A DNA stretch of 64,000 nt. Source: Bacteroidales bacterium. GTDB taxonomy: Bacteria > Bacteroidota > Bacteroidia > Bacteroidales > UBA10428. The notes beneath the pieces are model-generated. The model did not search any database. It was not told where the DNA came from and worked only from the letters and a program-made list of their open reading frames with translations. This document shows, piece after piece, positions 1-64,000 of the stretch. A program made the position numbers and the translations under genes. Each line of letters opens with the position of its first letter. The first letter of the stretch is position 1. The stretch is from NCBI GenBank assembly GCA_041737295.1, contig JBGSSA010000141.1:397-64396 (forward strand). The letters are read 5' to 3'.

Positions 1-1236
1 TGCCGGCTTCGCGAATGCGGGTTTCAATGCGGATAACCGGACGGATCTCCCCTGAAAGTCCAACCTCGGCACTAAAGCATGTCTTTTTTGTAATTGCTTT
101 ATCTACACCGGATGAAAGCACGGCCCCGATTACGGCAAGGTCGAGCGCCGGATCAGTAACCCGGAGTCCACCCGCCAGGTTGAGAAATACATCACGGGTA
201 GCCAGTTTGAATCCGGCTCTTCGCTCCAGTACAGCCAGCAGCATATTCAACCGCCTCACATCGTATCCTGTGGAAACCCGCTGGGGCATTCCATAAGCCG
301 CTGTGCTGACAAGTGCCTGGACCTCTATAAGAAAGGGGCGGATTCCGTCTATCGTGGCGGCTGTCGTTATCCCGCTGAGTCCCTCGTTGTTTTTGTTGAT
401 CAGCACTTCGGAAGGGTTGGAAACTTCTTTAAGTCCGTTCTGCTGCATTTCAAAGATACCCAGTTCAGCAGTTGCCCCAAAACGGTTTTTTGTAGCCCGG
501 AGGATCCTGTATAAATAATGCTGGTCACCTTCGAAAAGCAATACGGTATCGACAATATGTTCCAGCACCTTCGGCCCTGCCAGCGTTCCGTCCTTTGTAA
601 TATGACCGATAAGGAAAACCGGCGTTTCAGTTTCCTTGGCAAATTTCATCAGCTTTCCGGCACATTCACGTATCTGGGTTATACTTCCGGGAGATGATTC
701 AAGACCCTCATCCTGCAATGTCTGCACAGAGTCAACGATAAGGATATCGGGCTTAATATTTTCAATTTGTATAAAAATATTCTGAAGGGATACTTCGGGT
801 AATACGAAACAATTTTCGTTCACCTTTCCGATTCGGTCAGCGCGCATCCTGATCTGCTGGGAACTTTCCTCCCCGGATATATATAACACCCTGTAATTCA
901 CCATGGCCAGGGCAACCTGCAGAGCCAGGGTGGATTTCCCGATGCCCGGTTCCCCGCCGATCAACACTACAGATCCTTTTACAAGACCTCCGCCCAGAAC
1001 CCGGTTCAGCTCGCCGGTCTGTGTATCCAGCCTTGCCTGCGATTCGGTATTGATCTCATGTATCCTGACCGGAACCTGCGCACTCACGTGAAAGGCTGAA
1101 CTTTTGGCACCACCGGACTTGGGAACTACTTCTTCAACAAAAGTATTCCATTCGCTGCATGACGGGCATTTGCCGATCCATTTGGGTGATTCGGCACCGC
1201 AATTCCGACAGAAGAAAACAGTTTTTGATTTTGCCA
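1..1236 (-). CDS. radA: DNA repair protein RadA (partial; 3' end runs off the window, N-terminal 412 codons present)
   Basis: Absent from the ORF track because it is open at the window edge. Minus-strand translation from ATG (1236..1234) gives MAKSKTVFFCRNCGAESPKWIGKCPSCSEWNTF (C4 zinc ribbon), VVLIGGEPGIGKSTLALQ (Walker A) and the RadA KNRFG motif. The + ORFs 15..1292 are antisense shadows. Confidence 0.9.
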
Positions 1237-1734
1237 TTATTGCTTATCGGTTAGCTTACCGATTACCTGCGTGCTTGAGAATCCGGGGGTAAGGTCAACG
1301 GTGAGCACCTGTCCTCCCCAGGAGGTTACAAGGTCATGACCTACAATTTCAGTTGGGGTATAATCACTTCCTTTCACCAAAACATCCGGCTTAACCTTCC
1401 GGATAAGCTCCAGCGGAGTATCTTCGCCAAACAGGATAATGGCCGAGGTAAAACTCATGGAAGCAAGTATATAAGCCCTCGTTTCCTCATCAAGATAAGG
1501 CCTTGATGCACCCTTGAGCCTCTTTACCGATTCATCCGTATTCAGTCCGACAACCAGGAGGTCCCCCAATCCGGATGCACTCGCAAGGTAATCCACATGG
1601 CCCCTGTGAAGAACATCAAAGCATCCGTTTGTAAATACGATTTTTTGGTTTTTAAACCGCACCCGGGCCAGCCACCTGTCCAGTTCAGACCCCGACAGGA
1701 TCTTACTCCTGATTATGTCAGTTTTATGACTCAT
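1237..1734 (-). CDS. rfaE2: D-glycero-beta-D-manno-heptose 1-phosphate adenylyltransferase (RfaE domain II / cytidylyltransferase family)
   Basis: 165 aa with the FTNGCFDVLHRGHVDYL nucleotidyltransferase HxGH motif. Its stop abuts the radA ATG. Confidence 0.75.
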   Translation of the reverse strand: MSHKTDIIRSKILSGSELDRWLARVRFKNQKIVFTNGCFDVLHRGHVDYLASASGLGDLLVVGLNTDESVKRLKGASRPYLDEETRAYILASMSFTSAIILFGEDTPLELIRKVKPDVLVKGSDYTPTEIVGHDLVTSWGGQVLTVDLTPGFSSTQVIGKLTDKQ

Positions 1735-1743
1735 GCAGTTGCA

Positions 1744-2094
1744 TCATACTAACCTGTTGGTGATGCTATCCGGAAAAATGATTACAGGCCTGTGGCTTTT
1801 TGCTTCCTTCACCTCAACCATGGCATAGGACATAATGATCACAACATCTCCCACAACCACTTTTCGTGCAGCAGGTCCGTTGAGGCAAATGACCCCGGTG
1901 CCCCGTCCGCCGGTTATAACATACGTGTCAAGCCTCTCCCCGTTATTGATATTAACAACCTGTACTTTTTCATTTTCAATCAGGCCTGCCGCGTCCATCA
2001 GGTCTTCGTCGATTGTAATACTGCCAAGATAATTCAGGTTGGCTTCAGTGACCGTTACACGGTGGATTTTTGATTTAAGGACCTCTATATACAT
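1744..2094 (-). CDS. panD: Aspartate 1-decarboxylase
   Basis: 116 aa. [32 protein letters not shown] matches the PanD N-terminus, including the GS self-cleavage site. Confidence 0.92.
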
Positions 2095-2105
2095 ACAGGG
2101 CGAAA

Positions 2106-2951
2106 TTACAAAGAAAAATTGACATTGTCTATCAGCCTTACCTTGCCAACCTTAACTGCCACACAGCCAATCTTGCTCCCTGGTTCCTCCCACGATTTCA
2201 CGGGCTGAAGAGTTGTATCATCGGCAATCTCGAAATATTCAGTCTGTAAAAACAGATCTTCATCGATGCGGTCACGCACATATTTTCTGATTTCATCGGG
2301 AGTATGGGACCGTGCTAAATCCCTGGCCCGGAACAGTGTTTCGGAAATACGTGCGGCATGCTTACGCTCATCCGTTGTCAGGAGAGCATTTCTTGAACTC
2401 ATCGCCAACCCGTCATGTTCACGGATGATCGGACAGGATATTATTTCAACCGGAAGATTATAATCGCTGGTTACCTTTTTCAAAATGGCAAGCTGCTGAA
2501 AATCTTTGAGTCCAAAATAAGCCCGCCTGGGCTGCACAATCTCGAACAACCGTGTAACAACCTGGGCTACCCCATTAAAATGGCCCGGACGGTGCTTCCC
2601 TTCCATTACGGTACCAAGGCTGCCAAAATCGAAAACCCGGGTATCGGGTTCAGGGTAAACCTCGTTTACATCCGGCATAAAAACAACATCGCAACCGGCT
2701 TCCTCCAGTAACCGGATGTCCCTTTCCGGCATGCAGGGATAATTTTCCAGGTCCTTCTTGTCGTTAAACTGGTTGGGATTAACGAATATGCTGACAATGG
2801 TTACCTGATTTTCCCTTTTGCAGATATTTACAAGTGAAATATGGCCTTCATGCAATGCTCCCATGGTGGGTACAAATCCGGTTTCATATCCGGGTTCTTT
2901 TATGGAAGCGATGAATTGCCTGAGCTGTAATACGGATTGTGCAACTTTCAT
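2106..2951 (-). CDS. panC: Pantoate-beta-alanine ligase
   Basis: [10 protein letters not shown] motif. I place the start at internal ATG 2951 ([10 protein letters not shown]...), because the 60 upstream codons of ORF 2106..3131 are read through tandem repeats. Confidence 0.9.
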
Positions 2952-2956
2952 GGTTG

Positions 2957-2964
2957 CAAATATA
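2957..2964 (-). promoter_or_regulatory. Candidate Bacteroidota -7 promoter box (TATATTTG) 5 nt upstream of the panC ATG
   Basis: Minus strand reads TATATTTGcaaccATG, a perfect TAnnTTTG match. Confidence 0.3.
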
Positions 2965-2970
2965 AAAATG

Positions 2971-2990
2971 ATTTGTTGATTTGTTGATTG
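2971..2990. repeat. 8-mer tandem repeat (ATTTGTTG) x2.5
   Basis: Direct reading: atttgttg atttgttg attg. Confidence 0.9.
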
Positions 2991-2993
2991 TTT

Positions 2994-3056
2994 AGGCTGA
3001 AGGTTGAAGGCTGAAGGCTGAAGGCTGTAGGATGAAGGCTGTAGGATGAAGGTTTT
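2994..3056. repeat. 7-mer tandem repeat (AGGCTGA and variants AGGTTGA/AGGCTGT/AGGATGA) x9
   Basis: Direct reading shows nine contiguous heptamers. Confidence 0.95.
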
Positions 3057-3084
3057 TAGGGAGTCTTCTCCAGAAGAGGAACTG

Positions 3085-3140
3085 ACTGCAAGACTGCAAA
3101 ACTGCATAACTGCAAAACTGCAAAACTGCAAAACTTTCTC
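3085..3140. repeat. 8-mer tandem repeat (ACTGCAAA) x6, ending in the junction unit ACTTTCTC
   Basis: Direct reading: actgcaag actgcaaa actgcata actgcaaa x3 actttctc. Confidence 0.95.
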
Positions 3141-3171
3141 ACTCGTCCCTCGTCACTCGTCCCTCGTCACT
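3141..3171. repeat. 14-mer (two alternating heptamers, ACTCGTC/CCTCGTC) x2.2; minus strand reads GTGACGA/GGGACGA
   Basis: Direct reading. The repeat overlaps the last 6 codons and the stop of the histidine kinase gene. Confidence 0.9.
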
Positions 3172-4934
3172 TCTTTCGACAGGGTAAACAGAAATTCCAG
3201 TCCGCCCCCAACCCGGTTCCTTACAGAAATCTCCCCCTTGTGAAACTGAACGGCATTTTTTACAATAGCAAGTCCGAGGCCGGTGCCTCCGCTTTTACGG
3301 TCACGTCCTTTATCTACCCTGTAGAACCGTTCAAACAGCCGGGGCAGGTCACTGGCAGGCACACCGATACCTGTATCGGAAAATGAAAAGTAATAAAATT
3401 CCTTATCCTCAAGGTATTGATCGACCCTGATCGTAAGGTCATTCCCTCCATGACGTATGGCATTATCAAAAAGATTCCTGAAAATGGAATACAACAATAC
3501 CGGATTCCCGTTGATGGGCAAAAATTCCGGAAGGGCAAGTTCAAGGGATATATTTTTCTCCTTAAGCTGCAATTCAAGCTCAACGGAAATATCGCGTATG
3601 AGCTCATTGATATCGGCCTTTTCAACCAGGTAAAGGGTTGAAGCCTCTTCTATTTTTGTAAGCAGTGAGATATCATTGATAAGGTCCGCCAACCGGCTCG
3701 ACTGCAAATAGGCGCGTTGAAGGAAATCTGCTGTCTTTGCCTTATCGATATTGCCCTGCAGAATGGTTTCAAGAAATCCTTTTATCGAACTGACCGGGGT
3801 CTTAAGTTCATGGGCAATGTTTTCCGTGAGCTGTTGTTTCAGTATTTTGCGCTTTGCCGGTTTGGTAATATCGTTGATTGAAATTTCAAATGTCCGGTCA
3901 AGAAAAACTACGCTTTTCACCGAGAAAAACTTACCATTCCGGCTAATCACAATTTCATATGTAGGCAATGAACCAGCCTGGTTTGCCGGGTCAAACTTCA
4001 GATTTTTATCTACAAAATTTACGAGGGAAGCAAAATCTTCGATCCTGAAAAATTCTTCCCCGGAGATAACCCGTTTATCGCTGATCTGGTTAAGAAAACC
4101 GATAAAGTGGGCATTGCTTGTAATGATAAGTTTATCGGGTGAGAAAATGGCAATCCCTTCGTCAAGCAAATTCAGATGCCGGATCAGTTTGGCCTTTTCA
4201 GCAAGTAGTTCTTCCGTGGTTTTGTTTAACCGCTTATAAATATCGATTATGTCCTGCCCGATAACCCCAAGCTCATTACCCGGAAAATTCATTTCCTTGT
4301 CAATAGGCTCATTGGCCAATGCCTTCTTCGTGAATTGCCGCAAGGTCCGGATTGATTTGCCGAATTTATCGTTGATAAGGATGATTGAAAACGAAGTAAT
4401 GAAGAAGATCAACAGGATAAACAGGATAAAAACCCGGTCGGGCTGAATAAATTTTCTAACAGTGAAATCATAGACTTCCGAAACCCTGATGAATACATTG
4501 CTGAATTTACGTGCATAATAATAATACTCAACCTTCGTCGTATTCGATCTCCGGATATCGGTTCCGTAAATGCCGCCAATTGCCTGCTGCACCTCCGGCC
4601 TTTGGAAGTGATTCTCAATGCCGGAGGGATCCTTTACCCATGAATCATACAGTACCTTCCCGTCCCCGGCGATGAGGGTAATGCGCAGCGACTTTTTTGA
4701 AATGAGAGAATTCAGGGTATCCATCCGGGCAAAGTTCCCGGAAGCAATCATATTGTAGCGCCTGGTATAATTGTTTATGAGCACTGTATAGTTGTCGAGC
4801 TCCTTATTAAGTGCGTCAATACGGAATTTCTTCTCATGACGGAATTCCGAAACCAGCAATACTGTCGTGAAGAGCAATAAAAACGATACAATATAGAAAA
4901 GCCACTTCCTGCTGTAAGAGAATAATAAATTCAT
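3153..4934 (-). CDS. Sensor histidine kinase, PhoR-like by context
   Basis: H-box ENIAHELKTPVSSIKGF, and N/G boxes FRNLFDNAIRHG, DTGIGV, GGTGLGLAIV. N-terminal TM segments are present. ATG 4934 is preferred over TTG 4961. The gene is paired with an OmpR/PhoB-type regulator next to the pst operon. Confidence 0.8.
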   Translation of the reverse strand: MNLLFSYSRKWLFYIVSFLLLFTTVLLVSEFRHEKKFRIDALNKELDNYTVLINNYTRRYNMIASGNFARMDTLNSLISKKSLRITLIAGDGKVLYDSWVKDPSGIENHFQRPEVQQAIGGIYGTDIRRSNTTKVEYYYYARKFSNVFIRVSEVYDFTVRKFIQPDRVFILFILLIFFITSFSIILINDKFGKSIRTLRQFTKKALANEPIDKEMNFPGNELGVIGQDIIDIYKRLNKTTEELLAEKAKLIRHLNLLDEGIAIFSPDKLIITSNAHFIGFLNQISDKRVISGEEFFRIEDFASLVNFVDKNLKFDPANQAGSLPTYEIVISRNGKFFSVKSVVFLDRTFEISINDITKPAKRKILKQQLTENIAHELKTPVSSIKGFLETILQGNIDKAKTADFLQRAYLQSSRLADLINDISLLTKIEEASTLYLVEKADINELIRDISVELELQLKEKNISLELALPEFLPINGNPVLLYSIFRNLFDNAIRHGGNDLTIRVDQYLEDKEFYYFSFSDTGIGVPASDLPRLFERFYRVDKGRDRKSGGTGLGLAIVKNAVQFHKGEISVRNRVGGGLEFLFTLSKEVTRDE

Positions 4935-4942
4935 ATGTTCAG

Positions 4943-5638
4943 TTAATCCATTTCGAAGCAATATCCATATCCTTTGCGGGTAACCAGGAATTTCCCATAG
5001 TCTCCCAGCTTTTTCCGAAGACGGGTTACATGCACATCCACGGTCCTCTCTGTAACGGAAACATCCTTCCAGATAAAATCAAGGATCTGATCCCGGTCGA
5101 AAATTCTGCCCGGATTTTTGAGCAACATATATAGTAATTGAAATTCAATGGGGGTAAGGTCTTCCCGCTGACCGTCAATGGTGAGCCGTTTTTTTTCCAG
5201 GTCAAGCGATATGCCCTCAATCCGGATCGCATCCTCCGGATTCTCATGCTCTGATTTGCTTTCAGCCCTTCGGGCAACAGCTTTTACCCGGGCAATGATC
5301 TCCTTCACTGAAAAAGGCTTCGTGATAAAATCATCCGCCCCAAGAGAAAACCCTGTAAGCTTGTCATTTTCGGAGTTTTTAGCTGTGATGAAAATGATGG
5401 GGGTGGTGAGTTTTTTCCGTTTCCGGATCTCATCGGCCAGTTTGTATCCCGACATGCCTTTCATCATTACGTCAAGCAGGAAAAGCTGGTATCTTTCAAT
5501 TTTACGTGTCAGCGCCTCTTCCGCTGAATTTACCGTATCTGCAATAAATCCTTCCGACTCGAGATTGAATTTCAGGATCTCGCATATGTCCTCCTCATCA
5601 TCCACTATAAGAATACGGTACTTTTTGAGGTCTGTCAT
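4943..5638 (-). CDS. OmpR/PhoB-family response regulator, PhoB-like by context
   Basis: Receiver domain (ILIVDDEEDI, LFLLDVMM) plus a winged-helix domain (ERTVDVHVTRLRKKL). Divergent from the porin-pstSCAB-phoU block. Confidence 0.85.
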   Translation of the reverse strand: MTDLKKYRILIVDDEEDICEILKFNLESEGFIADTVNSAEEALTRKIERYQLFLLDVMMKGMSGYKLADEIRKRKKLTTPIIFITAKNSENDKLTGFSLGADDFITKPFSVKEIIARVKAVARRAESKSEHENPEDAIRIEGISLDLEKKRLTIDGQREDLTPIEFQLLYMLLKNPGRIFDRDQILDFIWKDVSVTERTVDVHVTRLRKKLGDYGKFLVTRKGYGYCFEMD

Positions 5639-5676
5639 GATCCTGTATAATAATTAACAAAAATACAGCTGTCGCA

Positions 5677-5790
5677 TTACAGCTATATTACAAATTTGTA
5701 ACAATATTATTACAATATGTTATGCATTTTTTACAATTTTTTGTAGCTACTTTGTAACATGATCTTAACTTTATTGTAATAAATGTGTAA
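5677..5790. promoter_or_regulatory. Candidate Pho-box-like arrays of 5-nt motifs phased at 11 bp
   Basis: + strand TTACA/TAACA starts at 5677, 5688, 5699 and 5710 (then 5731). + strand TGTAG/TGTAA starts at 5742, 5753, (5764 weak), 5775 and 5786. A perfect 14-bp palindrome TTACAAATTTGTAA sits at 5688..5701. Confidence 0.5.
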
Positions 5791-5815
5791 TAATCAATCC
5801 TCAAATTTGTACCTG

Positions 5816-7051
5816 ATGAAATCATCAAAATTATTCTGCTCACGGATGAGAAAAATGCTATTTACCGCCTGCGTAATCGTACCCTCATTTAAGGCATTTG
5901 CCCAACATCCTTCAGATACCCTTAATGAACAACTTTCCACAATAGATGGCAGGCTCAATTCGCTGGATGAACGGGTTGCGTTAACTGAAAATGACCTTGG
6001 CAAACTCACCAAAATAAAGGTTTCAGGGTATATCCAGTCCCAATTTGAAAATTACCAGGACGGCCTTTTAAAGCCGAATGATGCTGAAAATACATTTTAT
6101 ATAAGGCGTGCAAGGGTAAAATTCACCTACGAAGCTACGGACGGCTTGAAATTTGTATTGCAGCCTGATTTCAGCACTGGAAATCTTTCCCTGAAAGATG
6201 CCTATGCTGTGGTTTCCCTTCCCAAACTCCCTTCTCTCTCGTTATGGGCGGGCCAGTTCAACCGCCTCAATTATGAGGTTGAATATTCCTCTTCGCAGCG
6301 TGAAGTGATGGAAAGATCAAGAGTTATCCGCACCATTTATCCCGGTGAACGGGAGATAGGTGCCAAACTGGAATTCCACCCGGTTACCGTGCCGTTGAAA
6401 TTACAGGTTGCGGTTCTTAACGGAAATTTTACCGGCAGCCAGCCAAAAGATGCGGACACCAAAAAAGACCTCATGGCCCGTGCCACATGGTCGGCACAAA
6501 TACCTTCTGCAGGAATAGGAATTGATTTTGGAGCCCATGCCTATTATGGGGGTCTCATGGCTAAAAACAAGTATATCCTGAATTATGAAAATGTATTAGA
6601 TAGTTCCGCCACCAATACCGGATCTTATATGGATAAAAAATGGGCCGGAGCTGAAGTGCAGGTCTATTTTGATTTGTTGGGCGGGTTGGCACTGAAAGGT
6701 GAATACCTGGCAGGAAGTAATGCATTCAACGGGGATTCAAAAACAACCCCGAGCAGGATGAAAAAATTCTCCGGATACTATGCCTACCTGATCAAGAATA
6801 TTGGGTTGAAAAACCAATTTGTAACCCGGTATGACTATTTCGATCCAAACACTTCTGTATCTGGCGATGCCGCTCTTTCAGATGTCTATTATAAAACCTG
6901 GGTATTTGCCTGGCAATATTACCTGAATGATAACATCCGACTTTCGGCTCAATATGAAATGCCCAAAAACGAGATTAATAATAACAGTGTTGTATATAAC
7001 TCAGATGTTGCTGATAATGTGTTTACTGTCAGAATTCAAGCCAAATTCTGA
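5816..7051 (+). CDS. Phosphate-selective porin O/P family outer-membrane protein
   Basis: Signal peptide MRKMLFTACVIVPSFKAFAQ, an N-terminal coiled segment, then KVSGYIQSQFE and a C-terminal aromatic residue (AKF). Possible starts are 5783, 5816 or 5846 (the 5846 ATG fits the signal peptide best). First gene of the pst block. Confidence 0.75.
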   Translation: MKSSKLFCSRMRKMLFTACVIVPSFKAFAQHPSDTLNEQLSTIDGRLNSLDERVALTENDLGKLTKIKVSGYIQSQFENYQDGLLKPNDAENTFYIRRARVKFTYEATDGLKFVLQPDFSTGNLSLKDAYAVVSLPKLPSLSLWAGQFNRLNYEVEYSSSQREVMERSRVIRTIYPGEREIGAKLEFHPVTVPLKLQVAVLNGNFTGSQPKDADTKKDLMARATWSAQIPSAGIGIDFGAHAYYGGLMAKNKYILNYENVLDSSATNTGSYMDKKWAGAEVQVYFDLLGGLALKGEYLAGSNAFNGDSKTTPSRMKKFSGYYAYLIKNIGLKNQFVTRYDYFDPNTSVSGDAALSDVYYKTWVFAWQYYLNDNIRLSAQYEMPKNEINNNSVVYNSDVADNVFTVRIQAKF

Positions 7052-7054
7052 AAC

Positions 7055-7085
7055 AGGGACTAGGGACTAGGGACTAGGGACAAGG
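7055..7085. repeat. 7-mer tandem repeat (AGGGACT x3, AGGGACA, AGG)
   Basis: Direct reading. It starts 4 nt after the porin stop. Confidence 0.9.
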
Positions 7086-7155
7086 AAGAAGAATACGATA
7101 AATGATGGTAGAAACGAAATTTTAATAAGAAGATCAAAACGTAAAATAAAACAAA

Positions 7156-7989
7156 ATGAAAAACAGGAAATTAATAGTAATGCCATTGCTTGCACTGGTA
7201 TTAATCGTTGGTGGTGCTTTTATGGCAAACACCAAAATCACGGTGAAGGGTTCCGACACGATGGTCATCCTGGCTCAGCGGTGGGCTGAGATATACATGA
7301 AAGCACATCCCGAAACTTCTATACAGGTTACCGGCGGGGGATCAGGGGTTGGAATTGCCGCTCTCATCAATGGCACTACCGATATAGCCAATTCCAGCCG
7401 CCCCATTAAATCGACAGAAGTTGAAAAACTCAAAGCCCGGTATAATACATTGGGTGTTGAAATTCCCTGCGCCAAAGACGGGATTACGATCTTTCTGCAC
7501 GAAAGCAATAAGGTACAGGAGTTAACTATTAAGCAGCTGAGTGATATTTACCAGGCCAAAATCACCAACTGGAAACAACTGGGTGGCGAAGATGCCCCGA
7601 TCAGGTTGTATGGCAGGGAAAACAGTTCAGGTACATATGTATACTTCAAAGAAGAGGTAGTGATGGGTGATTATGCTGCCAGTTGCCAGACATTGCCGGG
7701 CACGGCTGCCGTTGTCAATGCAGTCAAAAAGGATAAAAATGGGATTGGATATGGCGGAGCTGCATATGCTGCAGGCGTAAAACACTGCAAGGTTAAGAAG
7801 GATGCGCAATCAGCCGGAGTTTTACCCACCCCTGAGTCGATAGCTAAAAACCAGTATCCGATTTCCCGGTACCTGTATATCTATCTTAAGAACCGGCCGA
7901 CCGGGGAGCTTAAGAAATATATCGACTGGATCCTCAGTCCGGATGGTCAGAAAGTGGTTGTTGAAGTGGGCTATTTCCCGGTAAAATAA
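7156..7989 (+). CDS. pstS: Phosphate ABC transporter substrate-binding protein
   Basis: 277 aa with a signal peptide. GSDTM...GGGSGVG motifs fit the PBP-like PstS family. Followed by pstCAB. Confidence 0.88.
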   Translation: MKNRKLIVMPLLALVLIVGGAFMANTKITVKGSDTMVILAQRWAEIYMKAHPETSIQVTGGGSGVGIAALINGTTDIANSSRPIKSTEVEKLKARYNTLGVEIPCAKDGITIFLHESNKVQELTIKQLSDIYQAKITNWKQLGGEDAPIRLYGRENSSGTYVYFKEEVVMGDYAASCQTLPGTAAVVNAVKKDKNGIGYGGAAYAAGVKHCKVKKDAQSAGVLPTPESIAKNQYPISRYLYIYLKNRPTGELKKYIDWILSPDGQKVVVEVGYFPVK

Positions 7990-8033
7990 TTTCCCTAAGA
8001 AGGTTTTCCGGTTTGAAAAATAAAAATATCAAT

Positions 8034-9191
8034 ATGGATTCCCCGGTTCCGGGACAGGCAACAGAATTTGCCAATTCAATTCTGAAGAGGAAGTTCCGTT
8101 TTTCAGACTGGTTTGCTGAAAGGGTGATCAAGACAATAGCGTTTCTTTCCATTACAATTGTCGTTCTTATTTTTATTTTTGTATTCAGGGAGACATTGCC
8201 CCTGTTCCAGAAGCAGAAACAGGTCACCGCATACGGGAATTCAGGCACAGGTTCGGCAAATGAACTGCAGCCGGAATCCTACTCCCCCGATGGAGAAGAA
8301 AGTGCCCCGCTGAAGCCGGAAACCTATGGTGTGACGCCGGATACAAATATGACACATGCCACGGAGGAGGTTATTCCGGAAGAGACCGGTTCCTATATTG
8401 CCGAATATGGTGAAAGCGAGAACCGAAAAGCAATCAATACATTTTTATCCAGGGATTGGCAGCCTGTTTCCGACAACCCTCGCTACGGCCTGGTACCCTT
8501 GTTTTTCGGCACGCTCAAAGTGACGATCATAGCCATATTGTTCGCGGCCCCCATATCCATCCTGGCCGCCTTGTATACGGCTATGTTCGCCCCAAAAAAA
8601 ATCCGTGAATTTATTAAACCGGCCGTCGAGCTGCTGGCTGGATTCCCATCGGTGGTGATCGGCTTTTTTGCCCTGATGATCCTTGCTTCTGCCTTTCAGG
8701 ACCTGTTTGGATATGCAGGTCGTTTAAATGCATTTGTGGGCGGTATCGCCATGGCCCTGGCCGCCATCCCGGTCATATACACCTTAACGGAGGATGCACT
8801 CAGTGCGGTGCCCAAAACATATATGGAAGCCAGCCTGGGTCTGGGAGCCAGCCTGCGGCAAACTGCTTTCAGTGTCATATTGCCGGCTGCAACCCCGGGA
8901 ATATTTGCCGCTATATTACTTGGCGTGGGACGTGTATTCGGCGAAACCATGATCGCACTTATGGCTACAGGAAATGCGGCCCTCATATCCCTCAACCCCT
9001 TCGATTCAATCCGGACCCTGTCGGCAACTATCGGAGCTGAAATGGCTGAAGTTGTTTTCGGCGACACACATTACAGCGTCCTGTTCCTTATCGGATCGCT
9101 GCTATTCATATTTACCTTTATCCTGAATGCCCTGGCTGAATTCTATTTCAGAAACAGGCTCATCAGGCGTTTCCAGGGCAAAAGAAGCTAA
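8034..9191 (+). CDS. pstC: Phosphate ABC transporter permease PstC, with an enlarged first loop
   Basis: The C-terminal 280 aa is typical PstC (EAS-GLGA permease signature EASLGLGASLRQT). ATG 8034 is preferred over TTG 8013. Confidence 0.88.
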   Translation: MDSPVPGQATEFANSILKRKFRFSDWFAERVIKTIAFLSITIVVLIFIFVFRETLPLFQKQKQVTAYGNSGTGSANELQPESYSPDGEESAPLKPETYGVTPDTNMTHATEEVIPEETGSYIAEYGESENRKAINTFLSRDWQPVSDNPRYGLVPLFFGTLKVTIIAILFAAPISILAALYTAMFAPKKIREFIKPAVELLAGFPSVVIGFFALMILASAFQDLFGYAGRLNAFVGGIAMALAAIPVIYTLTEDALSAVPKTYMEASLGLGASLRQTAFSVILPAATPGIFAAILLGVGRVFGETMIALMATGNAALISLNPFDSIRTLSATIGAEMAEVVFGDTHYSVLFLIGSLLFIFTFILNALAEFYFRNRLIRRFQGKRS

Positions 9192-9197
9192 AAGACC

Positions 9198-10097
9198 ATG
9201 GCACTTACCCGAAATACTAAAGATACAATTATCAAGAGCCTGACCGGCATGAGTGTAATACTTATACTTTTTATTACAATCTCCATGCTTTCAGTTATAT
9301 TCGTCGGGGGATGGAAGAGTCTGACCTGGGAATTTCTGAGCGAGTTTCCTAAGGAAGGAATGACAAAAGGAGGCATTTTTCCGGCTATTATCGGCACTGC
9401 ACTGATGACACTTATCATGACCATAGCGGCAGTTCCTTTCGGGGCCATCACTGCTGTGTACCTGGCCGAATATGCCTCCGAAAAATCTGTGGTGGCTAAA
9501 TCCATCCGGTTTGCCGTTAAAACGCTGGCTGTTGTTCCCTCCATTATTTTCGGCCTGTTCGGCCTTGGTTTCTTTATCAAATTCGTTGGGGTGAATATGG
9601 ACAATTTTCTTTTTAACGGCGATCTTCACTGGGGACAGCCCAATATTCTCTGGGCCAGTCTGACAATGGCCCTGCTAACATTGCCCATTGTAATTGTCTC
9701 TGTGGAAGAATCCATTCATACGGTTCCCCGTGAAGTCAGGGAGGCCAGCCTGGCCCTGGGGGCCACAAAATGGCAAACCATTAAAAAGGTCGTGTTACCC
9801 GGTTCCATTACGGGTATCCTGACAGGTACAATCCTTGCCATCAGCCGCGGTGCAGGCGAGGTTGCCCCGATTCTGTTTACCGGAGCCGCGTATTACCTGG
9901 CAGAACTGCCCCAGGCGCCTACATCGCAGTTTATGTCGCTTGGTTACCATATATATATCATGTCAACACAATCCACTAACGTGGATGAAACATTGCCAAT
10001 ACAGTTTGCCACAACCCTGGTTTTGTTGCTCCTTACCTTTTCACTCAGTATGATTGCTGTAACGTTGCGTTACCGGATCAGAAAAAAAGCTCGCTAA
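9198..10097 (+). CDS. pstA: Phosphate ABC transporter permease PstA
   Basis: 299 aa with [21 protein letters not shown], the PstA signature. Confidence 0.9.
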
Positions 10098-10101
10098 GTG
10101 T

Positions 10102-10860
10102 ATGAAAGACATTAAAGTAAACGTTAAACAACTTTCAATTTTTTATGGCAGTAACCAGGCCCTGAAAAAAATCGACATGGACATTCCCGATAAAAAGGTC
10201 ACAGCCTTTATCGGACCATCTGGGTGTGGTAAATCAACTTTTCTGAGAACCCTGAACCGGATGAACGACCTCATTGATAATGTGAGGGTTGAAGGTGAGG
10301 TCTTTATTGACGATGTAAATATTTACCAGAAAAATATTGATGTGGTCAACCTGCGGAAAAAAGTAGGAATGATATTCCAGAAATCCAATCCGTTTGCCAA
10401 ATCGATATATGAGAATATTGCATATGGCCCGAAAATTAACGGCATTACATCAAAAAAGGAACTGGACGAGATTGTGGAAACTTCACTCAGGCAGGCAGCC
10501 ATCTGGGATGAGGTAAAGGACAGGCTGAACAATTCTGCACTCGACCTGTCAGGCGGACAGCAACAACGGATCTGTATCGCCCGCACCCTCGCGGTAAATC
10601 CTGATATTATCCTGATGGATGAACCGGCCAGTGCCCTTGATCCCTTATCAACCGCAAAAATTGAGGAGCTCATTCATGAACTGAAGAAGTTCTTTACAAT
10701 TATTATTGTAACCCATAACATGCAACAGGCTGCCAGGACAAGCGATGTTACCGCCTTCTTTTACCTGGGGGAACTGATTGAAATAGATAAAACACGCACT
10801 ATCTTTACAAATCCCACAAAAAAGCAAACGGAAGATTATATTTCAGGAAGATTCGGATAA
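10102..10860 (+). CDS. pstB: Phosphate ABC transporter ATP-binding protein
   Basis: Walker [10 protein letters not shown], signature LSGGQQQR, Walker B ILMDEP. Confidence 0.95.
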
Positions 10861-10920
10861 TAGCGATTTTTCTTGTTGTGTTAAGAGACTAAAAAATTTA
10901 ATTTAAAATACGAAATTGTT

Positions 10921-11580
10921 ATGCAACCTTTTTTTCAGGAAGAACTCGATAAACTGCGGAAGAGATTGAACAAAATGTTCGTTCTCGTAACCATTCAGCT
11001 TGAAAATTCAAGCCAGTCGATTTCTAACACCGAATTTGAAACCACCGCGGTAGCCTTGAAAAATGAAAACCGCATTGATAAGCTGGATATTAAAATAGAT
11101 AAGCTCTGTCAGCGGATATTCGCACTGGCACAGCCTGTCGCCACGGATTTACGGTTTATAATGTCTTCCCTACGGATTGCAAATGAAATTGAACAGATCG
11201 GCGATATTGCATTTGATGTAATCGGCCGTTCTGAAACAGTGAGGCCTTTCCAGGAAACCCTCTCCGAATACCAGGTAACCGGTATATTTTCAGAAGTAAT
11301 AAATATAAGCAGACAGGCAACTGAAGCCTATATAAATAACAACAGCGAACTGGCGAAGGATATCGTCCGGCAAAGCAATAAAATCGAAGAAACATGCAAG
11401 GTAGGTTTTAATGAGGTGATTGCAAAAATGACCGAAAAATCGCAGGTTATCCTCATTGCCACTGACCTCATCCTCATCCTGCGCGATCTTGAACGCATCA
11501 CCAACCACTTTGAAAACATTGCCGATTCCATTGTTTTCATTGCAGAAGGGAAAAGGATACGGCATTCAGGGGGAGTGTAA
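10921..11580 (+). CDS. phoU: Phosphate signalling complex protein PhoU
   Basis: 219 aa with two PhoU repeats (IANEIEQIGDIA and DLERITNHFENIADS). Follows pstB. Confidence 0.88.
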   Translation: MQPFFQEELDKLRKRLNKMFVLVTIQLENSSQSISNTEFETTAVALKNENRIDKLDIKIDKLCQRIFALAQPVATDLRFIMSSLRIANEIEQIGDIAFDVIGRSETVRPFQETLSEYQVTGIFSEVINISRQATEAYINNNSELAKDIVRQSNKIEETCKVGFNEVIAKMTEKSQVILIATDLILILRDLERITNHFENIADSIVFIAEGKRIRHSGGV

Positions 11581-11582
11581 TT

Positions 11583-11662
11583 ATTTGTTGATTTGTTGAT
11601 TTGTTGATTGGCTTACGCGGCGGAATACTTATTGATTTGTTGATTTGTTGATTTGTTGATTG
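11583..11662. repeat. Two blocks of (ATTTGTTG)x3 separated by 24 bp
   Basis: Blocks at 11583..11610 and 11631..11662. The first starts 2 nt after the phoU stop. Confidence 0.92.
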
Positions 11663-11684
11663 GAGATTGAAGTCGGAAACGTTA

Positions 11685-11783
11685 AATCGAATGCAATGAG
11701 ATTTCTTCTCTGCGCCCTCAATAAAGCCTGGTAAACAAACCTTTAGCGTTCTTCGCGAAAACTCAGCGGCCTCTGCGTTAAAA
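11685..11783 (+). repeat. Dispersed ~100-nt core element, copy A
   Basis: AATCGAATGCAATGAGATTTCT...AAAGCCTGGTAAACAAA..CTTTAGCGTTCTTCGCGAAAACTC..CTCTGCGTTAAA. About 95% identical to copy C by hand alignment. Confidence 0.85.
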
Positions 11784-11843
11784 CGTTTGAGCGGATCTTT
11801 CCCGGCACTCGCAGATTAACAACACCCATTTCTGGAAAAGTTC

Positions 11844-12030
11844 AATCGAATGCAATGAGATTTCTCAGCGACCTACTTAAAGCCTGGTAAACAAAACTTT
11901 AGCGTTCCCTGCGAAAACTCTGCGACCTCTGCGTTTAAATTTTCCGGATATCTTATAATTATCCTGATCGATTTTTCCTGCACCCTGCAGAAGTAAAACT
12001 GCAAAACTGCAAAACTGCAGTGAACTGCAG
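11844..12030 (+). repeat. Core element copy B, plus CCGGATATCTTATAATTATCC hairpin segment, plus (AACTGCAA/G)x4
   Basis: Roughly 160 of 178 positions match the reverse complement of 45739..45913 by hand alignment. Confidence 0.85.
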
Positions 12031-12045
12031 AACATCCTTTTCTAC

Positions 12046-12987
12046 CTACACTGAATCCCTCAAGGGATTAATAAATTCAAGGTTCCGTTTCAATCCCGAA
12101 AATTTTGCCCGTTTGACAGGCGAATGAGCAAAGGTGGTCCGGAATTTTTCCTCATCCATACTGAACCAATCCCGGCGTGTCATTTCGAGTAATCCGGCCA
12201 GCGGCCTGAAATCCTCCTCGTCGTGTTGCACGGATTTACGGTTCCATGGGCATACATCCTGGCAAATGTCGCATCCGAATACCCTGTTCTGAAACTTACC
12301 TTTAAACTCCTGGCTGATCTCGCCCTTGTTCTCAATGGTCAGGTAGGATATACACCGATTGGCATTTATCGTGCGGCCCGGCAATATTGCATCGGTGGGA
12401 CAGGCCCGTAAACACCGGTTGCAATCGCCACAGAAGTCATTTATGGGGTTGTCGTATTGAAGCGGGATATCTACAATCAGGTTTCCGATAAAGAAAAAGG
12501 AACCCGACTCGGGAGAAATCAGGTTTGAATTTTTGCCGATCCAGCCGAGTCCCGACCTGGCAGCCCAGGCCCTGTCAAGCACCGGGGCCGAATCCACGAA
12601 ACCCCGGCCGCTGACCGGCCCCATCGAATGCTCCATAAACCGGAGAAGATCATTAAGCTTCTTCCTGATCACATCATGATAATCCTTGCCGTAAGCATAG
12701 GTTGAAATAACCGGAGCCTCCGGATCAAGGGGACGGGCATCGGAATAATAATTAAGGAGTACTGATATAACCGATTTTGCGCCTTCAACAAGGGTTGTCG
12801 GATCTGTGCGCTTGTCGAAATGGTTTTCCATATACGACATTCCGGCATGGTGTTTTTCCTCCAGCCATTGTCGGAGCCGCTGTGCGTCAACAGTCAAAAA
12901 GCCTGCCCCGGATATGCCGCAGCTGCTGAAGCCGAGCCTCACGGCCTCTGCCTTAATCATGGATGACCGTGAGAAAAGTTCATCCAT
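12046..12987 (-). CDS. queG: Epoxyqueuosine reductase
   Basis: 313 aa. Two 4Fe-4S ferredoxin motifs (CGDCNRCLRACP and CDICQDVCPWN) with QueG-type flanks. Confidence 0.88.
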   Translation of the reverse strand: MDELFSRSSMIKAEAVRLGFSSCGISGAGFLTVDAQRLRQWLEEKHHAGMSYMENHFDKRTDPTTLVEGAKSVISVLLNYYSDARPLDPEAPVISTYAYGKDYHDVIRKKLNDLLRFMEHSMGPVSGRGFVDSAPVLDRAWAARSGLGWIGKNSNLISPESGSFFFIGNLIVDIPLQYDNPINDFCGDCNRCLRACPTDAILPGRTINANRCISYLTIENKGEISQEFKGKFQNRVFGCDICQDVCPWNRKSVQHDEEDFRPLAGLLEMTRRDWFSMDEEKFRTTFAHSPVKRAKFSGLKRNLEFINPLRDSV

Positions 12988-13034
12988 TATAATAAATACT
13001 AAGTTTGTTTAGAGATGTTTCTTAATAAGATAAG

Positions 13035-13058
13035 GAGCATAGCCTGGAGGCTATGCTC
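13035..13058 (-). terminator. Candidate intrinsic terminator after infB
   Basis: 10-bp stem GAGCATAGCC/GGCTATGCTC with loop TGGA, 15 nt downstream of the infB stop. A moderately T-rich tract (CTTATCTTATT) follows on the minus strand. Confidence 0.45.
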
Positions 13059-13072
13059 AACTCCGGATGTTC

Positions 13073-16000
13073 TTACAGTCTCTTCTTTACTTCCGTGGTT
13101 TCATATCCCTCAATGATATCACCAGCCTGTATATCATTATAATTCTGGATATTAAGCCCGCACTCCTGTCCCACATAGGCTTCCTTCACGTCGTCCTTGT
13201 ATCGTTTCAGGGTTGCCAGGTGGCCGGCATGAATGACAATGCCTTCGCGGATGATCCTGATCTTGGTGTCGCGCTTGATCTTTCCTTCCTTAACCATACA
13301 GCCTGCAATGGTACCAACCTTCGTGATCTTAAAGGCTTCCATTACTTCAAGGGTGGCTACGATCTCTTCCCTGATCTCAGGTGACAACATGCCTTCCATG
13401 GCGGATTTGATCTCATTGATGGCATCGTATATGATCGAATACAACCGTATATCGATTTCTTCACGTTCCGCAATGCGCCTTGCCTGAACCGAAGGACGTA
13501 CCTGGAATCCGATTACAATGGCGTTGGATGCAGCAGCCAGGAGAATATCGCTTTCCGATATTTGTCCGACCGCTTTGTGAATTACATTAACCTGTATCTC
13601 TTCATTTGAAAGCTTGATCAGCGAATCGGACAGTGCTTCGATGGATCCGTCCACGTCACCCTTCACAATCACATTGAGTTCCTTGAAGTTTCCAATGGCG
13701 ATACGGCGGCCGATCTCATCGAGAGTGATGTGTTTCTGCGTACGCAGGCCCTGTTCACGCAACAGTTGCTCGCGTTTTGTAGCAATTTCCTTGGCTTCCT
13801 TCTCTGTAGAATATACATTGAATTTGTCACCGGCCTGGGGAGCGCCATTCAATCCGAGTACCAATACGGGATCAGACGGGCCGGCGGCCTCTATCTTCTT
13901 ACCACGTTCGTTGTACATGGCCTTTACCTTTCCAAAGTTGTGACCGGCCAGCACAATATCTCCAACCTTTAATGTACCGGACTGAACCAGCACTGTGGCC
14001 ACAAATCCCCTTCCCTTGTCCAGGGACGATTCAATGATTGTCCCATTGGCCAGCTTGTCGGGATTGGCTTTCAGATTCAGCAATTCAGCCTCGAGGTATA
14101 CTTTTTCGAGCAGGTCATATATATTCAATCCTGTTTTGGCGGAAATCTCCTGCGACTGGTATTTACCACCCCAGTCTTCCACCAGGATGTTCATTTGAGC
14201 AAGGGATTCCTTAATTTTTTCAGGATTTGCAGTAGGCTTGTCAATTTTATTGATGGCAAATACCATCGGAACACCGGCAGCCTGTGCATGGTTAATGGCT
14301 TCAATGGTCTGGGGCATGATGCCGTCATCGGCAGCGACCACGATTATGGCCACATCGGTGATCTGGGCACCCCGTGCACGCATGGCAGTAAACGCCTCAT
14401 GTCCGGGAGTATCCAGGAATGTAATCTGCCGGCCGTCTTTTAATATCACACCATACGCACCGATATGCTGGGTAATTCCACCCGCCTCACCGGCAATAAC
14501 ATTAGCCGAACGGATGTAATCAAGCAATTTTGTCTTTCCATGGTCAACATGGCCCATAACCGTAACAATCGGGGGCCTTGGTGCCAGGTCCTCAGGATCC
14601 TCAACTTCTTCTTCCTGCTCATCCTCAGCATCCACCGTAACAAACTCAACCTTATAGGCGAATTCTTCAGCCACGAGCACAAGGGCTTCAGCGTCAAGAC
14701 GCTGGTTGATGGATACAAAAAGGCCAAGGCTCATACAGGCTGCAATAACCTCGTTAACCGGAACGTCCATCAGCGTGGCCAATTCATTCACAGTAACGAA
14801 CTCGGTTACACGGAGGATATTCTTTTCGCTTTCCTTCTTTTCTTCTTCCTGTTGCATCCGCTGGCTGACAATATCACGCTTTTCACGGCGGTATTTGGCA
14901 CCCTTGGTCCTGCCTTTGGTACCTATCCTGGCGAATGTATCCTTTATCTGTTTGTCTACATCTTCCTCACTGATCTCAAAACGGTAGCCCTTTCTCTTCT
15001 TCTTTTTCTTTTTATCCTTTATCACTTCAAGATCAGCGGTTCGTGGTGGTTTTTCCACACTGACCCGCTGTGTATCTTTCTTGATCCTTTTCCTCTTCTT
15101 CTTTTCTGCACTGTCATCCTTATCGGCCCCGGCCGGTTCAAGACTCATTTTACCCACTACGGTAGGACCAGCCAGTTTATCAGCTTTTGCCTTGATCACT
15201 TCAGGAAGCCTGCCGCCAGTTCTGGGCTTTACATCCTGCGGGTCATTTGCCTGGGTTCTGTCTGCCGTTTCGCGTTGCTGTGTGGATGTACGGGTCCTTC
15301 TTTCGACTTCAAGCTGTTCCCTGGTCTTTTTGGGAGGACGCGTCCGCTGGTTCATGGCATCCAGGTCGATTTTCCCTACTACCTTAACTTCCACATCCTT
15401 GATTTCCTGCTTATAGAAATTTTCTTCCGGCTTAGCAGGTATGGTTTCCTGCGACGGCACCGGAATAACTTCTTCCTCAGGTTCAGGAATAATATCGACG
15501 GGTGGTTCTGCGACCGGTACAACGGGTTCTTCCTTAACCACCTCTGGCTCTGCAATTTTTTCCGCTACCACGGGAGTGGGAGGAGGAGGTGCAGGGACTG
15601 GAGCAGGGGGAGGAGGAGGAGGAGGCAGGACTTCTTCCTTTTTGGGAGGTGGCGGTGGCGGCGGGGTAACCTTTTTAGGCGGATTCAGATCGATCTTCCC
15701 GATAACGTTAATCCGGATGGTTTCTTTCTCTGCCGGGTGTTCAACTTCCGGTTCATGGTGAACTGCAGAGGCACGCAAATCTTTAACAAGCAATTCTTCC
15801 TCGAATTCCGTTACCTCAGCTTCTTTTTCATGATGCATATCGCCTATCGATATACTTTCAAGCTTCTCACGTTTATTCCGGAGATTGAGTTTCTCCGATT
15901 CCTTTTTCACATTCAGGTCAGAACTAAACTCCTTTAACAGCATATCAACCTGCTCGGAGGTGATCTTCTCATTCGGATTCGAATCGATCTTCACCCCTTT

Positions 16001-16087
16001 TTTATGCAGGTATTCCACAATGGTGGATATTCCCACATTGAGCTCTCTGGCTATTTTGCTTAATCTTGTTGTTTTCGTATCTGACAT
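13073..16087 (-). CDS. infB: Translation initiation factor IF-2
   Basis: 1004 aa. GTPase motifs [13 protein letters not shown] and NKID. Long K/E/P-rich N-terminal region. Confidence 0.97.
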
Positions 16088-16157
16088 TCGTGAACTATAG
16101 TTGTTTTTAAACGGTCAAAAATAGTAATTCCGACTCATATTAATTGTATACGGTCGT

Positions 16158-17396
16158 TTATTCAAATTCCGAACGCAGAATCTTAAGTACTTCCCGGATT
16201 GTTTCTTCTTCCAGGTCAGTACGTTTCACCAGGTCTTCAGCATTCAGGTTCAACACGCTCCGTGCAGTGTCGCAACCGATGGATTTGAGTTCATCTATGA
16301 TCCAGCCATCAATTTCATCGGCAAATTCTTCAAGGTTTACATCTTCCTCATCGGCATAATCAGTTTCACGGTATACATCAATCTCATACCCTGTAAGCTG
16401 TCCGGCCAGCTTGATATTAAGCCCGCCTTTTCCAATAGCCAGCGAAACCTCGTTTGGTTTCAGGTAAACATCCGCCTTTTTAGTCTTCTCATCAATTTTG
16501 ATGGAGGAAATCTTGGCGGGACTCAATGCCCTTGTGATGTATAGCTGAAGGTTATTTGTATAATTGATAACATCAATATTTTCATTTTTCAATTCCCTGA
16601 CAATACCATGGATACGGGATCCCTTCATTCCCACGCAGGCCCCCACCGGGTCGATCCGTTCATCGTACGACTCGACGGCAACTTTTGCCCTTTCCCCCGG
16701 TATCCGGACGATCTTTTTGATCGTGATCAGGCCATCGAAAATTTCAGGAACTTCAAGTTCAAATAATCGTTCCAAAAATACCGGAGACGTACGCGAAAGA
16801 ACAATAAGCGGGGTATTGTTGCGCATCTCAACCTTGATGACTACCGCACGGATATTGTCACCCTTGCGAAAATAATCAGTGGGTATCTGCTCACTCTTGG
16901 GAAGGATGAGTTCATTCCCTTCCTCATCGAGAACGAGTATCTCGCGTTTCCAAACCTGGTATACTTCCCCGGTGATGATGTCCCCGATGCGTTCCTTATA
17001 CTTTTGGAAAATGTTGTTCTTCTCCAGATCAAGGATTCGTGCAGTCAGATTTTGCCTGAGGGCCAATATGGCCCTTCTTCCAAAATCAACCAGCTTAACC
17101 TCATCCGTAACCTCTTCGCCTTCTTCGTAATCAGCATCGATCAACTTGGCCTCAGAAAGGGAAATCTGCTTGTTTGGATCTTCAACCATTCCGTCGGCAA
17201 CGACTTCACGGTTACGCCAAATCTCAAAATCTCCCTTGTCAATGTTAATGATCACGTCGAAATTATCAGCTGAAGTAAACATCTTCACAAGCATACCGCG
17301 GAATACATCTTCCAGAACACTCATCATGGTAGCCCGGTCAATGCTCTTCAGATCTTTAAATTCTGAAAAAGTTTCGATCAAGTTAAGGTTTTCCAT
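16158..17396 (-). CDS. nusA: Transcription termination/antitermination factor NusA
   Basis: 412 aa with S1 and KH domains (ACVGMKGSRI, LAIGKGGLNIKLA). Sits between rimP and infB. Confidence 0.95.
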   Translation of the reverse strand: MENLNLIETFSEFKDLKSIDRATMMSVLEDVFRGMLVKMFTSADNFDVIINIDKGDFEIWRNREVVADGMVEDPNKQISLSEAKLIDADYEEGEEVTDEVKLVDFGRRAILALRQNLTARILDLEKNNIFQKYKERIGDIITGEVYQVWKREILVLDEEGNELILPKSEQIPTDYFRKGDNIRAVVIKVEMRNNTPLIVLSRTSPVFLERLFELEVPEIFDGLITIKKIVRIPGERAKVAVESYDERIDPVGACVGMKGSRIHGIVRELKNENIDVINYTNNLQLYITRALSPAKISSIKIDEKTKKADVYLKPNEVSLAIGKGGLNIKLAGQLTGYEIDVYRETDYADEEDVNLEEFADEIDGWIIDELKSIGCDTARSVLNLNAEDLVKRTDLEEETIREVLKILRSEFE

Positions 17397-17405
17397 GTGT
17401 ACACA

Positions 17406-17876
17406 TTATTTTTTTAAACTAATTACAATTTTCGCGGCTTTAATTTCATCAATCCGCTTTTCCCACATTTTTTTTACGACGACCTTTTTACGTGTAAGGG
17501 CATCTTTTTCAATTGATTCCGTTTCCAGCGTGATGGACGATCCTGACGCATTTACAAGCTTTCCTGTAGTTTTTAACCCGTCAAAAGTGATCACATCAAG
17601 CCACCGGCCCAGACTCTTCAGGTATTGCTCCGGCTGTTTTAACGGATTCTCCAGTCCCGGTGAGGATACCTCCAGTTCATAGTCCTCCGTTTCACGATTG
17701 AACTGCGATTCAATAAACCGGCTGACCCCGATGCACTCTTCGACTGTGATCCCCTTCATGCTGTCTGCATGTACCGTAATCCGGTTTCCCGGACTCACCG
17801 TAACATCCACGAGGAAAAGTCCGCGCTTCGGCAATTCATCCTGAAGGCATGACCTCACTAAATCTACCTGTATCAT
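17406..17876 (-). CDS. rimP: Ribosome maturation factor RimP
   Basis: First gene of the conserved rimP-nusA-infB order. ATG 17876 (MIQVDLV...) is preferred over TTG 17888. Confidence 0.8.
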   Translation of the reverse strand: MIQVDLVRSCLQDELPKRGLFLVDVTVSPGNRITVHADSMKGITVEECIGVSRFIESQFNRETEDYELEVSSPGLENPLKQPEQYLKSLGRWLDVITFDGLKTTGKLVNASGSSITLETESIEKDALTRKKVVVKKMWEKRIDEIKAAKIVISLKK

Positions 17877-17896
17877 CGATCTGTTCAAGTAACAAA

Positions 17897-17919
17897 ATAG
17901 GGGACAACTTGTCCCCTAT
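17897..17919 (-). promoter_or_regulatory. Leader hairpin (possible attenuator) of the rimP-nusA-infB operon
   Basis: Minus strand reads ATAGGGGACA-AGT-TGTCCCCTAT (stem of about 10 bp), followed by TTTGTTACTT. It lies between the candidate -7 box and the rimP start. Confidence 0.4.
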
Positions 17920-17933
17920 GGTGTAATTCAGCG

Positions 17934-17941
17934 CAAAGATA
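17934..17941 (-). promoter_or_regulatory. Candidate -7 promoter box TATCTTTG for rimP-nusA-infB
   Basis: Perfect TAnnTTTG match on the minus strand, about 58 nt upstream of ATG 17876. Confidence 0.4.
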
Positions 17942-18023
17942 AAAATAATAATTTACAAAACAATACCTTTTATTATACAAACGGAAAATTGGTTTTGCCG
18001 AAGATTATTCGGTAATTTGCAGT

Positions 18024-19274
18024 ATGTCTGTCATCTTTAACAAGCGGAAGATTATAAACGACCCTGTTCACGGGTTTATTATCATTCCTACCCCATTCAT
18101 TTTTGATTTGCTTGAACATCCTTATGTACAGCGGTTGCGGCGGATAAAACAGCTTGGACTTACAAGCCTTGTCTATCCGGGTGCTACTCACACCCGTTTC
18201 CAGCACGCCCTGGGTGCGATGCATCTGATGGGACTTGCCATTGAGAATATCCGGCAGAAAGGCACGGAGATCACGGAGGAAGAAGCAGAAGCGGTGACAG
18301 TAGCCATTCTGTTGCATGACATCGGCCACGGGCCATTCTCGCATGCACTTGAAGAAAGCATGATCGCCAACGTGAGCCATGAGGAACTCTCGATGCTGCT
18401 GATGAATGACCTGAACAGGGAATTTGGCGGAAAACTTACAACGGCCTTATCAATTTTCCGGAATCTGTACCCCAAAAAATTTCTGCACCAGCTGGTTTCG
18501 GGACAACTCGACATGGACCGGATGGATTACCTGATGCGCGACAGTTTTTTCGCGGGGGTGATTGAGGGCGCCATTGGAACCGAACGGATCATAAAAATGC
18601 TGAATGTGTCGGACGACCAATTGGTGGTGGAAGCCAAGGGAATCTATTCAATTGAAAAATTCCTCATTGCCCGCCGGTTGATGTACTGGCAGGTATATTT
18701 TCATAAAACTGTGATCTCTGCTGAAAATCTGCTCGTAAAATTATTGCAGCGGGCCGGGGAAGTAGCCGAAAGGGATCCGTCACTTGCCGCAACCCCTCCC
18801 CTGGCGTATTTTCTCAGGAACAGGATCACCCGCCGCACCCTGGAAGAAACTCCGGAAGAAACCCTTGGTTACTTTGCCGCTCTCGATGACGATGACATCA
18901 TGGTTTCTGCCAAGGCATGGACCGGTCATCCCGACAGGCTGCTATCGCTCCTGGCGGATCACCTGATCCGTCGGATCCTGCCAAGGGTGAAAATTCTGGA
19001 AACACCTGTTCTTCCTGAAATGATTGTAACGCTACGACAACAAGCGGCTGACATCTTTAAACTCGACCCGGATAGTGCTGAATATCTTGTATATGCTGGC
19101 ACTATCGCCAACAAAGCATACAGTATAACCACGGATACAATTAAGATTCTATACAATACAGGAGAGGTCAGGGACCTGGCTGAAGCATCCGATATCTTCC
19201 AGATACAGAATCTGAATGAGACGCGGAAAAAATATTTTATATGCTATCCCAAAGATTTTGGCTTAAATTATTAA
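18024..19274 (+). CDS. HD-domain phosphohydrolase (SAMHD1/dGTPase-like superfamily)
   Basis: 416 aa. THTRFQHALG...LLHDIGHGPFSH...DMDRMDYLMRD are HD-domain metal ligands. Confidence 0.8.
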   Translation: MSVIFNKRKIINDPVHGFIIIPTPFIFDLLEHPYVQRLRRIKQLGLTSLVYPGATHTRFQHALGAMHLMGLAIENIRQKGTEITEEEAEAVTVAILLHDIGHGPFSHALEESMIANVSHEELSMLLMNDLNREFGGKLTTALSIFRNLYPKKFLHQLVSGQLDMDRMDYLMRDSFFAGVIEGAIGTERIIKMLNVSDDQLVVEAKGIYSIEKFLIARRLMYWQVYFHKTVISAENLLVKLLQRAGEVAERDPSLAATPPLAYFLRNRITRRTLEETPEETLGYFAALDDDDIMVSAKAWTGHPDRLLSLLADHLIRRILPRVKILETPVLPEMIVTLRQQAADIFKLDPDSAEYLVYAGTIANKAYSITTDTIKILYNTGEVRDLAEASDIFQIQNLNETRKKYFICYPKDFGLNY

Positions 19275-19279
19275 TTTTG
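19272..19279 (+). promoter_or_regulatory. Candidate -7 promoter box TAATTTTG for lpxD
   Basis: TAnnTTTG match overlapping the HD-gene stop, 25 nt upstream of the lpxD ATG. Confidence 0.35.
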
Positions 19280-19304
19280 TGCCCACTGAAAATGTCATGA
19301 CCGA

Positions 19305-20348
19305 ATGAAGTTCACAGCCAGAATTATTGCTGATTTTACCAAAGGTGAAATAATCGGTAACCCGGATGAAGTTATCACAGATATATCAAGAATAGAAGAA
19401 GGGAAGAAGGGTACCCTTGCTTTTCTTGCTAATCCCAAGTATGAAAAATATTTATACAGCACCGGTGCTTCCGTTGTGCTGATAAACAAGGATCTTCAGT
19501 TAAGCGGGCAGCTGAACAGCACCATTATCAGGGTAGATAATGCTTATGATGCATTTACCTCCCTGCTTGAATTGTATGCTCAGCTTACTCCTCCCAAAGT
19601 GGGCATTGAACAGCCTTCCTTTATCAGCCCCACCGCTAAAATCGGTGAAAATGTATACATCGGTGCCTTTGCCTACATTGGTGACGGCGCAGTGATCGGA
19701 AAAAATGTGAAGATCTATCCCCAGACATACATTGGCGATTTTACGCAGATCAAGGACAATTCTATCATTTACCCGGGTGTAAAGGTTTATCATGGATGCG
19801 TGATCGGTTTCGACTGTATCATCCATTCGGGCACCGTGATCGGAGCGGACGGATTTGGCTTCGTTCAGCAGCCTGACCGCCAGTACAGGAAAATACCCCA
19901 GGTTGGAAACGTGATCATCGAAGACCTGGTGGAAATCGGGTCAAATGTCACGGTAGACAGGGCAACCATGGGATCAACCATTATCCGAAGGGGATCGAAA
20001 TTTGATAATCTTATCCAGATCGGACATAATGTTGAAATCGGTGAAAATACGGTTATCGTCTCACAGGCAGGCGTTGCCGGATCCACAAAGGTCGGAGGCA
20101 ACTGTATGATCGGCGGACAGGTTGGACTGGCTGGTCATCTTAAAATAGGTGATAATGTAAAGATCGGAGCACAATCCGGTGTCAGCAATAATCTGAAAGA
20201 CGGAGAAACCGTTCTTGGTTCTCCTGCGCTTGATGCCTCAAAACAGATTAAGGCGATGATTGTGTATAAATCCCTCCCCGAGATGAGCAAGAAACTGGCT
20301 GAATTAGAAAAGGAAATAAAGGAATTGAAAAAAAAGCTTCCATCGTAA
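19305..20348 (+). CDS. lpxD: UDP-3-O-(3-hydroxyacyl)glucosamine N-acyltransferase
   Basis: 347 aa. Left-handed beta-helix hexapeptide repeats and an LpxD N-terminal domain. Sits in the lpx cluster. Confidence 0.92.
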   Translation: MKFTARIIADFTKGEIIGNPDEVITDISRIEEGKKGTLAFLANPKYEKYLYSTGASVVLINKDLQLSGQLNSTIIRVDNAYDAFTSLLELYAQLTPPKVGIEQPSFISPTAKIGENVYIGAFAYIGDGAVIGKNVKIYPQTYIGDFTQIKDNSIIYPGVKVYHGCVIGFDCIIHSGTVIGADGFGFVQQPDRQYRKIPQVGNVIIEDLVEIGSNVTVDRATMGSTIIRRGSKFDNLIQIGHNVEIGENTVIVSQAGVAGSTKVGGNCMIGGQVGLAGHLKIGDNVKIGAQSGVSNNLKDGETVLGSPALDASKQIKAMIVYKSLPEMSKKLAELEKEIKELKKKLPS

Positions 20349-20450
20349 TCCCAATCAATCCTCACTAATTAACTGCTCATTTTCTTGAGATTAAATATTT
20401 TTTTATAATTTCGCCGTTGTTTTTAAGGGAATTTACTTAGTATTATAATA

Positions 20451-21851
20451 ATGGCTGATAAGCAAAGAACGGTTGCCAAACCGGTAAGTCTTAAAGGTAG
20501 AGGATTACATTCAGGAGTCGAAGTTGAGGTTAAAATTTGCCCCGCCCCCGAAAATCACGGATATCAGTTTAAGCGGATGGATTTGGAAGGCACCCCGGTT
20601 ATCAGGGCACTGGCCGATTATGTAAAGATCACTGAACGCAGTACGACCATTGTAGACAAAGGCGCTTCAATTACAACCGTTGAACATTTGCTTGCTGCCC
20701 TTTATGGGATGGGTGTTGACAATGCACTCATGGAAATTAACGGTCCCGAAGTTCCCATCATCGATGGCAGTGCAAAACCATTCGTGGAAGCCATTCTGTC
20801 TGCCGGAATAGTCAGTCAGCAGGCTGATCGTGTTTATTTCCAGGTGAGGGAAAAAATTGAGTTCCGCGACGAGGCAACCGGCATTAACATAACGGCTTAT
20901 CCCGATGACGAATTCCTTGTGGATGTGCATATTGATTACAATTCAAAGGTGCTTGGTCACCAATATGCTTCCATGAAAAATATTAACCAGTTCGAAAAGG
21001 AATTTTCAAGCTGCCGTACGTTTGTTTTCCTCCATGAAATTGAATTTTTACAACGGAATAACCTGATCAAGGGAGGCGACCTTGATAATGCCATCGTGAT
21101 CATTGACCGCCAGGTTTCACAGGATGAACTCGACAGGATGGCCGAGGTAATGAATAAGCCAAAGATCAAGGTCAAACCCGAAGGCATTCTAAACAACGTG
21201 GATCTTGCCTTCAGCAATGAACCCGCCCGGCATAAACTGCTGGATGTCATCGGAGATCTGGCACTTTGCGGTGTCCGGCTGAAAGGCCGCTTTATCGCCA
21301 ATAAGCCCGGTCATCATGCCAATGTTGAATTTGCAAAACTGCTCCGGAAGAGCATCAGGATCAACCACCATAAGCCCCTGGCACCGGCATATGATCCGGA
21401 AAAAGAACCGCTTTTCGATATCAACCAGATCATGAAACTGTTGCCCCACCGGAATCCGTTCCTGATGGTTGATAAGATCATGGCAATGGATAAATGGACC
21501 ATCAGCGGCATTAAAAATGTCACCATGAACGAGGCCTTTTTCGTGGGACACTTTCCCGATGAACCGATTATGCCCGGAGTTTTGCAGATTGAAGCGCTTG
21601 CCCAGGTGGCCGGAATTCTGCTGCTGTGCACCGTGCCTGACCCGGAAAATTTTCATTTATACTTTATGCGGATAGATTCCGTTAGATTTAAACGCAAAGT
21701 GGTTCCCGGCGATACCCTGAATATCCGGATGGAATTGAAGGAGCCGATCAAACGGGGGATCGGACTTTGCAAAGGCGAGGGTTATGTGGGTGACCAGCTT
21801 GTTATCGAGGCGGAATTTATGGCCCAGATTGCACGCAAACCTGCCCCCTGA
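20451..21851 (+). CDS. lpxC/fabZ: Bifunctional UDP-3-O-acyl-GlcNAc deacetylase / 3-hydroxyacyl-ACP dehydratase (LpxC-FabZ fusion)
   Basis: 466 aa. The N-terminal part is LpxC (GRGLHSG, TTVEHLLAAL, HHANVEF). The C-terminal part is FabZ (LPHRNPFLMVDKI, FFVGHFPDEPIMPGVLQIEA). This fusion is typical of Bacteroidota. Confidence 0.95.
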   Translation: MADKQRTVAKPVSLKGRGLHSGVEVEVKICPAPENHGYQFKRMDLEGTPVIRALADYVKITERSTTIVDKGASITTVEHLLAALYGMGVDNALMEINGPEVPIIDGSAKPFVEAILSAGIVSQQADRVYFQVREKIEFRDEATGINITAYPDDEFLVDVHIDYNSKVLGHQYASMKNINQFEKEFSSCRTFVFLHEIEFLQRNNLIKGGDLDNAIVIIDRQVSQDELDRMAEVMNKPKIKVKPEGILNNVDLAFSNEPARHKLLDVIGDLALCGVRLKGRFIANKPGHHANVEFAKLLRKSIRINHHKPLAPAYDPEKEPLFDINQIMKLLPHRNPFLMVDKIMAMDKWTISGIKNVTMNEAFFVGHFPDEPIMPGVLQIEALAQVAGILLLCTVPDPENFHLYFMRIDSVRFKRKVVPGDTLNIRMELKEPIKRGIGLCKGEGYVGDQLVIEAEFMAQIARKPAP

Positions 21852-21883
21852 TTTTATGATTTTCTAAACTATAAATTCTTTTC

Positions 21884-22675
21884 ATGAGCAATCAACCGCT
21901 TTATTCTCTTCACCCAAATGCCAAAATCGGTAAACAGGTTGAAATAGGACCGTTTACTACAATATATGGAGATGTGGAAATTGGTGATAATACCTGGATC
22001 GGACCGAGTGTTACAATAATGGATGGCGCCAGGATTGGCAAAAACTGCCGGATTTTTCCGGGAGCTGTCATTTCCGGTATACCCCAGGATCTGAAATTCC
22101 AGGGAGAAGTTACCACAGCAAGGATAGGCGACAATACAACTATCCGTGAATATGTTACCGTGAACCGCGGAACCAAGTCAAAGGGTACAACTACTGTCGG
22201 GGACGACTGCCTGATCCAGTCCTATGTTCACATCGCCCACGACTGCGCGGTAGGAAACCATTGCATTCTGTCAGGCTACGTTGGCCTGGGCGGAGAAGTG
22301 GTGATTGAAGACTGGGCAATCCTTGGCGGCGGAAGCCTCGTTCACCAGTTCGTACGTATCGGTTCCAACGTGATGATCCAGGGTGGCTGTAAAGTAGTGA
22401 AGGATGTGCCTCCCTATATCATGGCCGGCAGAGACCCGGTTGTTTATGCCGGACTTAACCTTGTCGGACTGAGAAGAAGAAATTTCTCTTCGGAAAAGAT
22501 CCAGGAATTGCAGGAGATCTATCGTACCTTATATATGAAGGGATTTAATAATTCGGATGCGCTCAGAAATATAGAGGCCAGTTTTCCAACTTCGGCAGAG
22601 CGCGATCATGTGATCGCTTTCGTTCATAAATCTGAAAGAGGCATCATCAAGGGCTTGCTGGATGATGCAGATTAG
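21884..22675 (+). CDS. lpxA: Acyl-ACP--UDP-N-acetylglucosamine O-acyltransferase
   Basis: 263 aa. Hexapeptide repeats plus a C-terminal helical domain (GLNLVGLRRRNFS). Confidence 0.93.
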   Translation: MSNQPLYSLHPNAKIGKQVEIGPFTTIYGDVEIGDNTWIGPSVTIMDGARIGKNCRIFPGAVISGIPQDLKFQGEVTTARIGDNTTIREYVTVNRGTKSKGTTTVGDDCLIQSYVHIAHDCAVGNHCILSGYVGLGGEVVIEDWAILGGGSLVHQFVRIGSNVMIQGGCKVVKDVPPYIMAGRDPVVYAGLNLVGLRRRNFSSEKIQELQEIYRTLYMKGFNNSDALRNIEASFPTSAERDHVIAFVHKSERGIIKGLLDDAD

Positions 22676-22679
22676 ACAA

Positions 22680-22792
22680 CGTCATTGCGAAGGAGGAACG
22701 ACTGAAGCAATCTCCTAATAGCAGATTGCTTCGCTTCGCTCGCAATGACGGTGGCTTCGCTTCGCTCGCAATGACGCTCCTTCGCAATGACG
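22680..22792. repeat. Palindromic repeat cluster (one CGTCATTGCGA arm, three TCGCAATGACG arms); probable bidirectional terminator
   Basis: 22680..22695 is the perfect inverted complement of 22777..22792. The 23-mer GCTTCGCTTCGCTCGCAATGACG occurs twice (22728..22750 and 22754..22776). It fills the gap between convergent lpxA and thiL. Confidence 0.8.
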
Positions 22793-22793
22793 T

Positions 22794-23834
22794 TTACCGA
22801 AGCGGGTTCCAACCCTGCGCCTCAATCGTGATTTCCCCACCCCCCGATGCAACCATAATGATGCCTGCAGGGGTATCCGTCATATGCCCTATAATGGATA
22901 TCTCGCTGAGGCTGCTGATCTTTTCATAGCGTGCAACGGGCACTGTGAAAAGCAGTTCATAATCCTCTCCCCCGTTGAGGGCCGTAATGATGGGATCAAT
23001 TTCAAATTCGCCGGCTGCCTTTTTCGTATCCATATGAATGGGAATCTTATCGGCATATATCCTGCATCCTTTTTGGGATGCCTGTGCGATATGCATCAAC
23101 TCGGACGATAATCCGTCCGAAATATCGATCATCGACGTAGGTTTGATCTCCAGCTTCCTGAATAATTCAATAATATCCCTTCGTGCTTCCGGCTTCAGCT
23201 GACGTTCAAGTATATAATCATATCCTTCCAGAGCCGGTTGCTGCACATTGTGCTTTTCAAATAACAGCCGTTCCCGTTCCAACACCTGGAGACCCATATA
23301 GGCTCCCCCAAGATCGCCCGAAACGCAGATCAGATCATTGATCCCGGCACCATTCCTGTAAGTGAGGTCCTCTTCCTGCCCTTCTCCGATCGCCGTGCAT
23401 GAAATGATCAGCCCGGTCATTGAAGAGGTGGTATCCCCTCCCACCAGGTCAACTCCGTAAGCATTGCAGGCCAGCCGAATTCCTGAATATATCTCCTCCA
23501 TCATGCTGATGGTGAACTTCCGGGAAATGGCCAACGAAACCAGCAACTGCCGGGGAGATGCATTCATGGCATACACATCGGAGAAGTTGACTACCGCCGC
23601 CTTATAACCCAAATGCTTCAGGGGAGTGTATACAAGATTGAAATGAATACCTTCTGCCAGGAGATCAGTGGTTACCACTACACTTCCCGAACCATATTCA
23701 AGCACGGCAGCATCATCGCCTATCCCCACCTTCGTGGAAGGATTAATATGGCGGATTTCCCGGGTCAGATGCCGGATCAGTCCAAACTCCCCCAGACTTG
23801 AAATTTCGTCGCGCTCGCGTTCCTTTTCACTCAT
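22794..23834 (-). CDS. thiL: Thiamine-monophosphate kinase
   Basis: LGEFGLIRHL...IGDDAAVL... fits AIR-synthase-related ThiL. The start is set at ATG 23834 (MSEKERE...), trimming 46 codons from the ORF. Confidence 0.88.
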   Translation of the reverse strand: MSEKERERDEISSLGEFGLIRHLTREIRHINPSTKVGIGDDAAVLEYGSGSVVVTTDLLAEGIHFNLVYTPLKHLGYKAAVVNFSDVYAMNASPRQLLVSLAISRKFTISMMEEIYSGIRLACNAYGVDLVGGDTTSSMTGLIISCTAIGEGQEEDLTYRNGAGINDLICVSGDLGGAYMGLQVLERERLLFEKHNVQQPALEGYDYILERQLKPEARRDIIELFRKLEIKPTSMIDISDGLSSELMHIAQASQKGCRIYADKIPIHMDTKKAAGEFEIDPIITALNGGEDYELLFTVPVARYEKISSLSEISIIGHMTDTPAGIIMVASGGGEITIEAQGWNPLR

Positions 23835-23896
23835 ACCAATGGATACAGATATATATAAACCCCGGCAAATATCAGGATAAATTGATTTAGAATTAG

Positions 23897-23904
23897 TATA
23901 TTTG
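23897..23904 (+). promoter_or_regulatory. Candidate -7 promoter box TATATTTG for the suf operon
   Basis: Perfect TAnnTTTG match 66 nt upstream of the sufB ATG. Confidence 0.45.
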
Positions 23905-23908
23905 CCAT

Positions 23909-23929
23909 TATTTAGAATTATTCTAAATA
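23909..23929. promoter_or_regulatory. 21-bp perfect palindrome TATTTAGAAT-T-ATTCTAAATA (candidate operator)
   Basis: Direct reading. It begins 5 nt after the -7 box. The half-site ATTTAGAATTA is repeated at 23885..23895. Confidence 0.45.
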
Positions 23930-23970
23930 CACTAATATCATGAGGATCATAGAAATTAATTTTTGGTACC

Positions 23971-25419
23971 ATGGAAGAGAATAAGGATCAAATATTGACG
24001 GAGGTTACCAAAGGAGACTATAAATACGGCTTTTTTACTGACATCGAAACAGATACTATCCCCAAAGGATTGAGCGAAGATGTGGTACGCCTGATCTCTG
24101 AAAAAAAGAATGAACCTGAATTCATGCTTGAATTCAGACTTAAGGCATACAGGCACTGGCTTACGATGAAGATGCCCCATTGGGCGCATCTCCGTATTCC
24201 GGACATCCGCTATGAGGATATTATTTTTTACGCGGCGCCTAAACAGGTTGTTGGCCCCAAGAGCTTATCGGAAGTGGATCCTGAATTGATAGCCACCTTT
24301 AATAAACTGGGCATCCCCCTCGAGGAACAGAAACACCTTACCGGTGTCGCGGTGGATGCAGTTATGGACAGCATTTCGGTGAAAACAACCTTCAGGGAAA
24401 ACCTCGCTGAACTGGGTATTATTTTCTGCTCCATGAGTGAGGCCATCCGGGAATACCCCGACCTTGTCAAAAAATACCTTGGGTCGGTTGTACCCTATAC
24501 TGACAACTATTTTGCTTCCCTGAATTCGGCTGTATTTAGTGATGGCTCGTTTTGTTATATTCCAAAAGGAGTAAGATCCCCCATGGAACTGTCCACTTAT
24601 TTCCGCATCAATGCAGCTAATACAGGCCAGTTCGAGCGTACACTGCTGATTGCCGAAGACGACAGCTATGTCAGTTACCTGGAAGGATGTACGGCTCCCA
24701 TGCGGGATGAAAATCAACTGCATGCGGCGGTGGTTGAAATCGTGGCGCTTGAAAATGCAGAAGTAAAATATTCCACGGTCCAGAACTGGTATCCCGGGGA
24801 CAAGAACGGCAAAGGAGGGGTTTTCAATTTTGTCACCAAACGCGGGATATGCAAGGGAGACAATTCAAAAATCTCCTGGACACAGGTGGAGACCGGGTCG
24901 GCCATCACCTGGAAGTACCCAAGCTGTATCCTTCGCGGGAACAATACAACGGGCGAGTTCTATTCGGTTGCGGTTACTAACAATTACCAGCAGGCAGATA
25001 CGGGTACGAAAATGATCCATATCGGCAAAAACAGCAAGAGCACGATCATTTCAAAAGGGATTTCAGCCGGCCATGGCCAGAATAGTTTCCGCAGCCTTGT
25101 AAAGGTTATTAAAACCGCGGATAAGGTGAGGAATTTCACGCAATGCGATTCCCTGCTCATGGGCGATAAATGCGGGGCACATACATACCCGTATATCGAA
25201 GTGGAAAATGATTCTGCCATTATAGAACATGAGGCCACCACTTCCAAGATCGGCGAAGACCAGATTTTTTATTGCAACCAGCGCGGTATTGATACGGAAA
25301 ATGCGGTGGGACTAATCATTAATGGTTACGCCCGCGAAGTGCTCAACAAATTACCCATGGAATTTGCAGTTGAAGCACAGAAGCTGCTGCAGATAAGCCT
25401 GGAAGGAAGCGTCGGGTAG
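23971..25419 (+). CDS. sufB: Fe-S cluster assembly scaffold SufB
   Basis: 482 aa with highly conserved SufB sequence ([22 protein letters not shown]...). Confidence 0.97.
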
Positions 25420-25463
25420 TGACGGTGTCCCCCGCTGGCGGGGGCAGGGGGTGGATTAGAAGA

Positions 25464-25530
25464 ATTTACGATTTACGATTTACGATTTACGATTTACGAT
25501 TTACGATTTACGATTTACGATTTACGATTG
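25464..25530. repeat. 7-mer tandem repeat (ATTTACG) x9.5
   Basis: Direct reading shows nine perfect contiguous units. Confidence 0.97.
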
Positions 25531-25598
25531 CGCGTAGTCATATTCTTCAAGCGATCGAAGACCTTTGAAGGGTTAAATTAGAAGAGAAAATTGAACAG

Positions 25599-25654
25599 TG
25601 AACTATCAACAATCAACAATCAACTATCAACTATCAACAATCAACTATCAACAA
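25599..25654. repeat. 7-mer tandem repeat (TCAACAA/TCAACTA) x8
   Basis: Direct reading. It ends 10 nt before the sufC ATG. Confidence 0.95.
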
Positions 25655-25664
25655 TAATGATATC

Positions 25665-26414
25665 ATGCTTGAAATAAAAGATTTACATGTCAGCATAGAT
25701 GGCCGGGAAATCCTGAAAGGGATCAACCTTGAGGTTAAGGCCGGTGAAGTGCATGCCATAATGGGCCCGAACGGCTCCGGCAAAAGTACATTGGCTGCTG
25801 CACTGGCCGGAAAAGACAGCTTTGAGATCACACAGGGGAGCATCACTTTTTTGGGGGAAGACCTCATCGAAATGAAACCCGAGGATCGTGCCCGCAAGGG
25901 ATTATTCCTTGGATTTCAATACCCGGTTGAAATTCCCGGAGTGTCCATCGTCAATTTTATGAAGACGGCCATTAACGAACAACGAAAATTCAGAGGCCTC
26001 GACCCGATTTCCGCTTCCGATTTCCTGAAAAAAATGCGCGACAAAAAAGAACTTGTCGGGTTAACTACCAACCTCGCTAACCGGTCGGTCAACGAAGGTT
26101 TCTCAGGAGGAGAGAAAAAAAAGAACGAGATTTTTCAGATGGCTATGCTCGAACCCTTGCTGGCCATTCTGGATGAAACCGATTCGGGACTGGATATTGA
26201 TGCCCTGAAAACAGTGGCGAACGGGGTGAACAAGCTCCGCCGGAAAGAAAATGCAACCATTGTTATCACCCACTATCAGCGACTCCTTGAGCATATCATA
26301 CCCGACTTTGTACATGTACTTTATAAGGGCCGTATTGTAAAATCAAGCGGCAAAGAACTGGCCCTCGAACTGGAGGAAAAGGGATATGAATGGATGGAAC
26401 AGGAAGCTGAATAA
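25665..26414 (+). CDS. sufC: Fe-S cluster assembly ATPase SufC
   Basis: Walker A GPNGSGKST, signature FSGGEKKK, Walker B ILDETDSGLD. Confidence 0.96.
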   Translation: MLEIKDLHVSIDGREILKGINLEVKAGEVHAIMGPNGSGKSTLAAALAGKDSFEITQGSITFLGEDLIEMKPEDRARKGLFLGFQYPVEIPGVSIVNFMKTAINEQRKFRGLDPISASDFLKKMRDKKELVGLTTNLANRSVNEGFSGGEKKKNEIFQMAMLEPLLAILDETDSGLDIDALKTVANGVNKLRRKENATIVITHYQRLLEHIIPDFVHVLYKGRIVKSSGKELALELEEKGYEWMEQEAE

Positions 26415-26435
26415 AACAATATTACCGCATCTTCA

Positions 26436-27800
26436 ATGAATGAAGCTCATTATGCCATGGATATTAAACAGGATCTGATCAGTTTATTTAAACAAAATAC
26501 CGGTGTGCTCGAATCAGGTTCGGGACACATACTCAATACATTCAGGGAACAGGCCTTTCGTGATTTTGACCGGTTGGGGATACCTACAATTAAAAATGAA
26601 GCCTATAAATATACCCCTCTTGACAAATACATGCAGGGGAATTATGAGGTTGAGCTGAATGCAAATCCTTTCAAGGTGGACCTGAAGGATATTTTTAAAT
26701 GTGATATTCCTGAACTTGAAACACAGGTAGTGCTGGTTCTTAACGGGTTCTTTTATTCTGTCAACCAGGTGGAACAATTGCCCAAAGGGGTAATCGTTTG
26801 TGGTCTGAATGAGGCCTCGGAACGGTATCCCGACCTGTTTCACCAGCATTATTCACATTATGCCGATACCTCTGCAGACGGACTGGTTGCATTGAATACC
26901 CTTTTTGCCCAGGATGGGGTATTTATATATGTGCCCAAAAATACGGTGGTGGAAAAACCCATCCAGATCATAAATCTGAGCCATTCTTATAAGAACCTCC
27001 GCATTACCAGGCGTAACCTGATTGTGGCTGCCGAAAATTCACAGGTTAATATTGTTGTGTGTGACCATACTCTGTGTCACCAAAGCTACCTGGCGAACTC
27101 ACTCACAGAAATATACGCCGGTAAAGGCGCTGTTATTGACTATCACCGGCTGCAGAATGAAAATAACCTTTCCACTCAGATCAATCATCTTTTCATTCAC
27201 CAGGAAGAGGGCAGCCGATTTACTGAAAACAGCATTTCCCTGCATGGCGGATTAATCCGGAATAACATTTATGCAAGCCTCCAGGGCCCATATTGTGAAA
27301 CAAATCTATACGGCCTTTTCCTGTGTGATGAGAAACAGCATGTAGCCAACTATATCCTTGTGGATCATGCCTATCCGAACTGTACCTCCAGCCAGCTGTT
27401 CAAGGGGATCCTGGATCATGATGCCACAGGCTCGTTTAACGGCAAGATCCTCGTGCGGAAAGACGCCCAGAAAACCCTGGCCTACCAGAAAAATAACAAT
27501 ATTTTGCTTTCTTCCGCTGCCCGCATGAACACAAAACCGCATCTCGAGATCTATGCTGATGACGTAAAATGCAGCCATGGTGCAACCATCGGACAACTCG
27601 ACATGGAAGCCATGTTCTATCTCCGTTCCCGGGGTATCGGTGAAAAAGAAGCCAGGCACCTGCTGATGTATGCATTTGCCAATGAAATTGTCGGAAAAAT
27701 TGCCATTCCCGTTTTAAAAGACCGCATGATTGAACTGGTGGATAAAAGACTTAGGGGTGAACTTTCCAGGTGCAACAATTGCGATATTCGCTGTGCGTGA
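26436..27800 (+). CDS. sufD: Fe-S cluster assembly protein SufD
   Basis: 454 aa of the SufB/SufD beta-helix family. Position in the operon supports the call. Confidence 0.9.
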   Translation: MNEAHYAMDIKQDLISLFKQNTGVLESGSGHILNTFREQAFRDFDRLGIPTIKNEAYKYTPLDKYMQGNYEVELNANPFKVDLKDIFKCDIPELETQVVLVLNGFFYSVNQVEQLPKGVIVCGLNEASERYPDLFHQHYSHYADTSADGLVALNTLFAQDGVFIYVPKNTVVEKPIQIINLSHSYKNLRITRRNLIVAAENSQVNIVVCDHTLCHQSYLANSLTEIYAGKGAVIDYHRLQNENNLSTQINHLFIHQEEGSRFTENSISLHGGLIRNNIYASLQGPYCETNLYGLFLCDEKQHVANYILVDHAYPNCTSSQLFKGILDHDATGSFNGKILVRKDAQKTLAYQKNNNILLSSAARMNTKPHLEIYADDVKCSHGATIGQLDMEAMFYLRSRGIGEKEARHLLMYAFANEIVGKIAIPVLKDRMIELVDKRLRGELSRCNNCDIRCA

Positions 27801-27813
27801 TAAAAATTTTTTC

Positions 27814-29034
27814 ATGAATTATGATATTAATAAAATTCGCGGGGATTTTCCCATACTTCAGCAACAGGTATATAACAAACCCCTGATCTACCTCGATAAT
27901 GGCGCTACCACACAAAAACCTCAACAGGTTATCGATAGTGTGCATGACTATTATACAATGAAAAACAGCAGTATTCACAGGGGAGTCCATTATCTCAGTG
28001 AAATGGCCACCGGGGAATACGAGGAAGCCCGCAAAACAATTCAGCATTATATACACGCGGCGCATTCCCACGAGGTTATCTTTACCCCCGGTACAACAGC
28101 CTCTATTAACGGGATAGCGTTTTCTTTCGGGGAAAGATATATTCATGAAGGAGACGAGATCCTTGTGACAGAAATGGAGCATCACGCAAATATCGTTCCC
28201 TGGCAAATGCTTTGTGAACGAAAGAAAGCCATCCTGAAAGTGATCCCTTTCGATGATAACGGGGAACTCGAACTGGAAAAGCTGGATACCCTGATCACCG
28301 CCAAAACCAGGTTGATAGCGGTTATCCACGTTTCCAATGCACTCGGTACGGTGAATCCGGTGGAACATATTATTCATAAAGCCCATCAGCATAATATCCC
28401 GGTACTTGTGGATGGAGCACAGTCGGTTCAGCACCTTGCCATCGACGTTCAGAAAATGGATTGTGACTTTTATGTATTTTCGGGTCACAAAATATACGGA
28501 CCGACCGGAATCGGCATATTGTATGCCAAAGAAAAATGGCTCGAGGAGATGCCCCCGTTCCAGGGAGGCGGGGATATGGTGGACACCGTGACCTTTACTA
28601 AGACTACCTATAATACTCTTCCTTTTAAATTTGAGGCGGGAACACCGAATTACATCGGTGCGGTCGGCATGGCCATCGCGTTGAAGTATGTATCCTCAAT
28701 AGGTCTCGAAAATATAGCCCGGTATGAGCAATCACTTCATGAATATGGAACAGAAAGCCTTTCCGGTATGGAATTTGTTACACTATACGGTAAAGCAAAG
28801 AGGAGGAGTTCAATTCTGTCCTTTCTTATTGAGGGGGTACATCCATATGATGCAGGAATGGTTATGGATAAAATGGGAATTGCCGTTCGTACAGGAACAC
28901 ATTGTGCCCAGACAGTAATGCAGCATTTTGGTATACAAGGCACAATCCGGGCTTCACTGGCCATGTACAATACACGGGAAGAACTGGATAATCTTGTTGA
29001 AGCCATAAAGAAAGTCAAAACTATGTTCAGTTGA
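27814..29034 (+). CDS. sufS: Cysteine desulfurase SufS
   Basis: Class V aminotransferase. PLP lysine context FSGHKIYGPTG and active-site RTGTHCAQ. The start is trimmed to ATG 27814 (MNYDINKIRGDFP). Confidence 0.93.
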   Translation: MNYDINKIRGDFPILQQQVYNKPLIYLDNGATTQKPQQVIDSVHDYYTMKNSSIHRGVHYLSEMATGEYEEARKTIQHYIHAAHSHEVIFTPGTTASINGIAFSFGERYIHEGDEILVTEMEHHANIVPWQMLCERKKAILKVIPFDDNGELELEKLDTLITAKTRLIAVIHVSNALGTVNPVEHIIHKAHQHNIPVLVDGAQSVQHLAIDVQKMDCDFYVFSGHKIYGPTGIGILYAKEKWLEEMPPFQGGGDMVDTVTFTKTTYNTLPFKFEAGTPNYIGAVGMAIALKYVSSIGLENIARYEQSLHEYGTESLSGMEFVTLYGKAKRRSSILSFLIEGVHPYDAGMVMDKMGIAVRTGTHCAQTVMQHFGIQGTIRASLAMYNTREELDNLVEAIKKVKTMFS

Positions 29035-29076
29035 ATTTCGTATATTCAACGAATACTAATTTAACAGGTAAGATCA

Positions 29077-29514
29077 GTGAAAAACATGCAGGATATACAG
29101 CAGGAGATAGTGGATGAATTCGAAGTATACGATGACTGGATGGATAAATACAATTACCTGATCGAATTGAGCCGTAACCTTCCATTGATCGATCCAAAAC
29201 TGAAGATCAATGAAAATATAATAAACGGCTGCCAGTCCAAAGTATGGCTAAGCGCCGAATACAAGGAAGGCCTGGTTTGGTTCAAAGCTGACAGCGATGC
29301 TATAATAACCAAGGGTATTATTGCCCTGCTTATCCGCGTATTATCCGGAAGGTCCCCTGAAGAACTCATGCAAAGCGAATTGTGGTTTATTGACAAAATC
29401 GGCCTTCGTCAGAATTTATCGCCTACGCGATCGAATGGCCTGCTGTCAATGGTAAAACAAATGAAATTATACGCGTTGGCGTACCACACGAAGAAAGTGA
29501 CGAGTGACGAGTGA
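29077..29514 (+). CDS. sufE: Cysteine desulfuration protein SufE
   Basis: GCQSKVWL active-site motif. The start is GTG 29077 or ATG 29086. The last 5 codons plus the stop lie in a GTGACGA repeat. Confidence 0.88.
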   Translation: MKNMQDIQQEIVDEFEVYDDWMDKYNYLIELSRNLPLIDPKLKINENIINGCQSKVWLSAEYKEGLVWFKADSDAIITKGIIALLIRVLSGRSPEELMQSELWFIDKIGLRQNLSPTRSNGLLSMVKQMKLYALAYHTKKVTSDE

Positions 29515-29531
29515 CAAGGAGGAAGTGACCT
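29497..29531. repeat. 7-mer tandem repeat (GTGACGA x2, GTGACAA, GGAGGAA, GTGACCT)
   Basis: Direct reading. It supplies the sufE stop codon (GTGACGAGTGA). Confidence 0.85.
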
Positions 29532-29545
29532 GTTTAAAAGATAAT

Positions 29546-29633
29546 AAATGTAGAGGCGACTCTCAGAGTCGCCTTAACCGTAACTAAATAAATGCAGAGA
29601 CGACTCTCAGAGTCGCCTCAACCGTATCTAAAT
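29546..29633. repeat. 44-bp tandem duplication x2, each carrying a hairpin (GGCGACTC-TCA-GAGTCGCC)
   Basis: Units at 29546..29589 and 29590..29633 differ at a few positions. Hairpins are at 29555..29573 and 29599..29617. Confidence 0.9.
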
Positions 29634-29657
29634 TAAAGCCGCTAAAAAATTACCATA

Positions 29658-29981
29658 ATGGAAAACGAAAGATCATTGTTGTCGATTGAGGCAGAAGTGG
29701 TAAATGTGTTGAAAACTACATATGATCCCGAAATACCGGTCAATATTTACGATCTCGGACTGATCTATGATATTGAAGTGGATGATACTAAGAAGGTACG
29801 TGTTACGATGACACTGACCGCCCCTAACTGTCCGGTCGCCGACAGTCTCCCCCAGGAGATCCGCGACAGGATTGCCTCTCTTGAAGGAATAACCGGAGTG
29901 GATATCAATCTTGTGTTTGATCCGCCCTGGAATCAGTCGATGATGTCGGAAGAAGCACTTCTCGAACTAGGCATGTTATAA
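29658..29981 (+). CDS. DUF59/MIP18-family Fe-S assembly protein (SufT-like)
   Basis: 107 aa with DPEIPVNIYDLGLIY...LTAPNCPVA, a typical DUF59 pattern. Last gene of the suf cluster. Confidence 0.85.
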   Translation: MENERSLLSIEAEVVNVLKTTYDPEIPVNIYDLGLIYDIEVDDTKKVRVTMTLTAPNCPVADSLPQEIRDRIASLEGITGVDINLVFDPPWNQSMMSEEALLELGML

Positions 29982-30056
29982 ATTTATTGTGTTTATATCA
30001 AAATAAATGTTCATTGGAACGATTTTTGATTATTTTTGTGATATAATTACCCGTTT

Positions 30057-30428
30057 ATGAAGAAATTTTTACCCTTATTTGCGATGTTTTTTGTCTGGGC
30101 TGCTTTGGTGACTGCCAATGGCTTACCCGCTGCAGAGATGAATTCTATGGAACGTACGTTTTTTCAACCCGGACAGGACCCATTGTCCCGGGAAATTGAA
30201 CTATACCCCAATCCGATTACTGAAGGACGTCTGACAATCACTTCCACAGAAAGTATTCTATCGGTACAGATACTGAATATTACCGGTAAAATTGTCTTTA
30301 ACCAGGAATTTCAATCCAATACAAATGCAGTAGACCTGCAACTGGATAAACTTGAAAATGGCATTTACCTGGTCAGGATTGGTTTCGCCGGCAAAGAAAC
30401 CCATACCGAAAAGGTAATGGTAAAATAA
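30057..30428 (+). CDS. Small secreted protein: signal peptide, ~26-aa passenger, then T9SS type-A C-terminal sorting domain
   Basis: MKKFLPLFAMFFVWAALVTA signal peptide. ELYPNPITEGRLTI...GIYLVRI...KVMVK matches the Por_Secre_tail pattern. Confidence 0.75.
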   Translation: MKKFLPLFAMFFVWAALVTANGLPAAEMNSMERTFFQPGQDPLSREIELYPNPITEGRLTITSTESILSVQILNITGKIVFNQEFQSNTNAVDLQLDKLENGIYLVRIGFAGKETHTEKVMVK

Positions 30429-30432
30429 TTCA

Positions 30433-30470
30433 CTTCGCGCCCTTTGCGTATACCTCTGCGCCCTTTGCGG
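30433..30470. repeat. Direct repeat CT(T)C(T)GCGCCCTTTGCG x2
   Basis: Copies at 30433..30448 and 30454..30470. They lie between convergent genes and resemble the CTCTGCG(A/C)CC motifs of the ~100-nt core element. Confidence 0.7.
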
Positions 30471-30494
30471 TTAAGAAGATTTCTCCTGAAATCC

Positions 30495-31115
30495 TTATAA
30501 TATAAAGGTAAGACCAAAAATAAAACTGTCCGGGGAAAGATCGATCCCGAATGAATTCTGAATGTCCCTGTTGTCATCCCCCTGTCCGGTAACATCGGTC
30601 CGGAATCCGAACCAGCCGAATTTCGCTTCGATGGCAATTTTCGGGGTAACATAATAATAAACTCCGGGAGAAAGAAGGGCTGAAAAACCGAATACATTGT
30701 CGGTTTCTGTCGCCTCATCACTGAAAGTTTTATTCTTTCCGAAGGAAAAGCCCATGGATGCCTCGGCAAAGATGCCCCCCTGACCATATATAAGGTAATA
30801 CCTTCCAAACGGGTTCAACACCATGTTGGAATACGTCCGTTTTTCAATTGTAGACTGGGGATCCTTATCAATCTGAAGGTCAAAACCGACTCCGGCGCCG
30901 ACAGCAACCCGGTCATTTAAGAAATAACCGCCCACAGGCATGACGGTAAAATAGGTGGTAGATCCATCCTTTTCGGTTGTACTGCCATCTTTAGATTTAT
31001 CGACGGTGCCGTATAAACTGAAATGTCCGCCGATAAAAAATTTATTCCCGGTCGGCTGGGCCATCAGCTGAATGCTTAACAGCCATGCAATTACAATGAA
31101 CGTTACTTGTTTCAT
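30495..31115 (-). CDS. Outer-membrane beta-barrel protein (OmpW/porin-like small barrel)
   Basis: 206 aa. Signal peptide MKQVTFIVIAWLLSIQLMAQ, alternating beta-strand pattern, and a C-terminal FGLTFIL. Confidence 0.65.
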   Translation of the reverse strand: MKQVTFIVIAWLLSIQLMAQPTGNKFFIGGHFSLYGTVDKSKDGSTTEKDGSTTYFTVMPVGGYFLNDRVAVGAGVGFDLQIDKDPQSTIEKRTYSNMVLNPFGRYYLIYGQGGIFAEASMGFSFGKNKTFSDEATETDNVFGFSALLSPGVYYYVTPKIAIEAKFGWFGFRTDVTGQGDDNRDIQNSFGIDLSPDSFIFGLTFIL

Positions 31116-31199
31116 CTGGATGGGTATTAAAGTTTATACAAAGATACATCACTTGATATAAAATGATATTATCTTTGACGCACGTTCATTATTTTATTG

Positions 31200-31304
31200 C
31201 TTATCCAGAAAGGTGGAGGGTATGGCCCTGTGAAACCTTAGCAACCCTTTCAGATTTTGAAAGAAGGTGCTAACTCCTGCTCCGGCTTGCCGGGGATAGA
31301 TAAG
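31200..31304 (+). promoter_or_regulatory. SAM-I (S-box) riboswitch
   Basis: CUUAUCCAGAAAGGUGGAGGGUAUGGCCCUGUGAAACCUUAGCAACC...AAGGUGCUAACUCCUGC...GAUAAG. It matches the conserved S-box core and P1 (CUUAUC/GAUAAG), and lies upstream of hom. Confidence 0.9.
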
Positions 31305-31316
31305 TCGGACATCGTG

Positions 31317-31353
31317 ATCCCTTTTGACTTATCAGAAGGGATTTTTTATTTTT
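31317..31353 (+). terminator. Riboswitch expression-platform terminator
   Basis: Stem ATCCCTT/AAGGGAT followed by TTTTTTATTTTT. The loop contains CTTATC, which can alternatively pair with the P1 3' strand GATAAG (antiterminator logic). Confidence 0.8.
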
Positions 31354-31401
31354 GGCCTCCTGGCAAACCAGCGGGCAGTAATAACTATTAATTTTTCAAT
31401 C

Positions 31402-32589
31402 ATGGAAAAAACTATCAAGCTTGGCATTTTCGGATTTGGCTGTGTGGGCCAGGGGTTGTATAATGTGTTACACCATACCCGGGGTATTAATGCCGAGATT
31501 AAAAAAATCTGCATCAAACACCCCGATAAGAAAAGGCCAATTGATGCCTGTTTTTTTACAACTGACCGTAATGAAATCCTGAATGATCCTGAAATTGATG
31601 TTGTTGTGGAACTCATTGATGAGGTGGATGCCGCATTTGAAATAGTCTCTGCAGCGCTTAAGAAAAGGAAAGCGGTAGTCTCAGCCAATAAAAAAATGAT
31701 CGCCGAAAATTTCGAAACCCTGCTTAACCTCCAGCGTGAATACAATACATCCTTCCTGTATGAAGCCTCCTGTTGTGCCAGTATTCCCGTAATACGAAAC
31801 CTTGAAGAATATTATGATAATGATTTGCTTACCAGCGTGGAAGGCATTCTTAACGGATCAACAAATTATATTCTCACAAACATTTTCCAGCATAACCAGC
31901 CATTTGATGCGGCGCTTAAAAGAGCACAGGAACTTGGTTTTGCAGAGAGTGACCCCAGCCTTGACATCAAAGCCCTCGATCCCAAGTATAAACTGCTGAT
32001 CATCCTGGTCCATGCATTCGGCATCATCCTCAAACCTGATGATATTTTCAACTATGGCATCATGAATCTGAAGGATACAGATATCCGGTATGCCCGCGAA
32101 AAAAATGCAAGCATCAAACTTATTGCCAAATGCAGGAAGACGGATAATAAGGTGATTGCCTATTGTATGCCGCGGTTTGTGGCACATGAAGATACACTCA
32201 ACAAGGTGACCTATGAATATAACGGTCTGCTTGTGGAAGGTGCATTTTCCGAGCACCAGTTTTTTATGGGCAAAGGTGCCGGCGGAAATCCTACCGGTTC
32301 AGCCGTGCTTTCCGACATATCTGCATTGACCTATAATTACAGGTATGAATATAAAAAGATAAGCCAGCATTTGAATTATGGTTTCTCGCAGGATATAAAC
32401 CTTGAAATCTTTGTCAGTTACACCGGAAACACAAAACCTGAATTATCCGATTTTAACACTATTTCTGTAAAACACGAATCGCCTGATTTCAATTATGTGA
32501 TCGGAAACATTAACCTGGAAACGCTCAGGCAATGCGCATGGATACATGAAGAAAACATCAGTATTGTGCTAACCGAAAATAACTTATGA
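31402..32589 (+). CDS. hom: Homoserine dehydrogenase
   Basis: KLGIFGFGCVGQG NAD-binding fold and ANKKMIA. The start is trimmed to ATG 31402, because the ORF-track N-terminus runs through the riboswitch terminator. Confidence 0.85.
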   Translation: MEKTIKLGIFGFGCVGQGLYNVLHHTRGINAEIKKICIKHPDKKRPIDACFFTTDRNEILNDPEIDVVVELIDEVDAAFEIVSAALKKRKAVVSANKKMIAENFETLLNLQREYNTSFLYEASCCASIPVIRNLEEYYDNDLLTSVEGILNGSTNYILTNIFQHNQPFDAALKRAQELGFAESDPSLDIKALDPKYKLLIILVHAFGIILKPDDIFNYGIMNLKDTDIRYAREKNASIKLIAKCRKTDNKVIAYCMPRFVAHEDTLNKVTYEYNGLLVEGAFSEHQFFMGKGAGGNPTGSAVLSDISALTYNYRYEYKKISQHLNYGFSQDINLEIFVSYTGNTKPELSDFNTISVKHESPDFNYVIGNINLETLRQCAWIHEENISIVLTENNL

Positions 32590-32731
32590 CAGGATCAGCA
32601 AAAGAGATTTTGTTATTAAAAAAATATTTGTTTTTTTAGCAAAAAATATACGGAACAGCTTTTGCAATTAAGATTAAAATTTATATAAATTTACCCCAGT
32701 CAGATGATACAACCTAATTACTCTTAAAATC

Positions 32732-33025
32732 GTGGGAAAGAAAAGAATAATCAAATCTTATGAGCAACTGTCGGAAGAAATGGTTGAACGGTTAAAAGCG
32801 AAGTACCCCGACGGATATGAAGACAGAACCATCACCTTCACTAACCCCAGGGGTGAGATCGAAGTTGCTATTCCCTTCGAAACGGAAGAAATTTATTATC
32901 TTATCAAACTTCCCCGTACGAACGCTGCGGAAGAAGAGGAAGAAGTTGAATCATCTTCTTTTGATGAATTCGACAATTTCGAAAGCCTTGAAATAGGAGA
33001 TGATGTCTCCGAAGACGAAGAGTGA
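32732..33025 (+). CDS. Hypothetical small protein with an acidic C-terminal tail
   Basis: 97-aa ORF with a GTG start. The N-terminal 60 aa looks globular, followed by a D/E-rich tail. No family recognised. Confidence 0.5.
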   Translation: MGKKRIIKSYEQLSEEMVERLKAKYPDGYEDRTITFTNPRGEIEVAIPFETEEIYYLIKLPRTNAAEEEEEVESSSFDEFDNFESLEIGDDVSEDEE

Positions 33026-33050
33026 TCAATAATCGGTAATCTTCATTGAG

Positions 33051-33209
33051 ATTGGATACTGGATATTGGATACTGGATACTCGATATACCAGCATCCAGT
33101 ATCCAGCATCCAGTATCCAGCATCCAGTATCCAGTATCCAGCATCCAGCATCAAGCATCCAGCATCAAGCATCCAGTATCCAGCATCCAGCATCCAGTAT
33201 CCGACTACC
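33051..33209. repeat. Inverted heptamer arrays: (AYTGGAT)x5, then the complementary (AGYATCC)x17
   Basis: Units tiled by hand across 33051..33085 and 33091..33209. The last degenerate unit contains the ung stop codon. Confidence 0.95.
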
Positions 33210-33885
33210 TGCCCAAATCCCAGTTAATCTCTTCCAATCCGTGTTTCCTAAGGATTTCGTTGGTTTTGGAAAAATGCCGGCATCCGAAAAATCCGTTATA
33301 GGCTGAAAAAGGAGAAGGATGAGCTGCCTTTAAAATATAATGCCGGTTTGTATCGATCAATGACTCTTTTTCCTGAGCAAATTTTCCCCAAAGAAGGAAT
33401 ATTAATCCCACTCTTTTTTCCGATAACCCTGAGATTACAGCGTGTGTGAAATTTTCCCACCCTCTGCGCTGATGAGAGCCCGGTTGATTGGCCCTTACCG
33501 TTAATGTGGCATTCAGCAGCAATACCCCCTGCCTGGCCCATTTTTCAAGATTTCCGCCTGCAGGTACCTTAATGCCCAGGTCCTTTTCAATTTCCTTGAA
33601 TATATTCACAAGCGACGGAGGCGGACTGATGCCCTGCGGAACGGAAAAGCACAGGCCATGCGCCTGTCCCGGCCCGTGATACGGATCCTGTCCCAGTATA
33701 ACCACCTTAACCTGGTTGAAAGGAGTAAGCTGAAAGGCATTGAAAATCTGCGATCCCGGAGGGTACACTGGATATTTTGCCTTTTCTTCAGTCAAAAATT
33801 CCTTCAGCTCCATAAAATAGGAGCTGCCGAACTCAGATGCAAGAACCTCCTTCCAGCTTTCTTCAATTTGTGGATTTACCTGCAT
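33205..33885 (-). CDS. ung: Uracil-DNA glycosylase
   Basis: VVILGQDPYHGPGQAHGLCFSV and HPSPFSA motifs. Confidence 0.96.
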   Translation of the reverse strand: MQVNPQIEESWKEVLASEFGSSYFMELKEFLTEEKAKYPVYPPGSQIFNAFQLTPFNQVKVVILGQDPYHGPGQAHGLCFSVPQGISPPPSLVNIFKEIEKDLGIKVPAGGNLEKWARQGVLLLNATLTVRANQPGSHQRRGWENFTHAVISGLSEKRVGLIFLLWGKFAQEKESLIDTNRHYILKAAHPSPFSAYNGFFGCRHFSKTNEILRKHGLEEINWDLGR

Positions 33886-33932
33886 TCCCCGTAAGCATAT
33901 GAATTAGGAAATAAAAATAGTAAAAGATTTCT

Positions 33933-33940
33933 TATTTTTG
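33933..33940 (+). promoter_or_regulatory. Candidate -7 promoter box TATTTTTG
   Basis: TAnnTTTG match 24 nt upstream of ATG 33965. Confidence 0.35.
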
Positions 33941-33964
33941 GGCCTTCATCAACCCCTCCGGTGC

Positions 33965-36742
33965 ATGCCGAAAAATAAAAGGATTATTATACCCTTCATT
34001 GTCATTGCTTCCCTCATCGTAGTCTTTTTGTATTATTTTACGGTGCATAAAAGGATTACTCCTGCCGAACCTTTAAAAGCAGTACCGAATAATGCTATGG
34101 TGATAATCCGGGTGAATGATTTCAATGCCCTTTTTGAAAAAACATCAGTCAATAATCTCATCTGGAATGAATTGAAGGTTATCCCCGGCTTTGATAAATT
34201 AGACAGGCAGCTTCACTTTCTTGACTCTATAATGCAATCGGTTCCCGAGGCGGAAAGTATACTGAACAATCCCCCCTCCTTCATATCCGCGCATATCACC
34301 GGTAAGGACAGGATCAGCCTGCTTCATGTACTCAAGCTGCCCCCCGGGTACGGCGAAAACAGCGTAAATACCCTTATCACCGGACTCGTGGGAAACTCGG
34401 CGAACATAGCAACCCGTGATTACGAAGGAATTACAATCCATGAAATTGTATTCAAAAAGACTTCCGGTCTGGATAATTTTCTGTGGGCGGCATCCCGGAA
34501 TATTCTTATGGTCAGCTTTTCTCCCATTATCCTTGAAGACGCCATCCGCCAGGTAAACTCGGATGAGTCACCGGTCAATCTGAAAGGGTTCCCCGAAATA
34601 TATGCCACTGCCGGAAAGAATGTGGATGCCAATGTATTTGTCAATTTTTCAAGATTTCCATTGGGAATTGCCACATTTACAACACCCGACTTTAAAGGGA
34701 AAGCCCGGTCGGCGAAGAATTTTGCCCAATGGGCGGGAATGGACCTGAATTTATTGTCCGACATGCTGCTGATGAATGGCTTTGTTATTCCCCCCGATTC
34801 GGTCCCGTCACTCGCAACATTATTTGTAAATCAAAGTCCCCAGAAAATTACCGCGGACAAAATACTTCCCGGTTCCGTTGCTTCCTTTATATCCATTTCA
34901 ATGTCCGACCCGGAATTATACATGAACACGTATAAATCCTACCTGCAGGAATTGGGGAAGCTGACTGCCTATAATAATACATTTCAGACACTTAATGAAA
35001 TTTATAATACCGATTTACCGTCCGATTTTGCAGGTTTAATGGATAACGAACTCACCCTTGCTTATGACGCATCATCCCCCACCGCAGATTCGACCCAGGT
35101 ATTTGTGCTGATCCGTGTAAAGAGCCAGGGCCTGGCATCTGATAAAATGATGGACCTTCTGCAAAAGGCGGCGGCCTATGAATCCAAACCCTTATCTGAC
35201 TTTACATTCAATTATCAGCTCGACAACGAATTGCATTACAACATCTACAGGCTTCCTATTTATAACCTTACGGCAAATTTGTTTGGTTCTGTTTTCTCTC
35301 CCCTGGGAGAGCATTTTTTTGTGCTGATCGATAACTATCTTGTTTTCGGATCCTCTGTTCAATCTCTTCGTTCCCTTATCCATAACCAGGTTCTGAACAA
35401 GACCCTCGAAAACGATGCAGCCTTTACCCAGTTTAAGAACAGCCTGTCGCCCCGTTCCAATATTCTTTTTTACAATAACCTGAGCAAGAGCCGCAAGGTT
35501 TTTTCTCCTTTTCTGAAAAAGGAGCTGGCAAGAAACTGGGAAAAATACGAGACTGTATTTCAAAAAATTCCGGTTATGGGATTTCAGATGTACTCGAATA
35601 ACAAGATGCTTTACAGCAACTTCCTGCTAAAATACTTCCCGGTGTATGACAAGGAGACTCAAACTGTCTGGGGAAGCAAACTTGATACCCTCGCTGCCTG
35701 CAAGCCTGTTTTTGTTGTCAATCAGCAAACCGGGCAGAATGTTGTATTTGTGCAGGACATGAAGTATAACATTTACCTGATTAACCAGGTAGGCCGCATA
35801 CTATGGAAATTGCAGCTGCCTGAGCTGATCAACAGTGAGATCTTCCAGGTTGATTATTTCCGTAATGGCAAAAAACAGTTGCTCTTTAGTACCCGCAACA
35901 GTTTATACCTGGTTGACAGGATGGGCAATTTTGTTGACAGGTACCCGGTTAATCTCCGGTCACCGGCCACCTGCGGCGTATCCGTCTTTGATTATGACAA
36001 TACGCGTGACTACAGGTTATTTATCGCGGGGGAAGACAAAAAAATATATGCCTATACAAAAGAAGGGATCCTTGTGAACGGATGGTCCTTCGGTCAGTCG
36101 GAAAGTGAAGTGACCCGGCCGGTAAACCATTTCAGGATCGGGGACAAGGATTTTCTTGTTTTCGGGGATCACTTCCGCACATACATACTCGACAGGAAGG
36201 GCAATACCCGGGTGAACACCGACGTGTTTTTTCCCAGGTCGGTCTTAAATAACTATTATCTTGATCTGCCCCGGGACGGGTCCTCCCCCGGTGTCATCAC
36301 AACGGATACCACGGGCAAGGTATATAATATACAGTTCAATGGAGAGGTTAAAACCATTGAGCTCGATAAGTTCACCGGGAATCACCATTTTGATTACAGG
36401 GATCTGACCGGCGACGGTGTAATGGAATATATCTATCTTGACAGGAACAGGCTCTCCGTATTTACCCGTGATAAAAAACTGCTCTTTACCTATTCGTTCA
36501 CCGAAACCATGGATACACGTCCCTCAGTATACCAGTTTTCGTCAGGCGATCGCAAACTGGGGATGGTATCCCGGAAAGATGACCGCGTCTACCTTTTTAA
36601 CAGTGACGGTAAGGTATATGACGGATTTCCGCTTCGCGGAAATACTCCGTTCAGCATTGGCAATTTCGGCGATTCCCTTTCGAGATTTAACCTGGTAGTG
36701 GGAAGCAGGGACAATTTTCTTTACAATTACCGGGTACATTAA
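33965..36742 (+). CDS. Hypothetical N-terminally anchored protein with a C-terminal beta-propeller-like repeat region
   Basis: 925 aa from ATG 33965. TM helix IIIPFIVIASLIVVFLYYF. The last ~330 aa show about 7 repeats of the pattern h-h-h-h-D/N-x-x-G-x-h (e.g. SLYLVDRMGNFV, KIYAYTKEGILV, RVYLFNSDGKVY). It lies directly upstream of porP-gldKLMN. Confidence 0.7.
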   Translation: MPKNKRIIIPFIVIASLIVVFLYYFTVHKRITPAEPLKAVPNNAMVIIRVNDFNALFEKTSVNNLIWNELKVIPGFDKLDRQLHFLDSIMQSVPEAESILNNPPSFISAHITGKDRISLLHVLKLPPGYGENSVNTLITGLVGNSANIATRDYEGITIHEIVFKKTSGLDNFLWAASRNILMVSFSPIILEDAIRQVNSDESPVNLKGFPEIYATAGKNVDANVFVNFSRFPLGIATFTTPDFKGKARSAKNFAQWAGMDLNLLSDMLLMNGFVIPPDSVPSLATLFVNQSPQKITADKILPGSVASFISISMSDPELYMNTYKSYLQELGKLTAYNNTFQTLNEIYNTDLPSDFAGLMDNELTLAYDASSPTADSTQVFVLIRVKSQGLASDKMMDLLQKAAAYESKPLSDFTFNYQLDNELHYNIYRLPIYNLTANLFGSVFSPLGEHFFVLIDNYLVFGSSVQSLRSLIHNQVLNKTLENDAAFTQFKNSLSPRSNILFYNNLSKSRKVFSPFLKKELARNWEKYETVFQKIPVMGFQMYSNNKMLYSNFLLKYFPVYDKETQTVWGSKLDTLAACKPVFVVNQQTGQNVVFVQDMKYNIYLINQVGRILWKLQLPELINSEIFQVDYFRNGKKQLLFSTRNSLYLVDRMGNFVDRYPVNLRSPATCGVSVFDYDNTRDYRLFIAGEDKKIYAYTKEGILVNGWSFGQSESEVTRPVNHFRIGDKDFLVFGDHFRTYILDRKGNTRVNTDVFFPRSVLNNYYLDLPRDGSSPGVITTDTTGKVYNIQFNGEVKTIELDKFTGNHHFDYRDLTGDGVMEYIYLDRNRLSVFTRDKKLLFTYSFTETMDTRPSVYQFSSGDRKLGMVSRKDDRVYLFNSDGKVYDGFPLRGNTPFSIGNFGDSLSRFNLVVGSRDNFLYNYRVH

Positions 36743-36962
36743 AATCAAACAGAGCGGTAGACCGGAAAAATTTAGAAAAAAGAGGGAGATCACAGTAACA
36801 TTTAAGAACCATTTCAGTATAATGTCTGGATGCAAAAGGTTATTAACAGGCTGAGGTTAATTTAGATTTGTGGTTATACAATATTTTTACTTATTTTACC
36901 TTTTATATAGGCTTAATTGGTGCTATCTGTAGGTAATTCATTAAAAGTAGGATAGTAGAAAT

Positions 36963-37928
36963 ATGAAAAAAATTCTATTGGTATTTTTAGCCTCCATCCT
37001 GTGGATAGGGGCATATTCTCAACAAGAACGACAGGTAAGCCAGTATATGTTTGATCTGATTTCAGTTAACCCCGGTTCAGCCGGCAGCACAGATATGATT
37101 TCCACCCACGCTATTTTACGGCAACAGTGGGTGGGCATAGAAGGTGCGCCCCAGGACTTTGTTGTAAATCTGGACGCCCCTTTCAAGCTTTTTAAAGCGC
37201 ATCATGGTGTGGGCCTGTCCATTTCAGATGATAAATGGGGTTTTAATGATGATATCAACCTTACACTGTCTTATGCGTATCAGTTCCAGCTGGGAAACGG
37301 AAAACTCGGGCTTGGCCTCAGCGGCAGTTTTATAAACAGGAAACTGGACCCGGAATGGAGTATACCCACGTCAGCACCGCATGTGCCTGCTGCCAGTGAT
37401 GGGGCTATTCCCGAAGGGAAGCAAAGTAAAAATGTCTTTGACATGGGAGCCGGATTGTTTTACCGGACGGATGATTTATATATCGGGGTATCTTCCACGC
37501 GCCTGCTTGAGGGTGAATTTGTATACACGGAAGGCACTACGGTTGGATCGCCTGAATCAACGGATAAACTGGCACGGCATTATTATCTCACAGCGGGCTA
37601 TACAATGCAACTATCCAATCCTGCTTTTGAATTATTGCCTTCCATGATGCTGCAGTCTGACCTGTCTGCAACAAAAATTGATCTGAATGCGACGGTCATG
37701 TACAATAAAAAGTTCTGGGCCGGCGTTTCCTATAGGGTCGGTGCCGCAGTAGTGGGAATGATAGGGATTGACATTCTGAATGGTGTGAAAATCGGGTATT
37801 CCTACGACTTTGATACATCGGCTCTGGATAATTTTTCAAAGGGTTCTCATGAAGTGATGGTGGGGTACAGCTTCACGCTGGGCATAGAAAAAACGCCCCA
37901 AAAATATAAGAGTATTAGATTTCTGTAA
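36963..37928 (+). CDS. porP: Type IX secretion system membrane protein PorP/SprF
   Basis: QQERQVSQYMFDLISVNPGSAG matches the PorP/SprF N-terminal signature. Precedes gldK. Confidence 0.88.
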   Translation: MKKILLVFLASILWIGAYSQQERQVSQYMFDLISVNPGSAGSTDMISTHAILRQQWVGIEGAPQDFVVNLDAPFKLFKAHHGVGLSISDDKWGFNDDINLTLSYAYQFQLGNGKLGLGLSGSFINRKLDPEWSIPTSAPHVPAASDGAIPEGKQSKNVFDMGAGLFYRTDDLYIGVSSTRLLEGEFVYTEGTTVGSPESTDKLARHYYLTAGYTMQLSNPAFELLPSMMLQSDLSATKIDLNATVMYNKKFWAGVSYRVGAAVVGMIGIDILNGVKIGYSYDFDTSALDNFSKGSHEVMVGYSFTLGIEKTPQKYKSIRFL

Positions 37929-37988
37929 CAAAAACAAGAATTCAATAGTATAAAAGTCTTGTTGAATAGGATTAACATCTTTTAAAAT

Positions 37989-39332
37989 ATGAAAAAGTTA
38001 CTTTCTTTTGGTTTTGCGATGGCGCTGTTCATTATCAGTAGTTGCTCTGGTGGCTCTAATAGCGGTGAGCTTGAGGGTGTCCAGGGAAGGCCGAAGGCTG
38101 TTGGTGAAGCCGATCCTTTTGGCATGGTTTTCATTCCCCAGGGCAGTTATAATATGGGCGGAAACGACCAGGATGCAGCGTGGGCGCAAACATCGGTTAC
38201 AAAAACCGTTACTGTGGATCCGTTCTGGATGGATGAAACGGAAATCACAAACAATGAGTACAGACAATTCGTATTCTGGGTGCGTGACTCAATCATGCGC
38301 AAGATGCTTGGAGACCAGATCCCTGACGATTATTTGATCTCCGAAGACAGGGATGGGAATCCTATTGACCCTCCGGCGATTAACTGGGAAACCAGGATCG
38401 ACACCCGTGATGAAGAGGTAAACCAGGTTTTAAGTGACCTTTACCTGAATCAGCAGGAGCGTTTCTATAATAAAAAAGAAGTGGATACCCGCAAACTGAT
38501 GTATGAATATTTTTGGATTGACCTGAAACAGGCAGCCAAAAAATCGAACCGGTATAACTTCGATACAAAAAAATATGAAGGGTTTATTGTAAACAACCAG
38601 GGTGAAAAAGTTGAGGTCAAGGACCGTTCCTCTTTCGTAATCCGCGACGTGGTTAATGTTTATCCCGATACCCTTGTATGGATTGCCGATTTCACCTACT
38701 CGTTCAACGAGCCTTATACTACTATGTATTTCTGGCATCCGTCATACGATAACTATCCTGTGGTAGGCGTTTCCTGGAAACAGGCTTCCGCTTTCTGCAT
38801 CTGGAGATCGATGCTGCTCAATGCAGCCATGCGTGCCGATGGGAACCCCGGCGTACATGATTACAGGCTTCCGCTTGAATCGGAATGGGAATATGCAGCC
38901 CGTGGCGGTCTGGAAAATTCAATGTATCCCTGGGGAGGTTATTATACCCGTAACAAGGATGGTTGCTTCCTGGCCAATTTCAAACCCCTGCGTGGAAATT
39001 ATGCCGACGACGGTGGCGTAACCGCTGTAAAAGTCGGAACCTATCAGCCGAATGAATATGGACTGTATGATATGTCGGGTAACGTTGCAGAATGGACATC
39101 CAGTGCCTTTGACGAATCCTCCTATATGTTCACACATGACCTGAACCCGGACTACCGCTATAATGCACGTCCCGACGATCCTCCGGTTATGAAGAGAAAA
39201 GTAATCAGGGGTGGTTCATGGAAAGACATCGGGTACTTCATGCAAAATGCAACCCGTAGTTATGAATACCAGGATACATCAAAATCATATATCGGTTTCC
39301 GTTGTGTAAGACCCGTCATGGGCGGCGTGTAA
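37989..39332 (+). CDS. gldK: Gliding motility/T9SS lipoprotein GldK (PorK)
   Basis: Lipoprotein signal ...IISSCSG. SUMF1/FGE-type domain (RGGSWKD, IGFRCV). Confidence 0.93.
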   Translation: MKKLLSFGFAMALFIISSCSGGSNSGELEGVQGRPKAVGEADPFGMVFIPQGSYNMGGNDQDAAWAQTSVTKTVTVDPFWMDETEITNNEYRQFVFWVRDSIMRKMLGDQIPDDYLISEDRDGNPIDPPAINWETRIDTRDEEVNQVLSDLYLNQQERFYNKKEVDTRKLMYEYFWIDLKQAAKKSNRYNFDTKKYEGFIVNNQGEKVEVKDRSSFVIRDVVNVYPDTLVWIADFTYSFNEPYTTMYFWHPSYDNYPVVGVSWKQASAFCIWRSMLLNAAMRADGNPGVHDYRLPLESEWEYAARGGLENSMYPWGGYYTRNKDGCFLANFKPLRGNYADDGGVTAVKVGTYQPNEYGLYDMSGNVAEWTSSAFDESSYMFTHDLNPDYRYNARPDDPPVMKRKVIRGGSWKDIGYFMQNATRSYEYQDTSKSYIGFRCVRPVMGGV

Positions 39333-39380
39333 TACACAGTGATTAAACAAAAATAAATTACTACTAAACGAACAACAATT

Positions 39381-40316
39381 ATGGCAAGCATAACAGACAT
39401 CGTTGAAAGTTCCGGCTGGAAAAAATTTATGGCCAAACTATACGGATGGGGAGCCTCTATAGTAATTGTGGGTGCCCTGTTCAAGATTCAGCACTGGAAA
39501 TTTGCCGGACTGCTGCTTACAATCGGACTTTTGACAGAAGCCACCATCTTTTTCTTTTCAGCTTTCGAACCCCTGCATGAAGAACTTGACTGGACACTGG
39601 TGTATCCTGAACTTGCCGGAATGTCTGAACAGGACGAAATGGATGAACTGAAACAGGTAAATGCCGGTGTCGGCAGCCGTCCGCTGGAACGGATCGAGGA
39701 CCTGTTAGGCGACAGCTCAATCAGTGAAGCTACCATCAAAGGAATTGGTGCCGGTTTGGAAAAACTAAACACCGCGGCCTCAGGTATTGCCGAAATTTCC
39801 GGTGCTACCGCTGCCACCCGTGAATTCCTGAAAAATATACAAACAGCCGCCACTTCCGTGGGCAGTATGAACGACACTTACAACGCGACGGCCCTTACAA
39901 TTAAAGAATCGGCAGGAAACCTGGCCAGCGCCTATCTGCAATCTGCAGATCAGATCGCCAAATCAGGCTCGGAAGTTGCCGGTTCGTATCTTAAAATCGC
40001 GGACACGCTCAAAGGCGAACAGGATGTTATTGCACAGAGTGGCCGTGTTCACGAACAGCATCTCGAGGCACTGAACAAGAATCTGTCTGCCCTGAATGCC
40101 GTGTATGAATTGCAGGTTAAGGAAGGAAGCGACCACCTGAAAGGTTCACAGAAGGTGTATGCAGGCATTGAGGATATGGTTCTCCGATTGAAAGACTCAA
40201 TTGATGAAACCGGCCGTTACAAGGACGAAATTGTAAAACTCAGGGATAATTTATCCTCGCTTAACAACATCTATGGCAATATGTTGTCGGCTATGAATGT
40301 GATCATTAAAAAGTAA
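39381..40316 (+). CDS. gldL: Gliding motility/T9SS protein GldL (PorL)
   Basis: YGWGASIVIVGALFKIQHW...TEATIFFFSAFEP are the conserved GldL TM helices. Confidence 0.92.
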   Translation: MASITDIVESSGWKKFMAKLYGWGASIVIVGALFKIQHWKFAGLLLTIGLLTEATIFFFSAFEPLHEELDWTLVYPELAGMSEQDEMDELKQVNAGVGSRPLERIEDLLGDSSISEATIKGIGAGLEKLNTAASGIAEISGATAATREFLKNIQTAATSVGSMNDTYNATALTIKESAGNLASAYLQSADQIAKSGSEVAGSYLKIADTLKGEQDVIAQSGRVHEQHLEALNKNLSALNAVYELQVKEGSDHLKGSQKVYAGIEDMVLRLKDSIDETGRYKDEIVKLRDNLSSLNNIYGNMLSAMNVIIKK

Positions 40317-40338
40317 TTTCTCTTATCCTTTCATAGAT

Positions 40339-42012
40339 ATGGCACACGGCAAAGAGACTCCAAGACAAAAAATGATCGGTATGATGTATTTGGTGCTGAC
40401 AGCATTGCTGGCACTGAATGTATCAACGAGTGTATTGGATGCCTTCAAGATCATCGATGAAGGACTCGAGAAAACGGGCGTAACATTAAATAATAAGAAT
40501 AACGATATTTATACTGAGTTCTATAAGGCTAACCAGGTAAATCCGACAAAAACGGCCATTTGGAATAACCGTGCACTTGAAGTTAAAGAACACGCGGATA
40601 AATTGAATACCTATATCCAGGATCTGAAATTGAAAGTGCTTTCCGATGCGGAAAAGGGCAAATCCAAGGCCATTAATGGCAAAGTCATTGACCGTGATGA
40701 GATCGTGGCCATTGATAATTATGACACCCCTCACCAGGTGATGATCGGGAATGAACTCACCGATAAAAGTGAGGCCCGTAAGCTGAAGAAAGAAATCGCT
40801 GATTTCAGGGAATTCCTCCTGACCCTTGTTAAGGAAAAGGAACTTCCCAAAGAACTGAAAGAAACCATATCGAAAAGTCTGGATACAGAACCCCCGACTC
40901 CAAAAAAAGGCAAGAAACAGGATCCCGAACACGCTACCTGGGAATACCATAAATTTGGTCATTCACCGCTGATGGGCTTTCTGGCAATCATGTCGTCATT
41001 ACAGATCGATACCCGGAATGCTGAATCGGATATGATCAATTACCTGTATTCACAGATCAGTGCAGGGGAGGTAAAATTCAACAGGCTCGATGCAGTGGTG
41101 ATCCCGAAATCGAATTATGTAATCAAAGGACACGACTATGAAGCCGCTATCTACCTGGCAGCCAGGGATACGACGCAGGATCCGGAGATCTTTGTGGTTG
41201 AAGGTGTAAAAGAACCCTGGGTAGAAGTTACCGATGCATCCGGCACAATACGATATGAGCAGAAAAAAGAGCTGAACTACAGGAAACTTGATGTTGAAAA
41301 AGGTACCGGAAAAGGAATATATAAAGTGGGTGGCGGTTCCGTTGGCTCACGCATATGGGGTGGCATTATCAAGATCAAAGGCCCGGGCGGCGACCCCATC
41401 ATTAAGCCGTTTTCATCCGAATATACAGTGGCAGAAGGAAGTGTGGTTGTTTCCCCTACCAAGATGAATGTGTTTTACCTGGGAGTTGATAATCCCGTGG
41501 AGATCTCTGTATCCGGGGTTGCCGGCAACAAGATCAGGGCAAATGCATCCAATGGAACACTCGATCCCCGTGGGAACAGCTTTGTCATGCATCCAAAAAG
41601 GGTGGGAAATTGCCAAATATTCGTTTCTGCTGAACTCGATGGAAAATGGACGCAGGTGGGAACAAAAGAATTCCGGGTTAAACCGGTACCTGATCCGGAG
41701 GCCAAGGTCAACAACCAGAAAGGCGGAGGAATTGCCAAGAACGTATTGATGGCTCAGAGTGGTGTGATCGCTGCTATGCCTCCCGATTTTGATTTTGACC
41801 TTAAATTTACGGTCACTGAATTTTCTGTAGGGGCAATCGTCCAGGGTTTTTATCAGGAGAGAAGGGTAAAAGGAAACCAGTTTAACCAGGAAGTCAGAAA
41901 CCTGATCAATACCCTGAGTAAAGGTAATCCTGTCTGGATACAGGACATCAGGGCTGTAGGACCCGACGGTTCCGTCAGAACATTATCCACGATAAATTTT
42001 AAACTGAATTAA
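40339..42012 (+). CDS. gldM: Gliding motility/T9SS protein GldM (PorM)
   Basis: N-terminus PRQKMIGMMYLVLTALLALNVS is the GldM signature. 557 aa. Confidence 0.92.
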   Translation: MAHGKETPRQKMIGMMYLVLTALLALNVSTSVLDAFKIIDEGLEKTGVTLNNKNNDIYTEFYKANQVNPTKTAIWNNRALEVKEHADKLNTYIQDLKLKVLSDAEKGKSKAINGKVIDRDEIVAIDNYDTPHQVMIGNELTDKSEARKLKKEIADFREFLLTLVKEKELPKELKETISKSLDTEPPTPKKGKKQDPEHATWEYHKFGHSPLMGFLAIMSSLQIDTRNAESDMINYLYSQISAGEVKFNRLDAVVIPKSNYVIKGHDYEAAIYLAARDTTQDPEIFVVEGVKEPWVEVTDASGTIRYEQKKELNYRKLDVEKGTGKGIYKVGGGSVGSRIWGGIIKIKGPGGDPIIKPFSSEYTVAEGSVVVSPTKMNVFYLGVDNPVEISVSGVAGNKIRANASNGTLDPRGNSFVMHPKRVGNCQIFVSAELDGKWTQVGTKEFRVKPVPDPEAKVNNQKGGGIAKNVLMAQSGVIAAMPPDFDFDLKFTVTEFSVGAIVQGFYQERRVKGNQFNQEVRNLINTLSKGNPVWIQDIRAVGPDGSVRTLSTINFKLN

Positions 42013-42024
42013 TTCAATTAACAT

Positions 42025-42888
42025 ATGAAACGAGTTGCTTTATTATGCATCGGATTGGCGATGATTGCTGTTGTACCGCAGAAGTTGAAATCCCAGGATA
42101 TCTTAACTGAAGTATATACCCGCGAACATATTCCGAACAAAGCCCCGGTACCTTATGCCTATACAAGGGAAGCCGATGTTATGTGGGCAAAGGATATCTA
42201 CAGGATCATTGACCTGAAGGAAAAACAGAATCTTCCCCTGTATTATCCCACAAACCCTATTAACGACAGGTATAACCTGGTTCAGCTGATCCTGTGGGGT
42301 ATAGATAATGAAGGCATCCGCGCTTTTTCACAGGATGATCCGAAAAATGAATTTACTGTTCCCCTCGATAGGGCAAAGGTTGATGAGGCACTGGGTGCCG
42401 GTACGGTCACAATTAAAAAACCGGATATTAATACCGGGTTGATGACGGACACCACCATTCAGAACGACAGGAAAACGGATGAGGTAAAACAGGTGCTTGT
42501 CAAGGAAAAATGGTTTTTTGATAAAAACCTTTCGACAATGAACGTGCGCATTGTAGGCGTTTGCCCGATCCGCGTATACTATAAAACAGATGACCAGGGA
42601 TTGCCTACGGATGCTATTATCAAACAGAAGACTTTCTGGGTATATTTTCCCGAGATCAGGCCGTTGCTGTCACGTCATGAAATATTCAATGACAATAACG
42701 ATGCACAACGCATTTCATTTGATGACTACTTCATGCAGAGACGCTTCAGCAGTTATATTTTCGCTGAATCAAACGTGTATTCAAACCGCGCCATCAATTC
42801 ATATGCCCTCGGCATGGATGCATTGCTCGAAGCAGAAAAGGTGAAGGAATACCTCTTCAACATGGAACACGACCTGTGGGAATACTAG
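42025..42888 (+). CDS. gldN: Gliding motility/T9SS protein GldN (PorN)
   Basis: 287 aa with a signal peptide, in the conserved position after gldM. Confidence 0.88.
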   Translation: MKRVALLCIGLAMIAVVPQKLKSQDILTEVYTREHIPNKAPVPYAYTREADVMWAKDIYRIIDLKEKQNLPLYYPTNPINDRYNLVQLILWGIDNEGIRAFSQDDPKNEFTVPLDRAKVDEALGAGTVTIKKPDINTGLMTDTTIQNDRKTDEVKQVLVKEKWFFDKNLSTMNVRIVGVCPIRVYYKTDDQGLPTDAIIKQKTFWVYFPEIRPLLSRHEIFNDNNDAQRISFDDYFMQRRFSSYIFAESNVYSNRAINSYALGMDALLEAEKVKEYLFNMEHDLWEY

Positions 42889-42901
42889 ACGGGTAAAACA
42901 T

Positions 42902-42937
42902 AAAAAAAAACCCCGCCAGTTGGCGGGGTTTTTTTTT
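42902..42937. terminator. Bidirectional intrinsic terminator
   Basis: A9-CCCCGCC-AGTT-GGCGGGG-T9, between convergent gldN and manC. The T-tract overlaps the manC stop. Confidence 0.9.
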
Positions 42938-44030
42938 AGATATACTCCTCCCCTTTCTCAATCTTCACATCATTCACATAATTTTTTATCTTCTGCTCAT
43001 CCTGTTTTTTACAGATCAGGAGAATATTATCGGATTCCACAACGATAAAGTCGTCAAGTCCCTGGATCACGGCCAGCTTGTTATCAGGCAGATTGATCAG
43101 GCAGTTTTGCGTGTTGTAGGTAAATACGTTTGAACCGCTGATTGTATTGTTATCCTCATTCTTATTCAGAATATCATATAAGGAACCCCATGTTCCCAGG
43201 TCAGACCATCCGAAATCAGAGCAAAGCACATGCACATTATCTGCTTTTTCCATGATGCCGTAGTCAATCGAAATATTTTTACAGTTCGGATACGCCCTGG
43301 CAATAAAGTCAACTTCCTTATCGGTATTGTAAAATTCTTCCCCTTCCTTGAACAATTGATCCACATCAGGCAAAAATACATTGAAAGCCTGCATGATGGA
43401 TTTTAGAGACCAGAAAAACATCCCCGAGTTCCAGAAAAAATCACCGCTTTGAATAAATACCTCGGCCATTTCCAGATCCGGTTTTTCAGTGAATGTTTTC
43501 ACTTTTCTGAAACTCTTGTTGAACTCAATCCGGGTTTTATCGCCGTTGATCTGTATATAACCATATCCCGTTTCAGGTCGGCTGGGCCTGAGGCCCAGGG
43601 TAAGCATCCGGTCATTGCCGGTGACAAATTCAAGTCCCTTGGTCACCACATCCAGAAAATCGGCTTCGTTAAGGATAACATGGTCAGAGGGAGCCACCAT
43701 GATATTTGCCTCCGGGTTCAGGCGCATGATCTTATAGTTGGCATAGGCAATACAGGGGGCAGTATTACGGCGCATCGGTTCGAGCAACACCTGGTCGCTC
43801 TTGATTTCAGGCAGCTGTTTTGCTACCAGTGCTTCATAGTCCTCGTTGGTTACTATAAAAATGTTTTCCACCGGGAATACTTTCCGCAGGCGATCAAAGG
43901 TTTGCTGAATCAGGGTCCGCCCGGTTCCCAGGATATCCAAAAACTGTTTGGGCTTGCGGGTACGGCTCAGAGGCCAGAATCGACTGCCGATGCCACCGGC
44001 CATAATAATGCAATAATGGTTTTTATTCAT
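42936..44030 (-). CDS. manC: Mannose-1-phosphate guanylyltransferase
   Basis: IIMAGGIGSRFWPLSR nucleotidyltransferase motif. 364 aa. Confidence 0.88.
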   Translation of the reverse strand: MNKNHYCIIMAGGIGSRFWPLSRTRKPKQFLDILGTGRTLIQQTFDRLRKVFPVENIFIVTNEDYEALVAKQLPEIKSDQVLLEPMRRNTAPCIAYANYKIMRLNPEANIMVAPSDHVILNEADFLDVVTKGLEFVTGNDRMLTLGLRPSRPETGYGYIQINGDKTRIEFNKSFRKVKTFTEKPDLEMAEVFIQSGDFFWNSGMFFWSLKSIMQAFNVFLPDVDQLFKEGEEFYNTDKEVDFIARAYPNCKNISIDYGIMEKADNVHVLCSDFGWSDLGTWGSLYDILNKNEDNNTISGSNVFTYNTQNCLINLPDNKLAVIQGLDDFIVVESDNILLICKKQDEQKIKNYVNDVKIEKGEEYI

Positions 44031-44158
44031 GAAAATCAGCTTTGTAGTTGTATTAGAGAGTTTACGAATTTACTAAAATAACCTGAGTATGGTTCAATAT
44101 TTTGATATAGAATAGCAAACTGGCGATCAACGAGGATATTATTTTGATTTTATATCAC

Positions 44159-44166
44159 TATTTTTG
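44159..44166 (+). promoter_or_regulatory. Candidate -7 promoter box TATTTTTG 5 nt upstream of the mlaE ATG
   Basis: TATTTTTGcggacATG, a perfect TAnnTTTG match. Confidence 0.3.
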
Positions 44167-44171
44167 CGGAC

Positions 44172-44912
44172 ATGAAATTCTTCAGCATTTTTGGCCGGTA
44201 TATCCTTCTGTTAAGACGGGTTTTTTCAAAGCCTGAAAAATCCAAAATTTACTTCCAGCAGATTTTTAAAGAAATAGAAAATCTTGGCCTGAATTCCATT
44301 GGAATCGTTATTCTCATCTCCATATTCATTGGAGCCGTAATTACTCTCCAAACACGATATAACCTGGAAAGTTCATGGATTCCCCTTTATCTGATCGGAC
44401 TTACAGCACGCGATACAATCCTGCTTGAGTTTTCATCCACCATGGTAGGACTTATTCTGGCGGGCAAGGTGGGATCAAACATTGCCTCTGAAATAGGGCA
44501 TATGCGCATTACAGAACAAATCGATGCGTTGGAAATGATGGGCATCAACTCGGCCAGTTATCTCATCCTGCCAAAAGTTATTGCGGCCATGGTTTTCAAC
44601 CCGTTCCTTACCCTGATCAGCATGGGTGTTGGTATCTTCGGGGGGTGGTTAGCCTCGGTCGTGACGGGCGCCCTTTCATCAGCAGATTATATTTATGGGA
44701 TACAATATCTGTTTGTACCCTTCTATATAACCTATGCCCTCGTAAAAACGGTTGTATATGCCTTCATCATCACCTCGGTCTCTGCTTTTTATGGCTATTA
44801 TGTGCAGGGCGGTGCATTGGAAGTGGGCCGCTCCAGTACACGCGGTGTTGTTTACAGCAGTATACTTATCCTTCTGGCCGACCTTGTACTTACACAACTT
44901 ATGCTCGCCTGA
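44172..44912 (+). CDS. mlaE: MlaE-family ABC transporter permease
   Basis: 246 aa with the MlaE/Ttg2B topology and motifs (EIGHMRITEQIDALEMMG). Confidence 0.82.
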   Translation: MKFFSIFGRYILLLRRVFSKPEKSKIYFQQIFKEIENLGLNSIGIVILISIFIGAVITLQTRYNLESSWIPLYLIGLTARDTILLEFSSTMVGLILAGKVGSNIASEIGHMRITEQIDALEMMGINSASYLILPKVIAAMVFNPFLTLISMGVGIFGGWLASVVTGALSSADYIYGIQYLFVPFYITYALVKTVVYAFIITSVSAFYGYYVQGGALEVGRSSTRGVVYSSILILLADLVLTQLMLA

Positions 44913-45673
44913 TGATCACTGTGAATAACCTGCATAAATCCTTCAACGGCGTACCGGTTCTCAAGGGAATATCCGTCAGTTTCGAGAAGGGCAAAACCAA
45001 CCTTATCATCGGCCGGAGCGGATCGGGAAAAACCGTCCTCGTCAAATGCCTCGTCGGACTTCATGAGGTAGACCAGGGAACTATCTTTTATGACAAACGG
45101 AATTTTGTGGAAATGGACTTTGAATCCCGTAAAGAGATCCGCCGTGAAATCGGCATGCTTTTCCAGGGAGGCGCCCTCTTTGATTCACTGACGGTTGAAG
45201 AGAATGTGATGTTCCCACTCAATATGTTTACCGAAATGAGTTTGCGTGAAAAACTCGAACATACCAACTTATGCCTGAAACGGGTGGATCTTGTGAATGT
45301 GAACAAACTCTATCCCGGGGAATTAAGCGGGGGAATGAAGAAAAGGGTGGCCATTGCAAGGGCGATCGTGGAAAATCCCAAGTACCTCTTTTGTGATGAA
45401 CCCAACTCCGGCCTCGATCCTAAAACCGCACTCGTTATCGATGATCTTATCAGTGAAATTACCCATGAATATGACATCACCACCGTTATCAATACCCATG
45501 ATATGAACTCGGTGATGGAAATCGGTGAAAAAGTGATTTTCATTCATGATGGACATAAGTCGTGGGAGGGCACACGGGAGGAAATCCTCGACAGCGATGA
45601 TGAGAACCTCAACGACTTTGTTTTCGCATCCAATTTTGCTAAAAAAATCAAGTCCCTTACCGGTAACCAGTAG
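44912..45673 (+). CDS. mlaF: MlaF-family ABC transporter ATP-binding protein
   Basis: Walker A GRSGSGKT, signature LSGGMKKR, Walker B LFCDEP. The start ATG overlaps the mlaE stop (TGATG). The 89 upstream codons of ORF 44645 overlap mlaE and are rejected. Confidence 0.88.
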   Translation: MITVNNLHKSFNGVPVLKGISVSFEKGKTNLIIGRSGSGKTVLVKCLVGLHEVDQGTIFYDKRNFVEMDFESRKEIRREIGMLFQGGALFDSLTVEENVMFPLNMFTEMSLREKLEHTNLCLKRVDLVNVNKLYPGELSGGMKKRVAIARAIVENPKYLFCDEPNSGLDPKTALVIDDLISEITHEYDITTVINTHDMNSVMEIGEKVIFIHDGHKSWEGTREEILDSDDENLNDFVFASNFAKKIKSLTGNQ

Positions 45674-45687
45674 TCAGTAATCGGTAG

Positions 45688-45714
45688 TAGAGACAAGGCA
45701 ATGCCTTGTCTGTA
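45688..45714. terminator. Hairpin repeat of the TAGAG-stem-loop class after mlaF
   Basis: AGACAAGGC-AAT-GCCTTGTCT (9-bp perfect stem, 45691..45711) with partial extension. It has the same TAGAG 5' flank as the hairpins at 29551 and 29595. Confidence 0.55.
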
Positions 45715-45738
45715 AGATTTCCAACATATCAATGAATA

Positions 45739-45913
45739 CAGTTTTGCAGTTTTGCAGTTTCCTTCAGCAGGGTATAGGAAAATCGATCAGGATATTTATA
45801 AGATATCCGGAAAATTTAAACGCAGTGGTCGCAGAGTTTTCGCGAAGAACGCTAAAGTTTTGTTTACCAGGCTTTATTGAGGTCGCAGAGAAGAAATCTC
45901 ATTGCATTCGATT
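45739..45913 (-). repeat. Core element copy C, plus hairpin segment, plus (AACTGCAA)x2.5, in minus orientation
   Basis: Its reverse complement aligns with 11844..12020 over the full length, at about 89% by hand alignment. Confidence 0.85.
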
Positions 45914-45932
45914 TATATTTCCGGAATCAGAT

Positions 45933-46004
45933 CAACCAATCAACCAATCAACCAATCAACAAATCAACAAATCAACAGATCAACAAATCAACAAATCAAC
46001 AAAT
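45933..46004. repeat. 8-mer tandem repeat x9 (CAACCAAT x3, CAACAAAT x2, CAACAGAT, CAACAAAT x3)
   Basis: Direct reading. The last T is the first base of the complement of the DUF4834 stop codon. Confidence 0.95.
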
Positions 46005-46267
46005 TACTTCACCTCCTCATAATCCACATACACTCCGCTTCTGGGCTTATTTTTATTATTCTGCTGAGGTGAATAATCGATAGAAACTTCCCCTTCCTGC
46101 TTCTTTGCCTTTTGCGATTTCTGGTATTCCTTTTTATGCTGTTTGGCAAATTCCCTTGCTTTGTCATCCATAAAATTGAAAAACAACGCAGGCATAATGT
46201 ACCTCATAAATAACCGGATAATATAGGTTATTATTATTATGATCAGTATAGTCCTGAGTACCGCCAT
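46004..46267 (-). CDS. DUF4834-like small membrane protein
   Basis: N-terminal TM helix LRTILIIIIITYIIRLF, a K/Q-rich linker, and the C-terminal GEVSIDY...YVDYEEVK typical of this family. ATG 46267 is preferred over TTG 46288. Confidence 0.6.
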   Translation of the reverse strand: MAVLRTILIIIIITYIIRLFMRYIMPALFFNFMDDKAREFAKQHKKEYQKSQKAKKQEGEVSIDYSPQQNNKNKPRSGVYVDYEEVK

Positions 46268-46285
46268 ATCAATACTATTTTTGTA

Positions 46286-46293
46286 CAAAGATA
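46286..46293 (-). promoter_or_regulatory. Candidate -7 promoter box TATCTTTG for the DUF4834 gene
   Basis: Perfect TAnnTTTG match on the minus strand, 18 nt upstream of ATG 46267. Confidence 0.4.
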
Positions 46294-46302
46294 CTAATTT
46301 GT

Positions 46303-46337
46303 AGTTGAAAGTTGATGGTTGATGGTCGATAGTTTTA
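46303..46337. repeat. 7-mer tandem repeat (AGTTGAA, AGTTGAT, GGTTGAT, GGTCGAT, AGTTTTA)
   Basis: Direct reading. It is the complement of the TCAACNA family. Confidence 0.85.
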
Positions 46338-46351
46338 CACGGTAACGGACA

Positions 46352-46431
46352 GATTGCATGACTGCACGACTGCGCGACTGCCGAACTGCCGAACTGCTAA
46401 ACTGCTAAACTGCAAAACTGCAAAACTTTCT
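46352..46431. repeat. 8-mer tandem repeat x10 with stepwise unit drift, from GATTGCAT to AACTTTCT
   Basis: gattgcat gactgcac gactgcgc gactgccg aactgccg aactgcta x2 aactgcaa x2 aactttct. Confidence 0.95.
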
Positions 46432-46459
46432 TGTCCCTTGTCCCTTGTCCCTCGTCCCT
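46432..46459. repeat. 7-mer tandem repeat (TGTCCCT x3, CGTCCCT)
   Basis: Direct reading, followed by T8. The module order matches 3085..3171. Confidence 0.92.
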
Positions 46460-46508
46460 TTTTTTTACTACCTTTACGGGCGTTAAAAAATAAATCCCAA
46501 AAAAACAC

Positions 46509-47561
46509 ATGAAAGGCGACAAAATCATACTCGGGATAACCCATGGTGATATCAACGGGATCAGCTACGAGGTGATCATGAAATCATTGGCCGATAGCCG
46601 CATATTTGACTATTGCATCCCCGTGGTATATGGTTCGCCTAAAGTCGCAGCATATCACCGGAAGGCCCTGAACCTCGAAAATTTCAGTTTCAACACCATC
46701 CGGACGGTGGATGAGGCTCAACCGCGCAAGGCCAATATTATTAATTGCATTGATGATGCAGCCCGCGTGGAATTAGGAAAATCTACCGGGTATGCCGGGG
46801 AATCTTCACTCCAGGCGCTTGAGGCAGCTGTACAGGATATGTCCGATGGAAAACTGGATGCCCTTGTCACTGCCCCGCTGAACAAGTCAAATGTTAAAAC
46901 CGACAAGTTCAACTTTACGGGCCATACCGAATACCTCGAGAACCAGTTCAAATGCGATGGGGTACTGATGCTTATGGTAAATGAGCTTATGCGTATTGGG
47001 GTTGTAACATCGCACATTCCGCTCGCCAAAATCCCGGAGTACATTACCCGCGACACCCTGCTCAATAAGCTTAAAATACTCAACAAGTCTCTCCTGGAGG
47101 ACTTTGTTATCCGTAAACCGCGGATTGCCGTGCTGGGATTGAATCCGCATGCCGGTGACAACGGGTTGCTCGGCGATGAAGAGGAAAAAGAGATCATCCC
47201 CGCCATCCGCCAGGCACAGGAGGAAAATATGATGGTGTTCGGCCCCTACCCGGCTGACGGATTTTTTGGCGCCGGCACTTACAAGCAGTTTGATGCGGTT
47301 CTGGCCATGTACCACGACCAGGGGTTGGTTCCATTTAAAGCACTTTCAACGGAAGGGGGAGTAAACTATACGGCCGGACTTCCGATAGTGCGTACCTCGC
47401 CTGCCCATGGTACAGCTTTTGAATTAGCCGGTAAAAACGAAGCGTTGCCGGATTCATTCCGCCAGGCTATCTATCTTGCCTGTGATATTTATCAGAACAG
47501 GCAACGTTATAAAGAAATGTCGGCTAATCCCCTCAAATCCGTCGATGTTTCTGATACCTGA
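46509..47561 (+). CDS. pdxA: 4-hydroxythreonine-4-phosphate dehydrogenase
   Basis: 350 aa with GHTE, LNPHAGDNG and HDQGL motifs. Confidence 0.92.
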   Translation: MKGDKIILGITHGDINGISYEVIMKSLADSRIFDYCIPVVYGSPKVAAYHRKALNLENFSFNTIRTVDEAQPRKANIINCIDDAARVELGKSTGYAGESSLQALEAAVQDMSDGKLDALVTAPLNKSNVKTDKFNFTGHTEYLENQFKCDGVLMLMVNELMRIGVVTSHIPLAKIPEYITRDTLLNKLKILNKSLLEDFVIRKPRIAVLGLNPHAGDNGLLGDEEEKEIIPAIRQAQEENMMVFGPYPADGFFGAGTYKQFDAVLAMYHDQGLVPFKALSTEGGVNYTAGLPIVRTSPAHGTAFELAGKNEALPDSFRQAIYLACDIYQNRQRYKEMSANPLKSVDVSDT

Positions 47562-47590
47562 TCCGGGATCCCGGTACTTATTCATAAGCC

Positions 47591-48175
47591 ATGTACGAAT
47601 ATATAGAAGGTGTACTGAAAGAAAAGAATCCTGCCTATTGTGTCATTGAAGCAGGCGGCTTGGGATATTTCATTCAGATTTCTCTTACAACATACTCACA
47701 ACTCGAACCTCATACCCAGGCCAAGGTATACCTGCACCAGGTGGTTCGGGAAGATGCGCATCTCCTCTTTGGTTTTTTTACACGATCGGAGCGTGAAATG
47801 TTCAGGCTTTTACTTACCGTTTCCGGCATAGGGGCAAATACAGCCCGCATGATGCTTTCATCCATGTCGGCAGATGACATAAGGCAGCACATTCTGCTGG
47901 GCAATACAGCCCCTCTGCAGGCAATAAAGGGAATCGGGGCAAAAACGGCACAACGGCTGATTATTGAACTTCGTGACAAAGTAGGAAAAGAAAAACCAGG
48001 TGCCGGTGATTTATTTCCAATTCAAAACAATAGATTAAAAGAAGAAGCGTTATCAGCATTGGTAATACTGGGTTTCAATAAAGGTGATGCCGATAAGGTG
48101 ATAAGCAAAATTCTGGTAGCTGAATCATCATTAACACTTGAGGAGTTGATTAAGAAAGCCCTGAAACAGTTTTAA
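47591..48175 (+). CDS. ruvA: Holliday junction branch migration complex subunit RuvA
   Basis: MYEYIEGVL...GGLGYFI; HhH motifs VSGIGANTA and IKGIGAKTAQR. Confidence 0.95.
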   Translation: MYEYIEGVLKEKNPAYCVIEAGGLGYFIQISLTTYSQLEPHTQAKVYLHQVVREDAHLLFGFFTRSEREMFRLLLTVSGIGANTARMMLSSMSADDIRQHILLGNTAPLQAIKGIGAKTAQRLIIELRDKVGKEKPGAGDLFPIQNNRLKEEALSALVILGFNKGDADKVISKILVAESSLTLEELIKKALKQF

Positions 48176-48198
48176 AAAAAGCTTAAAATAACCTGAAT

Positions 48199-51100
48199 TT
48201 GGTCGCAGCAAGGGAAAAACATATCATCTTACAGCCTTTATTAAAAATCCTTTTGCGCAGTGCCTTCGGTATGCTTATATCCGGGACTGTGATGCCCGTT
48301 TTCTCGCAGGGTATCCAATCACCGTCGGATACCACTAAACTGGCCTACCCGTTCCGTGACGATACGAATTTTCCGTTTTCAACATCCGGCGTTACCTCTC
48401 CCCTGTACCTGAATAATCCGTCCAATGTGGTACAAACCATTGTGTATGACCCGGTAACCAACCAGTATATTTTCTCTGAAAAAGTAGGCAGGCTCGACTA
48501 CAGGCCGCCTACATCCATGTCGCTTAAGGAATATCTTCAGTACGACCGCCAAACCTCAGTGCAGAACTACTGGCAGCAAAAATCAAGGGAAAATCTAGCC
48601 CCGTCAAAATCACCGCTCCTGGGCAATATTAAAATGGGCGATTCATTCGACAAGATCTTCGGAACGGATGCCATCAGCATTGTCCCCCAGGGATCAGCGG
48701 AATTGATATTCGGATATAATATGTCGCGCATTGACAATCCCGCCCTGTCTGAAAAAAACAGGAAAAACGGATCCTTCCTGTTCAAGGAAAAGATCCAGAT
48801 GAATGTGACCGGGAGCATAGGCGACAAAATGCAACTCGGGATTAATTACAACACGGAAGCATCCTTTGATTTTGAGAACAAAACCAAGCTGGAATATACA
48901 GGCAAGGAAGATGAAATTATTAAAAAAATAGAAGCCGGAAATGTGACTTTCTCACTTCCCGGTACCCTGATCACGGGCAGTCAGAGCTTATTTGGATTGA
49001 AAACCGACCTCCAGTTCGGAAAATTATTTGTGAGCTCTGTCGTCAGCCACCAGAGGGGCCAGTCACAGCAGATCGAAGTGAAAGGCGGCGCACAGGTGAG
49101 TAAATTTGAAGTGGATGCTGCCGATTATGATGCCAATAAGCATTTTTTTCTTTCCCATTTTTTCAGGAATAATTACAACTCCTGGCTGGAGTCCCTGCCT
49201 TATGTAAATTCAGGCGTCCGCATTCAGCAAATAGAGGTATGGATCACCAACAAATCGAGCAGTACTACCGATACCCGGAATATCCTGGCCCTGCAGGACC
49301 TCGGTGAAGGGTACGGACCCCAGGGGCAGCCGGATTTTGGCGGCCAGAAGGAGTTCATTGGTCCTGTCAGTACGTTTAACGCGGCAGCCGATAATAATAC
49401 AAACAAGCTGTATTCGAACATGGTGGAACAGTATGCCGGGATCCGGACGTTCAACCAGATTGCCGCGCTGCTTGCCCCCCTTGAATCATCCTATAATTTT
49501 TACGGCGGAAGGGATTTTGAAAAAATTGAAAACTCCCGTAAACTGAGCCAGACTGAATACTCCCTCAATGAGCAATTGGGTTATATCTCACTGAATTCTG
49601 CCCTGCGTGCGGATGAAGTCCTTGCAGTTGCCTATGTATATACATACCAGGGAAAGACCTACCGCGTGGGTGAATTGTCATCGGATGGTGTCAGCGCCCC
49701 GAAAACACTCGTAGTTAAACTGTTGAAAGGAACCAGCCTGACTCCGAAACTGAAAACCTGGGACCTGATGATGAAGAACGTTTATGCCATCGGCGCATAC
49801 CAGGTTTCAAACAGCGACTTCATTCTCGATGTCCTTTACCGGAAAGATGAAACCGGGGTACCTGTGAATTATATTTCCGAGCCCCTGGCTGACAGTGCTT
49901 TTAACCGTAAAATCCTGCTCAGGGTATTGAAAATGGACAACCTGGATTCAAGGAATGAACCGAATCCCGACGGACGGTTTGACTTTATTGACGGAACCAC
50001 CATCAATCCGCGCGACGGGAGGGTATTCTTCACCCAGGTTGAACCCTTCGGCAAAGACATGAAATATACAATAATGGGCGGAGATACGTCTGCAAGCAAT
50101 ACGGTACAGGAAAAAATTGCCCGGAAGTATATATTCGAAGAATTGTATGATTCTACCCAAACAAAGGCAAGGCAGATCTCTAAAAAGAACAAATTTTTCC
50201 TCGCCGGGGAATACGAGTCCTCCTCCAGTTCTGAAATCCAGCTGAATGCCATGAATGTGCCACAGGGATCCGTTAAGGTTTCTTCCGGGGGAATTGCCCT
50301 CGTGGAAGGGCAGGATTATACCGTGGATTATACGCTGGGAAGGGTAAAGATTTTGAACCAGGGCCTGATCGAATCGGGCGCCCCGCTTTCCGTTTCACTG
50401 GAAAACAATGCACTCTTCAACCTCCAGACAAAAACATTGCTTGGAACCCATATGGATTACAAATTCTCTGATAATTTCAATCTTGGAGGGACTGTAATGC
50501 ATCTGACGGAAAGACCCCTCACACAAAAAGTAAACGTGGGCGACGAACCCATATCAAATACGATCTGGGGATTGAATACAAGTTACCGTACCGATTCCAG
50601 GATGCTGACAAAATGGATTGATGCACTTCCCCTGATTGAAACCAAGGAAACTTCATCAATCTCGGTAGATGCGGAATTTGCACAGATGATACCGGGTCAG
50701 GCCAAAATCATCGGGGAAGGCGGGGTGGCTTACATTGATGACTTTGAAGGCACTGAAACTACAGTTGAACTGAAAACCATTCAATCCTGGTTTTTGTCGA
50801 GCACACCGCGCAAATTCCGCAATTCGGGACTCCTGAATAACCTTCAGTACGGCTATAACCGGTCCAAGCTGGCCTGGTATACGATCGATCCCCTTTTCAC
50901 CCGGAATGAATCCCGGACACCTAAAAACATTACCGAGGAGGAACAGAACGATCCTTATGTACGTGAGGTACTTGAAACGGAAATTTATAAAAACAGGGAA
51001 AGCGGTACCGGGTTTCAGAATACCCTGATGATCATGAACCTTGCCTACTTTCCCGAGGAAAGGGGCCCGTATAATTTTGATCCCTCACTGAGCGACGACT

Positions 51101-54100
51101 ATAAATTACCATTCCCCCGAACGAGATGGGGCGGCATTATGCGCGAAATTCAAACCAGTGATTTCGAAACCTCCAATATCGAATACATCGAATTCTGGCT
51201 TATGGATCCGTTTCTCAAGGATTCCCTTTCACAGGGCGGAGATTTGTTTTTCAACCTCGGTGAAATCTCGGAAGATGTGCTGAAGGATTCCCGTAAGTCA
51301 TTTGAAAACGGTCTTCCCACCTCGGATTCAATTGCCAGGATTGATACCAATTCAGTCTGGGGTCGTGTTCCCACCGCCCAGTCTATCGTAAACTCGTTTG
51401 ACTCGGATCCGAATAACAGGGAACTCCAGGATGTGGGAATGGACGGGATGAATGATGAACAGGAATTAGCCAAGTATGCATCCTATGTGAATCTGAAGAC
51501 TCCCGGTTCCCCTGCATGGTCAAGAATCAATGAAGATCCCTCAGCGGATAATTTCCTGTATTTCCTGGCACCGGAATATAACGATACGGCCGGCGTAATT
51601 ACACGGTATAAGGATTATAATAATACACAGGGCAATTCCCCAACCACCGAACAAAGCGGGGGCGATTTCGCCGCTTCCACCACACTTCCGAACACCGAGG
51701 ATATTAACAGGGACAATACACTGAATGAGACCGATGCCTATTACGAGTACCATGTTCCACTGAGTCCCGATGAACTGAACACGGATAATAGCTATATAAC
51801 CGATATCGTAGACGGCAAAGTAAATCCTGAAACCAACCTGCCGGTAAAGTGGTACCAGTTCCGTATCCCGATCGATGACTATGCAGGTAAATATGGAAAT
51901 ATCGAAGATTTCAAATCCATCCGCTTCATGCGAATGTACCTCACCAATTTTGAGAAGCCGGTTATCCTCCGGTTTGCCGAATTGCACCTGGTTCGCTCGG
52001 AATGGCGGAAATATGACAATACGCTCGCTTCAGGAAGTCCATCCGTCACCGACCAGTATGACAAGGGGGGATTCGAGATCAGCTCCGTGAATATCGAGGA
52101 AAACGCCCTTAAAACGCCTGTAAATTATATCCTGCCCCCCGGCATTGACCGCGTTGTTGACCCAAGTCAGCCCCAGGTGGCACAGCTGAATGAACAATCC
52201 ATCGTTTTTAAGGTGCATGACCTGGCTGACGGAGATGCACGGGCCGCTTACAAGACGCTGGGAATGGACCTGCGCCAGTACAAAAAGCTCAAAATGTTCG
52301 TTCATGCCGAACAACCGGTCGGACAGGTGCTGAATGATTATGAAATAACCGCCTTTATTCGCCTGGGTGCAGACCAAACCGACAACTATTATGAATATGA
52401 GGTTCCCCTGGCCCTAACTCCCGCGGGACAATACGGCGATGGTCAGCGATCCGTTGTATGGCCTGATGAGAATGCTATCGAAGTCATCCTTGACGAACTT
52501 GTGGACCTTAAAGTGGAGCGTGATGATGCCATCGACGGGCAGCCCGATCTGTATGATATTACTAAGATCTATAAAAAAAGGGTGGGCAAGAATCTCATCA
52601 AAATCAAGGGGACTCCGAATCTGAGTAACGTCAGGAATGTTGTGGTCGGGGTGCGGAATGCCGGTGACCTGGATAATGAATATCAAAACGACGGTCTCCC
52701 TAAATCAGCGGAAATATGGTTCAATGAATTGCGGCTCACTGATTTCAACAATAAGGGAGGATGGGCAGCCAACGCCAGGACGCAGCTAAGACTCGCCGAC
52801 CTCGGCATATTGTCCGTGGCCGGAAGCACTTCTAAACCCGGATTCGGAAGCATTGAACAAAAAGTAAATGCCAGGAATAAGGAAGAGACTAACCAGATTG
52901 ATGTTTCCACTAACCTCGAACTCGGAAAACTGCTGCCCGAAAAGGCAAAGGTGTCCGTGCCCTTGTATGTGGCTGTGTCGAAGACTACAGTTACCCCTGA
53001 ATATTCCCCCGCTGAACCCGACAGGCTGATGAAGGATGTGCTCGACCAGACTGCCACATCCTCGGAACGTAAGGCAGCCAAGGAGCTTTCTCAGGATGTT
53101 ATTAAAAGGAACAGCGTCAATTTCACCAATGTAAGGGTGAACAAGGACCTGGAGAAATTCAAAATAATCTCTCCCTCTAACTTCTCCATCACGGCCGGGT
53201 ATAGCGAAACCCAGGCGCATAGTTACGAAGTGGAACGAAACAATTCGATAAAATACGGCCTGTCACTGAACTATATATACAATACCCGTACGAAAAGCAT
53301 TACTCCCTTCAGAAAGTCAAAGGGATTGAAATCACCCTACCTGAGATTCATCAAGGATTTCAATTTTTCACCCCTGCCAAGCCGGCTGTCATTCCAGACT
53401 GCCTTTGACCGGTTTTACAATGAAATGAAATTAAGGAATGTATATGCGGATCGGGATGTACTTATCGACTCGACAGTCAGCAAGGACTTTTTGTGGAACA
53501 GGCGGTACGAGCTCAACTGGGACCTGACAAAGTCACTTAAATTCGACCTGTCGGTCAACAACCACGCACGGATTGACGAAGCCGCCGGCGCTTATGACCT
53601 GTTCAGGCAGGGCAATAAAAGCGAGTGGTCGAAATCCGTTTGGCAAAGTATCAAAAAAGGCGGCCGGCCGGTGAATTATAACCATAGTCTGAATGCAACC
53701 TATAATGTTCCGCTGAACAAATTCCCGATATTAAGCTGGACTTCCTTATCACTCCGCTACAATTCAACCTATGATTGGAGTGAAGGCCCGATATTTGAAG
53801 GTTCACGCACCCTGGGAAATTCAATTGCCAATTCCAACACGATGCAGGCCAGCACTACATTTAACCTGGCCGGACTTTATAACAAGACAAAATACCTGAA
53901 AGCGCTGGAATCAAAATATTCAGGGACCCAGAAGAGCAAGACCGAAAAGAAAATGAAAACGATAACTTTTACAAAGGAAAACGTTTTTCTTCGGCCTAAT
54001 ACGCCCCGGAACATTTCACATAAACTCAAAACCCAGGAATTAATTGTAAAAGTAACGGATGAAAGCGGGGCTGAAATTCCCGCCAAAGTGCAAATACTGG

Positions 54101-55626
54101 ACGACAACAGGATCAGCCTCACCGCAGATACGAATTATACAGGATTGCTGGTCGTTATAGAAGGCCAGGTGGTAAAGGCAAGTCCCCTGCTCTTTATCGG
54201 TGAGAATTCAATCCGTTTTCTGACGGGACTGAAAAATATTTCGGTTACCTATTCCCTTACAGGGGGAACCAAACTGGGTGGTTTTATGGCCACCCCGAAT
54301 ATTATCGGATTCAATACAGGAGACCAGTATAACGGGGCACCCGGACTTCCTTTCCTGTTGGGCTTACAGGATGACAAATTTGACAGGTATGCGGCAGACC
54401 AGGGATGGCTAACCACCAACCAGGCATTTAATGACCCGTATACAATGTCAAGAACCGAAAACTTCAATGTTAAAGGAACTTTTGAACCGTTCAAGGGATT
54501 CCGTATTGAAATATCCGGATTGCGTACCTATACCGATTTCCGGAGCGAGTATTACCATTACAGCGATACGACGGCCAACAACAACGGGTTTTCATTCGGT
54601 AACCAGACTGTCAACGGCGGATATTCAATATCCATTATCAGCATTGGTACCGGTTTTGAGAAACTGAAAAGCAGCAATGGTTTCAACTCGGTGTATTTTG
54701 AACGGTTTAAAACCTACCGTCAGATCATCTCCCACCGGCTCTATAACGACAGGCTAAATTCAAACGCGTCCAATTACCAGGGTTCCATACAACAAACTAT
54801 TGAACCGGGATATACCGACGGGTATGGATCCACATCGCCCGATGTAATCATACCTGCATTCCTGGCAGCCTATACGAACAAAGATCCGATGGCGGTAACA
54901 CTTGAAACATTTCCGGGTTTCAAAAATATAATGCCTAACTGGAGACTAACCTTTGATGGCCTGAGCAAACTCGATTTCGTAAAACGGTATATCAAAACCA
55001 TTGTTATTAACCATTCCTATAAATCCACCTATAACATCAATTCGTTCTCGACGAACTTATTGTATGAAGAAGATCCCATGGACGGATTTGGCTATGTAAG
55101 GGATTTTCAGGATAATTTCGTTCCGGAATTGCAGCTCAATACAGTTTCTATCAGGGAAGACATGAATCCGTTATTTGGTATTGACGCAACCTGGGTGAAT
55201 AGCCTGCTTACCCGTCTGGAATTCCGCAAATCACGGATCCTTGCCCTGAGCCTGGCCAATAACCAGCTCACGGAAAGCCGCAATGATGAAATGATCATCG
55301 GTGCAGGATATCGGTTTAAGGAGGTGCCCCTTAAAATCGGGCAAAAAGCTTATGAAAGCGATCTCAATCTGAAATTCGACCTGTCTGTGAGGGACAATAA
55401 AACCATCATCAGGTATCTTGCCCAGACTGAAGCAGATGAGGTGGACCAGATAACATCCGGGGACAGGATCTTTAAAATCCTGTTTACAGCAGATTACCTG
55501 CTTTCACCCCGATTCAACCTGCAATTCTTTTTCGACCGCACCCTTAACAAACCCCATACTTCCAGATCGTTCCTCAGGGTGGATACAAACATAGGCTTCA
55601 GCCTTCGTTTCACGCTTTCGCAATAA
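48199..55626 (+). CDS. sprA: T9SS outer-membrane translocon SprA (Sov)
   Basis: 2475-aa ORF in the conserved ruvA-sprA-gcvH neighbourhood. Huge beta-barrel-type sequence ending in a C-terminal aromatic-rich strand. The start is uncertain (TTG 48199 or ATG 48271). Confidence 0.9.
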   Translation: MVAAREKHIILQPLLKILLRSAFGMLISGTVMPVFSQGIQSPSDTTKLAYPFRDDTNFPFSTSGVTSPLYLNNPSNVVQTIVYDPVTNQYIFSEKVGRLDYRPPTSMSLKEYLQYDRQTSVQNYWQQKSRENLAPSKSPLLGNIKMGDSFDKIFGTDAISIVPQGSAELIFGYNMSRIDNPALSEKNRKNGSFLFKEKIQMNVTGSIGDKMQLGINYNTEASFDFENKTKLEYTGKEDEIIKKIEAGNVTFSLPGTLITGSQSLFGLKTDLQFGKLFVSSVVSHQRGQSQQIEVKGGAQVSKFEVDAADYDANKHFFLSHFFRNNYNSWLESLPYVNSGVRIQQIEVWITNKSSSTTDTRNILALQDLGEGYGPQGQPDFGGQKEFIGPVSTFNAAADNNTNKLYSNMVEQYAGIRTFNQIAALLAPLESSYNFYGGRDFEKIENSRKLSQTEYSLNEQLGYISLNSALRADEVLAVAYVYTYQGKTYRVGELSSDGVSAPKTLVVKLLKGTSLTPKLKTWDLMMKNVYAIGAYQVSNSDFILDVLYRKDETGVPVNYISEPLADSAFNRKILLRVLKMDNLDSRNEPNPDGRFDFIDGTTINPRDGRVFFTQVEPFGKDMKYTIMGGDTSASNTVQEKIARKYIFEELYDSTQTKARQISKKNKFFLAGEYESSSSSEIQLNAMNVPQGSVKVSSGGIALVEGQDYTVDYTLGRVKILNQGLIESGAPLSVSLENNALFNLQTKTLLGTHMDYKFSDNFNLGGTVMHLTERPLTQKVNVGDEPISNTIWGLNTSYRTDSRMLTKWIDALPLIETKETSSISVDAEFAQMIPGQAKIIGEGGVAYIDDFEGTETTVELKTIQSWFLSSTPRKFRNSGLLNNLQYGYNRSKLAWYTIDPLFTRNESRTPKNITEEEQNDPYVREVLETEIYKNRESGTGFQNTLMIMNLAYFPEERGPYNFDPSLSDDYKLPFPRTRWGGIMREIQTSDFETSNIEYIEFWLMDPFLKDSLSQGGDLFFNLGEISEDVLKDSRKSFENGLPTSDSIARIDTNSVWGRVPTAQSIVNSFDSDPNNRELQDVGMDGMNDEQELAKYASYVNLKTPGSPAWSRINEDPSADNFLYFLAPEYNDTAGVITRYKDYNNTQGNSPTTEQSGGDFAASTTLPNTEDINRDNTLNETDAYYEYHVPLSPDELNTDNSYITDIVDGKVNPETNLPVKWYQFRIPIDDYAGKYGNIEDFKSIRFMRMYLTNFEKPVILRFAELHLVRSEWRKYDNTLASGSPSVTDQYDKGGFEISSVNIEENALKTPVNYILPPGIDRVVDPSQPQVAQLNEQSIVFKVHDLADGDARAAYKTLGMDLRQYKKLKMFVHAEQPVGQVLNDYEITAFIRLGADQTDNYYEYEVPLALTPAGQYGDGQRSVVWPDENAIEVILDELVDLKVERDDAIDGQPDLYDITKIYKKRVGKNLIKIKGTPNLSNVRNVVVGVRNAGDLDNEYQNDGLPKSAEIWFNELRLTDFNNKGGWAANARTQLRLADLGILSVAGSTSKPGFGSIEQKVNARNKEETNQIDVSTNLELGKLLPEKAKVSVPLYVAVSKTTVTPEYSPAEPDRLMKDVLDQTATSSERKAAKELSQDVIKRNSVNFTNVRVNKDLEKFKIISPSNFSITAGYSETQAHSYEVERNNSIKYGLSLNYIYNTRTKSITPFRKSKGLKSPYLRFIKDFNFSPLPSRLSFQTAFDRFYNEMKLRNVYADRDVLIDSTVSKDFLWNRRYELNWDLTKSLKFDLSVNNHARIDEAAGAYDLFRQGNKSEWSKSVWQSIKKGGRPVNYNHSLNATYNVPLNKFPILSWTSLSLRYNSTYDWSEGPIFEGSRTLGNSIANSNTMQASTTFNLAGLYNKTKYLKALESKYSGTQKSKTEKKMKTITFTKENVFLRPNTPRNISHKLKTQELIVKVTDESGAEIPAKVQILDDNRISLTADTNYTGLLVVIEGQVVKASPLLFIGENSIRFLTGLKNISVTYSLTGGTKLGGFMATPNIIGFNTGDQYNGAPGLPFLLGLQDDKFDRYAADQGWLTTNQAFNDPYTMSRTENFNVKGTFEPFKGFRIEISGLRTYTDFRSEYYHYSDTTANNNGFSFGNQTVNGGYSISIISIGTGFEKLKSSNGFNSVYFERFKTYRQIISHRLYNDRLNSNASNYQGSIQQTIEPGYTDGYGSTSPDVIIPAFLAAYTNKDPMAVTLETFPGFKNIMPNWRLTFDGLSKLDFVKRYIKTIVINHSYKSTYNINSFSTNLLYEEDPMDGFGYVRDFQDNFVPELQLNTVSIREDMNPLFGIDATWVNSLLTRLEFRKSRILALSLANNQLTESRNDEMIIGAGYRFKEVPLKIGQKAYESDLNLKFDLSVRDNKTIIRYLAQTEADEVDQITSGDRIFKILFTADYLLSPRFNLQFFFDRTLNKPHTSRSFLRVDTNIGFSLRFTLSQ

Positions 55627-55733
55627 ATGCCCGATAAAATCGCCGGAAGCAAACTTTCAAATCAGGAATATTGCTTACTTTTATGCGGAATTTGTTTTTT
55701 GCATAATGATACTTATATCAATCATATATCGTC

Positions 55734-55784
55734 AATCGTAAATCAAATATATCAGCAATCGTAAATCGTAAATCGTAAATTTTT
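55734..55784. repeat. 7-mer repeat (AATCGTA): three perfect units at 55757..55777 plus degenerate flanking units
   Basis: Direct reading. It is the reverse complement of the ATTTACG family at 25464, and ends about 7 nt before the gcvH ATG. Confidence 0.8.
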
Positions 55785-55790
55785 AACATT

Positions 55791-56171
55791 ATGAACTTTC
55801 CTGCCGATCTGCGCTACACATCCGATCATGAATGGATTCGACTAACCGGTAAAACTGCCGAAGTGGGTATTACAGAGTTTGCCCAGGGTGAACTCGGGGA
55901 TATCGTATTTGTTGAAATTGAAACGGTAGATAGTCACATCGAAAAGGGCGGCACTTTTGGAACCATTGAAGCAGTAAAAACAGTTTCCGATCTGTTTATG
56001 CCTGTTTCCGGCAAAGTGACCGGTCTCAATGAGCGGATCAATGATTCTCCGGATCTGATAAATAAAGATCCTTACGGAGACGGGTGGCTTATAAAAATGG
56101 AGGTGGACGATCCCTCACAGGTAAATCAGCTTATGGATGCTGCAGGGTATGCAGCCATGATCAATGCATAA
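55791..56171 (+). CDS. gcvH: Glycine cleavage system protein H
   Basis: 126 aa with the lipoyl-lysine motif IEAVKTVSD. Confidence 0.95.
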   Translation: MNFPADLRYTSDHEWIRLTGKTAEVGITEFAQGELGDIVFVEIETVDSHIEKGGTFGTIEAVKTVSDLFMPVSGKVTGLNERINDSPDLINKDPYGDGWLIKMEVDDPSQVNQLMDAAGYAAMINA

Positions 56172-56234
56172 CTGTACCCGGCTGTTTACGGGAACAGGCA
56201 AAACAGATTCAAATCATATTAAAACTTTTGTTGT

Positions 56235-57167
56235 ATGAAACCTATTATACCCCCGGTTGACCGTGAACTCATAGAGAAAGAGCTGTCGGAGGATAAGCTG
56301 CTGCGACGTACCAACAATGGGAATAATATGTTGTATGTTGTTACCCATCAGGATTCTCCGAATATCATGACCGAAATTGGCAGGCTCAGGGAATTGTCCT
56401 TCCGGGTCGCCGGCGGAGGAACAGGTAAAGAAGTGGACATCGATGCCTATGATACAATGCCCAATCCCTATAAACAACTTATTGTCTGGGATCCGGCTGA
56501 AAAGGAAATTCTCGGCGGCTACCGGTACTTTGTATGTTCTGAAGTATTCAATGATGACGACGGAAACTGCAACCTTGCTACTGCCAGGCTTTTCAGATTT
56601 TCAAAGAAGTTCAGGGATGATTATATTCCCTATATGATTGAACTCGGACGATCCTTCGTTCAGCCTGCATACCAGTCAACCAACCGGAAAGGAAAGGGAC
56701 TTTATGCCATGGACAATCTGTGGGACGGCCTGGGCGCTGTATGGCTCAAACATCCGCATATCAAGTATTTTTTCGGCAAGGTTACCATGTATACAACCTA
56801 TGACAAGGAAGCCCGCGACCTGATCCTGTATTTTCTTAAAAAATATTTCCCTGACCGGGATAACCTCGTACTGCCTTTTGAACCCCTTGAGTTTAGCACG
56901 GATACCAGCCTGCTCGCAAGGATCCTGAATGGCCAGAATTACAGTGATGACTATAAACAGCTATCGGTTAATGTACGTGCACGCGGTGAAAATATTCCGC
57001 CCCTGATCAACGCGTATATGAATCTTTCCCCCACCATGAAAGTCTTTGGAACAGCAATGAATTATTCATTCGGGGATGTGGAGGAAACCGCGCTGATGGT
57101 GACGCTGAATGATATGTACGACGAAAAGATCGAAAGACATTTGAAAACCTATATCCGCAGGTCATAA
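56235..57167 (+). CDS. Hemolysin-like GNAT N-acyltransferase (OlsB/GlsB-type lipoamino-acid synthesis family)
   Basis: 310 aa. EIGRLRELSFRVAGGGTGKEVDID...GGYRY pattern is typical of this acyltransferase family. Confidence 0.6.
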   Translation: MKPIIPPVDRELIEKELSEDKLLRRTNNGNNMLYVVTHQDSPNIMTEIGRLRELSFRVAGGGTGKEVDIDAYDTMPNPYKQLIVWDPAEKEILGGYRYFVCSEVFNDDDGNCNLATARLFRFSKKFRDDYIPYMIELGRSFVQPAYQSTNRKGKGLYAMDNLWDGLGAVWLKHPHIKYFFGKVTMYTTYDKEARDLILYFLKKYFPDRDNLVLPFEPLEFSTDTSLLARILNGQNYSDDYKQLSVNVRARGENIPPLINAYMNLSPTMKVFGTAMNYSFGDVEETALMVTLNDMYDEKIERHLKTYIRRS

Positions 57168-57176
57168 TTACTTCTC

Positions 57177-58034
57177 ATGCCGGGCGATATTGAAACAGTT
57201 GACCATCGCGAGTATACCTGGAGTTCAGCAGACAGACTGAAACTGTTTGCCCAAAGCTGGATGCCTGTAAATAATCCCCGTGCAGTGGTAAATTATGTGC
57301 ATGGATTCAAGGATCACAGCAGCCGGTTTTCCCATTGGGCTGTAAAATTGGCAAAAGAGGGAATCGGGGTGATTGCCATCGATCTGCGTGGTCATGGACG
57401 TTCGGAAGGCAGGCGGGGTTATGCCGACTCGTTTGAGCGTTACATTCAGGACGTCAGGGTAATGTGCGATTATTCACACCAGCACTATCCCGGCATACCC
57501 CGGTATTTGTACGGCCACAGCCTGGGCGGGAATATCGTCACAAATTATCTTATATATGGCAATGAGTTGCCCGATGCTGCCATAATTGCCTCTCCCTGGT
57601 TCAAGCTTGCCTTTGAACCTTCAGTTTTAGCCTCGGCCCTGGGTATCCTTCTCCGGTATACCCTGCCCCGTATGCTTGTAAAATCGAAACTCGATACAAA
57701 AGGATTGTCACGCAATCCAAAAATAGGTGAGGACTATATGAAGGACCCTTTGGTCCATAACAGGATATCCCCGAAACTGTTTTTCGATATTAAAAAACAT
57801 GGCGCCAAGGCATCCCACAGCATCTATAAAATTAATATTCCCCTGCTTGTGATGCATGGAACAGCGGATGTCATCACATCCATCAGGCAAACCAGGGCCT
57901 TTGTTCTGCATGCCGGCTGCCGCACCCTTTATAAAGAATGGCCGGGATGCCTTCATGAATTGCATAATGAGGAAGGTTCCGATGAAATTTTCGATTTTCT
58001 TCTCTGCTGGCTAAACGAGCAAATAGCTCAGTAA
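57177..58034 (+). CDS. Alpha/beta hydrolase (lysophospholipase / monoacylglycerol lipase-like)
   Basis: HGFKDHS oxyanion region, GHSLGG nucleophile elbow, and a C-terminal HGTAD...H triad. Confidence 0.75.
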   Translation: MPGDIETVDHREYTWSSADRLKLFAQSWMPVNNPRAVVNYVHGFKDHSSRFSHWAVKLAKEGIGVIAIDLRGHGRSEGRRGYADSFERYIQDVRVMCDYSHQHYPGIPRYLYGHSLGGNIVTNYLIYGNELPDAAIIASPWFKLAFEPSVLASALGILLRYTLPRMLVKSKLDTKGLSRNPKIGEDYMKDPLVHNRISPKLFFDIKKHGAKASHSIYKINIPLLVMHGTADVITSIRQTRAFVLHAGCRTLYKEWPGCLHELHNEEGSDEIFDFLLCWLNEQIAQ

Positions 58035-58039
58035 GAAAT

Positions 58040-59029
58040 ATGGACAAATTCCGCACCATTGTAGAATTTCCCGCACCCGGGGAAAAAATCGGCTACACCA
58101 GCCGCTGCCTGTTTATGGGTTCCTGTTTTACCGAAGAAATCGGCGGGAGAATGCTCAGCCATAAGTTTCCTGTACTCATAAACCCCTTTGGAACCCTTTT
58201 TAATCCGGGCTCTGTTTGTGATAACCTTGAAATGCTGATTGAAGGAAGGGTATTCACAGAAGATGACCTGTTCCGGCATAACGGAATGTGGTTCAGCTTC
58301 AGTCATTATACGGGATTTGACCGGTATGACAAGCAGGAATGCCTTTCCCTTGTTAATGATTCAATGAAGTCTGCATCCTCCCTTATCCGCCAGTGCAATT
58401 ATATACTGATTACCCTGGGAACTGCATGGTCCTTTATATACAATGCCACCGGCAAACGGGTGGCCAATTGCCACAAACTTCCTTCCGGGGATTTTACCCG
58501 CAACCTGGCCGATCCGGAGGAGATTTGTGACCAGGTTGAACACATGCTCGCAGCGCTTGCAAAGATAAACCCCCGGGCACAGCTGATATTTACAGTAAGC
58601 CCCGTACGCCACTGGAAAGATGGGGCCGTAAACAATCAGCTGAGCAAATCAATACTGCTTTACAGCATTCACCGGTTGATGAAAAAACACTCAGCAATCC
58701 ACTATTTCCCGGCGTATGAAATTTTCATGGATGAATTGCGCGATTACAGGTTTTATGCCGCCGATATGCTGCATCCCTCAGAAACGGGAAGTGCTTACGT
58801 GTGGGAAAGATTTTGTGATTCATGGCTTGATGAGGCCGCGAAAAAAACAATGGCCGGCGTGACCGCTATTGTAAAAGCGCTTGCACACCGGCCGAAGCAA
58901 ACAGACCTGCCTAACCTGAAGAAATTTACCGAAAACCTCCTGAAACAGATTGATCAATTAACATTATCTAACCCAACTCTTGATTTTACACCTGAAATCG
59001 AAATTCTTACCCGACGGCTCTCCTCATAA
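58040..59029 (+). CDS. GSCFA domain-containing protein
   Basis: N-terminal MGSCFTEEIG matches the eponymous GSCF(A) motif. 329 aa. Confidence 0.75.
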   Translation: MDKFRTIVEFPAPGEKIGYTSRCLFMGSCFTEEIGGRMLSHKFPVLINPFGTLFNPGSVCDNLEMLIEGRVFTEDDLFRHNGMWFSFSHYTGFDRYDKQECLSLVNDSMKSASSLIRQCNYILITLGTAWSFIYNATGKRVANCHKLPSGDFTRNLADPEEICDQVEHMLAALAKINPRAQLIFTVSPVRHWKDGAVNNQLSKSILLYSIHRLMKKHSAIHYFPAYEIFMDELRDYRFYAADMLHPSETGSAYVWERFCDSWLDEAAKKTMAGVTAIVKALAHRPKQTDLPNLKKFTENLLKQIDQLTLSNPTLDFTPEIEILTRRLSS

Positions 59030-59078
59030 TCGAATCCTGCAAATTTCTCAGATAAACATTTATGATTCAGGAACTGCT

Positions 59079-59186
59079 AATCGAATGCAATGAGATTTCT
59101 CAGCAACCTCAAAAAAGTATAGCGTCATAAAAAATAACGTTGTGAACTTTGCGCAATTCCTCCGCGTCCTCTGCGTTAAATTTTTT
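59079..59186 (+). repeat. Core element copy D (diverged)
   Basis: It shares the 5' end AATCGAATGCAATGAGATTTCTCAGC.ACCTC and the 3' end CCTCTGCGTTAAATTTT with copies A-C. The middle has diverged. Confidence 0.65.
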
Positions 59187-59207
59187 ACCTATTCCGTAAA
59201 AAGTCTG

Positions 59208-60488
59208 CTAATGCTGCAAATCAATAATAGGAATTACACTCAGCTGGTGAATGTTCCCCGGATCTGAATATTCATACTGATACAGCCCGTCTGTGCCAAT
59301 CATAACCAGCACATCACCCAGCGGTATCACATCAAAAGCGTGAATATCTTCATATTGTGCCAGCTTGTGCTGGTCGATCTTTTTTGGATCAGCTGCATTG
59401 TAAATTTTCAGTCCTGCTGCCCCGTCACACACAAATAAAAGTGTATCATCGATCCCGAGCCCGTAAGGCTCCTCCATCTCATATTCCGCGATCTGCACGG
59501 GGTTATGGATATCGGTAATATCAATTACATCGAGCTGACTCTTGATATCGCCGCACAAGTTACCGGCCCGCAGGGTAACATATGCATAATTACCCTCCAC
59601 TACAACAGGATCACAACTGGTTGCATGACTGAACTGGGAAATAAACAACGGATTGGAAGGATCTTCAAGACTGTAAATAATCATTCCGGTTGTACTGCCC
59701 AGGAATAATTTGTTTTCATACGGATAAAGCGTTTCGATATTCCATCCGATATACAATTCCTTTACCATGATTGGATCCGCGGGTGTTGAAATGGCAAATA
59801 ACCGCAGGGAACTGTAATCAACTGTATATAAAAAGTCCTCGTAAACCGTGAAACGAGCCAATGATCCTCCCGTCCCGGTGTTTGTGGCGCCGGTCTTGTT
59901 GCCTGCGGAATTGTAATCGGCCATAAGCATGAAATCCTCTCTCCAGCTGGGATAATAGGGATATGGATTGTCTTTTTGTGCATCCACGGTACGCTCGGTT
60001 TCCTTCCAGCTTACCACAACTCCCCGGGTCATGTCAACCCCTTCAACAACCCCGTTCTCGCAATCCGGTATCATGTAAGGGAACACATTCTGAATGCGTT
60101 TTACCTCGCGGATGTCATCCAGGTTGCTGATGTCGATGGCCACAAGGTCAACATAACTGTCGGCATATAAAATATTATCCCGGATGGCTAAATCCACACT
60201 TCCCGGGATTTCAATGAACTTTATGATCTGCGGTGATTCGGGATCGGTATTGTTAACTACATGAATGCCCTTCTGGTATTCATTCACAAAAATAAAATGA
60301 TCCTTGAAATAGATTTTCCCCGGGTGAACGATCTCTTGTCCTTCAGCTACTTTGAAAGAACTGCGCAGTTCACTGTAGGTCAAATATACCGGTTCGTTGA
60401 CAGTATATACCTGCTCAATTTTGTCTTTGCACGAAATGAACAGGGCAGGAATTGCCAAAAAAGCAATTAAGTACATACTTTTTTTCAT
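59208..60488 (-). CDS. LVIVD-repeat beta-propeller lipoprotein
   Basis: Lipoprotein signal LFISCKD. Repeated motifs (NILYADSY, NYAYVTLRAG, LLFVCDGAAGLKIY, VLVMIGTDGLYQY) are typical of LVIVD repeats. Confidence 0.6.
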   Translation of the reverse strand: MKKSMYLIAFLAIPALFISCKDKIEQVYTVNEPVYLTYSELRSSFKVAEGQEIVHPGKIYFKDHFIFVNEYQKGIHVVNNTDPESPQIIKFIEIPGSVDLAIRDNILYADSYVDLVAIDISNLDDIREVKRIQNVFPYMIPDCENGVVEGVDMTRGVVVSWKETERTVDAQKDNPYPYYPSWREDFMLMADYNSAGNKTGATNTGTGGSLARFTVYEDFLYTVDYSSLRLFAISTPADPIMVKELYIGWNIETLYPYENKLFLGSTTGMIIYSLEDPSNPLFISQFSHATSCDPVVVEGNYAYVTLRAGNLCGDIKSQLDVIDITDIHNPVQIAEYEMEEPYGLGIDDTLLFVCDGAAGLKIYNAADPKKIDQHKLAQYEDIHAFDVIPLGDVLVMIGTDGLYQYEYSDPGNIHQLSVIPIIDLQH

Positions 60489-60610
60489 GGAGTTGATTTT
60501 TGGGTTTATCTTTAGATGAAGACAAGCCGGATTAGGTTGCGTGATGATTTATTTTTATTTCCACGCAACCCATTATTAAACTTGACCATCCTTTTACAAA
60601 TACACCTGTC

Positions 60611-61327
60611 ATGGCAAAAATCATTCTCATTTTTCTCACCCTGGTATTTCTTTTCCAGCCGGGCATATCCCAAAAAACCTGCGATGCAGTGTATACTGCC
60701 AATGGAAGCATTATCCGGGGCACCATCACGGAACAAAATGATTCAGTCATAAAAATACAAACGTGCTGCGGAAGCGTATTTGCTTTCCTTCAACGTGAGA
60801 TCCTGCAGGTAACCACTGAAAAATGCGTATCCGCAAAGGCCATGATTTCCCGGAAAGGATACATGAACTTCACTACTATGGGAGTACTTATAGGGTCAAC
60901 CGAAAATCAGCGATCCGCTCCGATCAGTTTGCTTATGGATCACAATTACCGGTTTGATAAATCGATTGCCCTCGGCGGCTTTATTGGTTTTGAACAATTG
61001 AATGAAAGCGTGATGCCGCTGGGGGGGAACCTCAAGCTGTTTATCCCGGCCGGCAATACCGACATATATATCGGCTCCTCGGCCGGCTATTCAGTTTCCC
61101 TGGGAAAACCTGAAGATATCGGTATAAAAAAAGCCAACGGGGGATTCCTGTTCAGCTCGGAAATAGGCATTATTATCCCTTTTTCGGCTGGCTCGGCATT
61201 TTCAATCGCCATTGGGTACAGGCACAACGTATTGCATTATGAGTTAAATAACTTCTATTATGGCGATTATGAACAAAAAAATACATATAACCGGTTGATG
61301 CTCCGGTTTGGTATTACAATCTATTAA
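60611..61327 (+). CDS. Hypothetical secreted/outer-membrane protein
   Basis: 238 aa. Signal peptide, a Cys-containing N-terminal module, and a C-terminal beta-strand-rich half ending LRFGITIY. Confidence 0.55.
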   Translation: MAKIILIFLTLVFLFQPGISQKTCDAVYTANGSIIRGTITEQNDSVIKIQTCCGSVFAFLQREILQVTTEKCVSAKAMISRKGYMNFTTMGVLIGSTENQRSAPISLLMDHNYRFDKSIALGGFIGFEQLNESVMPLGGNLKLFIPAGNTDIYIGSSAGYSVSLGKPEDIGIKKANGGFLFSSEIGIIIPFSAGSAFSIAIGYRHNVLHYELNNFYYGDYEQKNTYNRLMLRFGITIY

Positions 61328-61419
61328 GATGATTTTCTCTTTTTTGTTTAATTTTTCACCTCTGTTATTAAACAATTCTGCTAATTAATCGTTAGTCCTG
61401 AATCAATATCTCAAAAAGG

Positions 61420-63852
61420 ATGAAACGAATTAAACTTACATTTTTCATTTTACTGGTTTTTTTTTCCCCGAAAGCCATTGGTCAGCAATCAGCACAGGGA
61501 ATAATTGAAGGAAGGGTGGCTGATGCTGCCAGCAACAACCCTGTTCCCTTTGCCAGTGTTGTTATTTATGGAACTACCGTGGGTACATTGACCGATGACA
61601 ATGGATACTTTACCCTGAATAATATTGAACCCGGATACGTTAAAATTGCCGTTTCCTCCATTGGATTTGAATCCTATTTTTCGGAGGATATTTATGTTAC
61701 AAATGCAAAAAAGGCGACGATAGAAATCCCCCTGCAGGAAACCCAGGTGAAACTTGAGGAAGTGACCGTGAAAGCCTCTGTTTTCCGCCGCCAGGAAGAA
61801 AGCCCGCTTTCACTCCGGAGAATTGAAATTTCCGAAATTGAAAAAAATCCGGGCGGGAACCGCGACATATCAAAGGTTATCCAGTCCTTTCCCGGTGTTG
61901 GATCCGGGGTGTCTTTCCGGAATGATTTGATCGTCAGGGGGGGCGGACCGGCAGAAAACCGATTTTACCTCGATGGGATCGAGATCCCGAACCTGAACCA
62001 TTTTGCAACCCAGGGAGCGTCGGGCGGTCCGGTGGGCATCATCAATGTAGATCTCATTCGCGGGGTTGACTTTTTTTCAGGCGCATTTCCGGCCAACCGG
62101 GGCAATTCCCTGAGTTCTGTGCTTGAATTCAGGCAGATCGACGGAAACACTGAAAAAATGAAATTCAAGGTATCTGTCGGTTCTTCAGACCTGGCCCTTA
62201 CCCTGGACGGTCCGGCGGGAAAAAATACCACGTTCATTGCTTCAGCCCGCCGCTCCTATCTCCAGTTATTGTTCAGTGCCCTCAACCTGCCCTTTTTGCC
62301 TACCTATAACGATTTTCAGTTTAAGGTACGGACACGGTTCAATCCTAAAAATGAAATATCTTTTATTGGCCTGGGGGCTTATGATAAATCGGTACTTAAC
62401 CTGAAAGCGGATGATACGCCGGAGCAGCGATATATCCTGGGTTATCTTCCGGAAAACACACAATGGAATTATACGTTCGGGGCCAACTATAAACATTACC
62501 TTGAACATGGCTATGTATCGGTGGTACTCAGCCGGAATTACCTCAACAACCAGGCCTATAAGTACATAGATAACCAGGCTGAATTAGGCAAAACCTATGA
62601 TTACAAATCCACGGAAGCCGAAAATCACCTCAGGATCGAACACAACGGCCATATGAAGGGGGTAATGAAATATGTATACGGAATAGGGCTTGGTTATTCA
62701 GAATATACAAACCAATCACAGTATTCGGTTTTCCTCAACGATTCGCTGAATGACATACTGATCCGTTCTGATCTTTCTATGCTGAATTACGGGTTCTTTG
62801 GCCAGGCCAGCAGGGGATTCTTCAGCGAAAAACTCACTGTCTCACTGGGTTTGAGAGCGGATGGCAACAATTATGCCTCTACTATGAATAATCCTCTGAA
62901 ACAGTTTTCTCCCCGCATCTCCCTGTCCTATGCGCTGTTTCCCGGCTGGTTCCTGAATGCCAATGCCGGAACCTACTACCAGCGCCCGCCTTACACGATG
63001 CTTGGATACAGGAACAATGAAGGAGAGCTGGTGAATCGGGGCAACGATATCCGTTACATCCGGGCCGATCACCTGGTTGCCGGAATTGAATTCCGGAAAG
63101 ACGAAGATTACCAGGTTACTTTTGAAGCCTTCTATAAACGGTACAACCATTATCCATTTTCTCTCACGGACAGCATTTCGCTGGCCAGCAAGGGGGATGA
63201 TTTCGGGGTATACGGATCTGAACCGGTCAGTTCAGTTGCCCGGGGCAGGGCCTATGGATTCGAGGTATTGGGGAGGGTCAGGAATTTTGCCAGGACAAAC
63301 CTCATCCTGTCCTATACCTTTGTGATCAGTAAATCGCTGAATTCCGACCAGGCCCTTTCTGCCCTGCCTTCGGAAGTTTCCACGACATGGGACAACCGGC
63401 ATATTCTGAATGTGACAGCGACAAAAAAATTCAATCATAACTGGTCAACAGGGTTTAAATGGCGACTGGTGGGGGGTGCCCCGTATTCACCCTATGATTA
63501 TGAAAAATCATCCATAAAGGCAGCCTGGGATGTAAGGGGCATGGCCTACCCTGATTATGCACTTTATAATACCCAGCGCCTTAAGACGTTCCATCAGCTG
63601 GATATCCGCGTTGACAAGCAATACTTTTTTTCCAAATGGTCGCTTAATTTTTACCTCGACATTCAAAACGTTTATAATTTCAAGTCGGATGCGCAGGATA
63701 TGCTGATCCGGACAGAAACACTGGAAGGCCGGCCCGTTGATAACGATCCGTATACAGATGCAAATGGAATAGAAAGGTACAGGTTGAGCTATTTGTCTTC
63801 CGGGGGACAGGGGACCATCTTGCCCACCATTGGTATTATTGCAGAGTTTTAA
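61420..63852 (+). CDS. TonB-dependent receptor with an N-terminal carboxypeptidase-regulatory-like domain
   Basis: 810 aa. GRVADAASNNPVPFASVVIYGT (CarbopepD_reg-like), plug region (NPGGNRDISKVIQSFPGV), and a beta-barrel ending in ...GIIAEF. Confidence 0.8.
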   Translation: MKRIKLTFFILLVFFSPKAIGQQSAQGIIEGRVADAASNNPVPFASVVIYGTTVGTLTDDNGYFTLNNIEPGYVKIAVSSIGFESYFSEDIYVTNAKKATIEIPLQETQVKLEEVTVKASVFRRQEESPLSLRRIEISEIEKNPGGNRDISKVIQSFPGVGSGVSFRNDLIVRGGGPAENRFYLDGIEIPNLNHFATQGASGGPVGIINVDLIRGVDFFSGAFPANRGNSLSSVLEFRQIDGNTEKMKFKVSVGSSDLALTLDGPAGKNTTFIASARRSYLQLLFSALNLPFLPTYNDFQFKVRTRFNPKNEISFIGLGAYDKSVLNLKADDTPEQRYILGYLPENTQWNYTFGANYKHYLEHGYVSVVLSRNYLNNQAYKYIDNQAELGKTYDYKSTEAENHLRIEHNGHMKGVMKYVYGIGLGYSEYTNQSQYSVFLNDSLNDILIRSDLSMLNYGFFGQASRGFFSEKLTVSLGLRADGNNYASTMNNPLKQFSPRISLSYALFPGWFLNANAGTYYQRPPYTMLGYRNNEGELVNRGNDIRYIRADHLVAGIEFRKDEDYQVTFEAFYKRYNHYPFSLTDSISLASKGDDFGVYGSEPVSSVARGRAYGFEVLGRVRNFARTNLILSYTFVISKSLNSDQALSALPSEVSTTWDNRHILNVTATKKFNHNWSTGFKWRLVGGAPYSPYDYEKSSIKAAWDVRGMAYPDYALYNTQRLKTFHQLDIRVDKQYFFSKWSLNFYLDIQNVYNFKSDAQDMLIRTETLEGRPVDNDPYTDANGIERYRLSYLSSGGQGTILPTIGIIAEF

Positions 63853-64000
63853 CCTTTCGAACGAAGGCCTCCGTATAGCCCATCGACCGGATTTGTGCCA
63901 GGGCATTCCGGGCATCATCCTTTGATTCGAACCATCCGGTAGTGTAACGGCAGAAGGTGTCCTTGTCCCTTCTCACCGATATCTCGGGTAAATTGGCAAA
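63836..64000 (-). CDS. SPOR-domain protein (partial; only the last 54 codons are in the window)
   Basis: Minus-strand frame open to the window edge: ...FCRYTTGWFESKDDARNALAQIRSMGYTEAFVRKVKTLQ*. This is a typical SPOR C-terminal beta-alpha-beta pattern. It overlaps the receptor 3' end by 17 nt. Confidence 0.5.
   Translation of the reverse strand, partial: FANLPEISVRRDKDTFCRYTTGWFESKDDARNALAQIRSMGYTEAFVRKVKTLQ

Follow-up and report, generated by a model that had tools for sequence, protein, structure and literature searches.

The inverted pair of heptamer arrays found between the convergent genes for a short acidic protein and for uracil-DNA glycosylase (ung) is not special to this site: it is one of 38 inverted pairs in a class of polar arrays found throughout the genome of an uncultured Bacteroidales bacterium (source assembly of 5.42 Mb in 258 contigs, 43% GC), and it is a member of a described, unexplained repeat class rather than a bespoke structure. 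The pair can be read as a dispensable repeat hairpin, driven by slippage, that stops transcription without a U-tract or protects 3' ends, in either case for both convergent mRNAs; whether this is so we regard as about an even call. The features of the spacer, numbered along the window (the whole stretch of 64,000 nt that was analysed), are collected in Table 1.

Table 1. Features of the spacer between the acidic-protein gene and ung
Feature	Position	Strand	Basis and remarks
97-aa acidic-protein gene	32732..33025	+	ORF list; E/D-rich C-terminal tail; convergent with ung
Relic AATCGGTAATC of an older GGTRATC/GATYACC unit family	33031..33041	+	Sequence; comparison with L003, L002 and L082
Short (left) arm, 5 heptamers: ATTGGAT ACTGGAT ATTGGAT ACTGGAT ACTCGAT	33051..33085	+	Sequence; TRF
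Predicted hairpin, 35 pairs (19+9+7)	33053..33140	.	Centroid of + strand RNA; same stem in - strand RNA and in DNA
Hairpin tip ATACC, 5 nt	33086..33090	.	Junction ..GATATACCAGCAT..
Long (right) arm, 16 heptamers: AGCATCC/AGTATCC/AGCATCA	33091..33202	-	Sequence; TRF
Degenerate unit GACTACC (GGTAGTC in ung sense)	33203..33209	-	Sequence
ung, uracil-DNA glycosylase, PF03167	33205..33885	-	ORF list; Pfam

The sequence-only reading had described five heptamers followed, after 5 nt, by 17 reverse-complement units; we find the same gap and the same total, made up of 5 units and then of 16 clean units and one degenerate unit (TRF, at period 7, gives 4.9 copies for the short array and 16.3 for the long one). 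It was also right that the pair fills the spacer between the acidic-protein gene (+) and ung (-), that the ung stop codon (TAG, which is CTA on the + strand, at 33205-33207) falls within the last, degenerate unit, and that, as far as the window goes, the unit family is confined to this structure: if at most one mismatch is allowed, the 14-nt pattern GGATRCTGGATRCT has 18 matches in the window (0.05 in shuffles), all of them here. The left arm starts 25 nt beyond the stop codon of the acidic-protein gene (33023-33025). Both arrays, located between the two stop codons, are non-coding, and the ORFs that run through them (e.g. 33046-33306 on the + strand and 33026-33193 on the - strand) are artefacts of stop-free units. 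The short arm has more G than C when read in the sense of the acidic-protein gene; the long arm reads GGATGCT/GGATACT/TGATGCT in the sense of ung, again with more G than C, its + strand (AGCATCC) being C-rich and G-poor. The degenerate unit GACTACC is likely a relic of GGTGATC, the source of the ung stop TGA in two relatives (L002 and L003). The neighbours at the locus are genes for a homoserine dehydrogenase, the acidic protein (which matched no Pfam family), Ung (PF03167; 79-92% identity to genus relatives) and a DUF3352 protein.

Independent Logan contigs from one run match this region at 100% and confirm the outer ends, as well as left arm and tip and, of the right arm, its first four and last four units; since these contigs break inside the array, the copy number in the middle of the right arm (17) rests on one assembly. 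The proposal that C and T alternate in a patterned way along the long arm is weakly supported: adjacent variants are identical in 2 of 15 cases (permutation P=0.036) and variants two units apart in 8 of 14 (P=0.08), which gives P=0.015 for both tests together. The order of variants would fit duplications of 14-nt blocks, (AGCATCC AGTATCC)x3 and (AGCATCA AGCATCC)x2.

Arrays of this kind are abundant in the genome. At a TRF score of at least 40, 507 heptamer and 405 octamer arrays were found, in about 119 unit families, and the neighbouring periods were much rarer (7 hexamer and 68 nonamer arrays at the same score); a block-shuffled genome gave one heptamer and one octamer array (two in all). 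At a looser threshold the whole-genome total rises to 1809 arrays. Based on crude, ORF-based gene calls (4295 ORFs), the arrays are densest in convergent spacers (3.75 per kb, vs 1.5 in tandem and 0.7 in divergent spacers): 146 of the 344 convergent spacers of 20-400 nt have at least one array, and 82 have at least two. A further 122 arrays lie at contig ends. About 10% of the genes end at an array, regardless of gene function.

These arrays are strongly polar with respect to the genes they follow. Among the 437 stop-proximal arrays (from -30 to +10 nt of a stop codon), 87% have more G than C in the sense of the gene; near start codons, C exceeds G in gene sense in 52-60% of arrays. The order of adjacent arrays is also one-sided: a G-rich array is followed by a C-rich one in 121 cases, and the reverse order is seen in 13. 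Both arms at the ung locus obey the rule: read along the gene that it follows, each is GGATRCT. A supply of stop codons in all frames was ruled out as the cause of the polarity: among arrays that lie 0-10 nt after a stop and whose units are stop-free on both strands, 75 out of 84 have more G than C and none has more C than G, so stop-free units are equally polar. Seeding of arrays from the commonest gene termini seems not to hold either: the gene for an MFS transporter next to purA (see below) does end in GTG GAG TAA, which is the unit GGAGTAA, but the commonest terminal heptamers of array-free genes (AAAATAA etc.) are not array units, and array units are rare as single gene termini.

Arrays of different units often follow one another in chains. 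Two chains of four to six different arrays lie in the window (2969-3171 and 45739-46460), and in many convergent spacers the order outward from the gene is GTGACGA/GGGACGA at the stop, then GCAGTTTT, then others. On contig C33 (61500-62100), two tRNA genes each lie between ATTTGTTG and AAATCAAT arrays in a chain of five alternating inverted pairs.

Across the genome, 38 neighbouring array pairs are reverse complements built of the same unit. Among the 121 converging neighbours, 27 share their unit, whereas 9.6 +/- 2.9 are expected, and none of 2000 partner shuffles reached 27; direct neighbours with the same unit are not enriched (10 vs 7.2 and 9 vs 6.9 expected). The remaining 78% of converging neighbours are built of unlike units that do not pair, so forming hairpins cannot be what the arrays are generally for. 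We saw no genome-wide signal that inverted arrays replace classic terminators: classic hairpins are present in two out of 11 spacers with inverted pairs and in 21-30% of spacers elsewhere.

The unit of the ung junction recurs outside the window in more than 20 further arrays with up to 41 copies; the 22 GGATRCT arrays with at least three copies in the genome have unrelated flanks. Three loci carry inverted GGATRCT pairs, namely the ung junction, C191:106547-106718 (5.4 + 13.6 copies) and a locus on contig C72. GGATRCT with the same A/G polymorphism is present in 13 out of 25 genus genomes; among 16 other families it is absent. None of 99 other genera of the order has the most abundant octamer of this genome, AAAACTGC. 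The GGATRCT array with most copies (41, at C118:20377-20665) carries the A variant at roughly each third or fourth unit and is preceded by 11.6 copies of AGATACT (C118:20295-20665 in all); a crude ORF caller reports this array as a 104-aa ORF, which is spurious. Such arrays call for caution in annotation: they break short-read assemblies, yield spurious ORFs and supply stop codons.

A 14-nt tip, GGATATACCAGCAT, lies inside inverted GGATRCT pairs at non-orthologous loci, about five in all: it is found at C191, at a locus on C97 (left arm and tip only), at the apparent counterpart of the latter in another genome of the genus (G020) and in a second one (G024). The junction at the ung locus, ..GATATACCAGCAT.., is a tip of the GGATATACCAGCAT type with one mismatch (the others have G for C before ATATACC). 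No shared tips were found in the other inverted-pair families, whose tips all differ.

The two arms at the ung junction are predicted to fold together whichever strand is considered. The minimum free energy (MFE) is -57.8 kcal/mol for RNA of the + strand (z -7.5 against dinucleotide shuffles), -76.3 kcal/mol for RNA of the - strand (z -6.0) and -28.7 kcal/mol for DNA of the + strand (z -6.25). In the predicted stem the short arm is paired with the approximately six nearest units of the long arm, and about 60 nt of long-arm units, from the end of the stem at 33140 to the last clean unit at 33202, are left unpaired. The MFE structure accounts for 0.4% of the ensemble, and therefore many registers compete; the hairpin of about 35 bp with several alternative registers that had been proposed from the letters is thus predicted on either strand, although its stem is imperfect, with mismatches. 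As a repeat-matched control we used adjacent arrays from this genome and computed the energy gained on joining two arms: it is -46/-48 kcal/mol at the ung locus, against a median of -28 kcal/mol for 22 inverted pairs of like units and of -2 kcal/mol for 63 pairs of unlike units. The folding is therefore better than that of the repeat-matched controls (median -2 kcal/mol), contrary to the outcome that the sequence-only reading had named as refuting a terminator or structural role.

A stable stem-loop is thus present 3' of each gene, but it is not a canonical intrinsic terminator, because neither side has a T/U tract: none follows the stem on either strand, and a consensus terminator scan of 33026-33204 returned no terminator. 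In a search of Rfam, the matches were sub-threshold and generic (hairpins of the miRNA-precursor kind). The structural part of the sequence-only reading hence stands as far as the hairpin folding goes; a canonical terminator, or a device specific to this locus, is not supported. In the + strand RNA the stem is followed by about 60-85 nt of AGCAUCC units (43% C and 14% G), and the genome has rho, as an open frame of 612 aa.

Comparison of the same junction in related species reveals a rapid turnover. In 10 out of 11 close relatives ung again has the acidic-protein gene as its convergent neighbour, and what lies between the two differs widely. L003 (Ung 89% identical) has about 28 copies of GGTGATC/GGTATTC followed by about seven inverted units (-121 kcal/mol); L002 and L082 have shorter inverted GGTRATC arrays, the whole spacer of L002 being one hairpin (-56 kcal/mol); L006 has mixed arrays that pair in part; L007-L010 have a classic GC hairpin, CAGGCGCGGA....TCCGCGCCTG, followed by TTTTTATTT in the sense of the acidic-protein gene (i.e. 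with a T-tract on that gene's side); and L004 and L032 have almost no spacer and no hairpin (the two stops are 15 nt apart in L032). The junction of L001 holds one arm and an element of about 110 nt that is dispersed in these genomes (AATCGAATGCAATGAGATTTCT...GCCTGGTAAACAAA...CTTTAGCGTTCTTCGCGAAAACTC...; approximately 4760-4870 in L001). Copies of this element lie in the window at 11676-11790, 11835-11935 and 45819-45915 (reverse), flanked by ATTTGTTG-type arrays on one side and by AAAACTGC arrays on the other.

Traces of an older pair remain at the ung junction of the window itself. In L003, L002 and L082, GATTACCGATTACC adjoins the stop of the acidic-protein gene, comparable to the relic AATCGGTAATC of the window, and a second relic, GGTAGTCGG (33200-33209), is present on the ung side; the two pair as the outermost stem (UAGUCGG/CCGAUUA in the MFE structure). 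With GGTRATC relics at both outer edges, the GGATRCT pair lies inside the older pair. The ung stop is in the first unit both in the window (GGTAGTC) and in L003 (GGTGATC). Variation is also seen at the strain level: a Logan contig from another run (L084), with 96.5% identity over 1.8 kb of flank, has a short arm of at least six units in a different order (ATAAGAT ATTGGAT ACTGGAT ACTGGAT ATTGGAT ACTGGAT ATTG..).

The junction between purA and the MFS transporter gene, compared across 30 species, behaves similarly. Inverted pairs of five unit families are found there: GGAGTAR (in this genome), ATTTACG (a pair that flanks a classic bidirectional terminator), GATTGTR, GATKGAA and GTCATGCA. The remaining species show arrays on one side only, classic hairpins, or a gap of 14 nt between the stops, and the content of this junction is different in almost every species; for example, of two genus relatives (L118 and L119), one has about 25 copies of TCTTGGY by the end of the MFS gene and another a chain of CAGTCTR/TAGTCTK arrays. 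From this variety it follows that inverted pairs of the same unit arise repeatedly and are dispensable. The hairpin at the ung junction is likewise dispensable, because L004 and L032 at ung, and L092, L094 and L095 at purA, have none and almost no spacer.

Our preferred reading would connect these observations as follows. Each of the two convergent genes is trailed by a GGATRCT array in its own sense, as part of a genus-wide class of polar arrays in 3' flanks; and since both arrays share the unit in the sense of their own gene, they are mutually reverse complementary. Slipped-strand mispairing would create and resize the arrays, including the steps of 14-nt blocks, and the GGATRCT arrays would here have displaced the older GGTRATC pair, leaving the relics at both outer edges. 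The RNA from either gene would then form a hairpin of about 35 bp, imperfect and with many registers, which would most likely act as a factor-independent or partly Rho-assisted stop and as a block to 3'-exonucleases for both mRNAs. The classic GC hairpin may fill the same role at the ung junction of the sister species, and the element at this junction would be dispensable and fast-evolving.

Somewhat less probable, though a serious contender, is that the pair is a neutral or selfish by-product: slippage DNA that is tolerated only in 3' spacers, its second arm being a fold-back or template-switch copy and its hairpin having no selected role. The rapid gain, loss and replacement of arrays at two orthologous junctions (with many species lacking an array and having almost no spacer), the change of the short arm between strains, the unpaired state of most neighbouring arrays, the 122 arrays at contig ends and the failure of the authors of the Xanthomonas repeat study to find a function (PMC4692102) all agree with it. 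However, plain slippage leaves unexplained why identical units, R polymorphism included, turn up at dozens of unrelated loci and in 13 out of 25 genus genomes, nor does it account for the strict polarity of stop-free units or for an inverted-pair excess (2.8-fold) that is specific, direct neighbours being not enriched. A role in loading Rho we think unlikely: the unpaired AGCAUCC units of the + transcript might be a rut site that stops transcription antisense to ung or, in general form, arrays might be positioned to give C-rich RNA whenever antisense or leader transcription comes in. The composition and length of the unpaired remainder, the 5:17 asymmetry of the arms, the order met by a transcript leaving its gene (a G-rich array and then a C-rich one, 121 vs 13 genome-wide), the excess of C over G in gene sense before start codons (52-60%), the presence of rho and the partly Rho-dependent termination at REP325 (bioRxiv 10.64898/2026.03.23.713779) would suit such a role, whereas some abundant units, e.g. 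AAAACTGC, have no YC dinucleotide, and C-rich arrays between co-oriented genes would give polarity within operons. Such loading by the C-rich remainder of the long arm would be compatible either with the stop that we prefer or with an absence of any selected role.

The shared tip, together with a Y1 (RAYT-type) transposase encoded in the genome, raises the idea of a mobile, REP- or MITE-like hairpin, in which a GGATRCT pair with its GGATATACCAGCAT tip is copied by a transposase and its arms expand later; the tip recurs in inverted GGATRCT pairs at C191, C97, G020 and G024 and, with one mismatch, at the ung locus. This is very unlikely, as the transposase gene is flanked by a different hairpin repeat (TTTCTACCGACAGAAAATCCCTACCGGGATTAGGGAGGG), nothing else is common to the flanks of the 22 GGATRCT arrays, and the tips of the other inverted-pair families are all different. 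A phase-variable contingency locus, in which copy number would switch ung or the acidic-protein gene, is scarcely credible: heptamer arrays are prone to slippage and copy number does differ between strains, but the arrays lie 3' of both genes, outside promoter and reading frame, the ung stop is reached by the last, degenerate unit alone, and about 10% of all genes, whatever their function, end at such arrays. We hold it just as improbable that the structure is an assembly artefact, with array-bearing contig ends misjoined or copy number collapsed. Short-read unitigs do break inside the array, and 122 arrays lie at contig ends; yet the adjacency of ung and the acidic-protein gene is kept in 10 relatives, long contigs included, and an independent assembly continues, at 100% identity, from the acidic-protein gene across the short arm and the tip as far as long-arm units, which it also enters from the side of ung. 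A broader proposal, which we consider distinctly unlikely though less so than a mobile hairpin, is that the arrays are the cis part of a lineage-wide gene-boundary system, in which a dedicated activity would add units from a restricted set, working outward from gene ends, by templated repeat addition or hairpin-primed copying, with both arms made in one event; if so, the arrays would be evolvable, register-slipping terminators or Rho-loading structures, and unit families would be replaced in bursts, as with GGATRCT over GGTRATC, inside-out, at the ung junction.

Several other repeats accompany the arrays. The Y1 transposase gene (C118:18123-18590; PF01797, 93.6 bits) is flanked by two copies (17990-18110) and three copies (18690-18840) of a hairpin repeat of about 40 nt, ..TTTCTACCGACAGAAAATCCCTACCGGGATTAGGGAGGG.., with about 11 copies genome-wide; this repeat and the gene resemble a REP/RAYT system that is distinct from the heptamer arrays. 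The palindrome GTAGAGACAAGGCAATGCCTTGTCTCTAC (window 45687-45711) belongs to a dispersed hairpin family; blast, which counts each locus on both strands, gave 100 hits for it, or about 50 loci, and these typically lie midway along convergent spacers with arrays on either side. At window 25428-25457, the GC hairpin element TATCCCCCGCTGGCGGGGGCAGGGGGTGGATT is directly followed by (ATTTACG)x9; it has about 49 copies in the genome, often by arrays.

Heptamer-rich intergenic DNA has been noted for decades (in cyanobacteria, Xanthomonas, Beggiatoaceae and a few Bacteroidetes) without explanation. The present genome is an unusually rich case, with its 119 or so unit families and about one gene in ten ending at an array, and two orthologous junctions show the dynamics directly: among sister species the same spacer may be empty, hold a classic hairpin, or carry inverted arrays built of any of four or five units. 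It can now be tested whether inverted arrays are terminators, how the second arm is made, and why the reading of stop-proximal arrays is always G-rich.

Heptamers of the STRR type in cyanobacteria were reportedly described by Mazel in 1990. Long simple sequence repeats (LSSRs) with units of 5-11 nt have been surveyed more widely; heptamers are dominant among them, their phylogenetic distribution is sporadic, and polymerase slippage has been proposed as what drives them (Mrazek et al. 2007, as summarized in PMC4679880). The arrays described here resemble LSSRs and STRRs in having a 7-nt unit repeated head-to-tail in at least four copies of non-coding DNA; they differ in what is reported for them, as polarity relative to genes, inverted pairs and comparison of orthologous junctions do not figure in those surveys as summarized there. 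Closer in taxonomy are the intergenic TAACTGA heptamers of Beggiatoaceae, cyanobacteria and five Bacteroidetes (MacGregor 2015, PMC4679880): their arrays are sometimes long and mixed with other heptamers, are missing from the orthologous spacer of the closest relatives, and are places where contigs end. However, TAACTGA arrays are mostly found just upstream of starts, in forward orientation (one inverted pair was noted), whereas GGATRCT arrays here lie downstream of both genes.

The hairpin at the ung junction invites comparison with REP/BIME elements, which are likewise extragenic, imperfect hairpins without a U-tract in 3' UTRs, often between convergent genes and variable in location among strains. 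In Escherichia coli, REP hairpins without U-tracts are partly Rho-dependent terminators as well as mRNA stabilisers, and a REP between convergent genes is associated with increased expression of the two (bioRxiv 10.64898/2026.03.23.713779). Membership in the REP/RAYT group was rejected: REPs are conserved sequences of about 35 nt mobilised by RAYTs, unlike the stem here, which consists of tandem heptamers; about five loci have nothing more in common than the 14-nt tip, and the RAYT gene of this genome has unrelated palindromes. As in bidirectional intrinsic terminators, such as those of L007-L010, one hairpin is shared by two convergent transcripts; but those terminators have 6-12 GC-rich pairs, in contrast to the 35-bp stem with mismatches and without an A/T tract described here.

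The closest parallel is the GGGAATC repeat of Xanthomonas, dispersed over about 180 intergenic loci (Rehm et al. 2015, PLoS One, PMC4692102). From 0 to 50 nt after a stop codon, or where an array overlaps one, the coding strand is the G-rich one, and before starts the non-coding strand is; 70-75 convergent inverted pairs are able to form stem-loops; arrays are under-represented between divergent genes; their length and sequence vary between close relatives; and no function has been established, although RNA-seq showed transcript starts or stops to be more frequent within G4-forming repeats than within control repeats of the non-G4 kind (PMC4692102). GGGGA(C/T)T heptamer arrays are known from Nostoc/Anabaena (PMC4692102). 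GGATRCT arrays are likewise polar, present at many unrelated intergenic loci, and in part arranged as convergent inverted pairs. GGGAATC has tracts of three to four G, G-quadruplexes and a preferred copy number of 4, unlike GGATRCT, which, having only GG, cannot form a G-quadruplex; a tract of three or more G defines the subfamily of Rehm et al. only, and not heptamer repeats generally. In further contrast to Xanthomonas, the genome analysed here has about 119 unit families, mixes 7- and 8-nt units, and carries arms of up to 17-41 copies.
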